Of a DNA stretch of 64,000 nt, positions 1 through 64,000 are shown piece after piece; position 1 is the stretch's first letter; every line of letters starts with the position of its first letter. The DNA is from a virus. Its lineage: Duplodnaviria; Heunggongvirae; Uroviricota; Caudoviricetes. The translations under genes and the position numbers were made by a program. The stretch lies in the IMG/VR virus record IMGVR_UViG_3300045988_150439; one strand, given 5' to 3'. The notes below the pieces were generated by a model. That model had not been told where the DNA came from, searched no databases, and saw only the letters and a program-made list of their open reading frames with translations.

Positions 1-760
1 GAGGATCGTCACACATAACGGGACAAAAGGTATCTTTTGGGACTTTAGTGATCTTAACGGAGGAACTTTAATTTTTCCAGGCAGTGGTGGTTATCTTAAG
101 ATGGGGAACTGCCTCATGTCGTATGGTGTGCGGGGAAGTAACGCGCTTATTAAGTTTGATTACACCGACACATTACAGATCAAATATGCTAATCATGGGT
201 CAACCATGACATTAACCACACAGGGATCCGCTCACGCTGGCGTAACAACTAGACTATGGGGTAATTCTAGCCGTCCGGTTGTTTATGAAGTTGGCGTAGA
301 TGAGGCTCTGTATATGTTCTACGCACAGAAAACTACCAGCAATACCTACGAATTAACGGTTAACGGCGCGTGCAATGCAAGTGCATTTAATCAAGGCTCT
401 GACCGGGATCTGAAAGACAATATTCAGGTGATCGATAATGCAACCGACCGCATTCGTAAAATGAACGGCTATACATACACGCTTAAAGAAAACGGTATGC
501 CTTACGCTGGTGTTATTGCACAAGAAGCCCTGGAAGCCATCCCCGAAGTCGTAGGGTCTATGATGAAATATCCAGACGGTGGGAGTGGATTAGATGGAGA
601 AGAAGGTGAACGGTATTACACTGTAGATTATTCTGGTGTTACTGGCTTGCTTGTTCAGGTAGCCAGAGAGTCAGACGACAGGATAACAGCACTGGAAGAA
701 GAAAACGCAGAATTAAGACAAAGATTATCTGCAATTGAGGCGGCGCTTGCGTCTAAATAA
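1..760 (+). CDS. tail fibre/tailspike protein, C-terminal fragment with intramolecular-chaperone (peptidase S74-like) domain; 5' end outside window
   Basis: Frame open from window edge into ORF 101..760 (no stop from nt 2). Last ~120 aa show SDRDLKDNI / GYTYTLKENG / GVIAQE then coiled coil ALEEENAELRQRL, typical of self-cleaving fibre chaperone domains. Confidence 0.7.
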   Translation, partial: RIVTHNGTKGIFWDFSDLNGGTLIFPGSGGYLKMGNCLMSYGVRGSNALIKFDYTDTLQIKYANHGSTMTLTTQGSAHAGVTTRLWGNSSRPVVYEVGVDEALYMFYAQKTTSNTYELTVNGACNASAFNQGSDRDLKDNIQVIDNATDRIRKMNGYTYTLKENGMPYAGVIAQEALEAIPEVVGSMMKYPDGGSGLDGEEGERYYTVDYSGVTGLLVQVARESDDRITALEEENAELRQRLSAIEAALASK

Positions 761-766
761 TATTAA

Positions 767-789
767 GGGGCCGAGCGCCCCGTTTTATT
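767..789 (+). terminator. rho-independent terminator
   Basis: Hairpin ggggc-cgagc-gcccc followed by gtttta, directly after the fibre stop codon. Confidence 0.6.
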
Positions 790-802
790 GGGTAGGATGA
801 AA

Positions 803-1087
803 ATGGATATAACACCTTTCCTTCATGCGCTTTGTGCTGTGGCTGCGCAGCTACTGATTGGTCTTTTTACCGGGAACTGGGCTTACGGGGCGATAGCCGG
901 TTGTACGTTCTTCATTGCGCGTGAACACACCCAGGCAGAATATCGCTGGATTGAAATGTTCGGGCATGGCAAGCGTATGAATATGCCGTGGTGGGGCGGT
1001 TTTGATCCGCGCGCTTGGGATGTGGCAAGTCTGATGGATTTTGCGATTCCACTTTTAGCGTGCACATTATTATATATTTTTATTTAA
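803..1087 (+). CDS. small hydrophobic membrane protein (holin/antiholin candidate)
   Basis: ORF 788..1087; ATG at 803 follows AGGA. Product is largely hydrophobic with 2-3 likely TM segments. Confidence 0.45.
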   Translation: MDITPFLHALCAVAAQLLIGLFTGNWAYGAIAGCTFFIAREHTQAEYRWIEMFGHGKRMNMPWWGGFDPRAWDVASLMDFAIPLLACTLLYIFI

Positions 1088-1268
1088 TATAAGATTAACT
1101 GAGATATAGCTTACGCAAAGAAGGTAATAAATATAAAGAGAGATGTTCTGAGGTAATTTATTGTTGGTATTTAAGGTTATTTACAGATAGGTAAGTGCAT
1201 ACCTATATAAAAAAGATAAAATGTGATATAAATCCGCCATCCCGATTTGACTTTTCATGGAGGAAAAT

Positions 1269-1592
1269 ATGTCGAACGAGATGGCGGGCGTAACAACAGA
1301 GCAAGTTGAGCGCATTGCCGCGATCGTTGCTCGGGAGGTTGTCGGCAAATTAGGTAAAGAGCTACGTGAAGAAATTGGCCAGGAGGTCAACGATCAGCTG
1401 AAAACCTACTTTGGTGATATGACCCCGGCGCAACATAGTATTCAACACTCCAACCTGGACAAACTCCTTAACCGGTTAGATTCCATCTCCAGTGGGTTCT
1501 TTGGCGGCATTGTTTCTAAAATAACGTCGTTCATTATTACCGCACTGCTTTTGGGGTTAGCCGCGTATGGCGTGAAAAATGGACTGCAATAA
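1269..1592 (+). CDS. hypothetical protein with C-terminal transmembrane anchor
   Basis: ORF 1257..1592; ATG 1269 lies 5 nt after GGAGG. C-terminal ITSFIITALLLGLAAYGV is a TM helix. Confidence 0.45.
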   Translation: MSNEMAGVTTEQVERIAAIVAREVVGKLGKELREEIGQEVNDQLKTYFGDMTPAQHSIQHSNLDKLLNRLDSISSGFFGGIVSKITSFIITALLLGLAAYGVKNGLQ

Positions 1593-1605
1593 CAGGAGAT
1601 CAAGG

Positions 1606-2298
1606 ATGCAGACTCCGAGAGGCATTCGTAATAATAACCCCGGTAATCTGGATAAAGGATCACCGTGGCAAGGTCTGGTTGCGAATCCAGACGAACCGCG
1701 CTTTTGCACGTTTAAAGACCCTGTTTGGGGGATTCGTGCGCTGGCGGTGACTCTAATTACCTACCACGATAAACGTCGCGCAAAAGACGGCTCAAGTATC
1801 GATACCATTCGTGAAGTTATTGAACGCTGGGCACCGCCGAATGAAAACAATACTGACGCCTACATTAATGAGGTGTCTAAAGCCGTTGGTGTAACCGCAG
1901 ACATGATCATCGATCTGCATGATTACGACATCCTTCGACCTTTAGTTGAGGCAATCATTCGCCACGAGAATGGCCGAGGCCCGCTAAAAACGCTGAACAC
2001 CTGGTATGCGGCAGAAGTTATTGAGGAAGGTCTGCGTCGAGCTGGCGTTGTTAAGCCGGTGAAAACCGTGAAGGCTGTTCCTGTAACTAAAGAAACCGCA
2101 GGCGCAACTGTTACAGCAGGTATTGGTCTGGCGCAGCTGGCCGATGTTATGCCGCAGGTTTCCGCTGCTATGGATAAAGCACAAGGTCATATCTCTAGCG
2201 GGGATACAGTACGCATCATCTTCGGTATTGCCACTATTGTTGTGGCAGGATTCATTGCCTGGTCGCAGGTAAGAAAACACCAGAAAGGGATGGTCTAA
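1606..2298 (+). CDS. membrane-anchored protein of unknown function in endolysin position of a lysis-like cluster
   Basis: ORF 1579..2298; probable ATG 1606 after AGGAG. N-terminal RNNNPGN motif, C-terminal TM helix; no catalytic motif recognised. Confidence 0.4.
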   Translation: MQTPRGIRNNNPGNLDKGSPWQGLVANPDEPRFCTFKDPVWGIRALAVTLITYHDKRRAKDGSSIDTIREVIERWAPPNENNTDAYINEVSKAVGVTADMIIDLHDYDILRPLVEAIIRHENGRGPLKTLNTWYAAEVIEEGLRRAGVVKPVKTVKAVPVTKETAGATVTAGIGLAQLADVMPQVSAAMDKAQGHISSGDTVRIIFGIATIVVAGFIAWSQVRKHQKGMV

Positions 2299-2299
2299 T

Positions 2300-2551
2300 A
2301 TGCTAGGCAGCCTGATGACAAAGCTAAAAGTTGCTTTGATTACGCTGGCTGCCGTTCTTTTCGTTCTTGTCGGCGCTTACACGATGGGCGGGAATGCGGC
2401 GCGACGAGCAATGGAAGAGAAGGCAAAACAGGAAGACAGAAAACGACTTCAAAACACAGTGAAAGTGGTGAATGAGACGAGCAGTAAAATACGTCAGAAA
2501 GATGCTTCTGCCGTTCATCGTGAGTTGTATGATAAGTGGGTGCGTCATTAA
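2300..2551 (+). CDS. i-spanin-like (Rz-like) membrane protein
   Basis: N-terminal TM helix then charged region; 3' end overlapped out of frame by a lipoprotein gene. Confidence 0.45.
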   Translation: MLGSLMTKLKVALITLAAVLFVLVGAYTMGGNAARRAMEEKAKQEDRKRLQNTVKVVNETSSKIRQKDASAVHRELYDKWVRH

Positions 2552-2687
2552 ACCACAAACAGCCAGCGTGTTGTTCTGCGATGGGGCTGAGCCTATCTAT
2601 ATCAGCAATAATGATGTAATGACTGAAGAAACCGAACGCCAAATCCTTTTTCACAATACGATGGGAGAGAGGGTTTGTGGTTGGTGA
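2472..2687 (+). CDS. o-spanin-like (Rz1-like) lipoprotein
   Basis: Signal peptide with lipobox ISGC; overlaps the 3' end of the upstream gene in another frame (Rz/Rz1 arrangement). Confidence 0.45.
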   Translation: MRRAVKYVRKMLLPFIVSCMISGCVIKPQTASVLFCDGAEPIYISNNDVMTEETERQILFHNTMGERVCGW

Positions 2688-2719
2688 TGTCGAAGTTCCC
2701 CTCAAATGAGGGGAACACA

Positions 2720-3241
2720 TTATTCTTCGAACAATTTTTCGATAGATTTTGTAGGATAGAACAAAGAACGCTCGTTGTTACCAACCAGCTGGATAAAGCC
2801 TAAACTTTTATAAAACGCCTTGGCTTTGTCATTTAACGCCTCAACGAAAAGTCCATGAATGCCTACAGCAAGAGATGCATTGTACACAACGCGCATTGCA
2901 TGTGTTACAAGCATTGAGCCAAATCCTTGACCTTGAAGGGACTTGTCCAAAGCCAGCCTACCCAAAGTAACACTTGGAACATTCCGATAAGGAACCTTCT
3001 TTTGTTTGCTTCTTGAAGGTAAGGACTCCTTTTCAAAACAACTACCTGACAAAGTGTAATATCCTAACACTTTTGGCCTTTCTTCTTGAGTGCAAAGCAC
3101 ATAAGCACGAAGAATTTTTCCCTCATGCTGCCTTTTTAAGTGGTTGGCTAAAAAGGCGTTTAGTGACTCTTCGCCGCAATCAAAACCGTTTAGATCATAA
3201 TCTTTCTCTCCAGAGAAAATCTCTATCGTTGTATTGCTCAC
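2720..3241 (-). CDS. GNAT-family acetyltransferase toxin (TacT/AtaT-like)
   Basis: 173 aa, GNAT motif QGQGFGSMLV; GTG start 8 nt after the stop of a DUF1778-type gene on the same strand. Confidence 0.7.
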   Translation of the reverse strand: MSNTTIEIFSGEKDYDLNGFDCGEESLNAFLANHLKRQHEGKILRAYVLCTQEERPKVLGYYTLSGSCFEKESLPSRSKQKKVPYRNVPSVTLGRLALDKSLQGQGFGSMLVTHAMRVVYNASLAVGIHGLFVEALNDKAKAFYKSLGFIQLVGNNERSLFYPTKSIEKLFEE

Positions 3242-3248
3242 GAGTAAA

Positions 3249-3518
3249 CTACTCCATGCTTTTCAGACGATCAGCAGCTCGTTTCAGCTTGTCGTTCGGT
3301 GCCGGAGGATTGCTTATAGCGTCCATAACCAGATTCCAGGATTCTTCATTCAGAACTAGTCTACGGTGTTGCTCTATAACTTTCACGGCACGTTCAGATG
3401 CACTGCTAACCATAAACTGAGTAATGCTCTGGTTAGACATTGCGGCAGCTTCCTCGATGATGCTTTTATCGTCATCGGTTAATCTCAAATCGATGCGCTG
3501 CTTTTTTAGTGCTGACAT
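3249..3518 (-). CDS. DUF1778-type ribbon-helix-helix antitoxin (TacA/AtaR-like)
   Basis: ORF 3249..3557; probable ATG 3518 follows GGAGG. About 89 aa with KKQRIDLRL strand then helices and PPAPN tail; precedes the GNAT gene. Confidence 0.65.
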   Translation of the reverse strand: MSALKKQRIDLRLTDDDKSIIEEAAAMSNQSITQFMVSSASERAVKVIEQHRRLVLNEESWNLVMDAISNPPAPNDKLKRAADRLKSME

Positions 3519-3836
3519 GTATTCCTCCTGATGGCCGTGATATAGGAAGGCCATCAATCTCCTCTGTTCAAACTGAGTTTTCGACTCAAAAATTACTTTA
3601 AAAGGCTATAGCCCATTACGTGTGCATTATCAAATTGTGTACGGCATATCACCGTACTTGTAATATAGAGGTCATTGTTACTTTTTTCAACAGGCAAATA
3701 CAAGCAATGATTGCCAATTGTTAACCACAACCTACCATTTTACCTTTACACCGCAGCCGTAGGCATTTAGGCTATATCACATATAAGAAAACAAGTTGTT
3801 TCAGACGATAATTATATACGCAAAGGGAACTCTCCA

Positions 3837-4505
3837 ATGACCAAGATCTTTGTGGTTGGCGGCACAAAGGGCGGGCCTGGCAAATCCACCGTTGCCCAGC
3901 AAATTGCCGTTTGCCTGAAAGTCAAAAAGAAGAAGAAGGTTTATATCACTGATATAGATATTCAGCGCACGACAACAAGCTGGTGTGAAGACCGTCGACA
4001 GAACGAAGATCTTGAGCTGATTCCTTTTGCATACGTTCAGGATGACATCATTAAGCACCTAAAATCGCTTCAGGGTAGAGCTGAGTTTGTAGTGGTAGAT
4101 GCTGGTGGCTTCGACTCCGAAATTCAGCGACAAGCGATGCTGATGGCTGACGTTATCATTATCCCGCTGCGTCCTAAGCGTCGTGATTTGAAATCTTTAC
4201 GTGACATCGATCCTATTATCGACAATGTTCGCAATGTAAACGATAAAGTGAAGGTCCGCGCGGTCATGAACCAGTGCCCGGCTTTGCCATCACAAGTGTC
4301 TCGCATTCTGGCGGCTAAAGAGATTGTTGAGACGTTTGGAATCGAGTCTGCGCCAGTCAATCTATATAACCGCAACGTCTATGATGATGCGGAAGAGTCT
4401 GGTCGTTCTATCTTTGAAATGACCGGTAGCGAGCGCGACAAAAAGGCGGAAGCCGAGTTTGAAGAATTTGTAGATTATCTGTTGAGTCTGGAGGAAGAAG
4501 AATAA
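3837..4505 (+). CDS. parA: ParA/Soj-type partition ATPase
   Basis: Deviant Walker A GGTKGGPGKST at N-terminus; 222 aa; stop overlaps start of downstream gene (TAATG). Confidence 0.8.
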   Translation: MTKIFVVGGTKGGPGKSTVAQQIAVCLKVKKKKKVYITDIDIQRTTTSWCEDRRQNEDLELIPFAYVQDDIIKHLKSLQGRAEFVVVDAGGFDSEIQRQAMLMADVIIIPLRPKRRDLKSLRDIDPIIDNVRNVNDKVKVRAVMNQCPALPSQVSRILAAKEIVETFGIESAPVNLYNRNVYDDAEESGRSIFEMTGSERDKKAEAEFEEFVDYLLSLEEEE

Positions 4506-4864
4506 TGTCCATGAAAATGGGTGACCTAGCAAAGCGCAAAGAGCCTGATGCACCGGCTAAGAACACAACTCCTTTGCGCCAACCAGTCAGACCACAGGGA
4601 CGCCCGACTCGTGGCAAAGAGAAAATTAAAAGCCGCACAATGTCACTGGAAGACGAATACTTCGAACTGCTGGAGATGATGAAGTTCATCCCTCGCTTCG
4701 AGAAGTTCACTCGTTCTGACGTGATTCGAGCAGCCATTTTCCATCTGGCAGAGAAGTCACCGCAGGAAATCGAGGACATCGTGAAGCTTAACGAGGCGAT
4801 CACAGCTGCCGACGTTACGATGCGTACCGATGAAATTAAACGAGAGTTGATGAAGAAAGGTTGA
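4505..4864 (+). CDS. small partition DNA-binding protein (ParG-like ribbon-helix-helix)
   Basis: 119 aa; basic N-terminus then RHH-like segment RTMSLEDEYFELLEMM...RSDVIRAAI; translationally coupled to parA. Confidence 0.5.
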   Translation: MSMKMGDLAKRKEPDAPAKNTTPLRQPVRPQGRPTRGKEKIKSRTMSLEDEYFELLEMMKFIPRFEKFTRSDVIRAAIFHLAEKSPQEIEDIVKLNEAITAADVTMRTDEIKRELMKKG

Positions 4865-4867
4865 TTA

Positions 4868-4890
4868 TATTGGGCGTTTGTTACGCCCAA
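4868..4890. repeat. perfect inverted repeat ttgggcgt / acgcccaa (hairpin or protein-binding site)
   Basis: Read directly; lies between the par operon and the AT-rich KAP gene. Confidence 0.4.
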
Positions 4891-4915
4891 TATATGAATT
4901 AAAGGATTGATACTA

Positions 4916-6610
4916 ATGGAATCGATAGAATCATTTCTAAAAAATTTTCTAGTTTCAGATCATCGGGTTGCCGTCATAAAAGGAGATTGGGGCGTTGGTA
5001 AAACTCATTATTGGAATAGTTTTTATACTAAGCATTCTGAAGGATTAGATTTTAATGCATATTCGTATGTTTCTTTGTTTGGGGTTAACTCTATTGGTGA
5101 TATTAAAAAAACTCTTTATCATTGTGCCACACCAATTAATGAAAAGAAATATAAAGAACTAATTTTATCTGAAACGGATCGAACTATGATTCGTTATAGA
5201 AATGGGTTTTGGGGATGGTTGAAATACAACTCCTTGTCAAAATTTTTAATACATTTCGGAAAGAACGATTTTTTTGGGTTCAAAACAGATAACCTGCTGT
5301 CATCTCTTGAGTATAAATTTGTTAATAATTATTTGGTTTGTATTGATGATGTTGAAAGAAAAGGTAATTCGCTAGAAGTTAAAGAAATTATGGGGGTAAT
5401 TGATGAATTAGCAAGAAGAAAAGGTTGCAAAGTTGTTCTAATTTTAAATGAAGATAATTTACATGATGAAACTGCAAAAAAACAGTTTTTAGAGTACAGA
5501 GAAAAAGTAATTGATGTCGAAATAAAATACGATCCTACGCCTGAGAAGAACTTACGTAAAGTTTTTTATGAAACTGATTCTGATTTTCTTTTGTTAAAAG
5601 TCTTAGCAAATGACTTAGGCATTAAAAATATCCGTATATTAAATAAAATAAAAACATCTCTGGTTAATCTTAGGAATGAGCTAAGCTTGGCAGAGGATAA
5701 GGTTAGAGAAAGTTTTATCAATAGATTGGTTCTGTTTTCAGTGGTTTACTATTCTGGTGTTCCAGGTGTTGATTATGCCTTGTTTAAAGAATCAATTAAA
5801 AACATACATGTATTTGATTACATGTTAGATGATAAAAAGGATGATTCTGTATATTCATTTATTAATAGTCTTGATATTATTTATGAACGAGCGGAAATTG
5901 CTTTCGATGATGACATAGATTTTTATCTCAAGAATGGTTATCTTTCTACTGAAAGCAATATTCGAGGTATAATAGAAGAAAAAAATAAACAATATAAAGA
6001 ACACAAGGCTTTATGTGAGGTTAACAATGTTTGGGATATTTTTAGTGACTCATTCAAGGACAATGAATCTGAGTTTATTTCTAAGATAAAATGTGTAATT
6101 AACGACAATCTTTCACACATACCTGTTGCTCACTTCATAGGCTTGATTGATATCTTAAATAGATTGTTGATTGATTGTGATAGTTATATAGAGGCATATG
6201 CAGATGCCTTTGTTAGCCAAGATGATGCTTATACTGCTTTTCGGAATTTGTATGTAGAGATATTTGGTAACGAAAAGTTAGGTCTGCTAATTCAAAAAAA
6301 ATTGATGGATAAGAAGCCTGAAGAGACTAATTTAGAGAATGTTTTATACAAAATAATTGAAGGCAAATTTAATCATAGTGACATAGCATATCTTAACAGT
6401 TTCTCTGAAGATGATTATTTAAAGTGGATATTATCCCGCAATCAGGATGCTTTGGATTTAGTGAGAAAGGGGTTGCTCAGATTCAAAAGTATGCAAGAAC
6501 TAACAGAAGAACAGCAAAAAATCACGAATAAAGCAATAGGTGCATTAACGAAACTGGCCTCTAGATCAAGTCTTAACAAACTACGTGTGAGCAGATTGCT
6601 TAATAATTAA
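4916..6610 (+). CDS. KAP-family P-loop NTPase
   Basis: ORF 4907..6610; ATG 4916 follows AAAGGA. Walker A GDWGVGKTHYW near N-terminus, DDVER Walker B-like; coding region clearly AT-rich relative to neighbours. Confidence 0.6.
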   Translation: MESIESFLKNFLVSDHRVAVIKGDWGVGKTHYWNSFYTKHSEGLDFNAYSYVSLFGVNSIGDIKKTLYHCATPINEKKYKELILSETDRTMIRYRNGFWGWLKYNSLSKFLIHFGKNDFFGFKTDNLLSSLEYKFVNNYLVCIDDVERKGNSLEVKEIMGVIDELARRKGCKVVLILNEDNLHDETAKKQFLEYREKVIDVEIKYDPTPEKNLRKVFYETDSDFLLLKVLANDLGIKNIRILNKIKTSLVNLRNELSLAEDKVRESFINRLVLFSVVYYSGVPGVDYALFKESIKNIHVFDYMLDDKKDDSVYSFINSLDIIYERAEIAFDDDIDFYLKNGYLSTESNIRGIIEEKNKQYKEHKALCEVNNVWDIFSDSFKDNESEFISKIKCVINDNLSHIPVAHFIGLIDILNRLLIDCDSYIEAYADAFVSQDDAYTAFRNLYVEIFGNEKLGLLIQKKLMDKKPEETNLENVLYKIIEGKFNHSDIAYLNSFSEDDYLKWILSRNQDALDLVRKGLLRFKSMQELTEEQQKITNKAIGALTKLASRSSLNKLRVSRLLNN

Positions 6611-6620
6611 GTATTCATGA

Positions 6621-6671
6621 CCTGTTTCTGTATATAAATAATAAGTAACTTATTAAATATACGGAAGCAGG
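6621..6671 (+). repeat. AT-loop hairpin element copy 1 (probable terminator)
   Basis: 15-bp stem cctgtttctgtatat / atatacggaagcagg with AT-rich loop; near-identical element at 56885..56941. Confidence 0.5.
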
Positions 6672-6788
6672 TCTTTCAAAAGATACCCACCAGAACAACT
6701 CCCTTCCGTTTCCACTTCCAAAAACTGCCACCAATCGCTATCATCAGCTCATTGTGATAAGTAAGTAACTACCTACCAGGTGAGCCAC

Positions 6789-7529
6789 ATGAGCCAAATC
6801 TTTTTCGACACCATCGACAACGACCAGTACGACTTCATGACAGAGTGGAATACCGCTGTTATGGATAAGTGGGTTGCTGAAAACATTGGTTTGTCGCGCT
6901 GCAAAGACGAGGCTGAACTCTTCGATACGAAGTGGTTTGATTACCGCGACATGCATCCTCTTATGGCCACCTGTCTGTTTACGGAGGCATACAAACGTCA
7001 GTACTCAAATATCATGCTGACGCACGGTCGCGAACACTTTGAAACAGCTCCGTTCACCACCGGGTTAAAACGCCTGCCTTATCAGGAGTTGTCGACTGCC
7101 AATAAAACGTCGCTATGGAAAGCACGCCAGTTTGCTGACCGCTATTGCTGCTCATACGACTACTTTATCTCCACCGTTCTTTCCGCAGCTGCACGACGTC
7201 TGTGGGACAAGCTGCCTCGCCCACAGCATTTGTGGCAGCCAGAACTGATTGAGATATTTGAAGAGAAATTAGCCAGACGCGCAACAACCCGTCTGGATGA
7301 CTCTCTGGTTAGCTTTAAGCATATAGGAGACATGCAGTTCAACCCGATCCAGGAAAGCTATTTTGAGTGGATTCTGGAGCGTTTACGCACCATCCCCCGC
7401 AGCAAGCGCATACGCGCAATTTTCTCCGCTATCTGGCTAATGGAAATCGTTCCAGAGCGCCTTATTTCCGCCCACTTTCCAGAAGAACTGGAAGAAGCAC
7501 GGCGGTTTATTGATCCCCTATCCAATTAA
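6789..7529 (+). CDS. hypothetical protein
   Basis: ORF 6780..7529; ATG 6789 follows AGGTGA; no motif recognised. Confidence 0.5.
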   Translation: MSQIFFDTIDNDQYDFMTEWNTAVMDKWVAENIGLSRCKDEAELFDTKWFDYRDMHPLMATCLFTEAYKRQYSNIMLTHGREHFETAPFTTGLKRLPYQELSTANKTSLWKARQFADRYCCSYDYFISTVLSAAARRLWDKLPRPQHLWQPELIEIFEEKLARRATTRLDDSLVSFKHIGDMQFNPIQESYFEWILERLRTIPRSKRIRAIFSAIWLMEIVPERLISAHFPEELEEARRFIDPLSN

Positions 7530-7572
7530 CTAATACTAGAAAACAATTTGTTTAAAAAACAAAGGAAAGCAC

Positions 7573-8913
7573 ATGACCGAACTTTGCCATACAGGACGCG
7601 GGCTGTCCGAAGAGTTTGATGAAGATTTCCAGAACAGACTGACGGCATATTTTTGTCGTGATCACGAGTTTCTTACTCGTGCGGGAGATCTGGTTGTGCC
7701 TAGCCAATTTGCCAATGCGGCCAATGCCATATTGGTTAATATGGTTTCGGGCTATTACCGTATGTACAAGAGCGCGCCCTCTTCATCTGCAATTCTGGAT
7801 ATGCTTAAGCGTGCGAAACGCGATAAGACTATCCGTGAGGAACTATTCGCCGATGTTGTTGCTGCGTTTAAGCGCATCCTTGCAGAAAAATTGTCCGATA
7901 CCTCGTACATGGTTGACCAGGTATCAACCTTCGCAAAAAGCGTAGCGTTTGATGATGCTCTGATTAAGGCTGCTGAACTGAAAGAGAAGGGCGACTTTCA
8001 GGGGGCGATGGCAATCATGGCCAAGGTTCAGCAGATTGGATCGAACGAAGCGACCGGAATCTATGACTACTACACCTCAGCAAGTGAGCGACTGAAAGCG
8101 CGTGAATATGAGGCCTCAGAGGAGTATGTGCCAAACAGTATTACAACTGGACTCCCTCTTCTCGATAGGTTGCTGTACCAAAAAGGCTGGGCAAAGCGCG
8201 AAATGGTGCTCTTCATGGGGTTCGCTAAATCCGGTAAATCGACCGCAATGGGTGAGTTTTCCATAAACGCAACGCTTGCTGGCTACAATGTTCTGTATCT
8301 CTCGCTGGAGGTTCACACCACCATTTTATCCGACCGTTTTGACGCAAGATTGTCGGAGACAGAAATGTCCAAGCTGGTGGAACGGCGCGATGAGGTTCAT
8401 CGTAAGTTGGCAGAGTTGGGAGCCACGAAGGGGATTGGTAGTTTGTGGGTGGTTGAGCGTCCGTCAGGAAGTATATCACCGGCAGATCTGGATCGTATGC
8501 TCAACAGCATGAAAGCCAATGGCATGGTGCCTGACATGGTTGTTGTCGACTACGCAGATTTGATGCGTGCCAGTTATGACCTTCGTGATGATCGCGCCAA
8601 CATTCGTAGTATCTACACCGATTTGCGTGCTCTTTATGACAAGCATAACGTTGCTGGGATCACGGCATCGCAGACAAACCGTGAAGGTGGCGCGTCAGAA
8701 GTTGCCACAATGATGCACGCTGCCGACAACATCGAAAAAGTACGTATTGCTGACCTGGTAATAACGATCAACAAAACCGAAGAAGAAGAAGCGAAAGGAG
8801 AGGCTCGTCTCTACTTTGCTGGTTCACGTAACCAGCAGGGAGGGATCAGCATTCGCGTTAAACAAAACCTCGAACAAATGCGCTTCATTGAGCGAATCTT
8901 AGACGTTACCTAA
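7573..8913 (+). CDS. DnaB-like replicative DNA helicase
   Basis: 446 aa; Walker A GFAKSGKST mid-protein, Walker B-like DMVVVDYADL, ASQTNREG region; primase gene follows. Confidence 0.7.
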   Translation: MTELCHTGRGLSEEFDEDFQNRLTAYFCRDHEFLTRAGDLVVPSQFANAANAILVNMVSGYYRMYKSAPSSSAILDMLKRAKRDKTIREELFADVVAAFKRILAEKLSDTSYMVDQVSTFAKSVAFDDALIKAAELKEKGDFQGAMAIMAKVQQIGSNEATGIYDYYTSASERLKAREYEASEEYVPNSITTGLPLLDRLLYQKGWAKREMVLFMGFAKSGKSTAMGEFSINATLAGYNVLYLSLEVHTTILSDRFDARLSETEMSKLVERRDEVHRKLAELGATKGIGSLWVVERPSGSISPADLDRMLNSMKANGMVPDMVVVDYADLMRASYDLRDDRANIRSIYTDLRALYDKHNVAGITASQTNREGGASEVATMMHAADNIEKVRIADLVITINKTEEEEAKGEARLYFAGSRNQQGGISIRVKQNLEQMRFIERILDVT

Positions 8914-8994
8914 AAAATAAGCGTGGAGAACACCTCCACGCTTGATTCATTTGTGAAACAACTTTTCTTTTGCCAAACCACAAAAGAAAAACAC

Positions 8995-10173
8995 ATGAGC
9001 CTTTATGTTATATCAACATTTAGGTTGGTCACAATATTGCCTATTAAAAGTGGAATTATCGTGAGCGAGCTGAAAGAGCTAATTACCGAATTAGATTTTG
9101 AACAATGGTTGGACACTGAAGGTATCGTTTATCGACGTGGAGGCGTGAGTGCTCGCGGTCGTGAAGTGAATATCAAGGAGTGTCCGGTATGCGGCAGCTC
9201 CAACTGGAAGGTATATTTCAATCTGACCAGTGGTGTGGGTAAATGTTTCGCTGGCGACCATCCTGAAGAAATACAATTTAATAAGCTGGTGTTCCTCAAG
9301 CACTACAGCGGTAAATCACGGCGACAGTTCGAAGAATATGTGCAGAACGCCCTTCTTTCTCAGGGTTGGGCACCAAAGAAAGAAGAGATAGTGCTTGCAA
9401 GCACAGTCGAGTTAGAGGGGCCACTTGCACTCCCTCGTCATTACGAACTTCCTATAGATGGCCGTCTTCCAGACTATCTGGTTGAACGAAACATATCGCC
9501 TGAAATGGCAAAGTATTTTGACCTACGATACTGCGTCGAAGGTAAGCACGCCTATGTAGATCCGTATACAGATCAGGTTAAAGGACAGATATTCGATATG
9601 CGAATACTGATACCGGTTTACGATCTGGATGGGGTAATGAAGACATTTCAGGGACGAGACATTACCGGTACAGCAGAACGCCGCTACCTCTTTCCTATGC
9701 AGCTTCCAGCTTCAGGTAAATTTCTCTACAACGGCCATAATGCAGTCGGCAAACAGACTGTAGTTGTCTGTGAGGGTGCGTTCGATGTTATGGGGGTCAA
9801 ACGAGCTATTTTCGACGAAGAAACATTACGTGATTACGTGGAGCCAATAGGAACGTTCGGGATGCATCTATCTGGCAACACCACTCAGGATGCAGAAGAT
9901 CAGTTGGGCGCGTTCCTGACGCTCAAAGCGCGTGGATTACGTAATGTGATCATGATGTGGGATAGTGAAAAGCAAGCTATACGTAATACGATGGCCGCAG
10001 CCAGGCGACTGACCAGTATTGGTCTTAATGTCAAAGTGGCGTGTTTGGGCGAGGAAGGACTCGACCCGGGCGATGCAACGCCAGAGCAAATCATCAAAGC
10101 CTATTATCGGGCAAAACCGTATACCAAGCAGTTGGAGTTACAAAGCAAGGTTTTGGGCATTAAGGCTCTATGA
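8995..10173 (+). CDS. DNA primase (zinc ribbon + TOPRIM)
   Basis: ORF 8923..10173; probable ATG 8995 in conserved aaaaacacATG context. Zinc ribbon CPVCGSS..GKC, TOPRIM-like VVVCEGAFDVMG. Confidence 0.7.
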   Translation: MSLYVISTFRLVTILPIKSGIIVSELKELITELDFEQWLDTEGIVYRRGGVSARGREVNIKECPVCGSSNWKVYFNLTSGVGKCFAGDHPEEIQFNKLVFLKHYSGKSRRQFEEYVQNALLSQGWAPKKEEIVLASTVELEGPLALPRHYELPIDGRLPDYLVERNISPEMAKYFDLRYCVEGKHAYVDPYTDQVKGQIFDMRILIPVYDLDGVMKTFQGRDITGTAERRYLFPMQLPASGKFLYNGHNAVGKQTVVVCEGAFDVMGVKRAIFDEETLRDYVEPIGTFGMHLSGNTTQDAEDQLGAFLTLKARGLRNVIMMWDSEKQAIRNTMAAARRLTSIGLNVKVACLGEEGLDPGDATPEQIIKAYYRAKPYTKQLELQSKVLGIKAL

Positions 10174-10251
10174 TAACAATCACCTTTAAAATAAGTAGAT
10201 GATTACTTATCTTTCTGTGAGAATACTTTCATCTGTTAGCTAGGAGTTGGT

Positions 10252-11028
10252 ATGAAAGACGAAATTCAGAAATTAGCCTGCGACATCATTGATAAAACTG
10301 GTTTAGAAATCAGCGAGAGCAATCGGCTAGACATCATTGAAAAAGCCGTAAAAACAGCAATGGATCATATCGCCACTCGTTTGGTCGAGATCCCGCTACC
10401 AGGGCTACCTTATCTGAAAGTTGAGTTACACGTATGGGGTGAACCTTCTTGTTCACGGCGTTCTGCATTAGTTGTTTTTATTAGCAAAGAAAACCCGCTC
10501 AGTCTTAAAGTGCAGGTTGGTGCATGGATGGATGGAAAAGTGATCTACACAAATACCGTTTTTTGTCTTTCAAACGACGAAACTATTGAAGCGGCCATTC
10601 AAGAAGCAGTTCTAGCAATGCGCAGCAGCGGTTTGATGAAGAATAACTACGAAGAGTACTTGCGTTCGATAAGTGGTGAAAAGACATTATCTCTGAAAGC
10701 AGATTTCGTTACCCCGAAAAATCTGTTGGAAGTCTTGCTTAATAAAGGGGCTAATGATGCCGTAAATGTAATCAGAGAGAGTGAGTATGCGTCTCTTTGC
10801 GACATGTGCAAAAGCCAGTTGGATCTGGTGCATATCGTTATTGATGCTGGGAAGGCATGTGATGGCGTAATGGCGGAATTTGCTTGGAAGGTGGTCAGGA
10901 TTGCTAACGAATTACCGATGATAGAGCAAGAGGCCAAATCATACGCCACCAATCATGTCACAGAGCTTCTTGTCCCCTATCGCTTAGAAAGCAATCAGCG
11001 CAAGATGGTTAGCTGGGGAAGTTGGTAA
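10252..11028 (+). CDS. hypothetical protein
   Basis: 258 aa ORF with AGGAG upstream; no motif recognised. Confidence 0.5.
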   Translation: MKDEIQKLACDIIDKTGLEISESNRLDIIEKAVKTAMDHIATRLVEIPLPGLPYLKVELHVWGEPSCSRRSALVVFISKENPLSLKVQVGAWMDGKVIYTNTVFCLSNDETIEAAIQEAVLAMRSSGLMKNNYEEYLRSISGEKTLSLKADFVTPKNLLEVLLNKGANDAVNVIRESEYASLCDMCKSQLDLVHIVIDAGKACDGVMAEFAWKVVRIANELPMIEQEAKSYATNHVTELLVPYRLESNQRKMVSWGSW

Positions 11029-11083
11029 TCTCTCCGCGCGTCGTTTTTTACGCAAATAACGATAGGTAAGTACAAGATTATTT

Positions 11084-11566
11084 ATGGCGGTAGTTGTGAA
11101 AGCTGATTTGTCAAAAATCCCTTCTATTTCAGGAAATAACGGTTATTCACTTCGTTGTGAGGAAGTAAAGATAAACGGTGAGTCGGCATATTGCAGCTAT
11201 TCCGTTTGCCAGCACACCATTCTTGCCTTCAAAGAAAACCGTCTTCCTCGAACTTCTTTCCAGTCGTGCGCAACCGCTATTAAAGCAGGCAAATGCAAGG
11301 CGTTAAAAATGATGGTTGAAGAGATTCGTAAAGGAGAATCTCTGTATTTCGAAGATATGACCGCGCTCATTAAGGAGGTTGAAGAACGGAATAAACAAGC
11401 CAGAACTATAAAACGAAAACGTGACAGTGTAACGATTAATAGCATGGTTAAGAAGAGCACCACATCACAAACAGCGATCACTGACGTGTATGCGGCGTTG
11501 CTTGAAGAAACAACAAAAGAAACACATGAGCAAATCGATCAACATATGGAGGCAAAACAACAATGA
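11084..11566 (+). CDS. hypothetical protein
   Basis: 160 aa ORF, Cys-containing N-terminus, basic C-terminus; stop overlaps ligase start. Confidence 0.45.
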   Translation: MAVVVKADLSKIPSISGNNGYSLRCEEVKINGESAYCSYSVCQHTILAFKENRLPRTSFQSCATAIKAGKCKALKMMVEEIRKGESLYFEDMTALIKEVEERNKQARTIKRKRDSVTINSMVKKSTTSQTAITDVYAALLEETTKETHEQIDQHMEAKQQ

Positions 11567-12885
11567 AAAAGTTGATCGCACTTAAGCATAAGCTGGACGA
11601 AATGAAAGCTATGGGAACCAATGCAAAAAAAGAGGCATTGGCCAACATGGATGACTTCGAGCAAAGCATGGTTTCATTGATGCTCAACCCTTTCATCCGT
11701 TTTGGGGTAAAGAAATACAAAGTGGCAGAGCCGCTTAGTGAGTCCATCCCAAGTGACGAAAAAGCCATTGATGTACTGAATAAGCTGGCCTCTCGCGAGC
11801 TAACGGGGAACGCAGCAATAGCTGCTGTTGAGTCTATCGTGGCGTCAATGTGCGCCGATGGGCAGGACGTGTTCCGTCGTTTCCTCTTAAAAGACCCGAA
11901 AGCAGGTGTTGGGATTAGCCTATGCAACAAGGTTTTTGAAAATCCCATTCCGAAATTCGAGGTGCAGCTGGCGTCACCGTATAAAGAAAAAGGCGACAAA
12001 TACCCCTTCAAGCCAAATCCTAAAGCAAAATGGCCGATGATTGGCAGTCTTAAGCTCGATGGTTTGCGAGTAATTTGTGAGGTTATTGTTGACGAGGAAG
12101 AGGTGAACTTCCTTTCTCGTACTGGTAATCCAATCACGTCTCTCGATCACCTAAAGCCAGCCATGCTCGAATTAGGCAAACTTTCAGGCCACAAACACAT
12201 CTTCTTCGATGGTGAAGGAACAGCCGGTTCATTTAACCAGTCCGTATCTGCATTGCGCAAAAAGAACGTGCAGGCAATTGGCGCTATTTATCATGTTTTC
12301 GACTTCTTCCTACCGGAATGGCGGGCACAGGCTAAATCCAAAGAGTATGCAAAGACAGGTATGAAGCTGAAAGAGCGCCTGGCTATTCTCGTGGCGTTGT
12401 TCAAAAACGATCGCAGTGAAGGCTACGCACAAGACATTCACCTGCATCCGTTCTATATCATCCATAGCCACGAAGATTTCATCGAACGCTTCATGAAACG
12501 CCTGGACGATAACGAAGAAGGGGAGATGGGCAAAGATCCGAACTCTGTTTACGAGTTTAAACGTACCCGCAGCTGGTGGAAGTTAAAAGACGAAGATTCA
12601 GAAGATGGTGAAATTATCGACTTTGAGCCGGGCGACCCGGACTCTGGTTTTGCCAACACGCTTGGAAAAATTGTTATTCGCCTTGAAAACGGTGTGATTG
12701 TTCGTGCGAGCGGCATTAAGCATAAATATCTGGACGAGATCTGGAACAACAAAGAGAAGTACCGTGGTCGTATTGTCGAGGTTCATTGTCACGAGAAAAC
12801 GCCGGATGGCAGCTTACGCCACCCACGACTGAAATGGCCGCGTTGCTTACGCGATACAGAAGATCGAATCGGAGATAAAGAATGA
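11563..12885 (+). CDS. ATP-dependent DNA ligase
   Basis: 440 aa; adenylation motif KxDG (GSLKLDGLRV), FFDGEG motif, C-terminal OB-like region. Confidence 0.75.
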   Translation: MKKLIALKHKLDEMKAMGTNAKKEALANMDDFEQSMVSLMLNPFIRFGVKKYKVAEPLSESIPSDEKAIDVLNKLASRELTGNAAIAAVESIVASMCADGQDVFRRFLLKDPKAGVGISLCNKVFENPIPKFEVQLASPYKEKGDKYPFKPNPKAKWPMIGSLKLDGLRVICEVIVDEEEVNFLSRTGNPITSLDHLKPAMLELGKLSGHKHIFFDGEGTAGSFNQSVSALRKKNVQAIGAIYHVFDFFLPEWRAQAKSKEYAKTGMKLKERLAILVALFKNDRSEGYAQDIHLHPFYIIHSHEDFIERFMKRLDDNEEGEMGKDPNSVYEFKRTRSWWKLKDEDSEDGEIIDFEPGDPDSGFANTLGKIVIRLENGVIVRASGIKHKYLDEIWNNKEKYRGRIVEVHCHEKTPDGSLRHPRLKWPRCLRDTEDRIGDKE

Positions 12886-13061
12886 TGCTCGGCTGGATGA
12901 TTGCATTTTTAGCAGTTGGTTTTTTCATCGGTATTGTGGTGATGTCCAGTTGCATTAATGACTACATTAAAAACGGTGTTATAGAAAGACGCGGTCGCAT
13001 TTATCGCATTGTAGAAATAACCAACACCGTGAAGGAGATTAAGGATGATCGTATTAAGTAA
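12882..13061 (+). CDS. small membrane protein (59 aa), paralog A
   Basis: Below ORF-track cutoff; ATG overlaps ligase stop (ATGA). One TM helix then GRRGRIYRIVEITNT tail. Confidence 0.4.
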   Translation: MMLGWMIAFLAVGFFIGIVVMSSCINDYIKNGVIERRGRIYRIVEITNTVKEIKDDRIK

Positions 13062-13260
13062 ACGGGAGAAGGAAACGCTTCATGAAATCAGTAAGTGGCC
13101 GGAGTTCCCTGAGTACTGGAAGCCTAAAACGCGAGCTAAGTTAGAGCGTTTAGGGTTGGTTGCAAACGTTTCTGAAACGTGGTGTTCGGCCAACTACCAG
13201 TTAACTGATAAAGGGAAAGTATTGCTACAGCAATTAGTAGAATCAGGAGCGTTAAAATGA
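13045..13260 (+). CDS. hypothetical protein (71 aa)
   Basis: ORF in track; part of a translationally coupled gene chain. Confidence 0.45.
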   Translation: MIVLSKREKETLHEISKWPEFPEYWKPKTRAKLERLGLVANVSETWCSANYQLTDKGKVLLQQLVESGALK

Positions 13261-13409
13261 TTCCATACATCTCATTAGCTTTTATGGGTGGCTTCCTTAT
13301 CGGCTTCGGCATCTGTCGTGATTTAATTAAGCAGGAACTTAAAACCAAAACACTGTGCATCGGAAAGCGTGTGTATCGGGTAGTTCATGAAACAAAGGTG
13401 AAAAAATGA
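13257..13409 (+). CDS. small membrane protein (50 aa), paralog B
   Basis: Below cutoff; ATGA overlap with upstream stop. TM helix then GKRVYRVVHETKV tail resembling the 12882..13061 product. Confidence 0.4.
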   Translation: MIPYISLAFMGGFLIGFGICRDLIKQELKTKTLCIGKRVYRVVHETKVKK

Positions 13410-13696
13410 GCAATTTAACTTCTTGGGAATGGTGGTTGGCCACCTATTTCTTAGCGACCGGAGTCGCATTCGCCTTTTACGTAGGTCAGTTAGTCGTAAA
13501 ACTGTTGCTTATTAAATTTGCTAGTCATAAACGTATCGATGATGGTCTGTGGCGTCTTGGTACCCTGGTGGAAACTCGCTACGGGCAACTTAAGGAGAAC
13601 GAAACCATTACTATCCAAGCGAAACGATTCACTGCCACCATCACAAGAACACCTGATCGTAGAGTGGCCTTGATCAAAAAAGTCACAACCGAATAA
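13406..13696 (+). CDS. membrane protein (96 aa)
   Basis: ATGA overlap with upstream gene; N-terminal TM helix WWLATYFLATGVAFAFYVG. Confidence 0.45.
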   Translation: MSNLTSWEWWLATYFLATGVAFAFYVGQLVVKLLLIKFASHKRIDDGLWRLGTLVETRYGQLKENETITIQAKRFTATITRTPDRRVALIKKVTTE

Positions 13697-14086
13697 AAAC
13701 ATGGTGATAAGTATTTACTTACTTATCTTTTATGTATAAGATGACTTTGTTTTCGTTGAGACGCGACTGTTTGAACTTAAATACAAGTGCAAACGAAGAA
13801 GTCTATCTGGCAGTAGCCTAATAAGCCAAACACCAGCGAGGTCAGTTTCCAGCCTCGTTACCGAAATGGGACACACTGAGCGAGTGTGATTGCAGAACGC
13901 AGGAGGGAACATTCATGTTCCCTCCGATGAAGTAACAGAATGGGCGGTTGGTATATTTTCAACTCCATATGACTCCCGGATTCTTAGCCACTGACCGCCC
14001 ATCCTGTTACGTCATTTTGTTCAATTATGTCGTTTATACTGGGTTAAAAAGCGGCGACGTAGCCCGGCTGGTATGGTTAGCCAGCA

Positions 14087-14208
14087 CACAACGTTGAGGC
14101 CATTACATTTTTATCAATTCTAAGGTTCTATTCACAGAGATACCGGCGAGCGTTGATATGTAACATGTTGGGCAAACATTCAATCGGAGTAGTGGCCTCA
14201 ACGTTGTG
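14087..14208 (+). ncRNA. long hairpin unit 0 (possible small stable RNA)
   Basis: Perfect 16-bp inverted repeat cacaacgttgaggcca / tggcctcaacgttgtg enclosing ~90 nt; ORF-free region upstream of tRNAs. Confidence 0.3.
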
Positions 14209-14474
14209 AAGACGGGATTGTTGTGTAGGTTTAACCACTGTTGCCATTGGTGCCTGTTTTCACAACAAATGATTCCATACATCACATTGTATAAATTACA
14301 AAGTAGGTGCTGTCCTCAGAAACATCATCTACTTAAAGATTTTGCCTTCTACTATTGAGCGAAGTCGAAAGCGTCTGGCACTAACGAAAAGTGCAAGTAG
14401 CGGTGCGTTTCCTGGCAGAAACTAAACCGTCGCGATTGGCACTGTTGAGTAATAAATACTGGCAGTGCTGAATT

Positions 14475-14549
14475 GATGGTGTAGCTCAGCGGTAGAGCAG
14501 TTGGCTGTTAACCAACTGGTCGGTGGTTCGAATCCACCCACCATCGCCA
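14475..14549 (+). tRNA. tRNA-Asn (anticodon GTT)
   Basis: Cloverleaf by eye: acceptor gatggtg/caccatc, D-arm gctc..gagc, anticodon stem gttgg/ccaac loop ctGTTaa, T-arm ggtgg-ttcgaat-ccacc, encoded CCA. Confidence 0.85.
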
Positions 14550-14551
14550 AT

Positions 14552-14627
14552 GCCGGTTTAGCTCAGTTGGTAGAGCACCTGCCTTGTAAGCAGGATGTCA
14601 GCGGTTCGATCCCGTTAACCGGCACCA
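14552..14627 (+). tRNA. tRNA-Thr (anticodon TGT)
   Basis: Acceptor gccggtt/aaccggc, anticodon stem cctgc/gcagg loop ctTGTaa, T-loop ttcgatc, encoded CCA. Confidence 0.85.
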
Positions 14628-14720
14628 ACACAACAGGTAAGAGCATTGGGCGAATCGGCGATACTGACCCACAAGCCCGTAAATCGATAGAGTCAGACCA
14701 GTGCTCTTACCGTTGTGAGG
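14626..14720 (+). ncRNA. long hairpin unit 1 (possible small stable RNA)
   Basis: 15-bp stem acaacaggtaagagca / tgctcttaccgttgt (one mismatch) enclosing ~55 nt; shares stem-base cacaac/gttgtg with units 0 and 2. Confidence 0.3.
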
Positions 14721-14764
14721 AAGTGCAGCTCTTTGAAGCAACCAGAAGATAAGCATCTGGCTTC

Positions 14765-14850
14765 ACAACACAACGATAAGATCATTACGGTTAATCGTCG
14801 TTCATGTGCACAATGACTGGTCGAAAGGTAGTGATCTTACCGTTGTGATG
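14765..14850 (+). ncRNA. long hairpin unit 2 (possible small stable RNA)
   Basis: 16-bp stem cacaacgataagatca / tgatcttaccgttgtg (one mismatch); 3' flank cttaccgttgtga[g/t]gaa shared with unit 1. Confidence 0.3.
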
Positions 14851-14947
14851 AATGCACAGGCTGATGTGCCGCAACTACAGTAGTGCGCGCTTTGCGGGGC
14901 TTGCTACAACCCTGTGTCGGAGTTCAGCACCGACCATCACAATAGCT

Positions 14948-15034
14948 GGAGAGTAGGGAGCATGGTGCTCAAGCGGTCTTGAAAACCGTCCCATTGCGCA
15001 AGCGATGATGGTTCGATTCCATTACTCTCCGCCA
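14948..15034 (+). tRNA. tRNA-Ser (anticodon TGA), type II
   Basis: Acceptor ggagagt/actctcc, anticodon stem gcggt/accgt loop ctTGAaa, long variable arm, T-loop ttcgatt, encoded CCA; about 87 nt. Confidence 0.75.
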
Positions 15035-15148
15035 GACACAGCGTTGAGCGGTTTGGCCTTTTAATCACCCAGATTAAGACTCCGCTAACATAAACCAGAC
15101 CGCTCAACGCTGTGATAGACAATTACGGCAGACGTTCTTAACCATAGC

Positions 15149-15177
15149 TTGCTAACATCCTAGCAACACTTTTTTTC
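15149..15177 (+). terminator. rho-independent terminator after tRNA cluster
   Basis: Hairpin ttgcta-acatcc-tagcaa followed by cacttttttt. Confidence 0.55.
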
Positions 15178-15189
15178 AGCGCAAAATTC

Positions 15190-15210
15190 AAAGGGGCTTC
15201 GGCCCCTTTT
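15190..15210. terminator. bidirectional terminator hairpin
   Basis: aaaggggc-ttcg-gcccctttt, flanked by A/T runs on both strands, between plus-strand tRNAs and the minus-strand cassette. Confidence 0.55.
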
Positions 15211-15212
15211 CT

Positions 15213-16424
15213 TCAAAAAAGTTTTATAAATTCATAATTCTGGTCAATTAAGGATTCAATACACACCATGCAAAAATCTACATCGTTAAAATCAGGTGTG
15301 TAATATTCATCCTCATAACATTCATTTAGACCTTCAATCAATTTTTCTTTAAAAACTCCCCACGTTTCAATATGAACCATTTCCATATAAGGCGCATGTG
15401 TATGTACTTGCAATACATCCCAGGTGTCTATAACCTCGATCCGCGGCTTGCAATTAATTTTTTCTAAATATGCCCTCCCAGAATTGTAAATTTTCGACAT
15501 TGATGCCCCAAAACCTGATGGTTGGTAATGAGTGTAAATGTCATAAATTTTTTGTCCTATTCTAGGGAGTTGAGAAGCATTGGATATTTGTGGCGAATGA
15601 AAGTATCGCTCTATGGAAGAAAACGCAGAAACATTAACTAGAGTAATCGTATATGGTGCTAAAGTTCTCTCGTTCAAATTTCTACATAAAATAGCAAACC
15701 CATGGCTATTAGTCTTTTCACCGTCTGAGGACATTTTTGCCATGCTGGCTTTAATAACATTCAATTTCGAATGTAAACGAGAAGTGGAAGTCGGTTGATT
15801 ATACATTTCATCATCATACAAACATATATGAAACCCGCCAAGATGACGAAATGAGAACTTGAGTGCTTCTTCCGCAATAACTAATTTATTAATATCTAAA
15901 GGAGTAAGTGATACGTTACCTTGTAAATCATAGCAAGGTTCTAAACATAGAAAGTTTTTCTTCTGCCACACAATCATATTAAAAATAAAGTGTCTAACCA
16001 AAGGTGGCCAGTCAGGTGATATAAGTACATTGGTAATATCTCCATCAGACAAGTATGACAAGTAACTTTTTAGTTCCGCAGCATATGCCACTAGCTCAGT
16101 TCCAGCTTCCCTTGTTGGTGTTGAAAAATTTTTTAACTCAATAAGAACTAAGGATTCATTCTCTGTTGAATAAGCAACGACATCAGGTCTTAATATCTCA
16201 GATTTTGTTGCTGAGATATTTTCATCATCTGTCATTAAATGTAACAATGTTATATTCTTTAAACAAAACTGATAACTCTCCTTAATTTTTTTCTCTTCGG
16301 GTCTTTTCGGATTAAATTCATTTAATTTATCAATATTGATGATTGAATTATATAATCCATCTTGATCAGATAATTTGTCAATTATCCAATTTTGCATTTC
16401 CTTTTCGCTTAAAAATATTGACAC
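15213..16424 (-). CDS. 403-aa protein with PD-(D/E)xK-like nuclease motif; distal gene of AT-rich two-gene cassette (AbiGii position)
   Basis: GTG start; PDVVAY...SLVLIELK resembles a D..ExK restriction-endonuclease-fold motif; very AT-rich; 26 nt from upstream gene. Confidence 0.45.
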   Translation of the reverse strand: MSIFLSEKEMQNWIIDKLSDQDGLYNSIINIDKLNEFNPKRPEEKKIKESYQFCLKNITLLHLMTDDENISATKSEILRPDVVAYSTENESLVLIELKNFSTPTREAGTELVAYAAELKSYLSYLSDGDITNVLISPDWPPLVRHFIFNMIVWQKKNFLCLEPCYDLQGNVSLTPLDINKLVIAEEALKFSFRHLGGFHICLYDDEMYNQPTSTSRLHSKLNVIKASMAKMSSDGEKTNSHGFAILCRNLNERTLAPYTITLVNVSAFSSIERYFHSPQISNASQLPRIGQKIYDIYTHYQPSGFGASMSKIYNSGRAYLEKINCKPRIEVIDTWDVLQVHTHAPYMEMVHIETWGVFKEKLIEGLNECYEDEYYTPDFNDVDFCMVCIESLIDQNYEFIKLF

Positions 16425-16450
16425 TAATTAGGCTCCCGTTAAACCAAAAA

Positions 16451-17272
16451 TTAAAAATCTTGCTTTACTTTATCCATAGTCAGAATTTTGCTAATAATTG
16501 AAGATTCAAATCCATCTAAACCTGAGAGAAAGTTAATTAGCTTTTGGATATGTTGTTCTTTAGGTATAAGTATATATTTTATATCATTGAACTCAAAATC
16601 AATGCCAAACTTTGAAAATTTTGAGCTAATTTTTGCTTTGTCATCAGAAGTGATAACACGCTCCAAACTCAGACTAGGCCATAAATCACCAATAAAAGGA
16701 GCTGGCACATAACGCCACTCTTTCTCGTCTGCATATATATAATTCTCTATTGTTTTATTATCTTTTCGCTCTAGCTTGCCTCTGTAATTTTTCATATAAC
16801 GCAGTAAATTATATAGATCAGAATATTCTGCTTTCAATTTCTCAAACTCTATTCTGTTTTTGGTATCTAAATTTCCTCTAGCCTTCCAAAGCGGCACCAA
16901 CTTTTTTTTAATAAGTCGAATTCTGGCATTGTATTTAGAAAATATTTCACTGCTCTTATTCATATATAGAACTGGGTGTAGACCTTTCTTTTCCGCCCAA
17001 GACTTAGTTAGCCCAAGACCGAATTCCCCATATTTTCCGCTATGATCTCTGATTTGTGATAGTTTTATGTCACAAAACGATACCATTGGTACTGCAAACC
17101 TCCTGCGTCCCCCGACTCCTCTTATTTCCTCGCGAGCAAGAAATGGTTTAAAATATTTCTCAGCCAATATGCTATAGAAAGCATCTTCGTTTTTTGTAAA
17201 ATGAAACAACGTGGTTGGATGAAGACTATAAACAGATTCAACATTCGCATCAGGATTTTCAAGGATAGTCAT
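16451..17272 (-). CDS. AbiGi-like protein (candidate abortive-infection component)
   Basis: ORF 16451..17317; probable ATG 17272 follows AAGGTG. N-terminal LFHFTKNEDAFYSIL...PMVSFCDIKL...YGEFGLGL pattern resembles what I recall of AbiGi proteins; AT-rich. Confidence 0.4.
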   Translation of the reverse strand: MTILENPDANVESVYSLHPTTLFHFTKNEDAFYSILAEKYFKPFLAREEIRGVGGRRRFAVPMVSFCDIKLSQIRDHSGKYGEFGLGLTKSWAEKKGLHPVLYMNKSSEIFSKYNARIRLIKKKLVPLWKARGNLDTKNRIEFEKLKAEYSDLYNLLRYMKNYRGKLERKDNKTIENYIYADEKEWRYVPAPFIGDLWPSLSLERVITSDDKAKISSKFSKFGIDFEFNDIKYILIPKEQHIQKLINFLSGLDGFESSIISKILTMDKVKQDF

Positions 17273-17561
17273 TTTACACCTTGTGGAAAGCCAGTTTAGT
17301 TCTGTAAATAGTATCACACGACAGGCGGCTATTCTTCTATCAATAAAGGATAGGTAAGCACTTACTTTTTACGCGCGTTAATTGTATAGTTCTTTCGGAT
17401 ACTCACTTGAAAGGACTCAATATGGGAAATAAATGTAAACATGCGCGTCGCGCATCTCGTCAGGTGCAGAAGTCAAATCCATACATTCACGAGCACTACC
17501 ACCTCAGCTCTTTCACTAACCGCTACACGTTCCCCAGCGAAGCGCATAACGAGGCAAGGCA

Positions 17562-17807
17562 ATGACGATCACTATCTACGGACGAGATAACTGCTCATAC
17601 TGCAAACGTGCGGTCGAGCTGGCGAAGCAACTAAAGGGACATGGCTACGGTGATTATGAGTACATCGACATCACCACTGCCGGTATCGACAAGAAAAAAC
17701 TAAGTGAAATTGTTGGTAAACCGGTAGAGACTATCCCCCAGGTACTGATCGATGGCCAACCGATTGGCGGATACACAGAATTTGCTGCTTTTGCGAGCAC
17801 TCTGTAA
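17562..17807 (+). CDS. glutaredoxin-like redoxin
   Basis: 81 aa; CSYC active site near N-terminus; thioredoxin-fold size. Confidence 0.7.
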   Translation: MTITIYGRDNCSYCKRAVELAKQLKGHGYGDYEYIDITTAGIDKKKLSEIVGKPVETIPQVLIDGQPIGGYTEFAAFASTL

Positions 17808-17815
17808 TACAATAC

Positions 17816-17842
17816 GGCTCCTTTTGGGGCCATTTATTATTT
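17816..17842 (+). terminator. rho-independent terminator
   Basis: ggctcc-tttt-ggggcc hairpin followed by atttattatttg. Confidence 0.5.
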
Positions 17843-17902
17843 GTAGCTTTCATCAGCACAGCGTACACTTAGTTACGAGCCATTGAGTAGTTAAGAGGTT
17901 TT

Positions 17903-18511
17903 ATGCGTTTAGAAAATTGCCTAGAAGATATGAGTGTCATTAGCAATGCCCTTGCTACTGTGACCTCTAACGCTTCACGCTTTTCAAACGCAAAGCCTAC
18001 AGCTAAATCTGGGCGTGATTTTATTGAACCGCGTGGATATCGACGCTTCCGTGGCACGATGAAGCCCTCTGCGAAATTCACAGGATTCAAAACACAAACC
18101 TATGTGAGCACTGCGGCTATTCCTGTTCAAGAGAACCGCGATGCGGCACAGCTGGCAAAGATTGAAAGCAAGCTCGCAAAATTGACGGCGAAACACGTTC
18201 GCTTAGCCCATGCCATCTCTGGATGGAAAGCGGAAAAGATTCGCAGCAACTTCGGTGAAAGTCGTTACGAAGAACTGAAGAACGTTGACCTGACCATTCG
18301 TGGTTTGGAGGGATTCGTTAACAAGTTGATTCGCGACTCTGAGCAACCTCATCCATATTTGAAACGCTTGAGCGATTCTGTAACTGAGTATCGTTTAGCT
18401 ATCTCTGATCTGCTATTGATTTTAAATCAGTGTTTTAACGACGTAAACGTCATCGAATCGCAGACTGGCCTCATTGATGAGGACGTCTTCGCCAACTTCT
18501 CATTCCATTGA
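17903..18511 (+). CDS. hypothetical protein (possible antitoxin partner of downstream YafO-like gene)
   Basis: 202 aa ORF, Ala/Lys-rich central helix; ends 10 nt before the downstream gene. Confidence 0.4.
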   Translation: MRLENCLEDMSVISNALATVTSNASRFSNAKPTAKSGRDFIEPRGYRRFRGTMKPSAKFTGFKTQTYVSTAAIPVQENRDAAQLAKIESKLAKLTAKHVRLAHAISGWKAEKIRSNFGESRYEELKNVDLTIRGLEGFVNKLIRDSEQPHPYLKRLSDSVTEYRLAISDLLLILNQCFNDVNVIESQTGLIDEDVFANFSFH

Positions 18512-18520
18512 GGTTGAACG

Positions 18521-18931
18521 ATGAAGATCACATGGAACAGTGATAGTTACGCCCAATTTTTAAAGCCGACCTTCGATATAAAGCCTGACTTAGAGATTAC
18601 GTTACTCAACGATTTCAAGTCGTTTAAACAAGGCATGTACCCAGCCCTATTCGGCAAAGATGGCCCGTATACGGCTCCTGGTGCTATCGTGTCCTCCCGC
18701 GTTTATCACGTTCATCTCTTGTTCACGAAGCAAGAACGAACCAGCAGCCGCAGCAGATTCAATTGCACAAGCGACCGTGCACTCGTTTACAGTCAACATG
18801 CACATTTCCAAGATGTGTATAGCCTATTGGCAATCTTCCCTAACAACGCACATCAGTACGCGAAAGATCCAAAAATTATGGTCGATATCGCTGCCTACGC
18901 GGCCGCATTTCAAGCTCTCACTAACCCTTAA
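18521..18931 (+). CDS. YafO-like toxin candidate
   Basis: 136 aa; FKSFKQGMYPALFGKDG, VYHVHLLF, ALVYSQHAHF, LLAIFPNNAH blocks resemble my recollection of E. coli YafO. Confidence 0.4.
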   Translation: MKITWNSDSYAQFLKPTFDIKPDLEITLLNDFKSFKQGMYPALFGKDGPYTAPGAIVSSRVYHVHLLFTKQERTSSRSRFNCTSDRALVYSQHAHFQDVYSLLAIFPNNAHQYAKDPKIMVDIAAYAAAFQALTNP

Positions 18932-19104
18932 CAATCATATTAATAACGCCTCAGAATTTAAATTCCTCCCTTAAATGATTCCATACCTACTATGTATGGA
19001 ATCATTACTAAAAATGAGTTACTTTGACTCTTGATCCTATAAGAATCTATGCCTAATATACTGTTTACTTATACAGTGTATCGGCGTAACTCGGTGATTG
19101 TCAT

Positions 19105-20208
19105 ATGAAAAATAGCTTTGACAGAGCACGCGCAGCGGAGAACACCTCAAAAGAGGCGATTGAGTATCTCGAAAGAGCATCTCAAATGCAGGCCGTTATG
19201 ATCTCGCAGGTTAGCAATGACATGAGATTCTCAGACGCATTCATGTTATTCACTCGCTTATCTCTGCTAATAACAAGACGTCGGCCAGAGATCGCTGTTC
19301 ACTGTATTTTGATACATGTTTTGCCGCACATTGCTGATGTAAAAGTAAGTGACATTAATAGGTTCATGGTGAACCAACTGGTCAACCCACTAATACTGGA
19401 TGGCAAAATTGTTATGGGCCGCCGCGTTTTCTCTCTGATGAAGCAGTTCCTTAGCTGGTGCGCCTTCCAGGGGATGATAGACGTGTCACCGTTAAACGAT
19501 ATGTCACTTAACAAAGTTGCCGGTGGCGCAAAGCCCACACCTCGCGAGCGGAAGCTGACCGACGCAGAGGTATGGGTGTTCTGGAATATATGGGACTACT
19601 TCAATGTGTGTGCTGGTACAAAATGGGCGGCAAGGCTATGTCTTGTATCCGCAAGACGACCTGATGAAGTACTGCGGGCTAAAAAAAGTGAGTTCAATCT
19701 TAAGCGTGGGGTTTGGAATCAAGGCAAAAGAAACAAGTCAGCACGTGAGCATTCGCTGCCTTTAAGCACATTAATGCGCACATGCATTGAAGAGTTGTTC
19801 GAATACGGTAAAGATAGCCAGTGGCTCGTTCCTTCGAATAAAAAAATCGGGAAAGACCTTCCTATGTCTAAAGTGGCAATAGCCCAGGCATTACGTCGTA
19901 TTCTGGAACGACCAGAACTGATGGAGCTTGAGCCATTTACACCCCGAGATTTGCGCCGTACTGCGCGTAGTTACTTCCCAGCATTAGGCATAAGCCAGGA
20001 GGTATCACGTAAAATCATGAACCACAGTCTTGAGGGGATAGATCGGGTCTACGACCGGCACGATTATATGGACGAGATGCGAGACGCCTTAGAAAGTTTC
20101 TCGACGTACATCGCATCAATCGTAGAGCAACCGGATTTAGACGAAATTGACCACAAATTTAAGGGAGATCGTCTATCAACAGAGCTTATTCGTGTAAATT
20201 TTTCATAG
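19105..20208 (+). CDS. tyrosine site-specific recombinase
   Basis: 367 aa; C-terminal catalytic region with RDLRRTARS, HSLEG, and Tyr motif VYDRHDY. Confidence 0.7.
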   Translation: MKNSFDRARAAENTSKEAIEYLERASQMQAVMISQVSNDMRFSDAFMLFTRLSLLITRRRPEIAVHCILIHVLPHIADVKVSDINRFMVNQLVNPLILDGKIVMGRRVFSLMKQFLSWCAFQGMIDVSPLNDMSLNKVAGGAKPTPRERKLTDAEVWVFWNIWDYFNVCAGTKWAARLCLVSARRPDEVLRAKKSEFNLKRGVWNQGKRNKSAREHSLPLSTLMRTCIEELFEYGKDSQWLVPSNKKIGKDLPMSKVAIAQALRRILERPELMELEPFTPRDLRRTARSYFPALGISQEVSRKIMNHSLEGIDRVYDRHDYMDEMRDALESFSTYIASIVEQPDLDEIDHKFKGDRLSTELIRVNFS

Positions 20209-20589
20209 AGACTTTATGGCCTCAACAACCTTTTGTGATGCGCCTTTCTCTTTACCGAATCGCTCGTTATATGCAGCAAGAACCTGTTTTTCGTCCTCGT
20301 TAAGAGGAGCAGTGCCTTCTTTGTATAAAAATGCTGCGAGTTCGGGTTGACGTTCTTCCAGCACCATCATCATAAGACGACTTGGCTCAATACCCAGTGC
20401 CAGCGCCAGCGGACGAACCTTATCGATAGGCAAAGGAATTTTGCCGCTTTTAATTAAAGAAAGGTTGTTGGCGTTTTTATACCCAATTGTTTTGGCTATC
20501 TGGGCCTGGCTCATAGGTGAGGATTCAATCAACCCTGCGATAAAAGCAGCGTAGCGACTTTCTATAAATTCAATCTTGTTATCAGACAT
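20203..20589 (-). CDS. helix-turn-helix DNA-binding regulator (XRE-like)
   Basis: 128 aa; HTH segment MSQAQIAKTIGYKNANNLSLIKSG; convergent with recombinase gene. Confidence 0.6.
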   Translation of the reverse strand: MSDNKIEFIESRYAAFIAGLIESSPMSQAQIAKTIGYKNANNLSLIKSGKIPLPIDKVRPLALALGIEPSRLMMMVLEERQPELAAFLYKEGTAPLNEDEKQVLAAYNERFGKEKGASQKVVEAIKSL

Positions 20590-20840
20590 GGTTACAACCT
20601 TTGCGCGTTCAATTCTCTCTGGTAAGTGCTTACCGATATTACATCAAAGGTTAGGGTTGTAAAGCTATTATCATTTTTTTCGATAGGCACTTAAAATACC
20701 GGTTAAAGGCCATTGCACGGAGAAAAATTAGCCCAAAATAGGTAAGAAAATCAACTTTCATATGATATGAATGTATTCAGTATTGATACAAATTTTAGTA
20801 GTATTCCTTACCATAGTATAAGTTAGAATGGATTGATTGA

Positions 20841-21053
20841 ATGAAAACCACTATTTCCAGCCTAATCGCTCTTGAGATGGGACACGTACAGAAATTAGCT
20901 GATGAGTGTGTAGCTGACATCCTCACCGATCTGCCGAATGAGCAGATTCAGGTTGGTGTGAATGACACAACTGGCTTTATATTCGAACTTAACAACAAAC
21001 GCTTCACGCTTCTCAATACCGGCTCCTGGTCTTTAGCCGTCAGAATCTGTTAA
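20841..21053 (+). CDS. hypothetical protein (70 aa)
   Basis: ORF only; followed by inverted repeat ctgcgcgaa / ttcgcgcag. Confidence 0.35.
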   Translation: MKTTISSLIALEMGHVQKLADECVADILTDLPNEQIQVGVNDTTGFIFELNNKRFTLLNTGSWSLAVRIC

Positions 21054-21151
21054 CCCCTCTTCTCCCTGCGCGAATGGCTTAGTTCCCTGTTCGCGCAGTG
21101 CTACATTAAACAAACTAGTAAATAATTTGTTTTCATAACAAAGGATTAGCC

Positions 21152-23260
21152 ATGTCTAAAAAACGTTCCATCAAAGAGGTTCAGGACTTCCGTGACAGTG
21201 TAAAACGAGTAGTCGCTCTCCTTTCAGGCAAAAACATCCCTGTTGCAGAACGAGGGGACGACGCTTATGTACGCTATAACGATGATGGAGAGCCAATTCT
21301 CGTAAACATCCCATCAATCCCGGATAACGCAACACCGGCATTGATGAATGCTGTGCGCGGATTTCTCGATCATGAGGTTGCTCACATTTTGTTTACCGAT
21401 ATTCGTGTGTCCAACAAAATGAGAGAAAAAGGACGCGTTCCTTCCTGGTCGCTATGGAATGCCTTAGAAGACGTGTTCATCGAGCGAAAAATGGGTCAGG
21501 TCTTTAACGGAACAAGACGTAATCTGATGGCAACTCAGCGCCTTATAATCGAAAAAGTCTTTAAACCAAAGGCTTCAGAGGCTATTGCTTATTGTGGCAA
21601 AGATCAGCGCGCGCTTTTTCTAAACTTCTTTCTCTGTCCGGTTGTAAGAGCCTGGGATGGCCAAGCACCGTTCGTAGATTTCATGGATGAATATTGGCCT
21701 GTCATTGAGAAACCAATTTCATTATTAAAAGAACATGGTATCGATGTGGCCATGCGTAACATGTCTTGCACCGAGGATTGTGTAAAGGTGGCTGCGACCA
21801 TAGCTAAGATCCTCAAAGACACTGAAAGTGAAAGCAAAGGTAAGGAGTCAGCTCCGGGAAAAACTTCCGATCCTTCAGACGCTGACCAGACGGATGCCTC
21901 TGGAGAAAATAATGAAGATAACGAAGATCATGAGACACCCTCAGCGTTAGATAATCACAAATCTATCAAATCAGAATCACACAGTAAGCACAAACATGAT
22001 AATAACGACAGTGATGATTCAGATAATTCTGAATCATCAGAAACAATATTCAATGATACAGAAAATGATAAAGAGGTATCAGATTCTGATGCTTCTGATA
22101 ACGCGGCGTCAGAATCATTAACCGCTGACCACGAAAAAAGAAAAACGACAGAAGACGGCTCTTCAGATATTCCAACTCCGTCAAAAATGAGTCTGGAAGA
22201 GGCTTTAGAGGTGCTGGATAGCATAGAAGATGAAGTCGGAGGCATGACAGAAGATGCTCTATCCGAAACGATTAAAAGCGAGTTAACAGAAAGCTCGAAA
22301 AGCGAATACAGGCCATACAATCGCTCATACGACTTCATCGGCTCGATTGATCAGGCAGAAGCCCATATCAAACGGCTTATTAAAACATTCTCCGATATTG
22401 ATTTAGGTGGATATCCAATCAGCCGTTATCGCATCGTTCCTGAAGGCAACCAACTCTTCGACAAATATATTGAAAAGCACCTTTCGTCAGGTGTTTCGTC
22501 GACGCTGGCAAAAGACCTGGAACGTGCAATAGCAAGCAGAAACAGAGTTCAGTTTATACCTGGCCAGCGTCGGGGGCGCATTCATGGTTCAAGTATCTAC
22601 AGATTAACAATGAATGATGATCGCGTGTTTCGTAAAAAAGAAGAATCTAAAGCCGTTAACGCCTGTGTTCAACAAGTGATTGATTTATCGGGTTCAATGA
22701 GTGGCGAAACGATAAAACTAGCTCTTGCAAGTGCATATACCATCGCCGATGCACTTGATCGAATAAATGTTCCCAACATTATCACCGGCTTCACTACATT
22801 TGGCAATCATATGGCAGCAGGAGAACTTAAGGCTATCAAATATGAGTTCTCTCGCTTTGAATCTTTAATGCTACCTATCATCAAAAATTGGAATGAAAAA
22901 GCAAATTCTCGCGAAGTTCGCTCACGTATGGGGTGCGTAGGCTACACATTCCCACTTCTTAATAACGTGGATGGTGAAAGCATAGCCAGCCTTGCATCGT
23001 TATTTTCCGGTCGCTTGGAGGACAGGAAGATCATGCTTGTTCTGAGCGATGGCGAGCCGTGGGCTGTTGGGAGAGGTTTTGACGCTCATTTGCGTTCGGT
23101 TGCGAAGCAAATTGAAACGCAGACTGACATTGATTTGATGGCAATTGGCATCATGACTGACGCACCGGAGAGATTTTACTCAAATCATGCCCTGGTAACG
23201 AGCGTTGATAGTCTTGGTTCATCTGTAGTTACTGAACTATCTCGTATCATTTTGAAGTAA
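21152..23260 (+). CDS. CobT-like VWA-domain protein
   Basis: 702 aa; long Ser/Asp/Glu-rich acidic linker; C-terminal VWA with MIDAS motif DLSGSMSG; AAA+ partner follows. Confidence 0.6.
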   Translation: MSKKRSIKEVQDFRDSVKRVVALLSGKNIPVAERGDDAYVRYNDDGEPILVNIPSIPDNATPALMNAVRGFLDHEVAHILFTDIRVSNKMREKGRVPSWSLWNALEDVFIERKMGQVFNGTRRNLMATQRLIIEKVFKPKASEAIAYCGKDQRALFLNFFLCPVVRAWDGQAPFVDFMDEYWPVIEKPISLLKEHGIDVAMRNMSCTEDCVKVAATIAKILKDTESESKGKESAPGKTSDPSDADQTDASGENNEDNEDHETPSALDNHKSIKSESHSKHKHDNNDSDDSDNSESSETIFNDTENDKEVSDSDASDNAASESLTADHEKRKTTEDGSSDIPTPSKMSLEEALEVLDSIEDEVGGMTEDALSETIKSELTESSKSEYRPYNRSYDFIGSIDQAEAHIKRLIKTFSDIDLGGYPISRYRIVPEGNQLFDKYIEKHLSSGVSSTLAKDLERAIASRNRVQFIPGQRRGRIHGSSIYRLTMNDDRVFRKKEESKAVNACVQQVIDLSGSMSGETIKLALASAYTIADALDRINVPNIITGFTTFGNHMAAGELKAIKYEFSRFESLMLPIIKNWNEKANSREVRSRMGCVGYTFPLLNNVDGESIASLASLFSGRLEDRKIMLVLSDGEPWAVGRGFDAHLRSVAKQIETQTDIDLMAIGIMTDAPERFYSNHALVTSVDSLGSSVVTELSRIILK

Positions 23261-23355
23261 TTAAAACAGCCTTAAAGATAAGTAACTACTTACCATAGTT
23301 AATGGTATATTTATATAAGAACTTGAACGCTCATTAGAGAACAAAGGAAAAGCGC

Positions 23356-24591
23356 ATGACTACTACTGCACTGCAAAATGAAAAAAATCATTCTGATTAC
23401 CTTGTTTGCAAGTGGTGCGGCAAATCATTTCACTATTTTAAGTCCCATGTAGCCAATGGTAATTGCGAGGGCATTCCTGAGTCAGTAAAAGATGCCGATC
23501 CTGACACCGTACTGAAAATGTACACAACGCAGTTTCCAGATGAACCAACGCTATCGAAAAAGGCACTTGATGCAATTCAAGCTAAACGTGCCGAGCAAAA
23601 AAGCGAAATGGCGAAATCTTCTGGCTTGACCAGTAGCCCAGGCTACACAGGCACAGTTGAGTACAAGACAGATCTGGTCGCAGCTCACGAACTGCTAAAC
23701 GTAACGGTGGAAGAACTCGGAACAAAACGTGGGACGCCGCTCATGGTTAGCGTCAACGTCAATACGCCGTATCCAGAGTTCGTTCCAGAAGTGAAGAAGG
23801 GCTACGTATATGGCGACTTCGAACTGATCAAAGATATTTTCATGATGCTTGAACTTGGCATACCTGGCTATTTGTGGGGTCATGCAGGAACAGGCAAATC
23901 GTCATTGCCTACACAGCTATGTGCTTTGCTCAATCGTCCGTTGATCCGTGCCCAACATACAGCATCAATGGAAGAGGCACATGTTACGGGGCAAATTCTG
24001 GCGCGTGATGGCTCTACGTATTTCGAACCTGGCTTGCTTGCGCTCGCAATGAAGCATGGCTGGGTTTACCTCGCGGATGAATACGACTTTGCGTTTCCAC
24101 AAATTCTTGGCGTGTATCAGCCAGTGCTGGAAGGTGAGGCGTTGGTCATCAAAGAGGCAACTCCAGAATGGCGTCGCATTACTCCGCATGAACGGTTTGC
24201 TTTCATTGGCACTGGCAACACAAACGGTTCTGGTGATGAAACCGGCTTGTACCAGGGTACAAACATCCAGAACGCCGCGAACTTTTCGCGTTTTGGCATC
24301 GTTTCGAATGTGAAATACATGAGCAAAGACGCAGAGATCAACATGTTGATAAATGCCGGTATCGTGGATGAATACGCTGAAAAGATGGTTAAGTTTGCCG
24401 GTATCGTTCGCGATGGATACGAAGAACACCTTATCAGTCAGCCAATTGGCCCTCGTGAACTTTTGTTGTCGGCCAAGATTGGAATGATGCGAGGCGACTT
24501 TGTGACAGGTATTGAGCGTTCTTTCATTAACAAACTCCCTTCAGCTTCTGCACAAGCGGCTCGTGAAGTTGTTCAAAAAATATTTGGTTAA
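23356..24591 (+). CDS. MoxR/CobS-like AAA+ ATPase
   Basis: Walker A GHAGTGKSS, Walker B VYLADEYD; N-terminal Cys cluster CKWCGKSF. Confidence 0.65.
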   Translation: MTTTALQNEKNHSDYLVCKWCGKSFHYFKSHVANGNCEGIPESVKDADPDTVLKMYTTQFPDEPTLSKKALDAIQAKRAEQKSEMAKSSGLTSSPGYTGTVEYKTDLVAAHELLNVTVEELGTKRGTPLMVSVNVNTPYPEFVPEVKKGYVYGDFELIKDIFMMLELGIPGYLWGHAGTGKSSLPTQLCALLNRPLIRAQHTASMEEAHVTGQILARDGSTYFEPGLLALAMKHGWVYLADEYDFAFPQILGVYQPVLEGEALVIKEATPEWRRITPHERFAFIGTGNTNGSGDETGLYQGTNIQNAANFSRFGIVSNVKYMSKDAEINMLINAGIVDEYAEKMVKFAGIVRDGYEEHLISQPIGPRELLLSAKIGMMRGDFVTGIERSFINKLPSASAQAAREVVQKIFG

Positions 24592-24771
24592 TCGTGCGTA
24601 AAGGATGTTTCGGCTCTCTTATCGCTGCTTCTGAAACTGGCAAGGCTTGTCTGGGGTGTCCAGACAAGCCCGATTGTCACCAATCAGCAAAAGAAGTTGC
24701 GATTTCGATGTATGGGAAGTTCGTAGGCTTCCCCAATGACAAAATCAAAAAAACCAGAAAGGTAAAAACAC

Positions 24772-27700
24772 ATGAAGGCACTGATGGTTCGAACTGACTT
24801 CTCACTTGGGGAGTCGGCTCTAAAAGCAGAAAACGCGGTGAAGATTGCCAGAGAAGCTGGCTACACCGCTGTAATTTCAGCAGATAGCATGAATATTGCA
24901 AGTGTTATTCCACTACAACGTGCCGCTGGTGACGACATGGCGGTTATTTGTGGTGTGAAACTAAACATTGTTGATGATCCCACATACGAGCACCGGGCTA
25001 AACTTGCTAAAGAATCTATGAGATGTATGGAATCATTAGAGCGGGGACGCAACTACTCGTTTACCGCTCTAATTAAAAATGAGCAAGGATATCGCGACAT
25101 CTGCGAACTAATGACGGCGGCCAACACACGAGAACAGTTCTACTTTGTACCGCGTCTCTCGCTCGAACAGTTGGTTTCTACATATGCCAAAGGCAACATC
25201 ATCCTGCTTACTTCCGACATCGGTAGCGTGTTCCAACGCAACGATTTTGCAAAAATCATAAGCACACTGATTACAGCGGGTGGAAAAGACAACTTCTATA
25301 GTGTGGTTTATCCGCACCCTACCCCATTCTACGACCAGATTAACGTCCGGGCGATGAAAGTCGCCAGCGCACTGAAAATAGAGCCAGTAGCGTTTTATCC
25401 CGCTTATTACGAATCGATCGACGATGCAGACATTAAAGACATTGCGCACATGGTTACGAACAACATCAAAATCGACCAGCCGCATCGTCTGCGTATCCCC
25501 CACCAGCGAGATAACGCCATCAATGGTCGTCGCCATCTCCTTGAGGCGCTTAAAGCCTTCTCCGTTCGCATGGATGTGCCGGTAACAGCTGCAATGGCCT
25601 CAACAACGCAGGACTCCATTATCGATGCCTGCACATGGCGCTGGCATGAATTGCCACCAGCACTGCCCAAGATGGCAGACGACGAACCTGCAACGCTGAT
25701 GAAACTGGCTGTTGAAGGGCTGCGTAAACGTCTTACCACAAAAGAGTTTGGATACACACCACCTGCTTCTGAGAACAGGGTTTATGTTGAGCGGCTAAAG
25801 TACGAAATGGACACGCTGACTCGCCTGGGATTCTGTGGTTACTTCCTGATGGTACGCGATCTGATGAATCATAGTCGTGAAACTGGCATTCCCGTTGGGC
25901 CTGGTCGTGGTTCCTCTGCCGGTTCTCTGGTGGCGTGGTGCATAGGCATAACCAACGTCGACCCAATCCGTCACGGTCTTCTGTTTGAGCGTTTCATCAA
26001 CCCTGAGCGTCTCGACTTGCCGGATGCGGACTTGGACTTCAGCCAGGCACGTCGCCATGAGGTGATCGAGTATCTGAATGAACGCTACGGCGAAGATTAC
26101 GTTGCAGGCATTCCGAACTTCACCTATCTGGGCGCGGCATCTGCGCTGCGTGACACTGCACGTATTTACGGTGTCGATGCTGCGGATATGGCGGTATCCA
26201 AAGAGTTCAAGAATATGGAGGACGACAGCCTGTCTCTGGAAGAGCTGCGCGAGCAACTGGCCAGCCTGGACAAATACGCCACGAAAAACCCGGAAGCGTT
26301 CAAAGCGGCGTGTAAGCTGCAAAGCCTGATGCGTGGTTTTGGTCGTCACGCTGCGGGGATGATCGTCGCTGGCGTTCCATTAGTAGAGCGCACGCCCGTC
26401 GAGCTGCGTGGCAATGCTCGATGTATTGCGTTCGATAAACGTTACTGCGAGGCGATGGGGCTGATTAAGTTGGACGTTCTCGGTCTGGCAACACTCGATC
26501 TTCTGGATAGCGCGAAACGCTACATCAAAGAGAGCACCGGTGAAGACATCAATCTCGACGCTATCCCACTGGACGATCGCAAGGTTCTGGATGGGTTCGC
26601 TGCAGGGTACACGCAGGGCGTATTCCAGCTGGAGTCCGGCCCCATGCGTAAGCTGCTTAAAGATCTGGGCGGTGGCATCGAGCCAATGAGTTTCAAAACC
26701 GTTGTCGCAACTACCGCCCTCTTCCGACCGGGACCGATTCAATCCGGCATGTTGGATGACTATGTTTCCGTTGCGAAAGGATTTATGACGCCTACATCAC
26801 TACATCCTGTCTTGGATGAACTGACCTCTGAAACAAATGGAGTGATTCTCTATCAGGAACAAACGATGAACGCAACAAGGCTTCTTGCTGGTTTCACAAT
26901 GGCTGAGGCGGATGGTGTGCGTTCAGCAATCGGTAAGAAGAACATGGAAAAGATGAGGAGCATGGGTGAGAAATTTGTCATTCAGGCTCAAGCTGGGTGG
27001 ATCGACGTAGAGCTTGAAAATGGCGCAATACAACGGATTCATCGCGCAGAACATTTTAAATGCGAGGACGGTACTCTGAGGACAGTTGAAGAGGCGTTGG
27101 AGCATGGAGTGAAGCTGCCAATGCCAGTTGTGCGCGTTACAACGTCACATCCGGGTCTGTCTGAGACGAAGGCAAAAGAGATATGGACTGCATTTGAGAA
27201 AAACGGAGCCTATCAGTTCAATAAATCACACTCCGTTGCTTATTCTTTAATCAGTTATCAGTCTATGTGGCTAAAGACGCACTACCCTGCTGAGTTCTTC
27301 GCAGCTGCGCTCACCATTCTGGGCGAGGATAAGCATCAGGGGCTGGTGAAGGATGCGCTGACCTATGGCATTCGCGTATTGCCACCAGACGTTAATGTGT
27401 CATCTAACCGAATTGAGATCCGCACACTCGAAGACGGCAGTCAGGCACTGTATGCGCCATTCTCTGCTGTGAAAGGCTGTTCTGAAAATGGTTGTCAGGC
27501 AATTATGCGTGCGCGTGAGAAAGTTGGTGGCAAATTCGAGTCAGTGGCACAATTCGATGAAGCGGTCGAGAAGCGTGCATGTAACAGTCGTGTACGCGAG
27601 TCGCTTCATAAAGTAGGGGCTTTTGCGTCAATTGAGCCAGGCAGTCTGCCAGCAACTGATCCTGAACGACTGCGCGACCAGGCTGAGCTGATGGGCAATC

Positions 27701-28290
27701 TCATCATTGACGCTGTTAAAGCATCACGTCCGTTCGAAATGAATCCTAAGCGTTCTGCCGAAATCAACGTACTCATGACACGTATGGCGGTTGAAATGGG
27801 CTTGGGTGAGGAGTTGATACGCCCGACTATTGGTATTAAACCCAAAATCATGATCATTCTGGACAATGCGAACGGCAATGACGCTCGTACCGGCTACTTC
27901 ATGGAGAACGGATACGACGACTTTAAGGCAAAACTACTGACAGTTGGAGATCTGCGCATGGGCGATCTTTATGTCACGGGTGTTTGTAAGAAGGTTAAGG
28001 ACAAAGAGAAAGACTATACCAAAGACGAGATAGGCCAGTTCACAGACTTTATGCGGGAAGAAATTAATCTTGTACGACCAACCTACATTTTGACGTGTGG
28101 TAGTCGTTCAACCGCACTATTTAACAATAAGAGTAAACCATCAGATCTGATTGGTCGTAAGGAGTACTTCCCAGAGCTTGATGCAACCGTCTTCTACGGA
28201 TTTAACCCGAATATCCTGTACTTCCGACCGGAAGAAGGAGAGCGACTGGAGGCCATTCTGGCTGATATCGCGGAGACAATAAATAAGTAA
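24772..28290 (+). CDS. dnaE: DNA polymerase III alpha-like (family C) replicative polymerase
   Basis: 1172 aa; N-terminal PHP-like region; core motif GFCGYFLMVRDLMNHSRETGIPVGPGRGSSAGSLVAWCIGITNVDP and LDLPDADLDF. Confidence 0.85.
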   Translation: MKALMVRTDFSLGESALKAENAVKIAREAGYTAVISADSMNIASVIPLQRAAGDDMAVICGVKLNIVDDPTYEHRAKLAKESMRCMESLERGRNYSFTALIKNEQGYRDICELMTAANTREQFYFVPRLSLEQLVSTYAKGNIILLTSDIGSVFQRNDFAKIISTLITAGGKDNFYSVVYPHPTPFYDQINVRAMKVASALKIEPVAFYPAYYESIDDADIKDIAHMVTNNIKIDQPHRLRIPHQRDNAINGRRHLLEALKAFSVRMDVPVTAAMASTTQDSIIDACTWRWHELPPALPKMADDEPATLMKLAVEGLRKRLTTKEFGYTPPASENRVYVERLKYEMDTLTRLGFCGYFLMVRDLMNHSRETGIPVGPGRGSSAGSLVAWCIGITNVDPIRHGLLFERFINPERLDLPDADLDFSQARRHEVIEYLNERYGEDYVAGIPNFTYLGAASALRDTARIYGVDAADMAVSKEFKNMEDDSLSLEELREQLASLDKYATKNPEAFKAACKLQSLMRGFGRHAAGMIVAGVPLVERTPVELRGNARCIAFDKRYCEAMGLIKLDVLGLATLDLLDSAKRYIKESTGEDINLDAIPLDDRKVLDGFAAGYTQGVFQLESGPMRKLLKDLGGGIEPMSFKTVVATTALFRPGPIQSGMLDDYVSVAKGFMTPTSLHPVLDELTSETNGVILYQEQTMNATRLLAGFTMAEADGVRSAIGKKNMEKMRSMGEKFVIQAQAGWIDVELENGAIQRIHRAEHFKCEDGTLRTVEEALEHGVKLPMPVVRVTTSHPGLSETKAKEIWTAFEKNGAYQFNKSHSVAYSLISYQSMWLKTHYPAEFFAAALTILGEDKHQGLVKDALTYGIRVLPPDVNVSSNRIEIRTLEDGSQALYAPFSAVKGCSENGCQAIMRAREKVGGKFESVAQFDEAVEKRACNSRVRESLHKVGAFASIEPGSLPATDPERLRDQAELMGNLIIDAVKASRPFEMNPKRSAEINVLMTRMAVEMGLGEELIRPTIGIKPKIMIILDNANGNDARTGYFMENGYDDFKAKLLTVGDLRMGDLYVTGVCKKVKDKEKDYTKDEIGQFTDFMREEINLVRPTYILTCGSRSTALFNNKSKPSDLIGRKEYFPELDATVFYGFNPNILYFRPEEGERLEAILADIAETINK

Positions 28291-28296
28291 TAAAGA

Positions 28297-28322
28297 AAAC
28301 CCGCCTGTTGGCGGGTTTATAA
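28297..28322 (+). terminator. rho-independent terminator
   Basis: aaacccgcc-tgtt-ggcgggttt followed by ataaag. Confidence 0.6.
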
Positions 28323-28593
28323 AGAATTATGGCGCTTGTTGAGGAAGTCACTCCTCTTACGCACTTTGTTTTGCCATGCCGGCAGTTAGCTTCTGCCTTT
28401 GACTATTCATGCGGCAACCCCGCATTTCGCCACAATGGGCAATTCACTTTTATGGAATAAACTGGCCGTTGTGTCGATTTAATTAGCATGGCCTTACCAT
28501 GCTAATTTATTCAACTTGTAAAATCCTACAAATCTATCCACTCAGGCTTACACCGTCTTCGTTATTGTAGAAATGAGGATCATCAGCGTTGAA

Positions 28594-28809
28594 TCAGCTT
28601 AGAGCAACGACATTTGCTGCTGCTGGGCCTTTAGCCCCATTCTCGATAGAGAATTCGACCTGCTGGCCTTCTTCCAAAGTGCGGAAATTATTACTCTGAA
28701 TTGCCGAAAAATGTACAAAAACATCTTTACTGCCATCAGCAGGAGAAATAAAGCCAAAGCCTTTATCAGAGTTAAACCATTTTACTAAACCAGTCATTTT
28801 ATTAGACAT
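28594..28809 (-). CDS. cold-shock protein (CspA family)
   Basis: ORF 28594..28905; probable ATG 28809 follows AAGGTAG. About 71 aa with RNP1 KGFGFI and RNP2-like VFVHF. Confidence 0.8.
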
Positions 28810-29138
28810 AGATACTACCTTCTTAATTTTGTGAGCCACATAGTGCGGCGAGAATTTGATCTGTATAGATTGGGACTTACTTAGGCACTTAAGGAGGAGA
28901 CTCACGAAGAAGGGAAATCAGAAGATAACACTGAACTGAGACTGCTTTACTAAAACTGCTTACATAAGGTCTGTCTTGCAAACCAACGATGCTATTAACG
29001 CATACCCCTTCTTTTCATGCAACCTTTATTTTTCAAAGATAACTAATTTTTGTCACCATTGGTTTAGTAAACGTTAACGAACCAGACGATGCCAGACACC
29101 TTTACAGAGAACAGATGCCCGCCAATTGGCGGGCATCA

Positions 29139-29702
29139 TTATGCGCATTTCGCAATATCTTTGCGGCGTTTAATCAGTTTCTCCGCAATTTGCTCTATTT
29201 CGTTGAAATCTTTCGAGACGCTGTTTCGAAGCGCCAGATTCCATTTACTCAAAGTTCGGGCATTTTGGACAATTTGATCGCCCTCTTTAAGTCGTCCGTT
29301 ATTCATGAGCCATTCAGCCACATCAGCCCAATCCCAGAGAGGAGACTGGCCTTTTATGCGTTGTACAGGGCAAGGGAAGTCGCCGCTTCCGCGCTTACCG
29401 TCTTTGAGCAACGCCACTGCCTGGCGAGACAGGTCTGTCAGTTCCGCGATATCGCTTAAGCCCACAAGAGCCGAGTCGACGGATTCAACAATTGCACCGA
29501 TACCGGCTGATTCAATATTGTCGACCGCAGATGCGATAGCTGCATCAAGTGATTGTGCTTCGCGGTCAAATTCTACATAGACGGAGTTTCCATATGCGCA
29601 AATTAGCGCATCGTCACAGCCGTTTTGGTACAGCGCGTCTTCCAGTCCTTCCGTCTCATACGATACGCCTGAGAGCGTCAGAGTGAAGTTATAAAGCGCC
29701 AT
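29139..29702 (-). CDS. HicB-like antitoxin candidate
   Basis: ORF 29139..29738; probable ATG 29702 follows AAAGGA. N-terminal MALYNFTLTLSG..YETEGLEDALYQNGCDDALICAYGNS resembles HicB; HTH-like segment later. Confidence 0.35.
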   Translation of the reverse strand: MALYNFTLTLSGVSYETEGLEDALYQNGCDDALICAYGNSVYVEFDREAQSLDAAIASAVDNIESAGIGAIVESVDSALVGLSDIAELTDLSRQAVALLKDGKRGSGDFPCPVQRIKGQSPLWDWADVAEWLMNNGRLKEGDQIVQNARTLSKWNLALRNSVSKDFNEIEQIAEKLIKRRKDIAKCA

Positions 29703-29762
29703 AGTTTTCCTTTGAAGATAGTTGGACAGTTTCTGCAAAAGGCGGCTAATGCCGCCTTGAAA

Positions 29763-29987
29763 TCATTTACAACGATCAACCATTCGTTTGATCTGTTTGG
29801 CATGGTTTTCGGGATTACCCGGAGTCGACCATACGCTCATTTGGTGAGTTTTGTGTTCACCTTCTGGATTACCGCATCGCAGTCTGCAAAAACAATGTGC
29901 AGCACCACCAGCTGCTACCCAGATCCAGCCTTTACTTAATGCATAGTCAATGGCTGCTTGAATATGCTTATTCGGATGTTGCTTCAT
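29763..29987 (-). CDS. HicA-like toxin candidate
   Basis: 74 aa; GW..H...PG...H pattern loosely like HicA; lies upstream of the HicB-like gene. Confidence 0.3.
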   Translation of the reverse strand: MKQHPNKHIQAAIDYALSKGWIWVAAGGAAHCFCRLRCGNPEGEHKTHQMSVWSTPGNPENHAKQIKRMVDRCK

Positions 29988-30241
29988 TCGCCTCCGATAA
30001 TAGTATTCTATTCACAGTGTTGACATCTGTCAACGGCGACTGAATTTCATCCGTTCATGCCACACCCCCATCCATCTCATGTATGTGACCTAAAGATGGT
30101 CAGCACAGCTTACCAAAATAAGACAACTAATTATCTTCGGTGATCTCAATATTTTCCCCTGAACAAAGTTGACATGACGCCATAAACCCGTTCTCTGTTT
30201 GATATAATTGATACAGATTTTATAAGTAGGAACCTATTAGA

Positions 30242-30673
30242 GTGAACACTGATATTTTTTCTAAAATCATGGCCGATCTGGAGTTCGACCGCGACAACCT
30301 TGAGGAAGTATGGCGTAAACAGCCACGGCTTTTAATGGAGTATGGGTCAAAACTAGCGCAGGCAGATCGAGATGTCGCAGAGGCAAAACTTAACCTTGAA
30401 GCTGTTGAAGCAAAGCTATACGACACAGAGCGTAAGAACTTGAGTATGAACGGCATTAAGTTCAACGAGTCTGTACTGGACGCTAAGGTTAAAACAAACC
30501 CACAGTATCTGTCTAAACGGCAGAAGTTGGATGAAGCACGGCACATAGCAGACATATACAAACATGCTGTCGCCGCCTTTTCGCATCGCCGAGACATGAT
30601 CGTTCAGGCGTCAAAGATGGCCATCGTTGAATTAGAGCGATTAGGCTCTGAACGCTTTATTACTCCCCGTTGA
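30242..30673 (+). CDS. hypothetical protein
   Basis: 143 aa ORF (alternative ATG 30269); helical, charged. Confidence 0.4.
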   Translation: MNTDIFSKIMADLEFDRDNLEEVWRKQPRLLMEYGSKLAQADRDVAEAKLNLEAVEAKLYDTERKNLSMNGIKFNESVLDAKVKTNPQYLSKRQKLDEARHIADIYKHAVAAFSHRRDMIVQASKMAIVELERLGSERFITPR

Positions 30674-30790
30674 TTTTTGATAGATAATAAGTAAGTACTG
30701 ATCTATCATTTAACAGCTCGAAAGAGCCACGAATGAACGAAAGCCCAACGCGCATAGCGCCATCGGCCAAATCACAACAAGGAGAAACAC

Positions 30791-31819
30791 ATGTCTAAGA
30801 CATTACTTGATTTGCTTAACAAAACTCGTGAAGACATTGCCGCCAAACGTGGCAACAACGTTGATCTGACTCGCTTAAAAGACGGCGTCAACTATATCCG
30901 CATCTTCCCGAATAAAGACGACCCAAACGGTAAGTTCTTCCAGACTTTCGGTATGCACTACGTTAAGTATCAGAACGAGGAAGGTAAAGAAGCAACCAAC
31001 GCTTATATTTGTGAGCAACATACTCACGGTCGCGCTTGTCAGCTATGCGAAATGGTTATGGAAGGTCGCGCTCGTCACAAGGGTAACAAAGCAATGGAAG
31101 AACGCATCGGTCAAATGCGTGCCACTCCTCGCTACCTGGTCAACGGCATTCTTTCTGCTCGTGAGGATTTCGCAGATGCTGAGAAATGCCAGTTAATCGA
31201 GCTGCCGTCTACTGTATTCGATGATATCTGCAAAGCAATCACCGAAGACATCGCTGATGATATCGGCAATCCACTGAGCAAAGAGGAAGGCTACGCATTC
31301 CTGATTAAACGTACTGGCTCTGGTCGCGATACCAAATATGACGTCTCGCCTAAGCGTAAAGTCTACAAAGGCGATATCGAAGATAAATTCTGGAACACCC
31401 AGCATGATCTGATCGCATACGCAAATCAGGCTGATGAAACTCGTCTTCTGTCGACAGTTCGCACTATGGGTCGTCTGATTGGTATCGCTGCACCAACTGC
31501 CGCAGCATCTGCACCAGCAATTTCCTCAACCGCGAAAACATCGGCTGCGGCACTACCTGGATTTGGCTCTGTCACTGGTCATACAGAAGGAGCGACGGCT
31601 GTAGCAACCGCGCACACACCGGCTTCTGAACCAACCAGTCTGGTTGATGAAGAAATCCTCCGTGCCGTTGAAACTGAATTTAAACCAGAAGCAAGTTCCG
31701 CTGCCGTTGCCGTATCAGTCAAAGAGTCTGAAGCAGTCGCAGCGACATCTGTAGCAACCGCATCTGCGACGGAAGATGAAGGTCTGGATGACCTACTGAG
31801 AGAGCTGGACTCTCTGTAA
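30791..31819 (+). CDS. single-stranded DNA-binding protein (gp32-like)
   Basis: 342 aa; Cys/His cluster CEQHTHGRACQLC, Ala/Ser-rich linker, acidic tail DEGLDDLLRELDSL; conserved acaaggagaaacacATG start context. Confidence 0.55.
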   Translation: MSKTLLDLLNKTREDIAAKRGNNVDLTRLKDGVNYIRIFPNKDDPNGKFFQTFGMHYVKYQNEEGKEATNAYICEQHTHGRACQLCEMVMEGRARHKGNKAMEERIGQMRATPRYLVNGILSAREDFADAEKCQLIELPSTVFDDICKAITEDIADDIGNPLSKEEGYAFLIKRTGSGRDTKYDVSPKRKVYKGDIEDKFWNTQHDLIAYANQADETRLLSTVRTMGRLIGIAAPTAAASAPAISSTAKTSAAALPGFGSVTGHTEGATAVATAHTPASEPTSLVDEEILRAVETEFKPEASSAAVAVSVKESEAVAATSVATASATEDEGLDDLLRELDSL

Positions 31820-31835
31820 TCCCATTACGTGACCA

Positions 31836-31864
31836 GTAAGGCGTCTACGGACGCCTTACTTTTT
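31836..31864 (+). terminator. rho-independent terminator
   Basis: gtaaggcgtc-tacg-gacgccttac followed by ttttt, just after the SSB stop. Confidence 0.6.
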
Positions 31865-31879
31865 GGAAGGAATGTACCG

Positions 31880-32824
31880 GTGAATTATCTCTTCGTAGAT
31901 GGCAATAGCCTGGGTTATTACCACCAACAATCTGACAAATTGCACAACGGCGAAATGGAAGTTCAGGCTGCTTTCGGCTTTGTTAAGAACGTCCGTCGTT
32001 ATGCCTCCATCCTCCATGCCCGACCTATGATTCTTTGGGATGGATTTAGTGACAAGCGTCGCGACTTTTACCCGGACTACAAAGCAAATCGCGACGACGA
32101 TCCTGATATGAAAAAGATGAAGGAAGGCTTTGCTGTCCAGAAGCCATACATCCTCAAAATGATGACCGCGCTTGGTGTTAACCAAATCATTGCAAAAGAT
32201 GCAGAAGCGGATGATCTGGCCGGACTGCTGGTATCCCGCATGGCACCGCAGCCAACCGTTGAACACATCTATCTATTAACAGGCGATAGCGACTGGCTTC
32301 AGTTAGTTCGCGAAAACGTAAGCTGGGTAAGCCTGCGTGAAGACGCCAAAAACAAGCAGGTTAATTTTGAGCAATTTGCGGAGCTGACAGGATTCGCCAC
32401 GCCTCGCGCATTTTTGGAAGCAAAAGCATTACAAGGCGATAACTCGGACAACATTAGCGGTGTTGGTGGCATTGGTGCTGGCGGTGCGAAAGAGCTGCTG
32501 CATGAATGGGGAAGTGTCGCAACGATGGTACGCGGCATCAACGACGGCTCAATCGTGGTTAATAAAGGGCGTCATAAGACCGCCTTCAACAAACTAGCGA
32601 AGAATGCCTTCAACGAGAAAACAGGCTGTCGAATGCTCGAAGCGTTCAAGAGAAACATCACGCTAATGAACCTGATTGAGACGAAGTTTCCGCCTACCGA
32701 AATCGAAACAATCAAAGGCAATCGTGACGTGAAAGCATTCGAGCAACTGTGCTACGAGCTGAATTTCCGTTCGTTCCTTGAAGACCTTGAAGTGTTTGTT
32801 CTTCCATTCGAAAGGTATTGCTAA
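31880..32824 (+). CDS. 5'-3' exonuclease / flap endonuclease
   Basis: ORF 31829..32824 overlaps the terminator hairpin; probable GTG 31880 follows GGAAGGA. Motifs FVDGNSLGYY, DSDNISGVGGIG. Confidence 0.75.
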   Translation: MNYLFVDGNSLGYYHQQSDKLHNGEMEVQAAFGFVKNVRRYASILHARPMILWDGFSDKRRDFYPDYKANRDDDPDMKKMKEGFAVQKPYILKMMTALGVNQIIAKDAEADDLAGLLVSRMAPQPTVEHIYLLTGDSDWLQLVRENVSWVSLREDAKNKQVNFEQFAELTGFATPRAFLEAKALQGDNSDNISGVGGIGAGGAKELLHEWGSVATMVRGINDGSIVVNKGRHKTAFNKLAKNAFNEKTGCRMLEAFKRNITLMNLIETKFPPTEIETIKGNRDVKAFEQLCYELNFRSFLEDLEVFVLPFERYC

Positions 32825-33090
32825 TGCTTAAATCGATTATTAATGGCGCTACAACCACCCCTACCCAACTGGCAAAAGAGATTGTCTTTTATCACGGTGA
32901 ATACGCTGTCATCGCACTGCCGTCAATTCTGGGCGCTGCCGGAATGAAAGCGACAGATCGCGAGTTTGGATTAGTCAGCGAGCAGGTCGTAAAAATCCTC
33001 GCTCGTGTATCCAGACTCCTTAATCACGATGCGATTGTATTCGACGAATCCGCCGCTTTAAAACGAATCAACGAAACAAAAGGAGCCTGA
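32818..33090 (+). CDS. hypothetical protein (90 aa)
   Basis: ORF only; overlaps FEN stop, ends just before recA. Confidence 0.4.
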   Translation: MLMLKSIINGATTTPTQLAKEIVFYHGEYAVIALPSILGAAGMKATDREFGLVSEQVVKILARVSRLLNHDAIVFDESAALKRINETKGA

Positions 33091-33092
33091 TC

Positions 33093-35432
33093 ATGGCAAA
33101 AGGAAAATCCGCACTGGCACTTGCTCTGAAAAAGAAAATCGGTAGCAACGACGAAATTCAGAAAGTAACTCATTGGATTGACACAGGCTTTCCTCCGTTA
33201 AACAAAGCTATTTCCGGTCGTTACGATGGCGGTTTCCCATGTGGTCGTATCGTAGAAGTATTCGGGCCACCAAGCGCGGGGAAATGTGTTACCGCAGACA
33301 CCATGCTGCTGACGGAGCGTGGAATGGTAACAGTGAAAGAGTTGTTTGAGATTGAAGGGTACAAAGCGACATGCACTACTCGCGATGTAGAGCATAACGT
33401 TGGACTCATCAATGAAAATGGCGTGATAGAGAAGACCTCACACCTGACATGGAACAACCGTCGCAAATTCAAGCGTATTAAGCTGGCATCAGGCGGTTAT
33501 ATCGAGGCTACGTTCCGTCACCCAATCCGTGTGGTTGACGACTTAGGTAATGTCGTCTGGCGACATGCTGAAAAAATCAGTGTAGGCGACACGATTCCTT
33601 CAATGGTTGGCACACATCAATTCGGCGATCAGCACCTGGATGCCAATATCGCAAAACTGATGGGCTATTTAATTGCTGACGGATACGTGGCCTCTGAAAA
33701 TTCAGTGAATTTTTCTAACACAGATCCTTTCATCAAGGATGAGTACTACCGCCTCATTTCGCTGGTATCAGACAAGATGCCAGTTACGAGAAAACATAAC
33801 GGCTCGGAAGACCATGTGCTGTTTAGCAAAGAGGTGCGTTCGCTGCTTTTTAAAGAATATGGTCTGGAGTATGAGAAAGCTGCTGGCAAGCAGGTTCCGT
33901 TGAGTGTGCGTCGCGCCAATAGCGAGGCTCAAATTGCATTCCTTCGCGGCTACTTTGAGCTGGAATGCCACGTCAATGATGGTCGCTGCATTGAGGTTGT
34001 GAGCGCGAGTGGGCTGCTGCTACAGCAAATTCGCCTCATGCTCCTGAATCTGGGGATTACGTCAACTATCTCTGAAAAACACGTCGCGGGTTATGAAAAT
34101 ACATATTACCGGCTGTCATTCAGTGGCTCTAATTACGACCTTTTTCTGTCAACGATTGGTTTCGAATCTCCGGCACGTTTATCAGTGGCAACCAAACGGG
34201 ACATTGGTTTTGACCGCACTTACTCAGGCTATGTTCCGCACATCAGCGGCTTAGTGAAATCACTCTACGAGTCGCTCACCAAGACCACCCGTGAAGACTA
34301 CGCTCTGGTAGACCACGTTATTGGCCGCGGCGATCGTGTCGGAATAGACAAACTGCGAGAAATCTATGTCTCCTTCATTGGCAGAAAGAATCGTTTTAAC
34401 GAGCATCTGTTTGCACAACTGGCAGCGGTAATTGGCTCTAACTTGTTCTACGACGAAGTCGTGGCTATTGAGGAAGGTGAAGCACCAACGTTCGACGTAG
34501 CGATGCCGGAAACACACTCTTTCTGGTCTAACGGGATTATCAGCCACAACACATTCCTTGCAACAGCAGCGATGATCTCCGCACAGAAACAAGATGGTCT
34601 GGCGGTATTCCTCGATCATGAGAACAGTTTTGACGTTGGCCTGGCTGTAGCCAATGGCCTGAACGCAGATGAGGATGACGGTCAGTGGGTATACAAGCAG
34701 CCAGATACCTTCGAAGACTCTGTAGAGTTGATCGGCACAATACTTAAATTGGTTCGTGATGAAGAGCTTATCCCCGAATCAGCACCTATCTGTATCGTGG
34801 CTGACTCTCTTGCGTCTATGGTTCCGAACTCCAAAGCCGAGAAGTTCGAAAAGATGGCTGAAGGCACTGCCAAAGACAAAGATCAGCTAAACATGAACGA
34901 CAATACGGCACTGGCTCGTGCGACGAGTGCGAACTTCCCTACTCTGGCTTTGTGGGCACGCAAATACAACGCCTGCATCATCTTCTTGAATCAGGTTCGC
35001 ACAAAAATCGGTGTAATGTTTGGCGACCCTACTACGTCGCCAGGTGGAGATTCACCGAAGTTCTACGCTTCTGTACGTATCCGTCTTGGTGCATCGGTGA
35101 TGAAGGATGGTAAAGAGAAGATCGGCCAGGACGTAGGCGCAGAATGCATCAAAAACAAAGTTGCACCACCGTATGGCAAATGCACCTGGAAATTCTACTT
35201 CGATCCTACTCGTGGCCTCGACGTTATCGAATCGCTCGTCGAGTACATGCTGGAAGAAGGATACCTGCCAAAGAACGCCAGCGGGCGAGTTGAAATTGGT
35301 GACAAGAAATACACCAAATCGCAGATCGTCGAGATGTATCGGGAGAAGCCATTAGCAGAAATCATTGCTGCGTTACAGACGATAGATGACCGACGAGAGA
35401 AGACATCACCAACAGAAGAACTAGAAGATTAA
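33093..35432 (+). CDS. recA: RecA-family recombinase interrupted by an intein
   Basis: 779 aa; exteins (64 + 293 aa) match RecA: P-loop GPPSAGK|T, IIFLNQVRTKIGVMFGDPTTSPGGDSPKFYASVRIRLG. Confidence 0.8.
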   Translation: MAKGKSALALALKKKIGSNDEIQKVTHWIDTGFPPLNKAISGRYDGGFPCGRIVEVFGPPSAGKCVTADTMLLTERGMVTVKELFEIEGYKATCTTRDVEHNVGLINENGVIEKTSHLTWNNRRKFKRIKLASGGYIEATFRHPIRVVDDLGNVVWRHAEKISVGDTIPSMVGTHQFGDQHLDANIAKLMGYLIADGYVASENSVNFSNTDPFIKDEYYRLISLVSDKMPVTRKHNGSEDHVLFSKEVRSLLFKEYGLEYEKAAGKQVPLSVRRANSEAQIAFLRGYFELECHVNDGRCIEVVSASGLLLQQIRLMLLNLGITSTISEKHVAGYENTYYRLSFSGSNYDLFLSTIGFESPARLSVATKRDIGFDRTYSGYVPHISGLVKSLYESLTKTTREDYALVDHVIGRGDRVGIDKLREIYVSFIGRKNRFNEHLFAQLAAVIGSNLFYDEVVAIEEGEAPTFDVAMPETHSFWSNGIISHNTFLATAAMISAQKQDGLAVFLDHENSFDVGLAVANGLNADEDDGQWVYKQPDTFEDSVELIGTILKLVRDEELIPESAPICIVADSLASMVPNSKAEKFEKMAEGTAKDKDQLNMNDNTALARATSANFPTLALWARKYNACIIFLNQVRTKIGVMFGDPTTSPGGDSPKFYASVRIRLGASVMKDGKEKIGQDVGAECIKNKVAPPYGKCTWKFYFDPTRGLDVIESLVEYMLEEGYLPKNASGRVEIGDKKYTKSQIVEMYREKPLAEIIAALQTIDDRREKTSPTEELED
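33285..34550 (+). mobile_element. intein with LAGLIDADG homing-endonuclease domain (422 aa) inside recA
   Basis: Starts with Cys (CVTADTM), ends His-Asn before Thr +1; dodecapeptide motifs LMGYLIADGYV and FLRGYFELECHV. Confidence 0.75.
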
Positions 35433-35437
35433 TTATC

Positions 35438-35464
35438 AGGCGTCCAAACGGACGCCTTTTTTGT
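35438..35464 (+). terminator. rho-independent terminator
   Basis: aggcgtcc-aaac-ggacgcct followed by tttttg. Confidence 0.65.
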
Positions 35465-35525
35465 ATGTTGAAAATGTATAAGCACTTACTTATCATTAGC
35501 ACACAATAACCACATAGGAAAACAC

Positions 35526-35726
35526 ATGATCAAACTCTATCTTATGGCAGTAGTTACAGGTCTATCTGTAGTTTTCATCTACTGTTTGCTGGTTCCGTCG
35601 CTGATCTCTACTAAAAGCGACATTGCCGTAATGCTTGGAATCATCGTTGCTTTTGGCGCTCCTGTGATCGGGTTTATTGCAGGTCGTAAGTTTCTAAAGT
35701 CACTCATCAATTCGAAGGAGAAGTAA
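35526..35726 (+). CDS. small membrane protein (66 aa)
   Basis: Two hydrophobic segments; conserved ggaaaacacATG start context. Confidence 0.45.
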   Translation: MIKLYLMAVVTGLSVVFIYCLLVPSLISTKSDIAVMLGIIVAFGAPVIGFIAGRKFLKSLINSKEK

Positions 35727-35729
35727 GTA

Positions 35730-36560
35730 ATGAAGAAAGGTTTACTGGCAGTGATCGTGGCCGCTGTTTGCACAATGGGTCTTACTGGCTGTGATCGCGT
35801 GGAGCCTGGATACGTTGGCATCAAAGTAAACAAATTAGGTGAAGACAAAGGGATTGGTGAAGTGGTTGGCGTTGGTCGCCAATGGACAGGTCTTAACACC
35901 GAACTTTACGTATTCCCGACCTTCAAACAAATGAAGACCTACGACGAGCCGTTCACATTCCAGATGAGTGACGGTACTGCTATTGGTCACAAAATTGGCG
36001 TTGCGTATCTGGTTAATCGTGACAAGGTAACGACGGTGTTCCAGACCTATCGCAAAGGCGTAGACGATATCACCGAATCAGATCTGCGTCAGAAAATTGC
36101 CGACTCTCTAAACCGTTTGGCAAGCCGTATGACCACTGACTCATTTATCGACGGTGGTAAGGCACAATTGCTGGACAACGCACTGAAAGATATTCAGAAA
36201 GAGATGTCTCCGGTTGGTATTGAGGTACTGAGCTTGTCATGGGTTGGAAAGCCTGATTACCCAAAAACCGTCATTGAGTCTATTAACGCCAAAGTAACGG
36301 CTAACCAGCGTACTCTGCAACGTCAGCAGGAAGTTGAACAACGTAAAGCTGAGGCGAATATGCTACGTGAACAGGCTAATGGTGAAGCTGATGCTATCCG
36401 TGCTCGTGCGCAAGCAGAAGCAGACGCCATTCGTCTGCGCGGTGAAGCTCTGCGTCAAAACCCGAACGTTATGGAGCTGGAAGCCATCAATAAATGGAAT
36501 GGCCAGTTACCGCAGTACATGACTCAAGGGGCTAACACTCCTTTCATTACAGTGAAATAA
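35730..36560 (+). CDS. SPFH/band-7-like lipoprotein
   Basis: Signal peptide with lipobox LTGC; SPFH-like core; C-terminal Ala/Glu/Arg-rich coiled coil. Confidence 0.5.
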   Translation: MKKGLLAVIVAAVCTMGLTGCDRVEPGYVGIKVNKLGEDKGIGEVVGVGRQWTGLNTELYVFPTFKQMKTYDEPFTFQMSDGTAIGHKIGVAYLVNRDKVTTVFQTYRKGVDDITESDLRQKIADSLNRLASRMTTDSFIDGGKAQLLDNALKDIQKEMSPVGIEVLSLSWVGKPDYPKTVIESINAKVTANQRTLQRQQEVEQRKAEANMLREQANGEADAIRARAQAEADAIRLRGEALRQNPNVMELEAINKWNGQLPQYMTQGANTPFITVK

Positions 36561-36576
36561 CTCCCCTTAAAAGTTC

Positions 36577-36603
36577 AGGCGTCCAGTTGGACGCCTTTTT
36601 TAT
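36577..36603 (+). terminator. rho-independent terminator
   Basis: aggcgtcc-agtt-ggacgcct followed by ttttttat; same stem as 35438 terminator. Confidence 0.65.
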
Positions 36604-36651
36604 CGCAATTATCTTATTAAGAAAATAATTTGTTTAAAAGGATAAGAAAAC

Positions 36652-37077
36652 ATGACTGCTATTAAGAAACTCTACGATGCCGCAAACGTGGCTCTGGATG
36701 TTATTGATGATGAAGTAGCAAAAGGCTTTCCTGAACCTGATTGGGCGCATCAGCTACGAAACGCTATCGCAGAAATGACCCCACCAGATCCAACCCCCGA
36801 CGAGACAGACTGGCAGCGATTCATCCGTATGTACGCTCAGGAAATAGGCCCAACGCCAACGGCAGAGCAGGCAATGCTGCTGAAATACTTCAAAGAGGCG
36901 GGAGAGGATTTACCAATTGATGACTCAGCATATTGGTTCCACTGCGCATGGCGTAAGTATGACGTGATATTCACGCAAGGTATGGGAAGCAAAGATATGG
37001 TTGTGTGGCATCTACTCCATATAGACACAGCCGTTGACAGAGTTATTGAACAGTTTTTCCCTAAACAAGAAGATTGA
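36652..37077 (+). CDS. hypothetical protein
   Basis: 141 aa ORF; conserved aaaacATG context. Confidence 0.45.
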   Translation: MTAIKKLYDAANVALDVIDDEVAKGFPEPDWAHQLRNAIAEMTPPDPTPDETDWQRFIRMYAQEIGPTPTAEQAMLLKYFKEAGEDLPIDDSAYWFHCAWRKYDVIFTQGMGSKDMVVWHLLHIDTAVDRVIEQFFPKQED

Positions 37078-37132
37078 TCGCCTATTCGTAACTAACAAAA
37101 TAAGTAAACACTAACCACAAAAGGAAAAACAC

Positions 37133-37408
37133 ATGAGAGTTTTAGTTCGAATCGTTACCAGCACTGTCTATGACGTGTTTCCGCTTTTTATGGTCAAAGC
37201 CGATGGCCTTAACGACGAAGAAACTGACGCGCTTATCCAGCGTATTCTCGTTGAATATACAGGTCATGACGCTGATTCAGTGATGGTTGATGATGATGGT
37301 GTTTGTTGGCATAACGGCAACTGTTGGTACGTAGAAGAGACTCAACAAATCAGTGATGAAGATGCCGCACATCTTGAGCGTATTTTAAGCATCAGCACTT
37401 TTGAGTGA
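37133..37408 (+). CDS. hypothetical protein
   Basis: 91 aa acidic ORF; conserved aaaaggaaaaacacATG context. Confidence 0.45.
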   Translation: MRVLVRIVTSTVYDVFPLFMVKADGLNDEETDALIQRILVEYTGHDADSVMVDDDGVCWHNGNCWYVEETQQISDEDAAHLERILSISTFE

Positions 37409-37447
37409 GTTTACAGTAAAATTTATATAAGTTAGTATCTACCTATC

Positions 37448-37627
37448 ATGAAGATTTTTATTGAATACTTGTTACTCATCGTGTCAATAGCTTTTGTCAT
37501 CGACTGCATTTTCACTGGTGTCATTCGTAAAGTCTTTTCCCCGGTGAACGACGTAGTCATAAACGCTTTGGCTATCGTGCTCGTATTTAATTCAGCATTT
37601 GATGTAATCAAAGAGGTGGCAGCATGA
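37448..37627 (+). CDS. small membrane protein (59 aa)
   Basis: Below track cutoff; two hydrophobic helices; stop overlaps next start (ATGA). Confidence 0.35.
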   Translation: MKIFIEYLLLIVSIAFVIDCIFTGVIRKVFSPVNDVVINALAIVLVFNSAFDVIKEVAA

Positions 37628-37959
37628 AGGCCATCCCATTCGCGCTGTTGTTCCTTTCTTCGATCGTTGTGGCCGACACCACTGTTTATCAGTGTGAAAT
37701 GTCTGTAGCCGACGTTAAGAATGGCTCTCTTACCGACGTCATAAAAGCACCATATGGAGCGATGGTCGTAGACAGCGGCGACCAGTTCTATGTTGTGCGT
37801 GACGATCGAGTATTGTCATCCCCATATCTCACAAACCGTAATGGCAAATTAACCGGCGTCGGAGAAGACCACTTCGTATACAACAAATACAAGGGCTTCT
37901 ATGGCGTTCACGCTTCTCAGCAAAGCTACCTTTTCGATGACTGCAAGGAGGTTGGATAA
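37624..37959 (+). CDS. secreted protein with signal peptide
   Basis: N-terminal MKAIPFALLFLSSIVVA signal-like sequence; 111 aa. Confidence 0.45.
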   Translation: MKAIPFALLFLSSIVVADTTVYQCEMSVADVKNGSLTDVIKAPYGAMVVDSGDQFYVVRDDRVLSSPYLTNRNGKLTGVGEDHFVYNKYKGFYGVHASQQSYLFDDCKEVG

Positions 37960-38171
37960 TGGCATTAACACTGGCAGGTCTGGAAATCGAGAAAACAAGC
38001 GGATACTGGCGTGCTAAGGGTTTCAAGCAGCCTGGCGTTCTTGAGCGTCTGGAACGTGAAGATGGGTATATCGTCCACCAGCGGCGTGAATGGCGTATGT
38101 ACGATCCAGAAACAGGAAAACTGACTACAAAAGCCGGAACACTTTGGGGCCTGTTGAAGAAAATACACTAA
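37959..38171 (+). CDS. hypothetical protein (70 aa)
   Basis: ORF only; translationally coupled to upstream gene. Confidence 0.4.
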   Translation: MALTLAGLEIEKTSGYWRAKGFKQPGVLERLEREDGYIVHQRREWRMYDPETGKLTTKAGTLWGLLKKIH

Positions 38172-38660
38172 TAGCACCAACCACTGCGGTGAGTAGCCAG
38201 CTCACCGCATTCGTATCAGCTCATTATCCACTGTGGTCTGCAGTCCTCTCTTCCTACATATCTGCTAACCACTGTAGCGAGTAGACAACCTTTCATTCGT
38301 ATCAAACAACCACTATGGTGAGTATTGGAGTGAGATGTCCAGCGAGTATCCACTATGGTGAGTAAGCCTTTGCTGTTTTCAGTGGATATCCACTCGCCAC
38401 AGTGGATACGCTCAAAGATGAGGGCGACAACAACCACTATAGACAGTAAATTTTCCAAGATACCCAGTGACCACTAACCTCGCAGCCCTTGTTTCATCAG
38501 TGTTAGTGATCACTAACATTTAATTCAGTATTTGCATTCTACTGCCTACAGTGGTTATCAACAGATAACGATACTCACTATAGTGGATAGCGAATTACAG
38601 ATATAAGTAAGGCTCACTACAGTGGATAGTGAGCCTTACTACTAACTACAGTGGTTGGGC
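38170..38660. repeat. iteron array downstream of repA (incA-like)
   Basis: About 10 copies of core CCACT(A/G)T(A/G)G in both orientations, e.g. aaccactatggtgagta, atccactatggtgagta, cactatagtggatag, cactacagtggatagtgag. Confidence 0.7.
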
Positions 38661-39715
38661 TATTTGCGAGTCTTTGCCTTGCGCAACTCTTCGAGAAGCG
38701 CCAGTTCTTCTTTACTCAACATGACCATTTTGCCTTCTTTTTCGTCAGGCACAACGTCGATAATGTCATCTTGATTCTCATCTGGGAGGCTATATTCCGT
38801 CTCATCATTATCGATTTTTGTTGATATTTGTGCCTGGCGTAACTTTGGCCGCCTATAGTGGATGACGAAGTAGACCGAGTTTCCGCGCTTAACTTCCGTG
38901 TAATCGAGATATCCTATCTCTCGCAGCTGTTCCATAGCCTTTCTTACCGTCGCATTCTGAGTAATAGTGCGACTTGTCAGATTAAGTCTGGCGCGTAAAC
39001 GGGCTAGTGATATTGGTGCCGGATCAGGCGGCAAACTTTCAATAAAAGTATAAAGCGCCTGAGCGGATTCTTTTCTTGAGAGTTCGTTTATAGCCCGGAG
39101 TTGCAGAAGAACCTTTTTGTCGAACTGGTAGAGTTCGAAAATCTTGGGATCTGCTTTCAGTTCGACCGTATCGTGCTTGACACTATATTTTGCCGTTTGC
39201 ACAAGATGCGTTACGTAAAACTCATCAGAGCCTTTGCTACGGAACGAGATGGTATTTGTGGCAATACGGCTTAGCGAACTGTCCAGGCGTTTGCGTAACT
39301 TCGCTGATGACCTGGCGGTCGGAATGCCACACAGCCTTACAAACTCAACGAACGGCAGCGTGACAGTATCGCCAACGACCTTGTGTTTGGCAAACGCGTG
39401 GATTATTCCCACCCACGTTTTAAAGTCGTTATCCATATCAAGCCGAAGGCCAGAGATCCTTATGTCTTCGTACCCTTCGGCTTTTGCCAGAGACAGCTGT
39501 TTGAGTTCAGCAGAGGCATCCATAGAGACCATTTGCCCCTTTCTTCCTCTGGATGTCGATTTCAGCGTCGGAACGAAGAGGCCCAGACGCATCAAAGCAA
39601 CAGGCTGAACAGTGTTATTAGTGTTAGGAACCAACGTAACAACTTCGCCTGTCTTTTTATCTGTTTCTGAAAATGCTTCAACGATCGCTATGTTTTTATT
39701 GCCGTTTTCGCTCAT
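38660..39715 (-). CDS. repA: iteron-binding plasmid replication initiator (RepA-like)
   Basis: 351 aa minus-strand gene flanked on both sides by iteron arrays; start faces the origin-like region. Confidence 0.6.
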
Positions 39716-39759
39716 TCCAAATGTCTCTTGTTATTCGACGGCTTTGGTGGCCTTTGCTG

Positions 39760-40380
39760 ATTACAGTGGATAGTAGCACTCATCACAGCGGTTATCCTAC
39801 CGTCTATAGTGGTTTTTCTCCTCTCTATAGTGGTTGCTTTGCTCCCTATAGTGGATTATTCGCTCTCTATAGTGGATATCGATCATGTCTGAAGGCAGAT
39901 GGCACAACGGTTTGAGGTGGGCGGGGATCTTATTGGGTCTTTATGGGTCTCTTTGGTTCTCTTTGTGATCTGAATTACTGGATCGGGCCTGTGGATAAAA
40001 ATCAGAGGATTTCAAGAACAGGTAACTCTACTCTTCTGTGGATATTTAAGGACATAAGAATCATGACTAAGAGTAGAGTTTAAAATATATCTATGTATAT
40101 CAGTATGTTAATGAAGAATTAAGTCATTAAGTTATCCATAAAAGACAATGTGCTCTACTCTCTACAGTGGATATATACAGCTCTCCAGAGTGGTTGTTTT
40201 ACTCTTCATAGCGGTTATTCAGCTCTCTACAGAGGTTTCTTTGCTCTCCATAGTGGATGGCAACACCCTTTCAGACCAGTAACCGCAACGGCTAGAGGCG
40301 ATCGGGGATCTCTTTGGATCTTCTATTTGATCTTACTTGGGATCTCTTATTTGGATCTATCCAGTGGATAACTGGGATAA
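39760..40380. promoter_or_regulatory. plasmid-type replication origin
   Basis: Four 21-bp iterons CTCTCTATAGTGG (39801-39884) and five more (40157-40262); perfect DnaA box tgtggataa near 39990 plus two 1-mismatch boxes; AT-rich stretch 40060-40140; GATC clusters at 39915-39985 and 40300-40357. Confidence 0.7.
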
Positions 40381-40458
40381 GTAAAACAGGCAAATGCAGA
40401 TTAAGGTATGCCTAATGAGTTATCGTAGCATCGGCCAATAACTACTGAAAAAACGATT

Positions 40459-41103
40459 ATGGATCTAAAACGCACGCGCTGGGTTCGTCGTCTTGAGGAC
40501 GGCTCCTACACTATCGAATCAAATTCCAACCTGAATAAGCAGAAGTTACTTTGTGATATCTGCGGTATAGCGGCGAAGTGCCCGATCTACGAAACCAGAA
40601 TTAAACTTGATAAGGCTGGTGTGAACTTTCATTTGAATAGTTGTATCAGGTACGTTCCATTGCTCGCATTTCGTAAACCGATCATCGGATTGGATGCGCC
40701 CTACTTCAACACACTCCGTTCAGGAGTAACGTGGCGAGATCGTTTATCACCAGACAAGCTGATTTGCCTCGTATCCGCAGACACAGGGAAAATCATCCGT
40801 TTTGGGAAAGTAGACAAGGTTTACTCAGGCCCAGTTGACGAGATGTTGCGGAAACACAGCCGGTTTAATCACCTCTGCATGGGTGGTGAGAAAATCGAGA
40901 AGGTTGAAGAAGTGATCCGCAAATCCTACGGACACTTCCTGACCAAAGATAGCCTGCTCACTGCAATCTACATCAGACATGTAAAACGTGAGTTCGACCT
41001 TGAATACCATAGCGAAGAAGAACTGAACCTTGTCGATCCACGTCCTAAAGCTGGCGTCATAAGCATAAATGCAGCGCGTAAAAAGCCCACTGACGCGCTG
41101 TAA
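40459..41103 (+). CDS. hypothetical protein
   Basis: 214 aa ORF next to origin; Cys pairs near N-terminus. Confidence 0.45.
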   Translation: MDLKRTRWVRRLEDGSYTIESNSNLNKQKLLCDICGIAAKCPIYETRIKLDKAGVNFHLNSCIRYVPLLAFRKPIIGLDAPYFNTLRSGVTWRDRLSPDKLICLVSADTGKIIRFGKVDKVYSGPVDEMLRKHSRFNHLCMGGEKIEKVEEVIRKSYGHFLTKDSLLTAIYIRHVKREFDLEYHSEEELNLVDPRPKAGVISINAARKKPTDAL

Positions 41104-41357
41104 CCCTCCAGATCGTATATTGGCGTAGATAGAATCTACGCCCCCTCAAAATAGCTCTCATAGCGTTCTACAGTGATCCTGTCTTATTTTTAGTCATACA
41201 GACAAGCAAAGTTGCGCCACGATAAATAGGTATATACTTACTTATAAATTTTGTATATTAAGGCGCTCGTTTCATTCCTAACATACCGTTATGCATAGTT
41301 GTTTACCTTCTCATTGCTCTTAAAATTTGTATCAAAATAACCACAAAGGAAAAACAC

Positions 41358-42443
41358 ATGACTTTGCCATACGGCGTCATTTCTGACTGCCACTACCACA
41401 AATGGGATGCGTTCTCCACGACGAACGCTGAGGGGCTTAACTCCAGACTTGAAATACAGTTGGAAGCAACGAAAGAAGCAGCCATCGCCATGAAGAAGGC
41501 CGGTTGTAAGTACATGTTGGTTGCCGGTGATACATTTCACGTCCGAGGAACTGTGTCCCCTTCTGTTTTGCATTACGTAACTGAAACGTACAAGTGGATT
41601 ATCAACGAGCTTGATCTGACAGTAGTAATGCTGGCCGGTAATCACGATCTTGAAACCAACGATTCAGTATATAGCGCCAACGCAGCAGCATCGCTGAGTT
41701 CTATCGGCGTGGTAATCGTATGTGGCAAGCGCCCACACTCAATAAAAATTGGTGATGTGACTGTCCACCTGATTAGCTGGCGTAACAATCATGCGGAGCT
41801 TATCAGCGATCTGAAAGCATTACGTAAGAGCGTAGAAGGTGATAATCATGACGTTGTTATCCATACATCCATTAACAAAGCCATTCCAACAATGCCTGAC
41901 GTCGGTATCGATGCGCAGGAGTTAAAGGATATCGGCTTTCGTCTCGTGCTTAGTGGGCATTACCACAACCACAAAGAGGTCATTCCTGGAGTTATCAGTG
42001 TCGGTGCACTGACTCATCAAAATTGGGGAGATGTTGGATCTCTGGCTGGCTACATGATCGTAAACCCGGACGGCAGTTTCAGTCACTACGAAACCAGTGC
42101 GCCTAAATTCATTAACCTGGAAGATGATGTTGCTGATGACCAAATTCGCGGCAACTACGTGCGTTTCCGCGCCGTAATTGAGAACGATGAAGAAGGCATT
42201 AAGTACCAGAACATCCTCAAAACAATGGGTGCAAAAGGTGTCGTGTGCAACTTCATCCGTAAGTCATCAATGATGGAAGGGACAGCCAGCACAACAGAAA
42301 CCAGCAAAATCGATAGCCTGGGAGAGTCGGTATCTGCTTATTGCAAGATTGTCCACGATACTGACGGCGGATTTGATCTGAGCAAGTTGGATATTTTGTG
42401 TCAGGAAATCCTCACCGAAGCGGAGAGTTCGGAGGCTGTGTGA
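41358..42443 (+). CDS. sbcD: SbcD/Mre11-like nuclease
   Basis: Calcineurin-like phosphoesterase motifs DCHYH, GDTFH, GNHDLE, GHYHN. Confidence 0.75.
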   Translation: MTLPYGVISDCHYHKWDAFSTTNAEGLNSRLEIQLEATKEAAIAMKKAGCKYMLVAGDTFHVRGTVSPSVLHYVTETYKWIINELDLTVVMLAGNHDLETNDSVYSANAAASLSSIGVVIVCGKRPHSIKIGDVTVHLISWRNNHAELISDLKALRKSVEGDNHDVVIHTSINKAIPTMPDVGIDAQELKDIGFRLVLSGHYHNHKEVIPGVISVGALTHQNWGDVGSLAGYMIVNPDGSFSHYETSAPKFINLEDDVADDQIRGNYVRFRAVIENDEEGIKYQNILKTMGAKGVVCNFIRKSSMMEGTASTTETSKIDSLGESVSAYCKIVHDTDGGFDLSKLDILCQEILTEAESSEAV

Positions 42444-42672
42444 AGCAAAGTCGTTATGGGAGCTTTCGAGACTTTGCCATCACGATGAAAAGACTTGAAC
42501 GAGGCCAGACGGTGATGTTTCACAAGCCCTACCCGCCACAAGGAAATCCCGTAGCGTTTTATCTTGGAAGGTTAACAAGAAAAGGCGTATTGAGGCGCAG
42601 ATCCTTCCCGGCGCATACGGAGTTCAGATTGAAAGAAGGTCAAAAGCTAACACACGGTATCAAAGGTGTTAT

Positions 42673-44589
42673 ATGAAGTTTTTAAAGCTCCAGGTTGAGA
42701 ATTTTATGGCTATCGCCAGCGCGGAGGTCGAGTTAGATCAGCGTGGTTTAGTGCTCATTCAGGGTGTGAATAGTGATGATAGTTCCGCATCAAGTAATGG
42801 CTCTGGAAAGTCAACTCTAATGAATAGCCTGATGTGGTGTCTTTATGGCGAAACAGCTCATGGTGTGAAGGGGGACGATGTGTTGTCTACCGACCATGAA
42901 AAGAACTGTCGTGTTGCAGTAACCATCGAGGATGAAGGCAAGAGATACGCAATCATTCGTCACCGTAAACACAAAGAGTTCAAAAATCGTCTTATCGTTC
43001 GTGGTGAAGATGGCGATATGACGAAAGGCAAAGATGCGCTGACGCAGGAGTTCGTCGAGCGTCTGATCGGTGCATCTAAAGAGGTTTTCATGGCTTCCAT
43101 CTATGCGAGCCAAGAAGCTATGCCAGATCTACCTGGAATGTCCGACAAAAACCTCAAAACCATCGTAGAAGAAGCCGCTGGCGTTGACAGACTGACACGT
43201 GCCTACGCTATTGCTCGTGAACGAGCTAACGCAGCTGCCGCACGCATGGACGTGGTTAAAACCAAATTGGAGTCGACAATCTCGACCATTGAGGCAACAC
43301 AGTCAGAAATTGAGTCCGCGAAAGCTTCCTCTGAATCATGGGAACAAGAGCGTTCTAAACGTTATGACGATGCCCTGGCTGGGCTGGCAAGTGCCGAAGT
43401 TGAGTTAACGGAAGTTGAACTTGAGATCCGCACTCTTCCCGAACAGATCCGTGATACCGAGAAGGCAATCGAAAGTGAGCGCAAAAAGTTAGCCTCAAAA
43501 GAAGAACATGATGCCAAATTGCTCAAAGTGCGTGGTGCGATAACTGATATTCGGGCAAGCATCAAAGCTACAGAAAATAGTCAGGCTGATGCAATGAGCC
43601 GCGCGCGCAATTTTAAGACCAAAGCAGAAGAGGTTGGTACTAAAGTAGGATCACCATGCCCTACTTGTGGCAAAGCCTACTGCGAAGAAGATCTATCAAC
43701 GGTGAAGGAGAATTTCATTGAACAAGCACGTCAGGAAATTGGTCAGGCGAAGACACTTGCAGAGGCAATGGCTAAACACAAAACGAATCTTGAGAAGGCG
43801 TTAAGCATTGAGTCTGCCCTTGTTAAAACGACACCTGATGTAACGGCTATCATTGCCCGGATTGAAGAGCTTACTAAACAACTTTCATCTTTGCGTCATC
43901 GTGAGAAGGAGGTTGTTGCTATTGAGTCTCTTGTGACTCGTGCTCGTACTGAGGTCGATCGTATATCAAAAGAGATTAATCCGTTTACTGCTCTTATCGC
44001 CAGACACGAAGATAACCTGGTATCCAGTAAGTCTACCTTCAAGTCCTTAAAAGATGAGTTGAAGGCTATTCAGGAACAAACGTTGCTATTGGAAAAAGCT
44101 CGTCAGGTCTACTCTCCTGCCGGGGTGCGTTCTCATATTTTGACGTCTGTTACGCCTTTCCTGAATACACGCACAGCCGAATATCTCAATACGTTGTCTG
44201 ACGGGAACATTACTGCTGAGTGGTCGACGATGGATGTCACTAAAAAAGGTGAGTATCGCGACAAATTCAACATTAGTGTGCAGAAGAAAGGTTCAAGTAA
44301 GTCGTTCCAAACCCTCTCTGGTGGTGAGAAGCGGAAGGTTCGCATTGCGTGTTCTTTGGCATTGCAGGATCTGGTTAGTAACCGGGCGAGTAAAAACATC
44401 GATTTGTTTATCGGCGACGAAATTGACGATGCACTCGATACAGCCGGTCTTGAACGCCTCATGGGTATTCTGGAGTCCAAAGCTCGCGAGCGAGGTACTG
44501 TGCTGATTATCTCCCATAAAGAGATGAAGTCATGGTTCAGGGAAACTATTACGCTGGAAGTTAAAGAGGGGCGCAGCTATGTCGTTTAA
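42673..44589 (+). CDS. sbcC: SbcC/Rad50-like ATPase
   Basis: Walker A NGSGKSTLMNS, long coiled coil with CPTCGK hook, signature LSGGEKRKV, Walker B LFIGDEIDDALD. Confidence 0.8.
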   Translation: MKFLKLQVENFMAIASAEVELDQRGLVLIQGVNSDDSSASSNGSGKSTLMNSLMWCLYGETAHGVKGDDVLSTDHEKNCRVAVTIEDEGKRYAIIRHRKHKEFKNRLIVRGEDGDMTKGKDALTQEFVERLIGASKEVFMASIYASQEAMPDLPGMSDKNLKTIVEEAAGVDRLTRAYAIARERANAAAARMDVVKTKLESTISTIEATQSEIESAKASSESWEQERSKRYDDALAGLASAEVELTEVELEIRTLPEQIRDTEKAIESERKKLASKEEHDAKLLKVRGAITDIRASIKATENSQADAMSRARNFKTKAEEVGTKVGSPCPTCGKAYCEEDLSTVKENFIEQARQEIGQAKTLAEAMAKHKTNLEKALSIESALVKTTPDVTAIIARIEELTKQLSSLRHREKEVVAIESLVTRARTEVDRISKEINPFTALIARHEDNLVSSKSTFKSLKDELKAIQEQTLLLEKARQVYSPAGVRSHILTSVTPFLNTRTAEYLNTLSDGNITAEWSTMDVTKKGEYRDKFNISVQKKGSSKSFQTLSGGEKRKVRIACSLALQDLVSNRASKNIDLFIGDEIDDALDTAGLERLMGILESKARERGTVLIISHKEMKSWFRETITLEVKEGRSYVV

Positions 44590-45322
44590 ATTAAGCCGCT
44601 CGCAGTTTTTGCAGGTATTTGCAGTGATGCAGTCGATAAAACTGATCAATGGGCATACTTCCAATGGTGCGGCTCCACGTATTCTGTGGGGCAGCAACAA
44701 TATTGACGGAGTACAATTCGCCGCGTTGCTTGGTCTAATATCCGAGACGCCATTGATGCAAAGTTTGAAATCACTACCACCTGGATGTATTGCGCCGATC
44801 CTGATTAATCCTTTTGTTGAGGGGGGATATCTTCCCAACGTCGGGCCTGGGTTTATTGCATCCCATGAAACTGAAGATCTTAACATTAATAGCGAAGGGT
44901 TCTTTGGGGGAATGGGTGCGCATCACTGTATGGCTTTCACGAACCTTATTCGACTTGCCAATAAGCGGGTTGATAGTTTGGCATCGCCAGGTGATGCTTT
45001 TACTGGTTTCCTTATCCAAAGGAGGGATAAAAAGTACAGTGCGGACAAACTACAGTTTGTTGGTAAGTATGGGGAAATGGTGGAAATCGAACTTCAGCTC
45101 CCTCATGTTTTAGCAAACGATAGTGCAGACAGTCGGAGGCTGTTGGGCATCATGCGTCATTTCATAGCAAGTGGCGTTAAACATGCCGTAGATAAACGTG
45201 TCACGCAGGAAAATGAGTATTCAGACTTTGCAAACTATCCCCAACCAACGTTGCAAACGGCAGTAGTAACCAATTCGTTGGAGGCGAGATTATTGGAAAA
45301 CCCTATATGGGGAACATGGTAA
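44579..45322 (+). CDS. hypothetical protein
   Basis: 247 aa ORF overlapping sbcC stop. Confidence 0.45.
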   Translation: MSFKLSRSQFLQVFAVMQSIKLINGHTSNGAAPRILWGSNNIDGVQFAALLGLISETPLMQSLKSLPPGCIAPILINPFVEGGYLPNVGPGFIASHETEDLNINSEGFFGGMGAHHCMAFTNLIRLANKRVDSLASPGDAFTGFLIQRRDKKYSADKLQFVGKYGEMVEIELQLPHVLANDSADSRRLLGIMRHFIASGVKHAVDKRVTQENEYSDFANYPQPTLQTAVVTNSLEARLLENPIWGTW

Positions 45323-45331
45323 GGAGACTAT

Positions 45332-45901
45332 ATGAGTAAAAAAATCAGCGTAGTTGGTGTTGATCCCTCAATGAGCAACTTTGGGCTTGCTGTGGGCACT
45401 TTAGACCTTGAAACGGACGAACTTGAGATTCACGGCCTTACTCTTGTTGAGACTAAAGCGGGGAGTAACAAAAAGACCGTTCGTGTGAACAGTGACGATC
45501 TGCGCCGTGCCAGTGAAATATGGCGTGTTGCGAAGCCAATCATTGATAAGGCAAATATGGTTTTTTGTGAGCTACCGGTTGGGAGCCAAAACTCTCGTTC
45601 GCAGACGTCTTACGGTATTTGCATCGGTGTACTTGCGTGCGTAGATAAGCCATTGATCCAGGTTACTCCAAACGAAATTAAACATTTTATCGGCAATAAA
45701 CTTACAACATCGAAAGAAGAGATTATCCAGTGGGCTACGAAAAAACACCCTAAAGCACCGTGGCTGCGTCGTAAGCAATCTGGACAGGATGTTCTCGTGA
45801 ACAAAAACGAACATTTGGCTGATGCGGTGGCTGCCATCCATACCGGTATGCAAACAGATCAGTTTCGCCAGGTGCGCGATGTTCTCAAGTCTCTCATTTG
45901 A
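45332..45901 (+). CDS. RuvC-like Holliday junction resolvase candidate
   Basis: 189 aa; N-terminal VVGVDPS, central CELPVGSQN, C-terminal ADAVAAIHTG loosely matching RuvC catalytic blocks. Confidence 0.45.
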   Translation: MSKKISVVGVDPSMSNFGLAVGTLDLETDELEIHGLTLVETKAGSNKKTVRVNSDDLRRASEIWRVAKPIIDKANMVFCELPVGSQNSRSQTSYGICIGVLACVDKPLIQVTPNEIKHFIGNKLTTSKEEIIQWATKKHPKAPWLRRKQSGQDVLVNKNEHLADAVAAIHTGMQTDQFRQVRDVLKSLI

Positions 45902-45935
45902 TCTCATTGATAGGTAAGTGCTTATCTATTAATAT

Positions 45936-45966
45936 GGGCCACTAAATATAGTGGCCCTCTTTATTT
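45936..45966 (+). terminator. rho-independent terminator
   Basis: gggccacta-aata-tagtggccc followed by tctttatttgg. Confidence 0.6.
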
Positions 45967-45974
45967 GGTGATAC

Positions 45975-48290
45975 ATGATAAGCATCGTAAAACGTAACGG
46001 CCAAACAGAGCCGTTATCCGAAGATAAATACAACCGCGTCGTAATGTATGGCGTAGAAGACATTCGTGGCGTAAGCGCATCCGCTGTAGCAATGGGAGCT
46101 GCGGCCAGCATTTTTGATGGGATTACCACCAGCCAGTTGCATGAGGCTTTGGTTAAATCTGCCGCTGATTTGATCTCACCAGAAGCACCAAATTACTCAC
46201 AGGTGGCTGCCCGCCTGAACATTTTTAAAATCCGCAAAGATGCCTTCGGTCGTTACGACTATCCGAACTTCTACCAACACATTGTCAAGAACGTTAACAA
46301 GGGCGTTTATGACAAGGATTTGCTGACACATTATTCATTTGAAGAGATCGAAGAACTCGGCAATTACATTAAGCCTAAACGTGACGATCTTTTTGGCTAT
46401 GCAGCTACGGTGCAATTGCAAAGCAAATACCTCGTTCAAAACCGCGTTACTGGTGAGATTCATGAGGGGCCGCAACATATCTATATGCTGGTAGGCATGT
46501 GTCTGTTCCAGAATTGGGAAGACGACTGCGCTGGCAAAACACGTATGGAGATGGTCAAAGGTTTCTATGACGTTACAAGTACGTTCAAACTGTCTCTGCC
46601 CACACCAATCATGGCCGGCGTCCGTACTCCAACCCGTCAGTTCTCCAGTTGTGTGCTGATTGAGTCTGGCGATAGTCTGAAAGGGATTAGTGCAGCTTCA
46701 GCCGCAATTATCGACTACGTTTCACGTCGTGCTGGAATTGGTATTGGTTTTGGCCGTATCCGTGCGCTGGGCAGCGAGATCCGCAATGGTGAAGCCACCC
46801 ATACCGGAGTTATTCCATTCCTGAAGCATTTCCAGACGGCTGTTAAATCTTGTTCGCAAGGTGGTGTTCGTGGTGGCGCAGCAACAGCGTTTTACCCGAT
46901 CTGGCATCTTGAAGTTGAAAGTCTGCTGGTGGTGAAAAATAACCGTGGTATTGATGAAAACCGCGTTCGCCATCTTGATTACGGCGTCATGAGTAACCGT
47001 CTAATGTACCGTCGACTCGTCAGAAGCGAGAACATCACTCTGTTCAGCCCGCATGATGTGCCTGATATGTACGAAGCCTTCTTCACAGACCAGGATCTGT
47101 TTGAAAAGCTGTACCATAAATACGAAGCCGATGATTCAATTCGCAAGAAGTCAGTACCTGCCATTGAGCTGTTCTCATCTCTGATGCAGGAACGAGCGTC
47201 CACGGGCCGAATTTATATTGCGAACGTCGATCATATTAACGAGCATGGCGCTTTCATTCCTGCTCTTGCACCTGTTCGCCAGTCAAACCTGTGCATGGAG
47301 ATCACTCTACCCACTCGTCCACTGGCATTTACCGACGACCCGAACGGTGAGATCGCGCTTTGCACTTTATCCGCTTTTAACCTCGGAGCCATCCGTTCAC
47401 TGGAGTCTCTTAAAGAGGTGGCGTTCTATGCCGTTGCTGCACTGGATTCGTTACTGGATTATCAAGACTATCCGATGGAGGCAGCCGAAGTGCCAGCCAA
47501 AGCTCGCCGTAGCCTGGGAATCGGTGTAACCAACTTTGCTTATTACCTGGCAAAGAATGGCGTTCGTTATTCTGATACCGCTGGCAATAAACTGGTGCAT
47601 GAAACGTTCGAAGCTATCCAGTATTACCTTCTTGATGCCAGCTGCCGACTTGCTGAAGCAAAAGGTGAGTGTGACTGGTTTGAGCAGACCAAGTACGCAA
47701 TTGGTCAGTTGCCGATCGACCATTATCGTTCTTCATTAGACGAAAGTGGCGAAACCAACTTTGAGTTAAAGATGCCGTGGGAAGAACTGCGTGAACGTAT
47801 TGCAAAATACGGTCTTCGCAACTCCACACTGACGGCACAAATGCCATGCGAGACTTCCAGCCAGATCACTAATTCCACCAACGGCATCGAACCGCCTCGT
47901 GGCCCTGTGTCGGTGAAATCTTCTAAGGACGGCATCGTTAAGATGGTCGTGCCTGAGTTTGAAAAACTGAAGGAACAGTATGAATACCTGTGGGATATGC
48001 CGGACAACCGCGGCTATCTGACAAAGGTGGCGATCATCCAGAAGTTCTTTGACCAGGCTATTTCAGCCAATACCAACTATGACCCTTCTCGCTTTGAAGG
48101 CGATAAAGTCCCAATGATGACGCTACTGTCAGATTTGCTTCTCGCCTACAAGATGGGAGTTAAAACGCTTTACTACCACAACACCAGAGATGGTGCAGGA
48201 AAGCGTGATGACGACGAAGCGCAGAATCCACTTACGCAAGCTGTAGCCGTCGAGCCAGAAGATGAGTGCGACGGAGCCTGCAAAATCTGA
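45975..48290 (+). CDS. nrdA: ribonucleoside-diphosphate reductase alpha subunit (class I)
   Basis: 771 aa; active-site NLCMEITLP, radical-transfer STLTAQMPCETSS, C-terminal cysteines CDGACKI. Confidence 0.9.
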   Translation: MISIVKRNGQTEPLSEDKYNRVVMYGVEDIRGVSASAVAMGAAASIFDGITTSQLHEALVKSAADLISPEAPNYSQVAARLNIFKIRKDAFGRYDYPNFYQHIVKNVNKGVYDKDLLTHYSFEEIEELGNYIKPKRDDLFGYAATVQLQSKYLVQNRVTGEIHEGPQHIYMLVGMCLFQNWEDDCAGKTRMEMVKGFYDVTSTFKLSLPTPIMAGVRTPTRQFSSCVLIESGDSLKGISAASAAIIDYVSRRAGIGIGFGRIRALGSEIRNGEATHTGVIPFLKHFQTAVKSCSQGGVRGGAATAFYPIWHLEVESLLVVKNNRGIDENRVRHLDYGVMSNRLMYRRLVRSENITLFSPHDVPDMYEAFFTDQDLFEKLYHKYEADDSIRKKSVPAIELFSSLMQERASTGRIYIANVDHINEHGAFIPALAPVRQSNLCMEITLPTRPLAFTDDPNGEIALCTLSAFNLGAIRSLESLKEVAFYAVAALDSLLDYQDYPMEAAEVPAKARRSLGIGVTNFAYYLAKNGVRYSDTAGNKLVHETFEAIQYYLLDASCRLAEAKGECDWFEQTKYAIGQLPIDHYRSSLDESGETNFELKMPWEELRERIAKYGLRNSTLTAQMPCETSSQITNSTNGIEPPRGPVSVKSSKDGIVKMVVPEFEKLKEQYEYLWDMPDNRGYLTKVAIIQKFFDQAISANTNYDPSRFEGDKVPMMTLLSDLLLAYKMGVKTLYYHNTRDGAGKRDDDEAQNPLTQAVAVEPEDECDGACKI

Positions 48291-48390
48291 CATATGGTGG
48301 GGTATATCCCCACCTTATCTTTGATTTGTAAGCCTTGTTTAAACACATAAGATAACAACTTGTTTAAACACATCAAAAAAGGAAAAACAC

Positions 48391-49533
48391 ATGTCATATT
48401 CAACGTTCCGTTTGGGTGCTAATGATGCAACCAAAGAGCCTATGTTCCTCGGACAATCTGTCAACGTGGCACGTTACGATCAGCAAAAATACCGTGATTT
48501 TGAAAAGTTGATTGAACGTCAATTGTCTTTCTTCTGGCGGCCGGAAGAAGTTGATATTTCGAGCGATCGTATCGACTTCAACACGAAGCTGCGAGACCAC
48601 GAACGTCACATTTTTCTGAGCAATCTCCGTTATCAAACGTTACTCGATTCAGTTCAGGGACGTAGCCCAAATGCAACGCTGCTGCCGCTTATCTCTATTC
48701 CTGAACTGGAAACGTGGGTTGAAACATGGTCTTTCTCTGAGACTATCCATAGCCGCAGCTACACCCACATTATTCGTGGCATGGTGGACGATCCGAGTAT
48801 TGTTTTTGACGGTATTGTTACGGATGAAGAAATCATCAACCGAGCGATCAGTATCTCTGCTGAATATGACAGGCTTTATGGGATGACCTGCGAGCGCCAG
48901 TCGTTAGGTGAGAAAGAGTTTGAACGTCTGTACGTAAATGAATATGGCTGGGAGCCATACCCTTTGCACCGTCAGCTTTTCCGCACGTTGGTGTCCATTA
49001 ATGCGCTTGAGGCGATCCGTTTCTATGTAAGTTTTGCATGTACGTTTGCCTTTGGCGAACGGAAGTTGCTTGAGGGTAACACCAAAATTATGCGCTTTAT
49101 TGCCCGTGATGAAGCTCTGCATTGCGAAGGAACTGAACGCATGATCCGCTTCATGCGTACCGGTCGCGAAGGTTTATTGTGGAAAGAGATTGCTGCTGAT
49201 GAAGAAAACGTCATTTACGACACCATGAAATCAGTAGCCGAACAAGAAATGAACTGGGCAGACTATCTCTTCAAAGACGGTTCGATGATTGGTTTAAACG
49301 CGGATATTCTGAAGACCTATGTAAAATACCGCACCAATCTGGCTATGAATCGTCTTGGCCTGAAGGCTTTATTTCCAGAAGTTACCACAGATCCGCTGGT
49401 CTGGATGAACAAGTGGTTGTTAACCGACACACTGCAAATTGCACCACAAGAGGCAGAGCAAAGCACATATCTGGTAGGTCAGATCGATTCTACCGTGGAC
49501 AAGGCTTCTCTAAGCCAGTTTGCAGACCTGTAA
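48391..49533 (+). CDS. nrdB: ribonucleoside-diphosphate reductase beta subunit
   Basis: 380 aa; iron-ligand region SYTHIIR and [11 protein letters not shown]...RDEALH. Confidence 0.9.
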
Positions 49534-49610
49534 ACCGATACAAAGCATTATGTGGCCTGGCAACGCTGGGCCACAATGGATCACAAGAATTAAGAAGGAA
49601 CAAAACTAGC

Positions 49611-50480
49611 ATGAACTTTACCAAACTGACTGACCACCTGAAACTTGCCACCGATCGACTCATTGGATTTAAGCCAGAACCATATGAGTTGCATGAAGGC
49701 CATGGTGTAGCCACTGAAAGTATTTACAAGATGGTCGATCAGTTTCATGAACTCTTCCAGCATCCGAGACGCGTTATGCCGACACCAGAGCTGCTTCGTC
49801 TCCGTGCAAGCCTGATTCATGAAGAAGCTGTAGTGGAAGGTATTCCAGCCGCAATGAATGGGGATATTGAGCAACTGCTGGATGCAATGGCCGACTTTTT
49901 ATACGTTGGTGTTGGTACGATGGTCTCCATCAAAGGTGGTATTTCTACCGGCATGACCTATTACACGCAGGAACAGAGCATTGATCGCTTTATGCAGACA
50001 ATTTTTGTGCCCGGTAACACTGTTTTCGATGATATGGCAATGCCATTTCAGGAAGCTCGTGAGGCGTCATGTATGCTCGAAGAGCTGGCAGATAAACTTG
50101 AGAAGAAGACTGTTAAGGATTCTGAGCTGATTCAGGAACTGCGCCGTGTAATGAACAAAATCTATGTGGCGTGCATGATGACTTATCGACTGGCTGATTT
50201 CCTCGGTATCAATGTCGTCGAGCTGGTTGGCGAAATTCATCGGTCTAACATGACAAAATTATGGCCTGCTGATGTTGAGGAACGTCGCCAGGCTGTGGCC
50301 AACTGCAAATACGACTCTTCAGATCTGGGATTCCGCCATGCTGATGGCACCGATAAGATGATCGGTTTTCGAATTTCCGATGGAAAGATTCTGAAGTCTC
50401 CAACCTATAGTGATGTCGATTTATCCTCCTTTGTTGAGCAAGCTAAAGCCTCAGCAATGTATGGAATGATCAAAAAATAA
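49611..50480 (+). CDS. MazG-like NTP pyrophosphohydrolase candidate
   Basis: ORF 49413..50480 overlaps nrdB; probable ATG 49611 follows AAGAAGGA. Acidic helix pattern EEAVVEG...DIEQLLDAMADF. Confidence 0.35.
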   Translation: MNFTKLTDHLKLATDRLIGFKPEPYELHEGHGVATESIYKMVDQFHELFQHPRRVMPTPELLRLRASLIHEEAVVEGIPAAMNGDIEQLLDAMADFLYVGVGTMVSIKGGISTGMTYYTQEQSIDRFMQTIFVPGNTVFDDMAMPFQEAREASCMLEELADKLEKKTVKDSELIQELRRVMNKIYVACMMTYRLADFLGINVVELVGEIHRSNMTKLWPADVEERRQAVANCKYDSSDLGFRHADGTDKMIGFRISDGKILKSPTYSDVDLSSFVEQAKASAMYGMIKK

Positions 50481-50548
50481 TTGTAGGTAGTTATCTATCT
50501 GTGTATATTTAACATGCGTAATAAAACTCTGGAATGACTATTCGTTTT

Positions 50549-50575
50549 GGTGGCCTATGGCCACCATTTTTTTAT
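50549..50575 (+). terminator. rho-independent terminator
   Basis: tggtggcc-tat-ggccacca followed by ttttttta. Confidence 0.65.
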
Positions 50576-50650
50576 CTGTCTGGTCTTGTTCTCTCAATGA
50601 ATGTAAACTCACATGATGAATAAGTAATTACTTATCTTTGTGAGGTTTTT

Positions 50651-51754
50651 GTGTCACTCCTTTTGAATCGTGAGCATACGAACGGTCAGGTAACAAACGC
50701 ATCGTATGCAAAAGTTATTGAGACGGTGCTTAAAAGCGGCGTGCAGGCTGATGATCGCACAGGCACTGGTACTTTAAGCACCTGCTACGTTCCCTCTTAT
50801 TACATGCTTACTGGTGGGACTGTGCCGCTTATTTCTGGAAAGGCGGTAAATCTTAAGCCACTGCTTGTCGAACTTGAGTGGTATCTGAAAGGCACGGGCA
50901 ACATCCAATTTCTCAAGGATAACGGCGTTAAGATTTGGGATGCATGGGCCGATGAGAATGGCGATTTGGGGCCGGTTTACGGTAAGCAGTGGCGTCGATG
51001 GGAAGATACCCGCATCGTGAGCCATAGTGAATATCTGAGCAAGATCGATACTTTCCGTGAACGCGGGTACAAAGTCGAGGGATACCTGGGTATCAGTGAA
51101 GATCGCGTAGTGCTATCCCGTGAAATCGATCAGCTACAGCGTATTGTCGATACACTGCGCACGAACCCTACCGATCGTCGCATCATGCTTAACGCATGGA
51201 ACGTAGGCGAGCTTGAGGATATGAAACTGCCACCTTGCCACTTTGTCTTCTCTTTGTGGAGTCGTGAGCTGGATTTTGAAACCCGTTTAACGATGGCAAC
51301 TGACATTGGTCTTCAACACAGTCGCCTCGGTTACGAGTCTATCTACACCAAGATGCTATACGATCTGGAGATGGACGGCAGTGTTACTGAAGCTGAACTG
51401 GATGAACTTGGAATCCCCAAACGCATCCTCAACTCCTGCCTCGTACAGCGTAGCGTAGACACTTTTGTTGGTATGCCATTCAATATTGCTGGCTATGGCA
51501 TTCTCACTCATTTTCTCGCGAAGATTACGGGTCACATGGCCGGTGCATTTGTGCATTTTGGCTTTGACGTGCATTTGTACAACAACCACATGGAAGGTGT
51601 GTGTGAGCTAATGAAACGACAAGCTCCAGAGCATTCAGATCCGGTCGTTATTTTCCCTCATGAATGGTCAGAGTTGGATGATTTCAAATGGGACGAGGTT
51701 TTAATTCTTGGCTATGACCCTCTACCGTGGATCAAGGTTCCAGTGGCGGTGTGA
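50651..51754 (+). CDS. thyA: thymidylate synthase family protein (long form)
   Basis: Motifs DRTGTGT, ELEWYLKG, DLGPVYGKQWR, catalytic Cys in KLPPCH, RSVDTFVGMPFNIAGY; 367 aa with insertions. Confidence 0.75.
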   Translation: MSLLLNREHTNGQVTNASYAKVIETVLKSGVQADDRTGTGTLSTCYVPSYYMLTGGTVPLISGKAVNLKPLLVELEWYLKGTGNIQFLKDNGVKIWDAWADENGDLGPVYGKQWRRWEDTRIVSHSEYLSKIDTFRERGYKVEGYLGISEDRVVLSREIDQLQRIVDTLRTNPTDRRIMLNAWNVGELEDMKLPPCHFVFSLWSRELDFETRLTMATDIGLQHSRLGYESIYTKMLYDLEMDGSVTEAELDELGIPKRILNSCLVQRSVDTFVGMPFNIAGYGILTHFLAKITGHMAGAFVHFGFDVHLYNNHMEGVCELMKRQAPEHSDPVVIFPHEWSELDDFKWDEVLILGYDPLPWIKVPVAV

Positions 51755-51755
51755 T

Positions 51756-52169
51756 ATGGCAAGAGGTATGTATGTCTTATGCGAAATTGAAGGTGTGCTG
51801 GCAAATACCAGCCATCGTAAATCTGTATCTGACTCGGATGCAGGCCAATTCATTGCCGGTGATGAACTCATTTTCCCCACCAGCCGTATGTTGCGTGGTT
51901 TTGCTCGCTCAGGGGCTGAAGTGGTGCTTATCAGTAGCCGCTCTGAAACTCTTGAAGCGCCCACTAAACGATGGCTGAAAGATTTTGGTGTTGATTACGA
52001 CTGGCTTCATCTCGTACCGAATAGCACCAGTTATGAGAAGCATATTAAGCGCACATTAGCGGAGCATAAAGGCGATCTGCTTATCGCTGCGCTGGTGCAC
52101 GATCCTCGACTCCGTGCCGCTTTAGCTGACTCTCATCATAGACCGGTCATCTATGAGGTGAGCAAATGA
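51756..52169 (+). CDS. hypothetical protein
   Basis: ORF 51708..52169; probable ATG 51756 just after thyA stop; no motif recognised. Confidence 0.4.
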   Translation: MARGMYVLCEIEGVLANTSHRKSVSDSDAGQFIAGDELIFPTSRMLRGFARSGAEVVLISSRSETLEAPTKRWLKDFGVDYDWLHLVPNSTSYEKHIKRTLAEHKGDLLIAALVHDPRLRAALADSHHRPVIYEVSK

Positions 52170-52642
52170 AGATGATAGCTGCTGTTGGCCGTAACTATGA
52201 GATCGGCATAGCGAACGAACTGCCCTGGCGTTGTTCTACCGATCTGAAGCTATTTAAGAGACTCACCAAAAACGCCACTGTCGTTATGGGGCGTAAAACG
52301 ATGGAAAGTCTCAAACGCCCTCTTCCAGAGCGTCATAACCTCGTTTTGACGCGCTCTCATGGCTTTGTACCAAATGGATTCTACCCTGCTGGTGTGGATG
52401 ATGTGTTGCGATTACCAGAGCCTGTGTGGGTGATTGGCGGGGAACAAATTTACTCGCTATTCATGCCGCATGTTGAAGAGATTTGGCTCTCCCACATCGG
52501 CGTTGATGTGCCAAACGCCGATGCATTCTTCCCGGCAAGCATGATGCGTAATTTAGGCTTTGTGCCTGTTGAAACAGTTTTTACCCAACGAGCCAGCGAG
52601 GAAGAGCCTGGCTTTTCGCAGATCGTATACAGAAGGTCGTAA
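52166..52642 (+). CDS. folA: dihydrofolate reductase
   Basis: 158 aa; MIAAVGRNYEIG..ELPW, GRKTMESL, WVIGG. Confidence 0.85.
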   Translation: MKMIAAVGRNYEIGIANELPWRCSTDLKLFKRLTKNATVVMGRKTMESLKRPLPERHNLVLTRSHGFVPNGFYPAGVDDVLRLPEPVWVIGGEQIYSLFMPHVEEIWLSHIGVDVPNADAFFPASMMRNLGFVPVETVFTQRASEEEPGFSQIVYRRS

Positions 52643-53286
52643 TGGATTACCGGATTGGGATCACTGGTGCTCAGGGCAGTGGGAAAACAACCCTGGCTAA
52701 ATATATCGACAAACATTACGGAATCCCTTACGTGGATGCTGGTGTCGGAAGTTTGATGAGCCGCCTCGGTGTTCGAGTAGGTGATTCTATGCCTCTATAT
52801 GAGCGGCTTCAGATTCAAATGGAAATAGCAAAGCATATAGAGCTACTTACGCGTGGTGTTGAAGGCTTTGTTATCGATCGCACACCTGCTGATGTTATGG
52901 CCTACACGTTGGATTTGGTCGGCCATACAAATGAAGATCGGTGTATTGAGTTAGCCCTCGATATCGAAAAGTTTTGCCACAAAACTGCTATTTCAAACTT
53001 TAACGCCATTGCTGGCCTACGCCCGGGGGTCGCTCTCTCAGAGCGAGATTACTTGCGGTCACAACGAGCATCATTAGACCGTCTGTATGTCGCTCGTATT
53101 GATGCGTTGATGTGCGGGGAACTGACAAAAATTCACCTGCATCCGCAAAGGGGAGATCTGCAAACCTTCGTCGTTTCCAACCGGTATCGCACAGTTGAAG
53201 CAAGAGCCAGATCAGTGATGAGAATGCTAGATAACGCTGTAGAAAAGATAGAAAACCGGTTCTGTGGCCGAGTGACCGTTCATTAG
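52642..53286 (+). CDS. P-loop nucleotide kinase candidate
   Basis: N-terminal Walker A GAQGSGKTT; 214 aa; sits in nucleotide-metabolism operon. Confidence 0.5.
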   Translation: MDYRIGITGAQGSGKTTLAKYIDKHYGIPYVDAGVGSLMSRLGVRVGDSMPLYERLQIQMEIAKHIELLTRGVEGFVIDRTPADVMAYTLDLVGHTNEDRCIELALDIEKFCHKTAISNFNAIAGLRPGVALSERDYLRSQRASLDRLYVARIDALMCGELTKIHLHPQRGDLQTFVVSNRYRTVEARARSVMRMLDNAVEKIENRFCGRVTVH

Positions 53287-53347
53287 AAATTGTTCGCCTC
53301 TTCGACATTGCGACAATAAAACTCTCAAAATGGGTTAAGGATAAAAA

Positions 53348-53767
53348 ATGTTTAGTGAAATGTTGCTTGAAGATGAACTGGATCGGAAAACAACAGAGGC
53401 TTTGATTCGTGTAGCGGACGAACATTCCCGGTCGCTTATGAGCGATCGAGAGGCTCGTCTGGCTATTCGTGCCATATTCGAAACTGCGCAGGGGCTTGTT
53501 GGTACACAAGTGGGTGAAGCCATTAACATCGCCATGTCTCAGTTCAGTGAAGGCAGTAAAAAGCCTCTGTTTCCTATGCATTTGATGCTGGCTGGTGGCA
53601 CGGTGCTTTATATCTCTGTTTGTCTGGATAGCAACCAAATCAATATTCTCAACACTGTGTCAGGTAAGTGGAAAGATCCGATTGTCTGTGAAACCAGTGA
53701 AGAAACTTTGAAAAAAGCGGCTCAATTTGTACGTAGCGCACTACTTAAGGGCGCTAAGAAGTTGTAA
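53348..53767 (+). CDS. hypothetical protein
   Basis: 139 aa ORF; no motif recognised. Confidence 0.4.
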   Translation: MFSEMLLEDELDRKTTEALIRVADEHSRSLMSDREARLAIRAIFETAQGLVGTQVGEAINIAMSQFSEGSKKPLFPMHLMLAGGTVLYISVCLDSNQINILNTVSGKWKDPIVCETSEETLKKAAQFVRSALLKGAKKL

Positions 53768-53776
53768 GGAGTAGTA

Positions 53777-54571
53777 ATGGGACAACCGGTAGACATAACA
53801 GGTAAACGTTTTGGAAAGTTGGTTGCACTTAAATATTCCGGTATTTCAAACAAACAAGGGCGACTTTGGGATTGCATCTGCGATTGCGGCAACACCTGCC
53901 TGGTTAGTTACGGGAAGCTAAATCACGGGGCGACAATATCGTGTGGCTGTGTCTACAACGCACATCGCCGTAGCGTAAAGCCTCATGGTATGAGTAAAAC
54001 GCCAATTTATCGTATATGGCTGGGTATGCGGGAACGATGTGAAAAACCAACCCATCACGCCTATAAGTGGTATGGCGGCCGAGGTATCAAAGTCTGCGAG
54101 CGGTGGCAAATATTTGAAAACTTTTATGCTGACATGGGAGAGCGACCAGAGGGGATGTCTCTTGATCGCAAAGATGTGAATGGTGACTACGAACCTGAAA
54201 ATTGCAGATGGGCGACTTTTGAAGAACAGGCCAATAACACGCGTTCAAACTTAATTTTGGAGCATAAGGGGGAAAAGCTGACTCTCTCACAATGGGCTAA
54301 AAGAGCCGGGATTCAGACATCAACTCTTCACTATCGAATCAAGAAAGGGTGGCCATTAGATCGCGCGCTTAACGCCAGCGTCGACACGTATGCCAACCGA
54401 GATAGTAAGCGTCTGATCGAGTGTCGCGGCAGAACTCAGCGAATTACCGAATGGGCTAGAGAGGTTGGCTTGACTGCGACCATTATATCGCAGCGAATCT
54501 TGAGGGGGTGGGATGTTGAAGCTGCCATCTTCACACCGTCCAAACGACCAGTAAAAGGAGATAAAAAGTGA
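53777..54571 (+). CDS. free-standing HNH-type homing endonuclease
   Basis: Cys-rich N-terminal module, LDRKDVNGDYEPENCRWAT..EQANNTR motif, two C-terminal HTH-like repeats (SQWAKRAGI / TEWAREVGL). Confidence 0.6.
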   Translation: MGQPVDITGKRFGKLVALKYSGISNKQGRLWDCICDCGNTCLVSYGKLNHGATISCGCVYNAHRRSVKPHGMSKTPIYRIWLGMRERCEKPTHHAYKWYGGRGIKVCERWQIFENFYADMGERPEGMSLDRKDVNGDYEPENCRWATFEEQANNTRSNLILEHKGEKLTLSQWAKRAGIQTSTLHYRIKKGWPLDRALNASVDTYANRDSKRLIECRGRTQRITEWAREVGLTATIISQRILRGWDVEAAIFTPSKRPVKGDKK

Positions 54572-55116
54572 TTGCTACAGGGGTGGACATCGAATCAACA
54601 GGTCTTGATTTCCTCTCAGGCCATAAAATCATTGAAATCGCAATGGTGAAGTACGAAATTGAGACACAGACAATGGTTGATAGTTTTGTAATGCGGTTCA
54701 ACCCGCGTCGCAGTATCGATCCGAAAGCGCAAGCGGTACACGGCATCAGTCTTGAAGATTTAGCCGCCGAGCCGTTACTAGCCGATCACGCTTCATCTGT
54801 CGCTTCGTATCTCTCTTCTTCCGATATTTGGATAGCCCACAACGGCGAAGCGTTCGATATTCCGTTTATTAGGCATGAGCTGAAAAGTTACGGTTTTTCG
54901 CTTCCAGACATCCCATTGATTGACACTCTATTTTCCCTGTGGGCCACAGAAGACGGTAAACGTCCACGCCTTGAAGAGTTGGCCTTCTCTCTTGGCTTTA
55001 TATACGATCATGCCAAAGCACATAGTGCCTTATATGACACAAACTTAATGATGCAATGCTTCTTTAAGGCACGTAATAAGTACGGATTTTTTAAATTACC
55101 CTCTGAAATTGTGTAA
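54568..55116 (+). CDS. DnaQ-like 3'-5' exonuclease
   Basis: Exo I GVDIESTG, Exo II WIAHNGEAFD, Exo III YDHAKAHSALYD. Confidence 0.75.
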   Translation: MIATGVDIESTGLDFLSGHKIIEIAMVKYEIETQTMVDSFVMRFNPRRSIDPKAQAVHGISLEDLAAEPLLADHASSVASYLSSSDIWIAHNGEAFDIPFIRHELKSYGFSLPDIPLIDTLFSLWATEDGKRPRLEELAFSLGFIYDHAKAHSALYDTNLMMQCFFKARNKYGFFKLPSEIV

Positions 55117-55120
55117 AACA

Positions 55121-55159
55121 AAAGCCTACTTTAAAAAGTTTAAAGTAGGCTTTCTTTTA
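55121..55159 (+). terminator. rho-independent terminator
   Basis: aaagcctacttt...aaagtaggcttt hairpin followed by cttttaa. Confidence 0.6.
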
Positions 55160-55274
55160 AAGAACAGTCGCCTTTCAATCATTTCCTGCCTGTATTTAAT
55201 ACTTTTCCGCCTGATAGGTTTAGTCAAAATGTAGCCATCGAAACGCAAATGTAACCAAACAGAAGGAGACTTAC

Positions 55275-56084
55275 ATGAGTTCGGTTGAAAATGTAATGAC
55301 AAATTATGATCTGGACGAACTGACAGCCATGTTGCAATCACTTGATGAACCGGTAAAAAAAGCTGCACAGGTTGAAAATACTGATGATATTGACGATCTG
55401 CTGCTCGGCCTAGATGCTGGCGTAGCCATGAGTTCTGATGATGTTGCCGAAGAACTGTTCAATGAAGAAAAAGCAGGTGATTTCAGCTCTGCTTTAAATG
55501 AGTTGGAGTTAGCGCATGAGCCTATAAACGTAATTAACGCTGAAAGTGTTGAAGCTGCCGAAAACGAGCCAGAACAATTGGGATTTATTGAGGTTGAAGA
55601 GTGTGTTGAGGTTAATGATGAATTAAAAGTTCAACAGTCAAATGATAGCAACACAAATAAAAAAGCGCGTACTGCAAGAGGTCCTCGTTTTACTCTAAGT
55701 GATAAAGATGATGCGTTTTTCAATAAAGCGGGTTTAGAGAAAGATATTTTTTTAGATGCTTATGAGAACGCGCCTGTCAAAGCAAAGGATAAGATATTAA
55801 ACCTTCTTAATTGGTTTAGCGGAGGTCCAGATATTAGTGTTTACACGGTAATTTCCATGAGACACCTTCTCACAGAAAAGAAGGCTACAAGTAATAGTAT
55901 TAAGATTGCTTTAATGAGCAATCCAGAAAAACCGTATCCGCTTAACACTGCGTCAACTCAGGCTGGGCAAATGATGGCTGTATTTCCAGCTACAGGAATT
56001 GCTGTTAGAGACGGTGGAAATCTAACATTGAACGAAGAATCACCGATCGTTAATAAGTTTGTCGCGGAGTACACTATTGGATGA
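55275..56084 (+). CDS. acidic hypothetical protein
   Basis: 269 aa, Asp/Glu-rich N-terminal half. Confidence 0.45.
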   Translation: MSSVENVMTNYDLDELTAMLQSLDEPVKKAAQVENTDDIDDLLLGLDAGVAMSSDDVAEELFNEEKAGDFSSALNELELAHEPINVINAESVEAAENEPEQLGFIEVEECVEVNDELKVQQSNDSNTNKKARTARGPRFTLSDKDDAFFNKAGLEKDIFLDAYENAPVKAKDKILNLLNWFSGGPDISVYTVISMRHLLTEKKATSNSIKIALMSNPEKPYPLNTASTQAGQMMAVFPATGIAVRDGGNLTLNEESPIVNKFVAEYTIG

Positions 56085-56162
56085 CGTTCCCCTACTGAAA
56101 ATAAAGCCCATAGAGAGCTTTATAGTGCTGGGTAAGCCAATCACATACCCAGCACCACAAAA

Positions 56163-56208
56163 ACGCGCCAGAGAGCTTCTCGTTTGCATTTCTGGCGCGT
56201 TTTATTTG
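56163..56208 (+). terminator. rho-independent terminator
   Basis: acgcgccaga...tctggcgcgt stem followed by tttatttg. Confidence 0.55.
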
Positions 56209-56267
56209 ATTGCCAGACATAAAATCAAATGCAAAAATAGGTAATCACTTACCTATCGAGAAAGAAG

Positions 56268-56861
56268 ATGATTGCAGCCGAAAAAATCAAACAGCGAAAG
56301 CGCGACAACTCTCTTCGTGACCTCTGGAGAACACCTGATTGGCTGTTTTCTGCCATTCAACGTTATCTTGGAGTGACATTTGATGTTGACGTTGCCTGCA
56401 ACAAGGACAACGCAAAGCTGCCTAATTTCATAGGCATTGAGCGTGATGCTTTGAAATCTGAATGGGGACAGCCAGGTACAATTGCCTTCCTCAATCCACC
56501 CTACTCCAAAATCTCCCCCTGGATTGATGCTGCTATACGTGAGCAGGCTCGCGGAGTTACAACAGTGATGCTAATTCCTCAATCCCTCGATACAAAGTGG
56601 TATGAGCGTGCAACAGAGTATGCGAATGAGACGATTATTCTGTCTGGTGGCCGCGTAGCGTTTGTCGAGCCTGACGTCAATTTGGGTCAGGTAGAAGTAA
56701 ACATCAACCCCGGTGGCAGTATGCTCGTTGTTTTTCGAGGATTCTGTCAGGACGCTGGGCACTCTATAAGCAAGATCCCTTTGGACGTCATGAAAAGTCT
56801 GGGAGGGTATAATCCTGCGAATGTGATCAGGAAAAAAAGACCATCAAAGAAGGCTGCTTAG
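56268..56861 (+). CDS. DNA N6-adenine methyltransferase (phage Dam-like)
   Basis: 197 aa; FLNPPYSKI catalytic motif. Confidence 0.65.
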   Translation: MIAAEKIKQRKRDNSLRDLWRTPDWLFSAIQRYLGVTFDVDVACNKDNAKLPNFIGIERDALKSEWGQPGTIAFLNPPYSKISPWIDAAIREQARGVTTVMLIPQSLDTKWYERATEYANETIILSGGRVAFVEPDVNLGQVEVNINPGGSMLVVFRGFCQDAGHSISKIPLDVMKSLGGYNPANVIRKKRPSKKAA

Positions 56862-56884
56862 TTTGCTCTGGCGTCTGTAATTAG

Positions 56885-56941
56885 CCTGCTTCTGTATATA
56901 TATAAATAACTACATATTAATTATTAATATACGGAAGCAGG
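56885..56941 (+). repeat. AT-loop hairpin element copy 2
   Basis: Stem cctgcttctgtatat / atatacggaagcagg; matches element at 6621..6671. Confidence 0.5.
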
Positions 56942-57024
56942 CTGTTTTGTATCAGAGACTCCAGACCTGAACATCACTACAGAATCCACTAGAACCCCTT
57001 CCCAGACGCTTTAAAATCGATTTT

Positions 57025-57279
57025 ATGAACCACTTTAAGGAAACCAACATGTCATACCCGACTAATGTCGTTGCGCTCGTAGAGAGCGATTTTCTGGCTA
57101 AGGCTCGTGAAATGATGAAAGATCGCGAGCAGGCTTTCAACTTGTACGAATGGGCAATTAAGTGCTTGCATCTTGGGGAGCATCGCGAACTTGTTGAACA
57201 GCTTTTAGGTGAGTTGATCAACGAGGTGTTTGCCTTGAATGTTCAACTACATGGTCGAGAAAATAATCAATCGAAATGA
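57025..57279 (+). CDS. hypothetical protein (84 aa)
   Basis: ORF only; helical. Confidence 0.35.
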   Translation: MNHFKETNMSYPTNVVALVESDFLAKAREMMKDREQAFNLYEWAIKCLHLGEHRELVEQLLGELINEVFALNVQLHGRENNQSK

Positions 57280-57299
57280 TAGATAAGTACAAACTATTC

Positions 57300-57810
57300 A
57301 TAAAATGAATTGTAAGTGCTAAGATCTGATAGTTTCCAGTCGTAGACTGGAGACTCGACCTGATGGGTGGGGGTAAGCGTCACTGGCGTCAGGTTTAAAA
57401 AAGCTCACTACCAGCGTAGAACCGGTGCCGTTTAGGTGTCGGGGAAGGGGGAACCAAAGTGAGCGGAGACAAGGGTCACTTTATGATTGTCGAGTCTGGG
57501 GTGTTTCGAGAGGTTGAATCCAGTACTCCCCTTCATAAAGTGTGGGAAGATCTCGGTTCTGGGGTGCTGTCATCCATAACTTCCCAAGTCTAAGCTGGCA
57601 GTAGACTTAGACCATAGCTTTTCAGGTTATGAAACGACCAGGTTGGTGAGGAATTTTATACTCACCTCCCTGGGAGAGTATTACCTGAAAAGACAACCTC
57701 TCACTTCGTTCGAGGTGAACTTCACTCACTTCGTTCGTTCAGTTCAGGTTTATAAAAACCTGTTCTGGGAAGTAATTTGTTTATTTTAATAATTATTAAC
57801 ACGCACGCGT
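57300..57810. other. ORF-free structured region upstream of rnhA (candidate ncRNA or origin)
   Basis: About 510 bp with no ORF of 60 aa or more on the plus strand; several stem-forming segments and a GC palindrome acgcacgcgtgtgcgcacgcgcg near 57800. Confidence 0.3.
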
Positions 57811-57861
57811 GTGCGCACGCGCGAGGAAAAAATCGGCGCGGCGCTTGATTCAGGAGTTTAT

Positions 57862-58455
57862 ATGACGACGAAGACACCAGCCCGATCGCAAGAAAAAACT
57901 CGCAAAAAAGCCAAAAACAAAAATTCTCCCCGCGCCAATTCCACAACGCCTGTCGTAGAGTTCAATCCCCAGCTTAAAACCGTGAAAATCTTCAGTGATG
58001 GCTCTTGCCTTAAAAATCCGGGTGGCCCGGGCGGTTACGGTATAGTTCTCCAGTATCGTGGTGAGGAACGCGAGTTCTCAGATGGTTTTCATAGCACCAC
58101 CAATAACCGCATGGAGATGATGGGGGCACTTATTGGGCTGGAGCGTTTGAAATATCCATGCAACGTTATTTTGCACTCTGATAGCCAGTATCTGAAAAAC
58201 GGCATGACACAGTGGATGAAATGGTGGAAACGCAATGGATGGGTGACTTCTGACAAAAAACCGGTAAAGAATGTTGATCTGTGGAAGCGTCTGGATGAGG
58301 CCGCAAGTCGACATAATGTTCGCTGGAAGTGGGTTAAAGGTCACGCCGGGCATCGTGAAAATGAAATATGTGATCGACTCGCGAAGATCGCAGCTTTTTC
58401 CGCAGCAGATATGCCTCACAAGAAAGATATTGGTTTTGTTTACAACAAGCAGTAA
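57862..58455 (+). CDS. rnhA: ribonuclease HI
   Basis: ORF 57811..58455; probable ATG 57862 follows AGGAG. Motifs [34 protein letters not shown]; basic N-terminal extension. Confidence 0.85.
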
Positions 58456-58600
58456 GTAAGTGTTTACCTATCATTTTAAATCATGTATCTTATCAGCGTC
58501 AGGATGACAATGTGTCGGTAAGACACAGTTCCAGGATGGAACGAGAAAGGCGGCTGGCAATCGCCAGCCGCAACTCTTTCTGACACTGGATGGAGTCCAC

Positions 58601-59095
58601 ATGGCACGTCAAACCTATTTCACTTCTGCAACTAAACGTCCTCGTTCACTACGTCAAATTTTGGCCGAATTATTTAGCGGTCGTGTTCTGTCACGTCTTG
58701 ATGAACTAGAGACTGCCGTTCGGTTGCTGAATGAACGTTTAGATAAGCAAGCGTCAGTTGTTGCGAACGTGGGGGCGATTGTTACCTCTGGTTCTTCACG
58801 CGAAGCGAAAAGTACACGGCCTTTAGTGAAGGAGAAAAACAACAAGGACAGTTCGAATGGAAAATTTTCAAAGAAAGAGGCTGAAACCAATGGCCTACGT
58901 TCTCATTATAGTTTCACTGGCGACGATAGCCGTTCCAGCCGGCCAGAGCCTTTTGATGCCGGGTTCATCCATCACCACACCTCCGTCGACGACAATTACC
59001 ACCACTCCAGTAGAGCGTCCTGTCACTCTGGATGGGATGACGGTGGATGCGATACCTCAAGTTCATCCAGTTACTCAGGATCATGCTGTGACTAA
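58601..59095 (+). CDS. hypothetical protein
   Basis: 164 aa ORF; helical N-terminus, low-complexity Ser/Asp/His-rich C-terminus; an overlapping frame (58857..59108) encodes a membrane-like peptide, so the true gene structure is unclear. Confidence 0.3.
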   Translation: MARQTYFTSATKRPRSLRQILAELFSGRVLSRLDELETAVRLLNERLDKQASVVANVGAIVTSGSSREAKSTRPLVKEKNNKDSSNGKFSKKEAETNGLRSHYSFTGDDSRSSRPEPFDAGFIHHHTSVDDNYHHSSRASCHSGWDDGGCDTSSSSSYSGSCCD

Positions 59096-59104
59096 GGCGG
59101 TTGT

Positions 59105-59302
59105 ATGAACTGGTTTTCAAATCACTTTGGAAAAACTTGGCTGGCGATTCTGGCTTTCATAGCTCTCATGGCCGCCGGTTGGGTATCGAACATTGTAAAA
59201 CTCGTTTGCTCTGGTGATCTCCAGTTTCAGGCTGGTATGACCTTGGCTCGTGTTGTTGGGATTTTTGTTTTTCCAGTCGGTTCGGTACTTGGTTATTTCT
59301 GA
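59105..59302 (+). CDS. small membrane protein (65 aa)
   Basis: Two hydrophobic helices. Confidence 0.4.
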   Translation: MNWFSNHFGKTWLAILAFIALMAAGWVSNIVKLVCSGDLQFQAGMTLARVVGIFVFPVGSVLGYF

Positions 59303-59395
59303 CGGTTGTTAGTGCATATGCATTGACCGTCTTTTCGTAAGCAATTCATGTAACTAGAAAACAACTTGTTTTAACAAATAATAAAAGGAAAGCAC

Positions 59396-59821
59396 ATGTT
59401 AGGTTTATTCAAAAAGAAAACTCGTAAAGCTGTTATCGAGGTCAAAAAAATGGAGAACCGAGATGCGGTTGAAGCCACCGTGTGGGGCGCGTACATGATC
59501 TCCTATGCCGATGGCACATGCGACGCAAAGGAAATTTCCATTCTTGAGAAAACAATTGCAGCTCTGCCTGCGTTTTCTCCGTTTGCTGGTGAGATTGCCC
59601 AAATGAGCGCCAATATCCGTGCTCAATACGAAGCCTCACCGCGCCGCGCTAATGCCCAGGCTTTACGTGAGCTGGCTGATGTGGCCGGGACTAATGATGC
59701 AGTAGATGTACTGTGTCTGTGCCTTGATATTGCCGACCAAGACGGTATTGGCGAACAAGAAGAGCTGGCCCTGAAAAAGATCGCACAGGCGCTTCAGTTG
59801 TCACTGGATGCTTATCTCTAA
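59396..59821 (+). CDS. hypothetical protein (TerB-like?)
   Basis: 141 aa; helical with YADGTCDAKEISILE and DIADQDGIGEQEELALKKI segments reminiscent of TerB-type domains; conserved aaaggaaagcacATG context. Confidence 0.35.
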   Translation: MLGLFKKKTRKAVIEVKKMENRDAVEATVWGAYMISYADGTCDAKEISILEKTIAALPAFSPFAGEIAQMSANIRAQYEASPRRANAQALRELADVAGTNDAVDVLCLCLDIADQDGIGEQEELALKKIAQALQLSLDAYL

Positions 59822-59979
59822 TGCTTGAGAGATTCCGGCTTGTGACCGTCATTGCTCTTCTGGTGATGGCGGTGTTGGTGGATTTTACGGGAAAGATGAT
59901 GTCTGTCATTTCTGATGGCGTCCTCATTGGTCTGGCGATCTACTTCGCTTATCCGCTAGTCCGTAAAGCAACGTGTTAA
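59821..59979 (+). CDS. small membrane protein (52 aa)
   Basis: Below track cutoff; TAATG overlap with upstream stop; two hydrophobic segments. Confidence 0.35.
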   Translation: MLERFRLVTVIALLVMAVLVDFTGKMMSVISDGVLIGLAIYFAYPLVRKATC

Positions 59980-59981
59980 TG

Positions 59982-60010
59982 ACAAGGGCCAAATGGCCCT
60001 TGTGTTTCGT
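59982..60010 (+). terminator. rho-independent terminator
   Basis: acaagggcc-aaat-ggcccttgt followed by gtttcgtt. Confidence 0.6.
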
Positions 60011-60118
60011 TGACCGAAATAGAGAGTTTGCACCTTTACGTTTAGCTTGCTCCCCTTTTATGCCACATCACAATAAAGCCAATAAGAAAACAACTTGTTT
60101 AAGCATTAGGAAAAACAC

Positions 60119-60688
60119 ATGTGCAAGAAATGCAAAGCGATAGCTGATGAACAAAACGCCTTATTCGAAGAAATGGATGCTAATGAACTGGTCAAAATGT
60201 TAGCCATTCTTCGAGGAATAGAAGACGTTTCCATATTTGAGAGAGTGGTTACAGCACTTAATTTTGAGTCCACCTTTGAAGAGCCAACTCAGGTTGTAGC
60301 TTTAGCACATCATTTCGGTGTTCATTATCTTGCTGAAAAAGAGCGCGCTGATAAGTTGCAGGCGGCTTTGGATATGGTGAGCGAGACTCAACGAACTGAT
60401 GACACTAACAAGAGTGAGGCGATTATTGCCAGCAAAGATCGTGAAATTGCTGGGCTTAAATCCTCTCTAACGATGTTGATGTCTGCGTTCAATCTTATGT
60501 CTTCTCAGGCGGGTTATAAAATGCCATCACTAAACAGTGATGATCCGATGGCCGTTCGTCAGCTTTTGGGAGCAATGGCCGACCAACTCGACGACACAAA
60601 GAGTCGGCTTGAAGACATGATGCGTGAGTTAAGCCATCGACATAACCTCGCAACACAGCCACACAAAGCCTTTCAAAGCTCTAATTGA
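60119..60688 (+). CDS. hypothetical protein
   Basis: 189 aa; N-terminal CKKC; helical; conserved aaaaacacATG context. Confidence 0.45.
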   Translation: MCKKCKAIADEQNALFEEMDANELVKMLAILRGIEDVSIFERVVTALNFESTFEEPTQVVALAHHFGVHYLAEKERADKLQAALDMVSETQRTDDTNKSEAIIASKDREIAGLKSSLTMLMSAFNLMSSQAGYKMPSLNSDDPMAVRQLLGAMADQLDDTKSRLEDMMRELSHRHNLATQPHKAFQSSN

Positions 60689-60743
60689 TCTGATATGGCC
60701 GCATGATCGGCCATATTGTGTTGATAAAAAACAAGGATGAAAA

Positions 60744-61025
60744 ATGGCATACGGTACAGGGATTTACAACAATAAAGGAATTAACGTTACTGGCTTCCTT
60801 ACTCCTATTTTTTTTCTTGATCGATTTACTGCGTCATCAGGCTCTAAGACGTACTCCAATCCGCCACCGGGTAAATCGCTACATGCCGTGTGGTCATTGA
60901 TGCCTCTTAACAACGACAACTACATTAATTTACCTGTTCCAACAGTTACTATTAATGGAAATACGGTTAGTTGGTCAAATTTATATACGGGGCTTGGTTC
61001 TTACATATACACATACTGGGGATAA
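60744..61025 (+). CDS. hypothetical protein (93 aa, Gly/Asn/Tyr/Thr-rich)
   Basis: ATG follows AGGA; beta-rich composition. Confidence 0.4.
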   Translation: MAYGTGIYNNKGINVTGFLTPIFFLDRFTASSGSKTYSNPPPGKSLHAVWSLMPLNNDNYINLPVPTVTINGNTVSWSNLYTGLGSYIYTYWG

Positions 61026-61027
61026 TT

Positions 61028-61642
61028 ATGTTCGGGATGTCAATTACACAATCAGATGGAAGTTTGTGGATGAGTCCAGAATTTACTCCGCAAAATCTGA
61101 TTAATAAAGGGACAATGTCTACATCTAAAGGTTCTGTTTTTCAAACATCAATCCCATCAAACAAATCATGCTTTTTCTTCATAAAAAGCAGTAATAAGGC
61201 GAACATGATGTTTATTCATGAGCATAGTAACGGATACAATGCTCTCAGATTGCATCAGGTAAATGGTAGCCCCGGAACAATAACAGTTTATGCTTTTTCT
61301 GATATGGTGTTACCACATTCTGGCTATGGCATTGCCATGTATAACAGCGCAGGCGCAATGGTGTATCACGGTGAGATGATGCCCCTTGATGCGAAACTTA
61401 TCACTATTTCTGACCCTCAATTTACAATAGATATGGGGTATCCATGTGCGGTAATGCCTGCTATGGTTGGGGTATATAACTATAGACGAACCGATTACGA
61501 CAGACCTGTCTATGTAACAATGACAGGTGCAACTGGAAACCAAGTATATAACGGTCAATGGTATTCCGGTAATGTCACATGGGATATTAAGAAGATTTAT
61601 ACAAACAAAATTCTGGTGATAAATACCTCCAAGTATGATTAG
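61028..61642 (+). CDS. hypothetical protein (204 aa)
   Basis: ORF 60971..61642; probable ATG 61028 after GGGGA and upstream stop; Tyr/Asn/Gly-rich. Confidence 0.4.
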   Translation: MFGMSITQSDGSLWMSPEFTPQNLINKGTMSTSKGSVFQTSIPSNKSCFFFIKSSNKANMMFIHEHSNGYNALRLHQVNGSPGTITVYAFSDMVLPHSGYGIAMYNSAGAMVYHGEMMPLDAKLITISDPQFTIDMGYPCAVMPAMVGVYNYRRTDYDRPVYVTMTGATGNQVYNGQWYSGNVTWDIKKIYTNKILVINTSKYD

Positions 61643-61745
61643 CCAATGCCTTTATTTGAAGGATTGCCTGTTTATTTCTATTTAGTACCTTTTCATTTTT
61701 GAAATAATTGCACCATTAAACAAATCACTTCTTAATGGTGCAATT

Positions 61746-63431
61746 ATGAATACAGCCCTTTCCATCATCGACGATGCCAACTCAAACACTGCTATCGACT
61801 ATCGGCAGGAAATGAACGTCATCCACGAAATTGTGGCCGAGTGCGAGAAAGAGATCGCCTTCATGTATCAGGTACACGACTTCGTTTATGGCGACGAACG
61901 CCACAACATGATTAATCGCCTGCTGAGACTAAACCATCGACCAGATGAAGATCGCTCGCGTTTAAATCGAGGTTGGTTGGATAAAGTCGATCTGGAATGG
62001 GTGAAACAGAATATTTGGGCCGAGTACTGGAGGAAGGTCACGGACATGACTAACGTTTTGCTGATCATGCCAGCTTCCCGTCGAGATGAGTGGCGCGAGC
62101 AGTTTATAGAGGGCAAACAGGAAGTCATCAAAACTGACAGAACCGGCTACCAGATGAAGGTTAAAGAGTTCGTTGGTGTACCGGAGTTCAAAGCAGAAAC
62201 GGTCATACCCACGATGCTTAATTTGCTGAATGACAGGCACAAATATCTCTCTGAGCGCGTGTATGGCTTGTTTAAGGCGCTGAGTCCTGCGCACAAGACA
62301 AATAAGACAAACGGTTTCAGCGAGCGTCTGATAATCGCTGACTGCATTTCTGATTTCTGGCGGGACAGCGTTAGCGTGAACTATCGCAAAGAGGACTACA
62401 TCGACGATCTGCGTGTCTTGCTTCATTTCTTCGCGCACAAAGAATTTATTACCATCAACCGCACTGCTGAGGTGCTATCAGCTGCGTATCGAGCAAACGA
62501 CTGCCAGACCGGTGACTGGATTAACGTCGATGGAAATCTGATGCGCGTGAAGATGTTCAAGAACGGCAACGTTCACTTTGAAATACATCCTGACGTGGCC
62601 TGGAAGTTGAATGAGGTGCTGGCTTACAGTATGCCTGCTGCAATCCCCGCGCCATGCCGAACTGCGCCAAAAACACGGGCACCAAAGCAGTTCGGTTTAA
62701 TCCAGAAGACGATCTCCGTGCAGGTTCGCACTGCGCTTCGTGACGGGCGATTGAGCAAAGACAAAGGCGTATGGTACTTCTCTGATTCAGCTCTCCAGAA
62801 GTCGCAGGTGGAAGAGCTTGAGCGCACACTGAGCTTCATTGGCGGCGTGCAGGAGAAAAAGCACTGGCAGTTCCCGTATGACATCGGCCATACGCTAAAT
62901 ACGATTGTGGCTACCGGTTTAATACCGGATACAAAATCACACCAGTTCTACCCTACCCCACGCTTGATTGCTGAGTACGTTGCCAGAGCCACTGAATTGA
63001 AGCCTGGTGAGAAGCTGTTGGAGCCTCAAGCCGGACGTGGGGATCTTCTGGCCTATATTAACGCCGATCTGGAAGATGTTACCTGCATAGAAATCGCACC
63101 TCTCTTCGCTGATATCCTGCGTGGAAAAGGGTATACGAACACGATTTGCTGCGACTTCATAAAGTGGTCTGAGGACAACGCAGGTTATCAGTTCGACAAA
63201 ATCGTTATGAACCCGCCGTACTCGCTTGGTCGTCATAGAGAGCACACGCTGGCTGCGCTGGGGCATCTGAAAGTCGGCGGGCGTCTTGTAGCAGTATTGC
63301 CGGGCACTGCGCCAATACTGGACTGGATGACGATGGATAATTACGTTTATGCCAGAGGGAAGTCGTTTACCAACGAGTTTGAAGACACAGGGATCACAGT
63401 CAGCGTATACGTTTTCAAACGCGTTAAATGA
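61746..63431 (+). CDS. DNA methyltransferase with large N-terminal domain
   Basis: 561 aa; C-terminal FYPTPR, SAM-binding LEPQAGRGDLL, catalytic VMNPPYS (motif I before IV); N-terminal ~390 aa unassigned. Confidence 0.55.
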   Translation: MNTALSIIDDANSNTAIDYRQEMNVIHEIVAECEKEIAFMYQVHDFVYGDERHNMINRLLRLNHRPDEDRSRLNRGWLDKVDLEWVKQNIWAEYWRKVTDMTNVLLIMPASRRDEWREQFIEGKQEVIKTDRTGYQMKVKEFVGVPEFKAETVIPTMLNLLNDRHKYLSERVYGLFKALSPAHKTNKTNGFSERLIIADCISDFWRDSVSVNYRKEDYIDDLRVLLHFFAHKEFITINRTAEVLSAAYRANDCQTGDWINVDGNLMRVKMFKNGNVHFEIHPDVAWKLNEVLAYSMPAAIPAPCRTAPKTRAPKQFGLIQKTISVQVRTALRDGRLSKDKGVWYFSDSALQKSQVEELERTLSFIGGVQEKKHWQFPYDIGHTLNTIVATGLIPDTKSHQFYPTPRLIAEYVARATELKPGEKLLEPQAGRGDLLAYINADLEDVTCIEIAPLFADILRGKGYTNTICCDFIKWSEDNAGYQFDKIVMNPPYSLGRHREHTLAALGHLKVGGRLVAVLPGTAPILDWMTMDNYVYARGKSFTNEFEDTGITVSVYVFKRVK

Positions 63432-63492
63432 TAGGTAAATACTTACTTAATTTGTGTAAGAATGTAGTTACTAAACGATAAGAGAAAAACAC

Positions 63493-64000
63493 ATGAACAA
63501 CCTCCAGTTAGAGCATTTTAACGTCACAGGCCATTCTGATTTTCCTTTCAAGTTTACATTGAAAGGTTATGCAGAGGATGCGGTAGGCCAGATCATTATT
63601 GATAAAGGCATCGTTAAGTTTGAGGGGAATTTTGATGAATCCGCGAAAACATTCATAGACTTCGTTGCCAAACGTTGGAGCGAGCAATGGAAAGACCTGG
63701 AAAAGCGCGCTAGTGAGTTTGATCGGTTCATGGATGCAATGGATACAGCAAAAGAGGCTCTGGCTGCCGGGACTCCGTTAGATCTGGAGTCACTTTTCAA
63801 CGGCGAAGTGGCATCTGCGATGTTCGCTACCATGTTCGCGGGTGAGTTCGTCCGCAGCGGTGCCAAAAATTACCTTGAGCTGGATTACAACGTCCCTGCA
63901 ATTGGCGATTTCGTCGTTACCATCCAACGCAAAGAAGGTAAGACGCCAGGTGAACGCGTCGCAGAACTTGAGGCTGTTGTGGATCAGCGTAACGGAGAGT
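63493..64000 (+). CDS. hypothetical protein, 3' end outside window
   Basis: Not in ORF track because it has no stop before the window edge; ATG in conserved agagaaaaacacATG context; frame open for ~169 codons. Confidence 0.5.
   Translation, partial: MNNLQLEHFNVTGHSDFPFKFTLKGYAEDAVGQIIIDKGIVKFEGNFDESAKTFIDFVAKRWSEQWKDLEKRASEFDRFMDAMDTAKEALAAGTPLDLESLFNGEVASAMFATMFAGEFVRSGAKNYLELDYNVPAIGDFVVTIQRKEGKTPGERVAELEAVVDQRNGE

Follow-up and report, generated by a model that had tools for sequence, protein, structure and literature searches.

Our analyses suggest that, on balance, the KAP-family gene described here is a horizontally acquired accessory cargo of a defence-gene hotspot, most likely encoding a single-protein, PifA-like immunity factor, a function that we infer. 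The window, i.e., the whole 64,000-nt stretch of DNA analysed, is an SSU5-like E. coli phage-plasmid, and the gene occupies a slot between its partition and replication modules.

Location and Composition of the KAP Gene

The locus is organized as follows.

3837-4505, plus strand: parA, left flank (part of 3837..4864)
4505-4864, plus strand: 119-aa parB-like gene, phrog_5111, left flank
4865..6618, plus strand: whole cargo cassette, from the parB-like stop codon to the conserved backbone hairpin (alignments, locus survey)
4866..4894, plus strand: cassette-specific stem-loop, perfect 12-bp stem, 5-nt loop (dG -17.9, z -6.1)
4901..4906, plus strand: Shine-Dalgarno-like AAAGGA, 9 nt 5' of the ATG, as read from the sequence
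4916..6610, plus strand: KAP gene (divergent KAP-family P-loop NTPase, phrog_4740), 564 aa
6619..6673, plus strand: conserved backbone stem-loop closing the slot, terminator-like (core 6621-6671; dG -28.7, z -8.0)
6780..7529, plus strand: conserved 249-aa phrog_2500 gene, head of the helicase/primase module, right flank

The open reading frame spans 4907 (TTG)/4916 (ATG)..6610 on the plus strand, and the start at ATG 4916 gives 564 aa, the length common to all database copies. The sequence-only reading had described a 564-aa protein with an N-terminal Walker A, encoded in an AT-rich island, and both points hold: GDWGVGKT is intact at residues 23-30, and the GC content of the gene is 30.5% (GC3 25%), compared with 46-49% (GC3 45-57%) for parA, the parB-like gene, phrog_2500, dnaB, primase and ligase. 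Indeed, the gene is the lowest-GC 1.7-kb stretch within the 64-kb window, approximately 4.3 SD under the mean. Genes of this family showed foreign composition in five hosts and were AT-rich in every host examined, and the KAP gene is always solitary.

No convincing promoter of the KAP gene emerged from a promoter/terminator scan (none promoter-like upstream of 4907 on the plus strand). Because of this, and because only 21 nt separate the left hairpin from the ATG, parAB is the probable source of transcription entering the cassette. An Rfam search of positions 4400-7000 revealed no real RNA family, the two matches both being far below the gathering score.

Cassette Borders and Hairpins

Alignments with Cyrano, PhiR41_1 and SSU5 demonstrated that similarity ends exactly past the parB-like stop and returns at the right hairpin, and identical cassette borders were observed in 74 resolved IMG/VR loci. 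The left stem-loop lies directly 3' of the parB-like stop with no T-run behind it, and all other cargo classes carry their own, different hairpin at this position. An inverted repeat had previously been noted here at 4868-4890; it is present, but those limits are slightly too narrow, the actual ones being 4866-4894. As for the right hairpin, the earlier observation of a conserved element at 6621-6671 that recurs at 56885 was correct, yet this element belongs to the backbone and not to the KAP cassette. It was found in 241 PLSDB plasmids, only 23 of which have the KAP gene, and it is also kept in relatives with other cargo. Its related copy at 56885-56941, where the chance expectation is 0 matches, follows a Dam methylase gene, in a region that does not vary. 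Neither hairpin was scored as a canonical terminator in the promoter/terminator scan. We also considered the two hairpins as terminal repeats of a mobile cassette and rejected this, as their sequences are unrelated and the right one is backbone; the hairpins are no evidence for a mobile cassette of that kind.

The Slot as a Cargo Hotspot

Across the 74 resolved IMG/VR loci and the reference phages, the slot between parB and the replication module holds at least 12 interchangeable cassettes and also occurs as an empty site. PD-T4-3 (GIY-YIG; PADLOC 1.6e-23) occupies it at 25 loci, and other cargos include PD-T7-5 with DUF2971 (4.5e-139), several DUF2971/PDC-S31 cassettes, an uncharacterised 357-aa gene, two-gene membrane cassettes and a lipoprotein. 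The KAP gene was present at 6 of the 74 loci, and the slot was empty (29-30 nt) at 4 loci. PD-T4-3 and PD-T7-5 are listed as antiphage systems, attributed to Vassallo et al. 2022 (review PMC10952713), and DefenseFinder reports both in E. coli/Shigella SSU5 phage-plasmids (bioRxiv 10.1101/2025.09.12.675607). Furthermore, homologues with 40-44% identity fill the equivalent slot in Klebsiella and Salmonella phage-plasmids, where the flanking proteins are 86-93% identical.

The sequence-only reading would have been undermined by a gene conserved in all relatives with native-like composition. Instead, the KAP gene is found in 8-10% of slots (23 of the 241 PLSDB relatives), is missing from about 90% of relatives and is foreign in composition. 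This presence/absence pattern largely refutes another explanation, namely that the protein serves replication or partition as an accessory ATPase (an AAA+ initiator, a loader or a target-selector-like protein) and is sited between par and helicase/primase for joint action; we regard this as extremely improbable. A core replication or partition role was rejected on the same comparison.

Motifs, Family Matches and Predicted Structure

The following features were recognized in the KAP protein.

4982..5005, plus strand: Walker A GDWGVGKT, residues 23-30
5138..5314, plus strand: variable low-confidence insertion in the NTPase domain between Walker A and Walker B, residues 75-133
5345..5359, plus strand: Walker B, KAP-type DDxER (D144 D145 V146 E147 R148)
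5687..6607, plus strand: C-terminal all-alpha solenoid-like domain, putative sensor/specificity module, residues 258-564

Catalytic residues were all invariant across 41 family members sharing 27-77% identity, comprising G23, W25, G26, G28, K29 and T30 of Walker A and D144, D145, E147 and R148 of Walker B, where CIDDVER is kept throughout; N178, R195 and R240 are also conserved. In the insertion, by comparison, identity among homologues falls to 15-35%, and residues 95-127 have pLDDT below 50. KAP-family membership, proposed at first from the Walker A motif, was confirmed by HMM search: Pfam KAP_NTPase PF07693 matched residues 12-254 (model 12-278/293) with 24.8 bits against a gathering cutoff of 20 (E 1.6e-5), and a precomputed PF07693 match exists in nearly all of the 120 homologues listed. 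Judged by this marginal score, the protein is a divergent member of the family. It matched phrog_4740, annotated as 'unknown function', over its full length (E 8.4e-166, residues 1-564, model 3-626/627).

The structure is predicted to combine an AAA+/STAND-like NTPase with an alpha-solenoid fold, and the helical or superhelical region that follows the NTPase in the KAP family is present. No transmembrane helix was detected in the whole protein (maximum Kyte-Doolittle 19-residue mean 1.4, located outside residues 75-133). Many KAP members have such helices near the NTPase domain, but the feature is not obligatory, and PifA is without them too. The predicted structure contained no effector fold (no nuclease, NADase, protease or pore domain). 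PDB sequence searches with the whole protein or the C-domain profile returned nothing meaningful, the Foldseek matches among viral structures were all of the generic AAA+ kind, and no family was assigned by NCBIfam. STAND membership would call for a specific profile and a fused effector domain, and neither was found: no STAND Pfam family matched at E <= 0.01, and structural likeness to NLRs and Avs5 was no stronger than to Cdc6/ORC.

Homologues and Their Neighbourhoods

Outside the phage-plasmids, one homologue occupies the gpA-gpQ interval of a P2-like prophage, a site known as the old/tin defence hotspot (PMC9122126), and others were observed in a Mu-like prophage, inside an ICE transfer cluster and adjoining a DUF2971 gene. 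The nearest two ORFs per side in 35 species genomes matched 232 PADLOC families at E <= 1e-5, compared with 27 families for 140 control ORFs located 8-10 kb off in the same loci; this test is crude, with naive ORF calling and with families rather than proteins being counted (one ATPase can match many models). The neighbour matches include Dsr1 (3e-126), PtuA (4e-151) with PtuB, AriA and PDC-S31. By this crude test, the family is non-randomly associated with known defence genes and hotspots, and several homologues stand alone amid housekeeping genes without a defence neighbour. The proposal that this is a candidate single-gene defence or conflict gene is thus backed by PD-T4-3 and PD-T7-5 sharing the slot, by the homologues in P2-like, Mu-like and ICE contexts, and by the neighbour enrichment.

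Of 185,579 species genomes, 341 contain the family; these range from Proteobacteria to Cyanobacteria and Verrucomicrobia and include one archaeon. Approximately 1,700 clusters (50% identity) match the C-domain profile, and the full-size proteins among the 150 best listed clusters are all of one architecture. Nothing about the KAP protein turned up in the literature under PDC-S49, the WP accessions, phrog_4740 or pWPMR2, and we came across no paper that names the family.

Alleles, Selection and a CRISPR Spacer

Between the KAP gene and a second E. coli allele, WP_061093507, dN/dS was 0.17-0.33 and dS varied from 0.13 to 0.86 along the gene. These dN/dS values indicate purifying selection, and positive selection between the two alleles was looked for but not demonstrable, since dN/dS was below 1 everywhere. 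The 3' third is just 68-75% identical between the alleles, in backbones that are 96-100% identical; judging from the sequences, the divergence looks like mosaic recombination combined with relaxed 3' constraint.

These data bear on whether the gene just rides along in the element, silenced or decaying and currently without function. H-NS prefers AT-rich DNA, so the extreme AT-richness of the gene makes it a likely H-NS target; the gene is also without its own promoter, and a stop after codon 164 makes a pseudogene of at least one copy in S. sonnei, so that the gene is dispensable there. However, the window carries an unbroken ORF, as do hundreds of contigs at >= 99% identity, and the dN/dS values, the invariant catalytic residues of the 41 members, the some 1,700 clusters matching the C-domain profile and the single architecture of the full-size proteins among the 150 best listed all argue against decay, which renders this explanation very unlikely.

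In addition, the gene contains a CRISPR target.

5613-5644 (with PAM 5610..5644), plus strand: protospacer with ATG PAM at 5610-5612, perfect spacer match

The perfectly matching spacer is held by E. coli type I-E CRISPR2 arrays, showing that hosts treat the carrier as an invader. Together with the finding that carriers are almost exclusively mobile elements (phage-plasmids, P2-like and Mu-like prophages, ICE), this may favour a weapon or shield in mobile-element competition, whereby the gene would exclude rival SSU5-like phage-plasmids or conjugative plasmids, or would act in counter-defence and aid establishment; SSU5-group phage-plasmids have indeed been reported with anti-defence genes, e.g., Rad. 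Nevertheless, the alternative cargos of the slot are anti-phage nucleases, not anti-defence genes, and chromosomal homologues adjoin components of Dsr1, Septu and PARIS. Anti-defence proteins are usually small, and a 564-aa NTPase-plus-sensor layout is typical of immune sensors. We therefore consider a competition role unlikely, although its difference from defence cargo is partly semantic, because prophage-borne defences serve the element too.

Comparison With Known Systems

The sequence-only reading held KAP NTPases of mobile elements to be poorly characterised; they are somewhat better known than that, through PifA and four antiphage KAP-fusion proteins (PMC13552941). First, PifA of the F plasmid is a KAP protein free of transmembrane helices that aborts infection by T7, the membrane becoming depolarised and nucleotides leaking out (PMC13001434). 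Like PifA, the protein here is a plasmid-borne single KAP_NTPase protein that lacks both transmembrane helices and any recognisable effector domain, and its DD-x-(D/E)-R Walker B and long helical C-terminal part are features of PifA as well. It is not an ortholog, however: the hhalign alignment with PifA was limited to 71 columns surrounding Walker B (probability 36%), DDxER and MDDLDR being the only stretch aligned, and homology beyond the shared NTPase motifs was not found. Moreover, PifA scores 148 bits against PF07693 compared with 24.8 bits for the KAP protein; it is 741 aa long, its gene shares an operon with that of the repressor PifC, and the two C-termini are unrelated. No PifA model came up in PADLOC at E <= 1.

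Second, the antiphage KAP-fusion proteins (PMC13552941) likewise consist of one polypeptide with an N-terminal KAP NTPase, and their C-terminal region has no known domain or structural match. Both parts of EF_KAP, as well as its Walker B, are required for defence (PMC13552941). They are, however, Firmicutes proteins encoded beside small serine recombinases, with two transmembrane helices in the case of EF_KAP, whereas the protein here is soluble, proteobacterial and part of its own family with a conserved solenoid; it is set apart from them by their description.

Third, the best and sole defence-database match was PADLOC PDC-S49 (7e-22), itself an unvalidated single-gene candidate (~620 aa) on which we found no paper. 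Its N-terminal NTPase is homologous, but the alignment covers residues 3-223 only (model 8-214/624), and the C-terminal half lies outside it and is not common to both. Antiviral STAND NTPases (Avs/NLR-like) and RADAR RdrA are also among the closest known systems. Finally, Tmn, a YobI-family membrane P-loop NTPase in which ATP turnover itself adds to the antiviral state (PMC13001434), is similar as a single-gene NTPase with solenoid-like sensor arms, the defence function being inferred in the present case. Tmn belongs to a different family and forms a membrane-embedded decamer, whereas the KAP protein has no membrane helices, and no Tmn model was returned by PADLOC.

Proposed Function and Significance

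As defence cargo, an immunity factor of this type would shield the lysogen, and hence the plasmid-prophage, against other phages or other mobile elements. Transcription in the plasmid state would come from parAB read-through. The solenoid would bind a phage- or MGE-encoded protein, and binding would switch the NTPase, whether by exchanging or hydrolysing nucleotide or by oligomerising, in the manner of AAA+/STAND relatives, while the fast-diverging mosaic C-terminal half would set target specificity. Since no nuclease, NADase, protease or pore domain was found, the output might lie in uncontrolled consumption of NTPs, in an essential phage complex being sequestered or remodelled, or in an indirect collapse of membrane or energy state as in PifA. 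The killing or blocking step is conjecture, because the protein has no recognisable effector domain.

A bolder possibility, which we offer tentatively, is that the protein is the founding member of a widespread family of effector-less soluble immune sensors, in which the solenoid senses a protein of the invader and the KAP NTPase doubles as effector, either depleting nucleotides or forcing a viral complex to remodel. If this were true, the slot between parB and the replication module would be a previously undescribed exchange site trading immunity cassettes, and it could explain immunity cargo in epidemic Shigella sonnei/E. coli phage-plasmids that DefenseFinder scores as having no defence system.

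With respect to defence more broadly, the KAP gene is probably a further case of an already recognised type of immunity factor. If confirmed, it would be a named, mechanistically tractable addition to the small set of KAP-type defences, being one polypeptide that lacks a membrane part, with two natural E. coli alleles that differ mainly in the putative sensor half, and it would inform how NTPase-plus-solenoid proteins without an effector domain, PifA included, stop phages. Confirmation would also establish that SSU5-like phage-plasmids have a compact slot for defence cassettes and imply that current defence finders overlook cargo in them. Lineages of clinical importance in E. coli (O104:H4 among them) and Shigella sonnei harbour such phage-plasmids, which are relevant to phage therapy.

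Results

The window belongs to the SSU5-like phage-plasmids of E. coli. 'Escherichia phage CMS-2020a' (CP054387) matches window 3800-8000 over its whole length at 99% identity, and Cyrano, PhiR41_1 and SSU5 align to both sides of this interval but not to its middle. In the alignments, their similarity ends exactly at the stop codon of the parB-like gene (4864) and returns at a hairpin (~6619). The features of the interval are as follows.

4866-4894: perfect 12-bp stem-loop
4907 (TTG) or 4916 (ATG) to 6610, + strand: open reading frame of the KAP gene
residues 23-30 of the KAP protein: Walker A motif GDWGVGKT
6619-6673: long stem-loop, with a related copy at 56885-56941

An AAAGGA motif lies 9 nt ahead of the ATG at 4916, and this start yields 564 aa, as in all database copies. 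The GC content of the gene is 30.5% (GC3 25%), and that of parA, the parB-like gene, phrog_2500, dnaB, primase and ligase is 46-49% (GC3 45-57%). The sequence-only reading had described a KAP-family NTPase with an N-terminal Walker A in an AT-rich island, bounded by an inverted repeat and by a hairpin recurring at 56885. The Walker A motif is present, the gene is the lowest-GC 1.7-kb stretch within 64 kb, and all three stem-loops were recovered and fold far better than shuffled controls. Family membership was upheld as well, by a Pfam KAP_NTPase (PF07693) match to residues 12-254 that lies narrowly over the gathering score (24.8 vs 20 bits, E 1.6e-5).

A search of NCBIfam found no family for the protein. 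In PHROGs, phrog_4740 (labelled 'unknown function') matches it over the full length (8e-166), and the sole PADLOC match is the candidate PDC-S49 (7e-22), which covers residues 3-223 only. A search of 5.8 billion proteins returned 1,584 relatives, the top 120 of which are nearly all 560-600 aa long and carry PF07693. Across an alignment of 41 family members (27-77% identity), G23, W25, G26, G28, K29, T30, D144, D145, E147, R148, Y194, R195, E196, K197, N238, R240, K244, G341, W504 and R557 are invariant, and N178 is kept in at least 90%. On this evidence the catalytic apparatus is complete and conserved. A profile of the C-terminal half (residues 258-564), an all-alpha, solenoid-like putative sensor module, had matches in 1,699 clusters out of 1.84 billion representatives, 1,240 of them at E <= 1e-10. 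Every full-size protein among the best 150 matches listed has 540-600 aa and carries the domain from about residue 250 to the end, which suggests a single fixed architecture throughout the family. The KAP protein combines a conserved NTPase switch with a family-specific solenoid, and carries no effector fold or membrane anchor. When one genome per species was scanned, relatives were found in 341 of 185,579 species spread over many phyla, a patchy distribution that points to horizontal transfer.

We surveyed the slot between the parB-like gene and the long stem-loop in 80 IMG/VR loci fetched via the conserved phrog_2500 protein, and delimited it in 74; the slot is window 4865-6618 and its equivalents in L001-L003, L006 and L011-L090. 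The inserts clustered into at least 12 classes, and in 4 loci the slot was empty, with 29-30 nt.

Table. Cargo of the slot.
255-aa GIY-YIG protein, PD-T4-3: 25 IMG/VR loci; PADLOC 1.6e-23, Pfam LEM-3 GIY-YIG
357-aa gene: 17 IMG/VR loci; no family
DUF2971 (PADLOC PDC-S31), alone or with two membrane proteins: 14 loci in four classes (5, 5, 3, 1)
KAP gene: 6 IMG/VR loci plus the window
PD-T7-5 plus DUF2971: 4 IMG/VR loci; PADLOC 4.5e-139
two-gene membrane cassettes, a lipoprotein and a short 206-nt insert: 4 singletons

In SSU5-like phage-plasmids, the slot between the parB-like and phrog_2500 genes serves as a cargo hotspot. The review PMC10952713 lists PD-T4-3 and PD-T7-5 as antiphage systems and credits them to Vassallo et al. 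(2022), and an independent survey found both in SSU5-group phage-plasmids of E. coli/Shigella. In PLSDB, the hairpin region is present on 241 plasmids and the KAP gene on 23 of these (19 at >= 97.8% identity, 4 at ~83%); the gene occurs in 28 of 5,426 complete E. coli genomes, every time on ~110-kb plasmids. Carriers include p09EL50 of O104:H4. The gene is therefore clearly not conserved in all relatives, and with its 30.5% GC it is not native-like in composition either. The empty and alternative slots also contradict a role of the KAP gene in replication or partition.

Both edges of the slot are marked by hairpins. Nearly every cargo class brings its own strong, GC-cored and sequence-unrelated hairpin within 8 nt past the parB stop (dG -14 to -26 kcal/mol), many with a T-run afterwards; the exception is the three-gene cassette of SSU5 (L002), at -6.5. 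This was seen in window 4866-4894 and in the first 48 nt of cargo in loci L001, L003, L006, L024, L044, L045, L062, L063, L072, L086, L093 and L095. The left junction thus always lies between the stop codon and a class-specific hairpin, a pattern that might reflect either a required terminator of the par operon or the mode of cassette capture. In the window, the left hairpin has no T-run and stands only 21 nt from the ATG, and a promoter scan gave no promoter-like site ahead of the KAP gene. The simplest reading is that the gene would be transcribed by read-through from parAB, and hence expressed in the plasmid-prophage state.

At the right edge, the long stem-loop is kept from the E. coli elements through SSU5, followed by TCTTTC in the window and TCTTTT in relatives. 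It bounds the slot on this side and probably insulates the replication module. Its second copy lies 24 nt past the stop of the Dam methylase gene (56861), where relatives align without interruption at 97% identity, and the two share the arms CCTGYTTCTGTATAT ... ATATACGGAAGCAGG. The element looks terminator-like, although conservation of the arms at two loci could instead mark a protein-binding site.

SSU5-like phage-plasmids of Klebsiella and Salmonella carry 40-44%-identical KAP homologues in exactly the same slot, between parB-like and phrog_2500 proteins that are 86-93% identical. A Rahnella homologue (42%) in a P2-like prophage is flanked on one side by gpA, together with a TacAT-type toxin-antitoxin pair, and on the other by the portal gene. 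This position is the old/tin locus, shown to be a defence hotspot (Rousset et al., PMC9122126). Other homologues were found in a Mu-like prophage, among the clustered transfer genes of a Salmonella ICE, beside IS66, or alone amid housekeeping genes. In a Pseudomonadales MAG (JARGPR010000001.1), a DUF2971 gene follows the homologue ~100 nt downstream (L101/L104 11840-12613), so that two alternative cargos of the SSU5 slot are direct neighbours in a small islet of the chromosome. The KAP gene has no conserved partner in any of its settings, and it was far more AT-rich than its surroundings in five of five loci measured (e.g., 31% vs 55%, 27% vs 45% GC).

In a rough test of association across 35 species genomes, we then compared the two nearest ORFs per side (140 proteins) with the outermost two per side of the same loci, 8-10 kb off (140 proteins). 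Near ORFs matched 232 PADLOC families at E <= 1e-5 and control ORFs 27, chiefly type II methyltransferases, a contrast that overstates the effect, as ORF calling was naive and families rather than proteins were counted. The near matches, including Dsr1 (3e-126, two genomes), PtuA (4e-151) with PtuB, AriA, PDC-S31, PDC-M11A and PDC-S39, are unambiguously defence genes.

A second E. coli allele (L093, NZ_CP020118.1) sits in a backbone 96-100% identical to the window. Nucleotide identity between the two genes is 88-99% in the 5' part, falls to 68-75% in the final 600 nt and is back to 97% past the hairpin; the encoded proteins share 85-98% identity in the NTPase core and 66% in the solenoid, a gradient also seen in distant homologues. 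By the Nei-Gojobori method, dN/dS rises from 0.17 in the N-half to 0.25 in the C-half and 0.33 in the last 164 codons, and dS varies between 0.13 and 0.86 over the length of the gene. On these values the gene is functional and mosaic, and its putative sensor end evolves fastest; they indicate a recombinant history centred on the solenoid half. Purifying selection and the invariant catalytic residues contradict the view of the gene as a decaying hitch-hiker. Positive selection was not demonstrated between the two alleles (dN/dS below 1 throughout).

The KAP gene also contains a perfect match to a CRISPR spacer. The protospacer, directly preceded by a canonical ATG PAM (together 5610-5644, + strand), corresponds to a 32-nt spacer of E. 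coli O169:H41 F6326-C1 (L091 1501-1533), the second of 12 in its type I-E CRISPR2 array (queE/ygcF-ygcE interval), and the same 33-nt match occurs in four other chromosomes. The remaining spacers of this array had no match in the 64-kb window.

A second AT-rich island of the window (15213-17317, - strand, GC ~33-37%), beside tRNA-Asn/Thr/Ser (14475-15034), contains an AbiGi-family gene (288 aa, PADLOC 6.5e-47, PF10899) and, adjoining it upstream, a 403-aa partner that has no family match and is possibly an AbiGii analogue. Just upstream of parA lies a GNAT-toxin/TacA-antitoxin pair of the TacAT/KacAT type (2720-3557, - strand). The same pair occurs in Cyrano, and two unrelated genes occupy the site in SSU5, PhiR41_1 and the Klebsiella/Salmonella relatives. 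This makes the site a second variable slot, which flanks the par operon opposite the first.

Discussion

The sequence-only reading had proposed a candidate defence or conflict gene. Solitary cargo in defence hotspots and defence-gene neighbours support this proposal, which we hold to be somewhat better than an even chance. A role in inter-element competition or anti-defence is possible and overlaps with it.

In function, the nearest precedent is PifA of the F plasmid, a KAP protein with no TM helices and no effector domain. PifA aborts T7 infection, in the course of which the membrane is depolarised and nucleotides leak out. The two are not orthologues, as hhalign aligns the Walker B region only (36% probability). 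In EF_KAP, the one dissected among four KAP-fusion proteins shown to be antiphage, Walker B and an unknown region are both needed (PMC13552941). Based on these precedents and on an NTPase switch joined to a solenoid without effector, we tentatively propose a sensor-switch mechanism, which we rate as less likely than not: the solenoid would bind an invader protein, the NTPase would then change state or oligomerise, and the result might be a drain on NTP, a phage complex that is sequestered or remodelled, or a PifA-like energy collapse.

KAP-type single-gene defence is already recognised (PifA, EF_KAP and relatives, PADLOC PDC-S49), and the present family is an uncharacterised, divergent one within it. 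No description of the parB-replication slot of SSU5-like phage-plasmids was found in the literature searched, and its use as an exchange site for defence cassettes is possibly new at the descriptive level.

The KAP copy on a plasmid of Shigella sonnei 2015C-3807 (L092, CP022461.1) is interrupted, with the first stop after codon 164. NCBI names S. sonnei for a full-length protein of 99% identity (P0003) that is present on 928 contigs, and the protein is abundant in S. sonnei assemblies. According to a 2025 survey, DefenseFinder detects no defence system in pWPMR2-like phage-plasmids from clade K, an epidemic S. sonnei lineage; the KAP gene may be the cargo that went undetected in this clade.

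Follow-up and report, generated by a model that had tools for sequence, protein, structure and literature searches.

Two hairpins in a 64-kb viral DNA window (the whole stretch analyzed, 64,000 nucleotides) belong to a family of three palindromes found at operon boundaries and specific to SSU5-like phage-plasmids. The elements are non-random and universal in the SSU5-like family. Termination of, or insulation against, read-through is the main function that we favor for the two window hairpins, with a confidence that is about even. The window itself is part of an E. coli SSU5-like phage-plasmid with 99.9% identity to plasmid p20170902CC-1 (NZ_AP025215.1), and its close kin include the phages Cyrano, CMS-2020a, and SSU5. 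Phage-plasmids of the SSU5 type are frequent in clinical Enterobacteriaceae, and they carry defense and resistance cargo. The lytic genes of a phage-plasmid (~80 kb) must be kept silent during expression of the plasmid genes of the same strand, by a mechanism that is poorly understood, and three boundary elements that are fixed in position and conserved in sequence provide a concrete, testable handle on such insulation.

Structure of the Palindromes

A preliminary description of the window had reported two hairpins, and both their coordinates and the arms quoted for them were confirmed. The hairpin at site A (positions 6621–6671, + strand) is 51 nt long, with the arms CCTGTTTCTGTATAT and ATATACGGAAGCAGG on either side of a 21-nt AT-rich, self-complementary center, and that at site B (56885–56941, + strand) is 57 nt long, with the arms CCTGCTTCTGTATAT and ATATACGGAAGCAGG separated by 27 nt. 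At 0–1 mismatch, the 15-nt arm matched only these four arm positions in the 64 kb, none of the shuffled sequences reached the real match count at ≤3 mismatches, and no further element resembling hairpins A and B was found within the 64-kb window in arm searches that allowed up to three mismatches. Folded as + strand RNA, hairpins A and B had energies of −28.7 kcal/mol (z = −8.0 vs. shuffled sequences) and −29.9 kcal/mol (z = −6.0 vs. shuffled sequences), respectively. The center that had been described as an AT-rich loop is indeed AT-rich but is itself mostly self-complementary, so that each element is a near-palindrome of 24–27 bp with a loop of only 3–7 nt; the 27-nt arms of hairpin B are 85% complementary. 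The basal stem (CCTGC/GCAGG) is GC-rich, as in the stable stem-loop of an intrinsic terminator, and the dyad symmetry is kept up to the center, where one base is free (AAGT-N-ACTT).

The similarity between sites A and B reaches past the hairpins into a U-rich tail and inverted CCAGA(C/A)C boxes that lie 12–28 nt out on both sides. In the outward direction from either arm, the consensus begins with GCAGG-(y)TCT.AA- and continues to a CCCAGA(C/A)C box, which appears as GGTCTGG on the left and as CCAGACC on the right. The U-rich tails occupy positions 6672–6679 at site A (TCTTTCAA, 4 T in 8; TCTTTTT in SSU5, TCTTTTTC) and 56942–56949 at site B (CTGTTTTG, 5 T in 8; CTTTTTAA in SSU5 and Klebsiella), both on the + strand. 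The right outer box of site A, CCAGAAC (6690–6696, + strand), belongs to this half-element consensus; the left box GGTCTGG is absent there because the KAP cassette abuts the hairpin. Site B has a left outer box, TCTGG (56867–56871, + strand), and a right one, CCAGACC (56961–56967, + strand). Further downstream, the two sites share sequence that ends in CCAG(T/A)CGCT beside a −10-like hexamer.

Two promoter assignments were considered and rejected. The CCAGAC box is not a general promoter motif, as it showed no genome-wide enrichment and occurs only beside the palindromes. The octamer of a T4-type late promoter (TATAAATA) is present in both window copies of the palindrome but not in those of Cyrano and PO552, and its chance occurrence is expected where DNA is AT-rich. 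We also noticed CTATACGTGAGCAGG, which agrees with the right arm at 12 of 15 positions, at 56533–56547 within the Dam coding sequence, 340 nt 5′ of hairpin B.

Genomic Positions and Distribution

Hairpins A and B start 10 and 23 nt, respectively, after stop codons and lie between co-directional genes. Before hairpin A are parA (3837–4505), a parB-like gene (4505–4864), and the gene of a KAP-family P-loop NTPase (4907–6610, + strand; Pfam KAP_NTPase, 24.8 bits; PADLOC candidate PDC-S49, E = 7e-22), whose stop codon is the one 10 nt 5′ of the hairpin. The operon 3′ of it begins with the conserved phrog_2500 gene (6780–7529, + strand) and continues with genes of a DnaB-like helicase, a primase, and a ligase. 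Hairpin B follows the gene of a Dam-type N6-adenine methyltransferase (56268–56861, + strand; Pfam Dam, 130.8 bits), which ends 23 nt before it, and precedes an 84-aa gene (57025–57279) and then that of RNase H. Both genes 5′ of the hairpins had been described as cargo-like, a label that is right for the KAP NTPase, found in 23 of 384 related plasmids, but not for Dam, a core gene at the site B position in Escherichia, Salmonella, Klebsiella, Enterobacter, Moellerella, and Pectobacterium relatives.

The element had been thought to be present twice, which is correct for the window; the complete plasmid NZ_AP025215.1, however, contains exactly three copies. The third, at site C, lies outside the window at 64097–64151 of the plasmid (14097–14151 of locus L127), with an 88-aa gene on one side and the small and large terminase genes on the other, and the three sites split the circle into blocks of ~30, 32, and 48 kb. 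A search for further copies in the genome and its relatives, which the preliminary description had proposed, revealed these three fixed contexts family-wide. At least 120 loci were obtained with a pattern scan of IMG/VR, and a total of 127 sites were classed when earlier loci and the window were included. Among the matches listed from these sources, 46 sites were assigned to A, 35 to B, and 37 to C, and the other 9 were curtailed or divergent; all classifiable IMG/VR copies among the matches listed had context A, B, or C. In 76 IMG/VR loci picked solely by the protein encoded downstream of site A, hairpin A was located 5′ of the phrog_2500 gene without exception (76/76), and its length ranged from 51 to 57 nt, chiefly through the number of TA repeats. 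The site A region was identified in 257 of 5,426 complete E. coli genomes, in every place plasmid-borne, and no chromosomal copy was found in any of the 5,426. Searching the whole window against Rfam at gathering thresholds gave no match to the palindromes, and the only matches of the two sites at E-values up to 10 fell below threshold and were chance similarities to long hairpins like those of microRNA precursors. No description of the palindromes was found among the papers searched on SSU5, pHCM2, and Cyrano.

Probable Termination and Insulation at the Operon Boundaries

The earlier suggestion of a terminator family is the best-supported function of the element in this lineage. In its favor are the proximity of the hairpins to stop codons, their U-rich tails, and a drop in expression in Cyrano; the forms that the arms take in distant lineages speak against it. 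In the SSU5 group, the coding strand has a U-rich tail at sites A and B, and no U-tract was found at site C or on the antisense sides. At site A, all four lineages examined have a T-rich run 3′ of the right arm. At this site, the coding strand gave the more stable RNA fold in every hairpin variant (14/14); at site B, the non-coding strand did so in 8 of 13, and site C favored neither strand. The strand bias of G·U pairs, which holds at site A alone, was accordingly discarded as proof of RNA function, and SSU5-type copies of site B have C·A and U·C mismatches on the coding strand. A consensus promoter and terminator scan flagged neither hairpin, because their stem and loop are larger than it allows and the tail at site A contains no more than 4 T in 8.

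The palindromes at sites A and B share several traits with intrinsic terminators, including bidirectional ones: the hairpin is stable, close to the preceding stop codon, and GC-rich at the base of its stem, the 5′ flank is rich in A (AGAA...TTCT), the 3′ tail is rich in U, and, in the per-gene Cyrano data, expression falls across site A. They differ from intrinsic terminators in that the stem is far longer (24–27 bp) and mostly AT, the U-tract is short (an intrinsic terminator would have about 5 or more U in 8), one stem sequence is used at three loci and changes in step with the lineage, and the arms are separated or solo in relatives.

The expression data come from RNA-seq of Cyrano in E. 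coli LF82, in which parA, the parB-like gene, and the cargo gene had values of log2 5.2–10.4, and the gene just 3′ of hairpin A had values of log2 2.3–4.2 (PMC9928086, S1 table). The per-gene drop across Cyrano site A was ~9-fold in normalized LB counts and >100-fold in other conditions (PMC9928086). At Cyrano site B, both flanks are silent in the lysogen and CYRAN_80, which follows the hairpin, reads the same as or slightly higher than the Dam gene before it, and at site C there is a 2–4 fold drop at low counts (PMC9928086). We infer that the hairpin itself causes the drop at site A and that the elements at sites B and C are active as well. In favor of termination, site B of the distant relative Klebsiella sp. 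PO552 p2 has, in place of the palindrome, a canonical terminator with a GC-rich stem and a T-run (AAAACGCGCCA...TGGCGCGTTTTCTTTT, −19.5 kcal/mol).

A putative sigma-70-like promoter of the replication operon, which the consensus scan did not flag, is located at 6716–6744 (+ strand; TTCCAA, 17 nt, TATCAT). The same relative position 3′ of site A is occupied by TTGATT, 17 nt, TATAAA in the Moellerella and Pectobacterium relatives. A candidate −10-like hexamer, TAAAAT (57012–57017, + strand), which lies after CCAGACGCT and 5′ of the 84-aa gene, emerged from the alignment of the A and B flanks.

In this lineage, each element pairs two ~22-bp motifs back to back in inverted orientation; the motif is GC-rich in its outer part (CCTGCTTCYG) and AT-rich in its inner one. 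We propose that RNA made across the motif pair forms a hairpin of 24–27 bp followed by a U-rich stretch, which would terminate or strongly attenuate read-through from the upstream unit, and a separate, putative promoter 45–75 nt 3′ of the hairpin would start the next unit. At site A, the element would in this way shield the lytic replication operon (helicase, primase) from the lysogen-expressed partition-plus-cargo operon, and owing to this insulation cargo genes could build up just 5′ of the hairpin without consequence. The same arrangement would explain a safe landing slot for candidate defense genes, which would be expressed in the lysogen with their transcription ended before the replication operon.

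Arms in Distant Lineages

Three distant syntenic lineages, in which the phrog_2500 protein is 48–54% identical to that of the window, were read whole; the SSU5 supercluster also has relatives in Acinetobacter and Aeromonas. The three lineages were reached via tblastn on plasmids; an alignment search with the divergent protein returned close relatives only. The arm is CCTGCTTCYGTATAT in the E. coli/SSU5 group, CCTAGCTCTGTATAT in PO552, CCTAGCTCCCATAGT in Moellerella, and CCGCGCTCYCATAAT in Pectobacterium, a graded series that varies in two modules of the arm (positions 3–6 and 9–12), and in all four lineages the lineage-specific change is present in every arm of a genome.

In addition to their sequence, the arrangement of the arms varies. 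PO552 p2 has three copies of a 57-nt element beginning with CCTAGCTCTGTATAT, one at site C and two, inverted, at site A (CP037443.1, locus L129, ~39.2–39.5 kb), where the ~190 bp that separate the two elements contain several CCCAGA boxes. As RNA, the 57-nt element folded no better than shuffled sequence, and Dam of PO552 p2 is located elsewhere in the genome, not at site B. Pectobacterium plasmid Drgb1 has the arms AATGCCGCGCTCYCATAAT and ATTATGGGAGCGCGGCATT as inverted pairs at sites A, B, and C, with spacers of ~105, 49, and 105 bp, and no occurrence of these arms was found beyond the three sites in the plasmid. In Moellerella plasmid pW18-2-b, the arm CCTAGCTCCCATAGTATTTA is paired at sites A, B, and C with spacers of ~75, 35, and 80 bp, and three solo arms are found in intergenic regions elsewhere. 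With respect to transcription, each solo arm has the "left-arm" orientation, and two are placed directly 3′ of ordinary terminators. One exact 16-nt arm was also noted inside nrdA of this plasmid. Scanning IMG/VR with a 14-mer of the Moellerella arm gave mostly chance matches and one relevant contig with the same paired and solo pattern. Over the lineages, the spacing between arms thus ranges from 0 to ~190 bp, and solo arms also occur. Within the SSU5 group, the variable arm positions ignore pairing, with T:G, T:A, C:G, and C:A all found at one position, and at another position a T-to-G variant breaks the pair on both strands.

Neither the separated and solo arms nor the arm changes that are shared lineage-wide are explained by a pure terminator. 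Concerted change of the arm sequences requires either a co-evolving sequence reader or repeated gene conversion. The pairing-blind variation of the arms, the pattern of strand stability, and the symmetry up to the dyad argue against a purely RNA-level constraint. It is likely, as far as the sequences allow a judgment, that the arm is also recognized by something lineage-specific.

Termination and sequence recognition may be combined. We tentatively suggest, as possible rather than probable, that the ~22-bp arm is the motif of a putative phage-plasmid factor, which would read it as DNA or as an RNA stem, and that the three pairs serve as switchable insulators. If so, the replication, middle, and late blocks would be walled off from neighboring transcription in the plasmid state, and on induction the factor would open the pairs, or load there, coordinately; motif and factor would co-evolve, so that each lineage would have its own arm. 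A factor that reads the arms would be a new regulatory component of the family, and the arms would be a convenient lineage marker too.

Alternative Functions of the Arms

The main alternative, though rather doubtful, is that the arms are primarily DNA sites for a putative lineage-specific phage-plasmid protein and that the hairpin is a by-product of back-to-back sites. The protein could be a stoperator-type repressor or roadblock, an activator 5′ of operon promoters, or a ParB/KorB-like silencer. Arms that differ by lineage and are uniform within a genome would be expected of such sites, although gene conversion could also yield the concerted changes. Inter-arm distances that vary so widely are also compatible with them, although inverted pairing at variable spacing suits a structure better than a dimeric protein. 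Solo arms of the Moellerella type, with their single orientation relative to transcription and, in two cases, their place right after ordinary terminators, point to DNA recognition, as do the arm variation that does not respect pairing and the symmetric palindrome with its free central base. Occlusion of a promoter in the simple sense is, however, unlikely, as the arms lie 45–130 bp 5′ of the candidate promoters.

Dispersed repressor sites are familiar from the C1 operators of phage-plasmid P1. The four-lineage arm series presents the one motif per genome, diverging between lineages, that characterizes a dispersed operator or stoperator. The stoperators of cluster A mycobacteriophages resemble the arms in that a temperate phage carries several intergenic copies of a lineage-specific motif, with an orientation bias of solo copies and divergence of the motif by lineage (PMC9283540, PMC6550527). 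Stoperators are asymmetric, 13 bp long, and found in tens of copies (PMC9283540, PMC6550527), unlike the arms, which are ~22 bp long, number 3–10 per genome, and are mainly inverted pairs. It should also be noted that a far more abundant palindrome, AAACAANTTGTTT, is already operator-like and common to two lineages whose arms differ, which stands against the arms as DNA sites. Specifically, the arms as the main repressor operator are weakened as a candidate by the sharing of this 13-bp palindrome between the E. coli type and PO552 despite their differing arms. The arms were likewise rejected as partition centromere, because the region 5′ of parA has the 13-bp palindrome and nothing arm-like.

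This perfect palindrome is found in the window at 3789–3801, 7541–7553, 59359–59371, and 60088–60100, and with 1 mismatch at 21120, 36623, and 48353. Many start codons have it 29–48 nt upstream. In the complete plasmid, 19 sites were counted at ≤1 mismatch, including 9 perfect ones vs. ~0.007 perfect sites expected; PO552 p2 has 18 sites, and hardly any are present in the Pectobacterium and Moellerella relatives. The palindrome resembles a dispersed operator and is a better operator candidate than the arms in this family. Two adjacent proteins with ParB_N domains are encoded outside the window (16001–17367 and 15339–16004 of L127, both on the − strand) together with an ABC-type ATPase; this group lies ~2 kb 5′ of site C and is conserved in all four lineages examined. 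The ParB_N proteins are possible readers of dispersed sites. By annotation, further candidates for binding the arms are an HTH repressor encoded beside the integrase gene, the 88-aa protein encoded 5′ of site C, and the parB-like protein.

The hairpin may also act as an RNA element for a phage RNA-binding factor or RNase III, that is, as a nut/boxB-like site, a regulated terminator, or a processing or stabilizing site, which we regard as unlikely. Such an element would permit coordinated read-through into three lytic blocks upon induction. The stems of ≥20 bp are long enough for RNase III processing of the T7 type, although the strand bias in stability is inconsistent, with the coding strand favored at site A only. 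In lambda, P22, and phi21, the boxB copies of nutL and nutR, which are read by N proteins, are alike within a genome and differ by lineage, and each is a 15-nt hairpin 3′ of an early promoter, beside boxA. By analogy, a multi-copy RNA hairpin that is uniform within a phage, different in related phages, and changes in step with the lineage could be of this kind. The palindrome hairpin, in contrast, is 51–57 nt long, no boxA or N-like or Q-like protein was recognized, there is no Rfam match, and the solo arms and 100-nt spacers of relatives fit an RNA element poorly. Between the site C palindrome and terS, we observed two copies of AAACAANTTGTTT, two AAACAARTTGKTT repeats, and a GC-rich, terminator-like hairpin (GAGCGC..GCGCTC) with a T-run. 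Antitermination could control the late operon with such a layout, which is in line with an RNA element.

That the element is chiefly a DNA structure is very unlikely. The AT-rich, perfectly palindromic center clamped by GC-rich ends could be an unwinding element or lytic origin, or a cruciform target of the plasmid's SbcCD-like nuclease, whose cut could start recombination-dependent replication. Site A lies directly 5′ of the helicase/primase operon, SbcC/SbcD-like, gp32-like, and UvsW-like proteins are encoded by the plasmid, and the circle is cut by the three sites into blocks of ~30, 32, and 48 kb. Against an origin, neither iterons nor an initiator were recognized; a cruciform would not be possible in relatives, where the arms are distant or solo, and structure alone cannot explain the sequence-specific concerted change.

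The Cargo Slot 5′ of Site A

Comparison of the gene content adjacent to the copies, as the preliminary description had recommended, showed that their positions are conserved, that the region upstream of site A is hypervariable, and that sites B and C are syntenic on both sides. The slot from the stop codon of the parB-like gene to hairpin A (4865–6620) falls into at least 20 classes of upstream sequence in 75 loci, one of which is empty. In this empty-slot locus (L132), the parB-like stop is followed by 8 nt, GGTCTGG, 15 nt, and the hairpin. In PADLOC, the KAP NTPase matched PDC-S49, and the DUF2971 proteins of Cyrano and SSU5 matched PDC-S31. The slot is likely a hotspot for single-gene defense candidates.

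These observations bear on a second proposal of the preliminary description, in which the hairpin would be a recombination site that marks module junctions, i.e., a site-specific recombination or cassette-integration site of the attC, lox, or dif kind. The sequence diversity of the slot and the position at which homology with most relatives stops, 0–10 nt from the left base of hairpin A (query 1714–1732, corresponding to 6613–6631 of the window), would agree with it. The proposal is nevertheless not supported, and we consider it extremely unlikely: variable DNA adjoins site A alone, synteny is kept on either side of B and C, and the junctions at site A differ by genome, the outer box being kept in SSU5 and the empty slot and lost in the window and Cyrano, unlike the fixed crossover of attC, lox, or dif sites. 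Moreover, the left edge of the slot is the parB-like stop codon, with no second copy of the element, exchange among the three sites would delete or invert essential blocks, and the sole integrase gene (19105–20208) is 12.4 kb from the nearest copy, at site A. Most simply, the slot can be read as a place where insertions are tolerated and whose cargo would be exchanged via conserved flanks. It would be tolerated because it is transcribed in the lysogen, yet terminated ahead of the replication operon.

PeSLs (promoter-early stem-loops), which are composite terminator/promoter cassettes, are numerous in T4-like phages, where they flank each variable gene, and recombination between copies shuffles the genes. 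The palindromes differ from them in having three copies at fixed core positions, of which one, at the right edge of the slot, lies beside variable genes, the other edge being a gene end; PeSL units are found on both sides of such genes. Like PeSLs, the palindromes are small, conserved units of stem-loop and putative promoter that are repeated in the genome, and one copy borders a hyperplastic region of swapped, unrelated genes (PMC2839356, PMC4122927). Where the KAP cassette has its left edge, immediately 3′ of the parB-like stop, we also noticed a small hairpin, ATATTGGGCG-TTTGTTA-CGCCCAATAT (4868–4895), and the same place in Cyrano has a different hairpin (AGAAGGCG..CGCCTTCT).

Repetitive Elements and Minor Observations

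REP/REPIN and ERIC sequences of enterobacteria are chromosomal and occur in hundreds of copies at non-orthologous sites. A functionless mobile or selfish repeat (MITE, REP/REPIN, or ERIC-like) deserves almost no credence here: although the elements are, like those repeats, extragenic imperfect palindromes at gene ends, with inverted doublets that can form hairpins and whose spaced forms recall REPINs (as in the two inverted 57-nt copies around ~190 bp at PO552 site A), 118 of the 127 sites among the matches listed sit in three orthologous contexts and the rest are curtailed or divergent, the many non-orthologous copies, including chromosomal ones, that a mobile repeat would leave were not found (0 in 5,426 complete E. 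coli genomes), no relevant transposase type is annotated, and the positions are held across lineages that are only ~48% identical in protein.

The sequence ATAAGTAAGTAACT lies at ~6748–6765, just ahead of the phrog_2500 gene start, and the center of the palindrome carries the related AAGTAACTT; ATAAGTAAGTAACT resembles AAGTAAGTGACTGGGG, which we take to be the core of the enterobacterial ERIC repeat. Elsewhere in the window, a full-length match to the cspA thermoregulator RNA (RF01766, 183.9 bits) is located 5′ of a plasmid-borne cold-shock gene (region 28569–28987, − strand), and two tRNA genes are found at 14475–14624 (+ strand).

What the first reader, a model, noticed from the sequence alone, without database searches (positions are those of the whole stretch)
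7539..7575. Second upstream motif AAACAA-n-TTGTTTAA and a conserved initiation context AAAGGAAAAACAC-ATG
A short palindrome (gaaaacaaNttgtttaa) lies 15-35 nt upstream of the start codons of parA (about 3787), helicase (7539), the CobT-like gene (21122), 36652 (36625), nrdB (48345-48375, two copies), 59396 (59355) and 60119 (60085). Many genes share an unusually uniform ribosome-binding context ending in aaaacacATG (7573, 8995, 23356, 24772, 30791, 35526, 37133, 41358, 48391, 59396, 60119, 63493). This suggests coordinated translational or late-promoter control.
Basis: seen in the sequence. Interest (0 to 1): 0.5.

Follow-up and report, generated by a model that had tools for sequence, protein, structure and literature searches.

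The report
Shared operator of phage-plasmid early genes
The short palindrome is a real, strongly conserved 16-base control element that heads about twenty early, replication and partition operons in SSU5-type phage-plasmids (roughly 800 plasmids of E. coli, Salmonella, Klebsiella and Yersinia carry the linked marker gene), and it is most likely the binding site of an unidentified plasmid-encoded repressor.

Summary
The window is an E. coli SSU5-like phage-plasmid, 97% identical to phage Cyrano. AAACAANTTGTTT occurs 7 times (0.6 expected), always as AGAAAACAA-N-TTGTTT, on the coding strand, 16-35 nt before a start codon. Relatives carry 18-20 copies per genome at orthologous positions. Motif identity is 90%, against 55-60% for the flanks.

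The sequence is conserved, not the pairing. There are 0 compensatory changes in 78 sites, and the RNA hairpin is unstable. In the clearest cassettes the order is: terminator, inverted copy at about -38, TGnGATAAT extended -10, element at about +14, AAGGA, ATG. Centre-to-centre spacing is exactly 51 bp in 8 cassettes. Published lysogen RNA-seq shows the downstream genes at background.

Best reading (confidence 0.5): a DNA operator for a symmetric repressor that is not identified.

Main rival (0.3): an RNA operator for a family-specific FljA-like protein. That protein models as tandem Sm/Hfq barrels. Both it and the motif are missing from a syntenic Moellerella relative. The Salmonella fliC leader, FljA's known target, shares CAAGUUGU plus AAGGAAAA-N4-AUG.

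The uniform start-codon context AAAGGAAAAACAC-ATG is real (10 hits, 1.1 expected) but separate: only 4 of 12 such starts have the palindrome. No description was found in the searchable literature.

The parts
3786..3801 (+). Element AGAAAACAAGTTGTTT upstream of parA (ATG 3837); a -10-like TATATC lies at 3773-3778
   Evidence: Identical in SSU5 and Klebsiella pJN2-26.
7538..7553 (+). Element AGAAAACAATTTGTTT upstream of the DnaB-like helicase (ATG 7573). This is the site given in the finding.
   Evidence: The orthologous sites in SSU5 and pJN2-26 keep 14-15 of 16 bases, while the 30 nt upstream keep only 11-13 of 30.
21117..21132 (+). Variant AGTAAATAATTTGTTT upstream of the CobT-like gene (ATG 21152); a -10-like TACATT lies 10 nt upstream
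36620..36635 (+). Element AGAAAATAATTTGTTT upstream of ORF 36652, directly after a terminator-like hairpin at 36577-36596 followed by TTTTTT
48350..48365 (+). Variant AGATAACAACTTGTTT upstream of nrdB (ATG 48391). The T at position 4 of the element is kept in all three genomes compared.
48335..48346 (+). Direct repeat of the right half plus flank (TTGTTTAAACAC).
59356..59371 (+). Element AGAAAACAACTTGTTT upstream of the TciA-like gene (ATG 59396), after the hairpin at 59308-59327
60085..60100 (+). Element AGAAAACAACTTGTTT upstream of ORF 60119, after the hairpin at 59982-60003; a -10-like CAATAA lies at 60071-60076
8956..8974 (+). Degenerate inverted-type copy (AAACAACTT-TTCTTTTGCC) after a hairpin, upstream of the primase start at 8995
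   Evidence: Recognised by similarity to the class B consensus AAACAANTTGTTTTCTGCC.
7557..7575 (+). Uniform translation-initiation region of the helicase gene (acaaaGGAaagCAC-ATG). The same context is found at starts 8995, 23356, 24772, 30791, 35526, 37133, 41358, 48391, 59396, 60119 and 63493.
3837..4864 (+). parA (3837-4505) and the adjacent 119-aa gene (4505-4864). This is the one element-headed operon that is expressed in the lysogen. The 119-aa protein is a weak candidate binder.
   Evidence: The fold was not confirmed.
13045..13260 (+). 71-aa protein (CYRAN_37 homologue) with weak winged-helix hits. It is one of ten genes that share the motif's presence/absence pattern across relatives.

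Best explanation
The palindrome is the core of a 16-bp element, AGAAAACAA-N-TTGTTT. This element is the common operator of an early-gene regulon in SSU5-family phage-plasmids.

It sits at the head of separately terminated transcription units. The order is: terminator hairpin; in some cassettes an inverted copy centred near -38; a sigma-70 promoter of the extended -10 type (TGnGATAAT, no real -35); the element centred near +14; an AAGGA Shine-Dalgarno; ATG.

I infer that a sequence-specific, two-fold symmetric DNA-binding protein encoded by the element binds it. Where two copies flank the promoter 51 bp apart, binding would be cooperative. Bound protein would block initiation and read-through. 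This would keep the partition, helicase/primase, CobT-CobS-PolIII, nrdB, small early and packaging operons near background while the element lives as a plasmid. The protein is not identified.

Shown: the element exists, is enriched, keeps one orientation, is conserved as a footprint, has fixed spacing, shows no covariation, and its downstream transcripts are low in a lysogen.

Inferred: the transcription start sites, protein binding, and repression.

The uniform AAAGGAAAAACAC-ATG context is a separate feature. It is a family-typical strong initiation region shared by early genes with or without the palindrome.
For: 1. Enrichment: 7 sites against 0.6 expected.
2. Family-wide presence: 18-20 copies per genome in Cyrano, SSU5 and Klebsiella pJN2-26. 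It is also present in a Nissabacter-type contig and in the divergent Klebsiella plasmid NZ_AP024176.
3. Footprint: 90% identity in the element against 60% and 55% in the flanks at orthologous sites.
4. Both arms are nearly invariant. There are 0 compensatory pairs in 78 distinct sites. There are 46 perfect palindromes and 0 pair-preserving double variants in 423 kb. This is what symmetric reading of duplex DNA predicts.
5. The logo of 34 gene-proximal sites shows a -10-like GATAAT, often TGnGATAAT, ending 10 nt before AGA.
6. Inverted copies lie exactly 51 bp upstream (centre to centre) in 8 cassettes from 4 genomes, with the -10 between them. Their distance to the upstream hairpin varies.
7. 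Terminator-like hairpins directly precede the sites, so each unit needs its own promoter.
8. In the LF82 (Cyrano) lysogen, genes just downstream of the element are at background. Values are TerS 7, cobT 8, CYRAN_58 6, nrdB 13, CYRAN_85 7, CYRAN_87 7, CYRAN_101 7, CYRAN_110 7, against a median of 9.8. The parA operon is the exception at 50-89 (PMC9928086 S1 table).
Against: - No DNA-binding protein could be tied to the element.
- The only annotated regulator that shares its presence/absence pattern is the FljA-like protein. That protein models as tandem Sm/Hfq barrels with no helix-turn-helix.
- The AGA flank makes the site asymmetric.
- In NZ_AP024176 several cassettes keep only AGAAAACAA at the gene-proximal position.
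- In the window itself the -10-like hexamers are weak. A two-hexamer sigma-70 scan does not call promoters there.
- At the helicase site the only conserved TAnnAT sits 1 nt from AGA.
- No transcription start data were available.
- Background RNA levels could also follow from translation block plus mRNA decay.
Confidence: 0.5

Rival explanations
1. RNA operator. The element, possibly together with the uniform AAGGAAAAACAC-AUG region, is read in the 5' leader of the mRNAs by the family-specific FljA-like tandem-Sm protein (CYRAN_114 / SSU5_121, encoded outside the window). This protein would block ribosome binding and destabilise the mRNAs, as Salmonella FljA does on fliC mRNA.
For: - The protein matches Pfam Flag1_repress (FljA) at E 1e-80.
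- The gene is in all 12 SSU5-like phage records and in no other of 50,697 phage records.
- It is in 831 plasmids, including those of non-motile Klebsiella and Y. pestis. Its job is therefore unlikely to be flagellin control.
- It is expressed in the lysogen at log2 7-8 in four of the five conditions; in overnight LB its normalised count is 18, about twice the background median of 9.8.
- The syntenic Moellerella plasmid lacks the gene, the motif and the uniform context together.
- FljA family members are described as translational repressors of fliC mRNA (PMC2652032).
- The Salmonella/Citrobacter fliC leader is the only one of 1245 ORF starts in 105 enterobacterial loci that has both CAANTTGT and AGGAAAA at the matching positions.
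- The element lies 16-35 nt before start codons and is predicted to begin at about +5 of the mRNA.
- AGAAAACAA alone is kept in some cassettes.
Against: - Strict conservation of both complementary arms, with no compensatory or wobble pattern. This has no obvious meaning for single-stranded RNA.
- The hairpin energy is -0.3 to -0.7 kcal/mol, no better than shuffles.
- Inverted copies sit upstream of the -10, at a fixed distance from it. They are therefore outside the rightward mRNA.
- The motif is unchanged where the FljA-like protein has diverged to 36% identity.
- A full-length matrix match of the fliC leader to the motif is not significant. The two blocks used were trimmed after seeing the leader.
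- The co-absence is a single contrast, and nine other genes share it.
Confidence: 0.3
2. Special case of the DNA model. The binder is the 119-aa protein encoded right after parA (window 4505-4864). It would act both as the partition adaptor and as a global repressor, in the manner of KorB of RK2 or omega of pSM19035 (comparison from my own knowledge).
For: - The element lies between the -10-like hexamer and the SD of parA, the classical place for autoregulation in small-ParA operons.
- The operon is the only element-headed unit expressed in the lysogen.
- The protein is 92-98% identical across E. coli, Salmonella and Klebsiella and is found in 797 plasmids.
- In NZ_AP024176 it is 49% identical overall. 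Two segments stay identical there (RPQGRPTRGK..IKSRTMS and FTRSDVIRAAI), and the motif is also unchanged.
Against: - The Moellerella plasmid keeps ParA and a 45% homologue but has no motif-2 regulon.
- pMT1 lacks the operon yet keeps four sites, although it is too close to SSU5 to weigh much.
- parA has only one palindrome upstream, not a repeat array.
Confidence: 0.1
3. There is no dedicated regulator. The element would be an intrinsic part of a repeated promoter/leader cassette: an A/T-rich UP-like or initial-transcribed sequence, a translation enhancer, or a host-factor site. It would have spread by duplication.
For: - The cassettes resemble each other beyond the palindrome (GCCTTTT..TGnGATAATAAcaCCAAcA-AGA).
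- The A-rich leader and the uniform AAGGA context suggest selection for expression.
- No binder was found.
Against: - Flanks have diverged to 55-60% while the element stays at 90%.
- Both arms are conserved base by base, including the single C and G.
- The same element is kept in an inverted copy on the other side of the promoter.
- The promoters are silent in the lysogen despite good extended -10 elements.
- A host-factor site was not tested against host genomes.
Confidence: 0.08
4. Structural element: a terminator, an RNase III or other processing hairpin, or a cruciform.
For: - The sequence is an inverted repeat.
- Inverted copies often lie next to GC-rich hairpins.
Against: - The stem is A-U rich and unstable.
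- There is no covariation, and mismatches break pairing.
- The central base of paired copies does not co-vary.
- The element lies after terminators and before genes, not at gene ends.
Confidence: 0.02

Closest known systems
C1 repressor operators of phage-plasmid P1 (own knowledge)
   Same: One short operator sequence is scattered at many promoters around a roughly 100-kb plasmid prophage. The targets include replication functions (P1 ban helicase; here a DnaB-like helicase). The sites overlap or follow the -10.
   Different: P1 operators are 17-bp asymmetric sites of unrelated sequence, and the binder C1 is known. Here the site is a 13-bp dyad with an AGA flank, and the binder is unknown.
Stoperators of mycobacteriophages L5 and Bxb1 (own knowledge)
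   Same: About 20-30 copies of a 13-bp site lie in short intergenic gaps and are oriented with transcription. A bound repressor can stop read-through as well as initiation.
   Different: Stoperators are asymmetric and single. Here the core is symmetric, and some copies are inverted at a fixed 51 bp across a promoter.
KorB (RK2) and omega (pSM19035) global plasmid regulators (own knowledge)
   Same: A palindromic or repeated site is present at the partition operon and at many other operons of the same replicon. The partition operon stays expressed.
   Different: The candidate partner protein (window 4505-4864) has no demonstrable ParB or ribbon-helix-helix fold. A relative keeps that protein without the regulon.
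FljA-fliC translational repression in Salmonella (PMC2652032 for the mechanism; details own knowledge)
   Same: A homologous protein family is encoded by every element that has the motif. In fliC the target lies in the 5' leader just before an AAGGAAAA Shine-Dalgarno, and the leader shares CAAGUUGU.
   Different: FljA has one target. Here there would be about twenty. The phage element is a full dyad that also occurs outside the predicted mRNAs. Identity to true FljA is about 40%.
T4 RegA translational repression of early mRNAs (own knowledge)
   Same: This phage-plasmid encodes many T4-like replication and nucleotide-metabolism genes, and many of them share a similar initiation region. That makes a common translational repressor conceivable for the AAAGGAAAAACAC-AUG half of the finding.
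   Different: No RegA homologue was sought or seen. The shared context may simply be a strong ribosome-binding site.

Membership tests
Dyad-symmetric repressor operator on DNA | Two-fold sequence symmetry with both half-sites conserved as sequence | tested here: met
   AAACAA and TTGTTT are each 66-74 of 74 conserved. There are 0 compensatory variants.
Dyad-symmetric repressor operator on DNA | Overlaps or abuts the core promoter or transcription start | tested here: inconclusive
   A -10-like GATAAT or TGnGATAAT ends 10 nt before AGA in the 34-site logo. No start-site data exist, and the hexamers at the window's own sites are weak.
Dyad-symmetric repressor operator on DNA | A cognate DNA-binding protein binds the site | not testable with these tools
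   No candidate with a confirmed DNA-binding fold was found.
Dyad-symmetric repressor operator on DNA | Target genes are repressed when the regulator is present | tested here: met
   Downstream genes are at background in the LF82 lysogen, except the parA operon. This is correlative only.
RNA hairpin or translational operator | A stable or covarying secondary structure | tested here: not met
   Minimum free energy is -0.3 to -0.7 kcal/mol with z about +0.7. No pair changes on both sides.
RNA hairpin or translational operator | Lies within the 5' leader close to the Shine-Dalgarno | tested here: met
   The element lies 16-35 nt before the ATG, at a predicted +5 to +20.
RNA hairpin or translational operator | Copies are confined to transcribed leaders | tested here: not met
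   Inverted copies are centred about 38 nt upstream of the predicted start, at a fixed 51 bp from the leader copy.
RNA hairpin or translational operator | A cognate RNA-binding protein is encoded by the element | tested here: met
   The FljA-like protein has a tandem Sm/Hfq fold. It co-occurs with the motif and is co-absent with it. Binding itself was not tested.
Sigma-70 extended -10 promoter | TG one base upstream of a TAnnnT-like hexamer, with a weak or absent -35 | tested here: met
   TGAGATAAT, TGCGATAAT and TGGTATTAT are seen in right-arm cassettes of Cyrano, SSU5, pJN2-26 and NZ_AP024176. This is less clear at the seven window sites.
Sigma-70 extended -10 promoter | Initiation 6-8 nt downstream of the hexamer | not testable with these tools
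   No 5'-end data are available.
L5-type stoperator | Asymmetric site, a single orientation relative to transcription, many intergenic copies | tested here: inconclusive
   Gene-proximal copies all have AGA on the 5' side and are intergenic. However the core is symmetric, and 11 or more copies are inverted.
Small-ParA partition centromere / global regulator site | Site upstream of parA, plus a small centromere-binding protein gene after parA | tested here: inconclusive
   The site and the gene order are present. The fold is not confirmed. There is a single palindrome, not an array. The Moellerella relative has the proteins but no regulon.
Intrinsic terminator | GC-rich stem followed by a U tract | tested here: not met
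   The element has one G-C pair. Terminator-like hairpins are separate structures upstream of it.
Shine-Dalgarno initiation region (second half of the finding) | AGGA/AAGGA 6-9 nt before an ORF start | tested here: met
   This holds at 12 of 12 claimed starts. It is enriched and also present in NZ_AP024176. It is absent in the Moellerella plasmid.

The most novel reading that the evidence does not exclude
The regulator is the FljA-like tandem-Sm (Hfq-fold) protein. It would bind the AGAAAACAA-N-UUGUUU / AAGGAAAAACAC-AUG leaders of about twenty operons and act as a post-transcriptional master switch for the early regulon of a whole phage-plasmid family. On this reading, Salmonella's flagellar phase-variation repressor FljA is a domesticated copy, and its fliC target mimics the phage leader.
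Probability: 0.3. Interest if true: 0.8.

Novelty: new member of a known kind. Interest (0 to 1): 0.55.

Why it matters
SSU5/pHCM2/pMT1-type phage-plasmids are common in clinical E. coli, Salmonella, Klebsiella, Enterobacter and Y. pestis. Their marker genes are found in about 800 plasmid records. A review of phage-plasmids discusses how other phage-plasmids are regulated but gives nothing for SSU5.

A single conserved 16-bp element at the head of the replication, nucleotide-metabolism, partition and packaging operons gives three things:
- a map of the early regulon;
- a handle for finding the regulator by pull-down or reporter fusions;
- a way to correct gene starts in existing annotations.

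If the binder proves to be the FljA-like Sm-fold protein, it would link a textbook bacterial switch (flagellar phase variation) to a phage regulatory system.

Tried and rejected
- A matrix built from the seven window sites found no weaker extra copies.
- Literature searches for SSU5 or pHCM2 operators, for the motif itself, and for FljA in phages found nothing relevant. A heteroresistance preprint concerns a different phage-plasmid family. The two primary FljA papers are not held.
- A full-length matrix match of flagellin leaders to the motif was not significant.
- The pMT1 test was uninformative. It lacks that protein and keeps four sites, but it is nearly identical to SSU5 at those sites.
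- The HTH repressor at 20203-20589 was rejected as the binder. Its own divergent control region carries a different palindrome and no motif-2 site.
- The ParB_N proteins were rejected because they are silent in the lysogen.
- PHROGs and Pfam scans of other small proteins were uninformative.
- The IMG/VR scan gave mostly SSU5-size contigs plus single chance hits, and was not pursued.
- Rfam has no family at the sites.
- A two-hexamer sigma-70 scan does not call promoters at the window sites.
- The chromosomal homologue P0074 lies among many short genes with no flagellin gene annotated nearby, apparently a degraded integrated copy, so it gave no useful comparison.
- Comparison with host-factor consensus sites recalled from memory (IHF, KdgR, PhoP, LacI family) showed no convincing match. 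This was not tested computationally.
Full report
**What the window is.** Megablast places the window in an E. coli SSU5-like phage-plasmid. It is 97% identical to Escherichia phage Cyrano (pLF82) and to CMS-2020a, and about 80% identical to Salmonella phage SSU5. I fetched the annotated genomes of several relatives as comparators:
- SSU5, Cyrano and Klebsiella pJN2-26;
- a Nissabacter-type contig;
- the divergent Klebsiella plasmid NZ_AP024176;
- Y. pestis pMT1;
- a Moellerella wisconsensis plasmid.

- Every copy is on the coding strand with the flank A-Y-W-AGA, so the unit is the 16-mer AGAAAACAA-N-TTGTTT.
- Each copy ends 16-35 nt before the ATG of a real ORF.
- The second nrdB 'copy' is only a repeated right half.
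- The initiation context is also real: AAACACATG gives 10 against 0.9 expected, and AAAGGAAAAACACATG with up to 3 mismatches gives 10 against 1.1.
- All 12 claimed starts open ORFs, but only 4 of them have the palindrome nearby. Others follow a different palindrome or none.

**It is a family-wide footprint.**
- SSU5 has about 20 copies, Cyrano about 18 and pJN2-26 about 18. They lie at orthologous places: TerS, parA, helicase, cobT, nrdB, the TciA-like gene, and a dense cluster of small right-arm genes.
- Anchored on the element, the window matches SSU5 and pJN2-26 at 90% of element positions. The match is 60% in the 30 nt upstream and 55% in the 15 nt downstream.
- The same 16-mer is kept in the Nissabacter-type contig and in NZ_AP024176.

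**Anatomy.** Aligning 34 gene-proximal copies (class A) gives the consensus Cctttt.....ttg...tAaTtAcaCcaAta-AGAAAACAA.TTGTTT-Aa.
- A -10-like GATAAT or TATTAT, often preceded by TGn, ends 10 nt before AGA.
- This predicts a start a few bases before AGA, with the dyad centre near +14.
- Eleven or more copies are inverted (class B): AAACAANTTGTTTTCT followed by GCCTTTT..TGnGATAAT.
- Where both classes occur together, the centres are exactly 51 bp apart in 8 cassettes from four genomes. Four tandem pairs are 25 bp apart.
- Class B copies keep this fixed distance to the -10. Their distance to the preceding GC hairpin varies from 2 to about 16 nt, and sometimes there is no hairpin. They therefore belong to the promoter, not to the terminator.
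- Terminator-like hairpins directly precede the window sites at 36620, 59356 and 60085.
- The simple two-hexamer scan does not call promoters there. This fits promoters without a -35, but the -10-like hexamers at the window's own sites are weak. The promoter inference is strongest for the right-arm cassettes that lie outside the window.

**Sequence, not structure.**
- Across 74 sites, the single C and G and all the A/T positions of both arms are 66-74 of 74 conserved.
- In 78 distinct sites no pair changes on both sides, and deviations simply break pairing. Because that set was chosen with up to 1 mismatch, I ran a separate search.
- That search looked for all 18 pair-preserving double variants and found none in 423 kb, against 46 perfect palindromes.
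- The RNA hairpin is worth -0.3 to -0.7 kcal/mol, no better than shuffles.
- The AGA flank has no mirror image on the other side.

**State in a lysogen.** The supplementary RNA-seq table of the LF82 study (PMC9928086) gives normalised counts, with a Cyrano median of 9.8.
- Genes directly after class A copies read: TerS 7, helicase 21, cobT 8, CYRAN_58 6, nrdB 13, CYRAN_85 7, CYRAN_87 7, CYRAN_101 7, CYRAN_105 13, CYRAN_106 12, CYRAN_110 7, CYRAN_111 26.
- The parA operon is the exception at 50-89.
- The same paper reports that ciprofloxacin induces Cyrano 39-fold.
- These units are therefore essentially silent in the plasmid state, despite reasonable extended -10 elements.

**Who binds it?** No candidate could be fixed.

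*(a) The HTH repressor at 20203-20589.*
- This is CYRAN_45, which the LF82 authors call the putative repressor.
- Its own divergent control region carries a different, very abundant palindrome (about TAGGTAAGTACTTACCTA).
- That region has no copy of the present element.

*(b) The 119-aa protein after parA (4505-4864).*
- Points in favour:
  - It is unusually conserved, 92-98%.
  - Its operon is expressed in the lysogen.
  - In NZ_AP024176 two of its segments stay identical while the rest diverges.
- Points against:
  - Its fold could not be established.
  - The Moellerella plasmid keeps ParA and a 45% homologue without the regulon.

*(c) The FljA-like gene, encoded by every SSU5-like record.*
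- It matches Pfam PF03614 at E 1e-80.
- Among phages it is found in 12 of 12 SSU5-like records and in no other of 50,697.
- Among plasmids it is in 831 records, including those of non-motile Klebsiella and Y. pestis.
- FljA proteins are described as blocking fliC mRNA translation (PMC2652032).
- The syntenic Moellerella plasmid lacks this gene, the element (3 one-mismatch hits, none before a gene) and the uniform initiation context all together.
- However, nine other Cyrano genes share that presence/absence pattern. None has a clear DNA-binding domain.

**The fliC lead.**
- The Salmonella/Citrobacter fliC leader reads ...aacatCAAGTTGTaattgatAAGGAAAAgatcATG.
- A full-length matrix match to the element is not significant.
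- It is nevertheless the only one of 1245 ORF starts in 105 enterobacterial loci with both CAANTTGT at -60..-10 and AGGAAAA at -18..-3. Background rates are 2 of 1239 and 14 of 1239.
- I trimmed the two blocks after seeing the leader, so this is a lead and not a test.

**Weighing.**
- A symmetric, base-by-base conserved dyad, the promoter-flanking inverted copies at a fixed 51 bp, and silent transcripts are what a DNA operator predicts. I put this at 0.5.
- The co-occurrence with an RNA-binding FljA homologue, the leader position, the retention of AGAAAACAA alone in some cassettes and the fliC resemblance keep an RNA-level mechanism alive. I put this at 0.3.
- The two could also coexist.
- The parA-adjacent protein as a KorB/omega-like global regulator gets 0.1. 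An intrinsic cassette element or host-factor site gets 0.08. A purely structural role gets 0.02.

**Comparison with known systems (my own knowledge).** In layout the regulon resembles the scattered C1 operators of P1, the stoperators of L5 and Bxb1, and the KorB or omega regulons of plasmids. It is not a member of any of these by sequence. I found no description of it in the searchable literature. I file it as a new member of a known kind: a multi-copy operator regulon. There is a 0.3 chance that it is something less ordinary.

**The uniform initiation context.**
- It is a conserved strong Shine-Dalgarno region (AAGGA, an A-rich spacer, CAC, ATG).
- It is shared by key replication genes: helicase, primase, CobS, PolIII alpha, gp32-like SSB, SbcD and nrdB.
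- It is also found in NZ_AP024176, at about 12 of 32 starts.
- It is absent from the Moellerella plasmid.
- Whether it is only an efficient ribosome site or also a target for a translational repressor cannot be decided here.

Noticed in passing
window 1188, 6758, 13704, 17351, 20619, 23275, 30688, 35475, 37428, 41227, 45911, 50617, 56238, 58453, 63432 (start positions): A second, more abundant palindrome, about (GA)TAGGTAAGTACTTACCTA(TC), lies in intergenic gaps. My loose patterns (3-5 mismatches allowed) gave 23 hits in the window and 32-38 per relative genome; an unknown share of these are chance matches. Some copies precede structural genes, and one lies in the divergent control region of the HTH repressor at 20203-20589. 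SSU5 keeps the sites but lacks the repressor gene.
   Followed up: partly
window 4505-4864 (+): The gene after parA is annotated in Cyrano as a RelE/ParE toxin. It has no Pfam match, is 92-98% identical across genera, and occurs in 797 plasmids. By position it is more likely the partition adaptor protein.
   Followed up: partly
Cyrano 100780-101301 (L006:780-1301, - strand), outside the window: The FljA-like 'transcriptional regulator' models as tandem Sm/Hfq-like barrels. It is conserved in phage-plasmids of non-motile hosts, so flagellin is unlikely to be its target there.
   Followed up: partly
Cyrano 85797-85817 (L005 35797-35817); SSU5 87603-87625 (L002 37603-37625): The GC hairpins next to these two inverted copies score as terminators for the minus strand, since the T-rich tail is on that side. 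A third such hairpin, at SSU5 85580-85603, scores on the plus strand, so the picture is mixed. The minus-strand reading of the inverted copy is AGAAAACAA.TTGTTTAAGG plus the hairpin. This could be a short leftward RNA that starts in the cassette. It remains unexplained.
   Followed up: partly
window 8995; Cyrano 95805, 97226 and 97903: Several annotated starts in Cyrano look misplaced. The primase is annotated at a GTG, although an ATG with the uniform context lies upstream. The starts of CYRAN_105, CYRAN_108 and CYRAN_110 fall inside the element or the -10 hexamer.
   Followed up: no
window 28569-28987 (-): A full-length match to the cspA thermoregulator (Rfam RF01766, 184 bits). This indicates a cold-shock protein gene with its RNA thermosensor on the phage-plasmid.
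   Followed up: no
window 14475-14624 (+): Two tRNA genes. This stretch is about 86% identical to the tRNA-Asn/Thr region of phage-plasmids P1, P7 and D6.
   Followed up: no
window about 15213-17317 (-): Two minus-strand ORFs (403 and 288 aa) lie in a low-GC stretch of 37%. Coordinate offsets of shared anchor sites (window centres against Cyrano positions) show that the window holds about 2.5 kb more than Cyrano here. This is probably an accessory insertion.
   Followed up: no
Cyrano 94611, SSU5 90746, pJN2-26 25875, L116 18897-18922 (all outside the window): A minus-oriented copy of the element is followed by a conserved stretch, aacgcaaYgggagcg.ttttgagc. No gene is annotated there in SSU5 or pJN2-26 (Cyrano annotates a TTG-start hypothetical across the site). 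It may be a small gene or RNA.
   Followed up: no
SSU5 about 93690 (L002): A perfect DnaA-box sequence, TTATCCACA, lies between the inverted copy and the -10 of one cassette. Cyrano has TTATCTACA at the same place.
   Followed up: no
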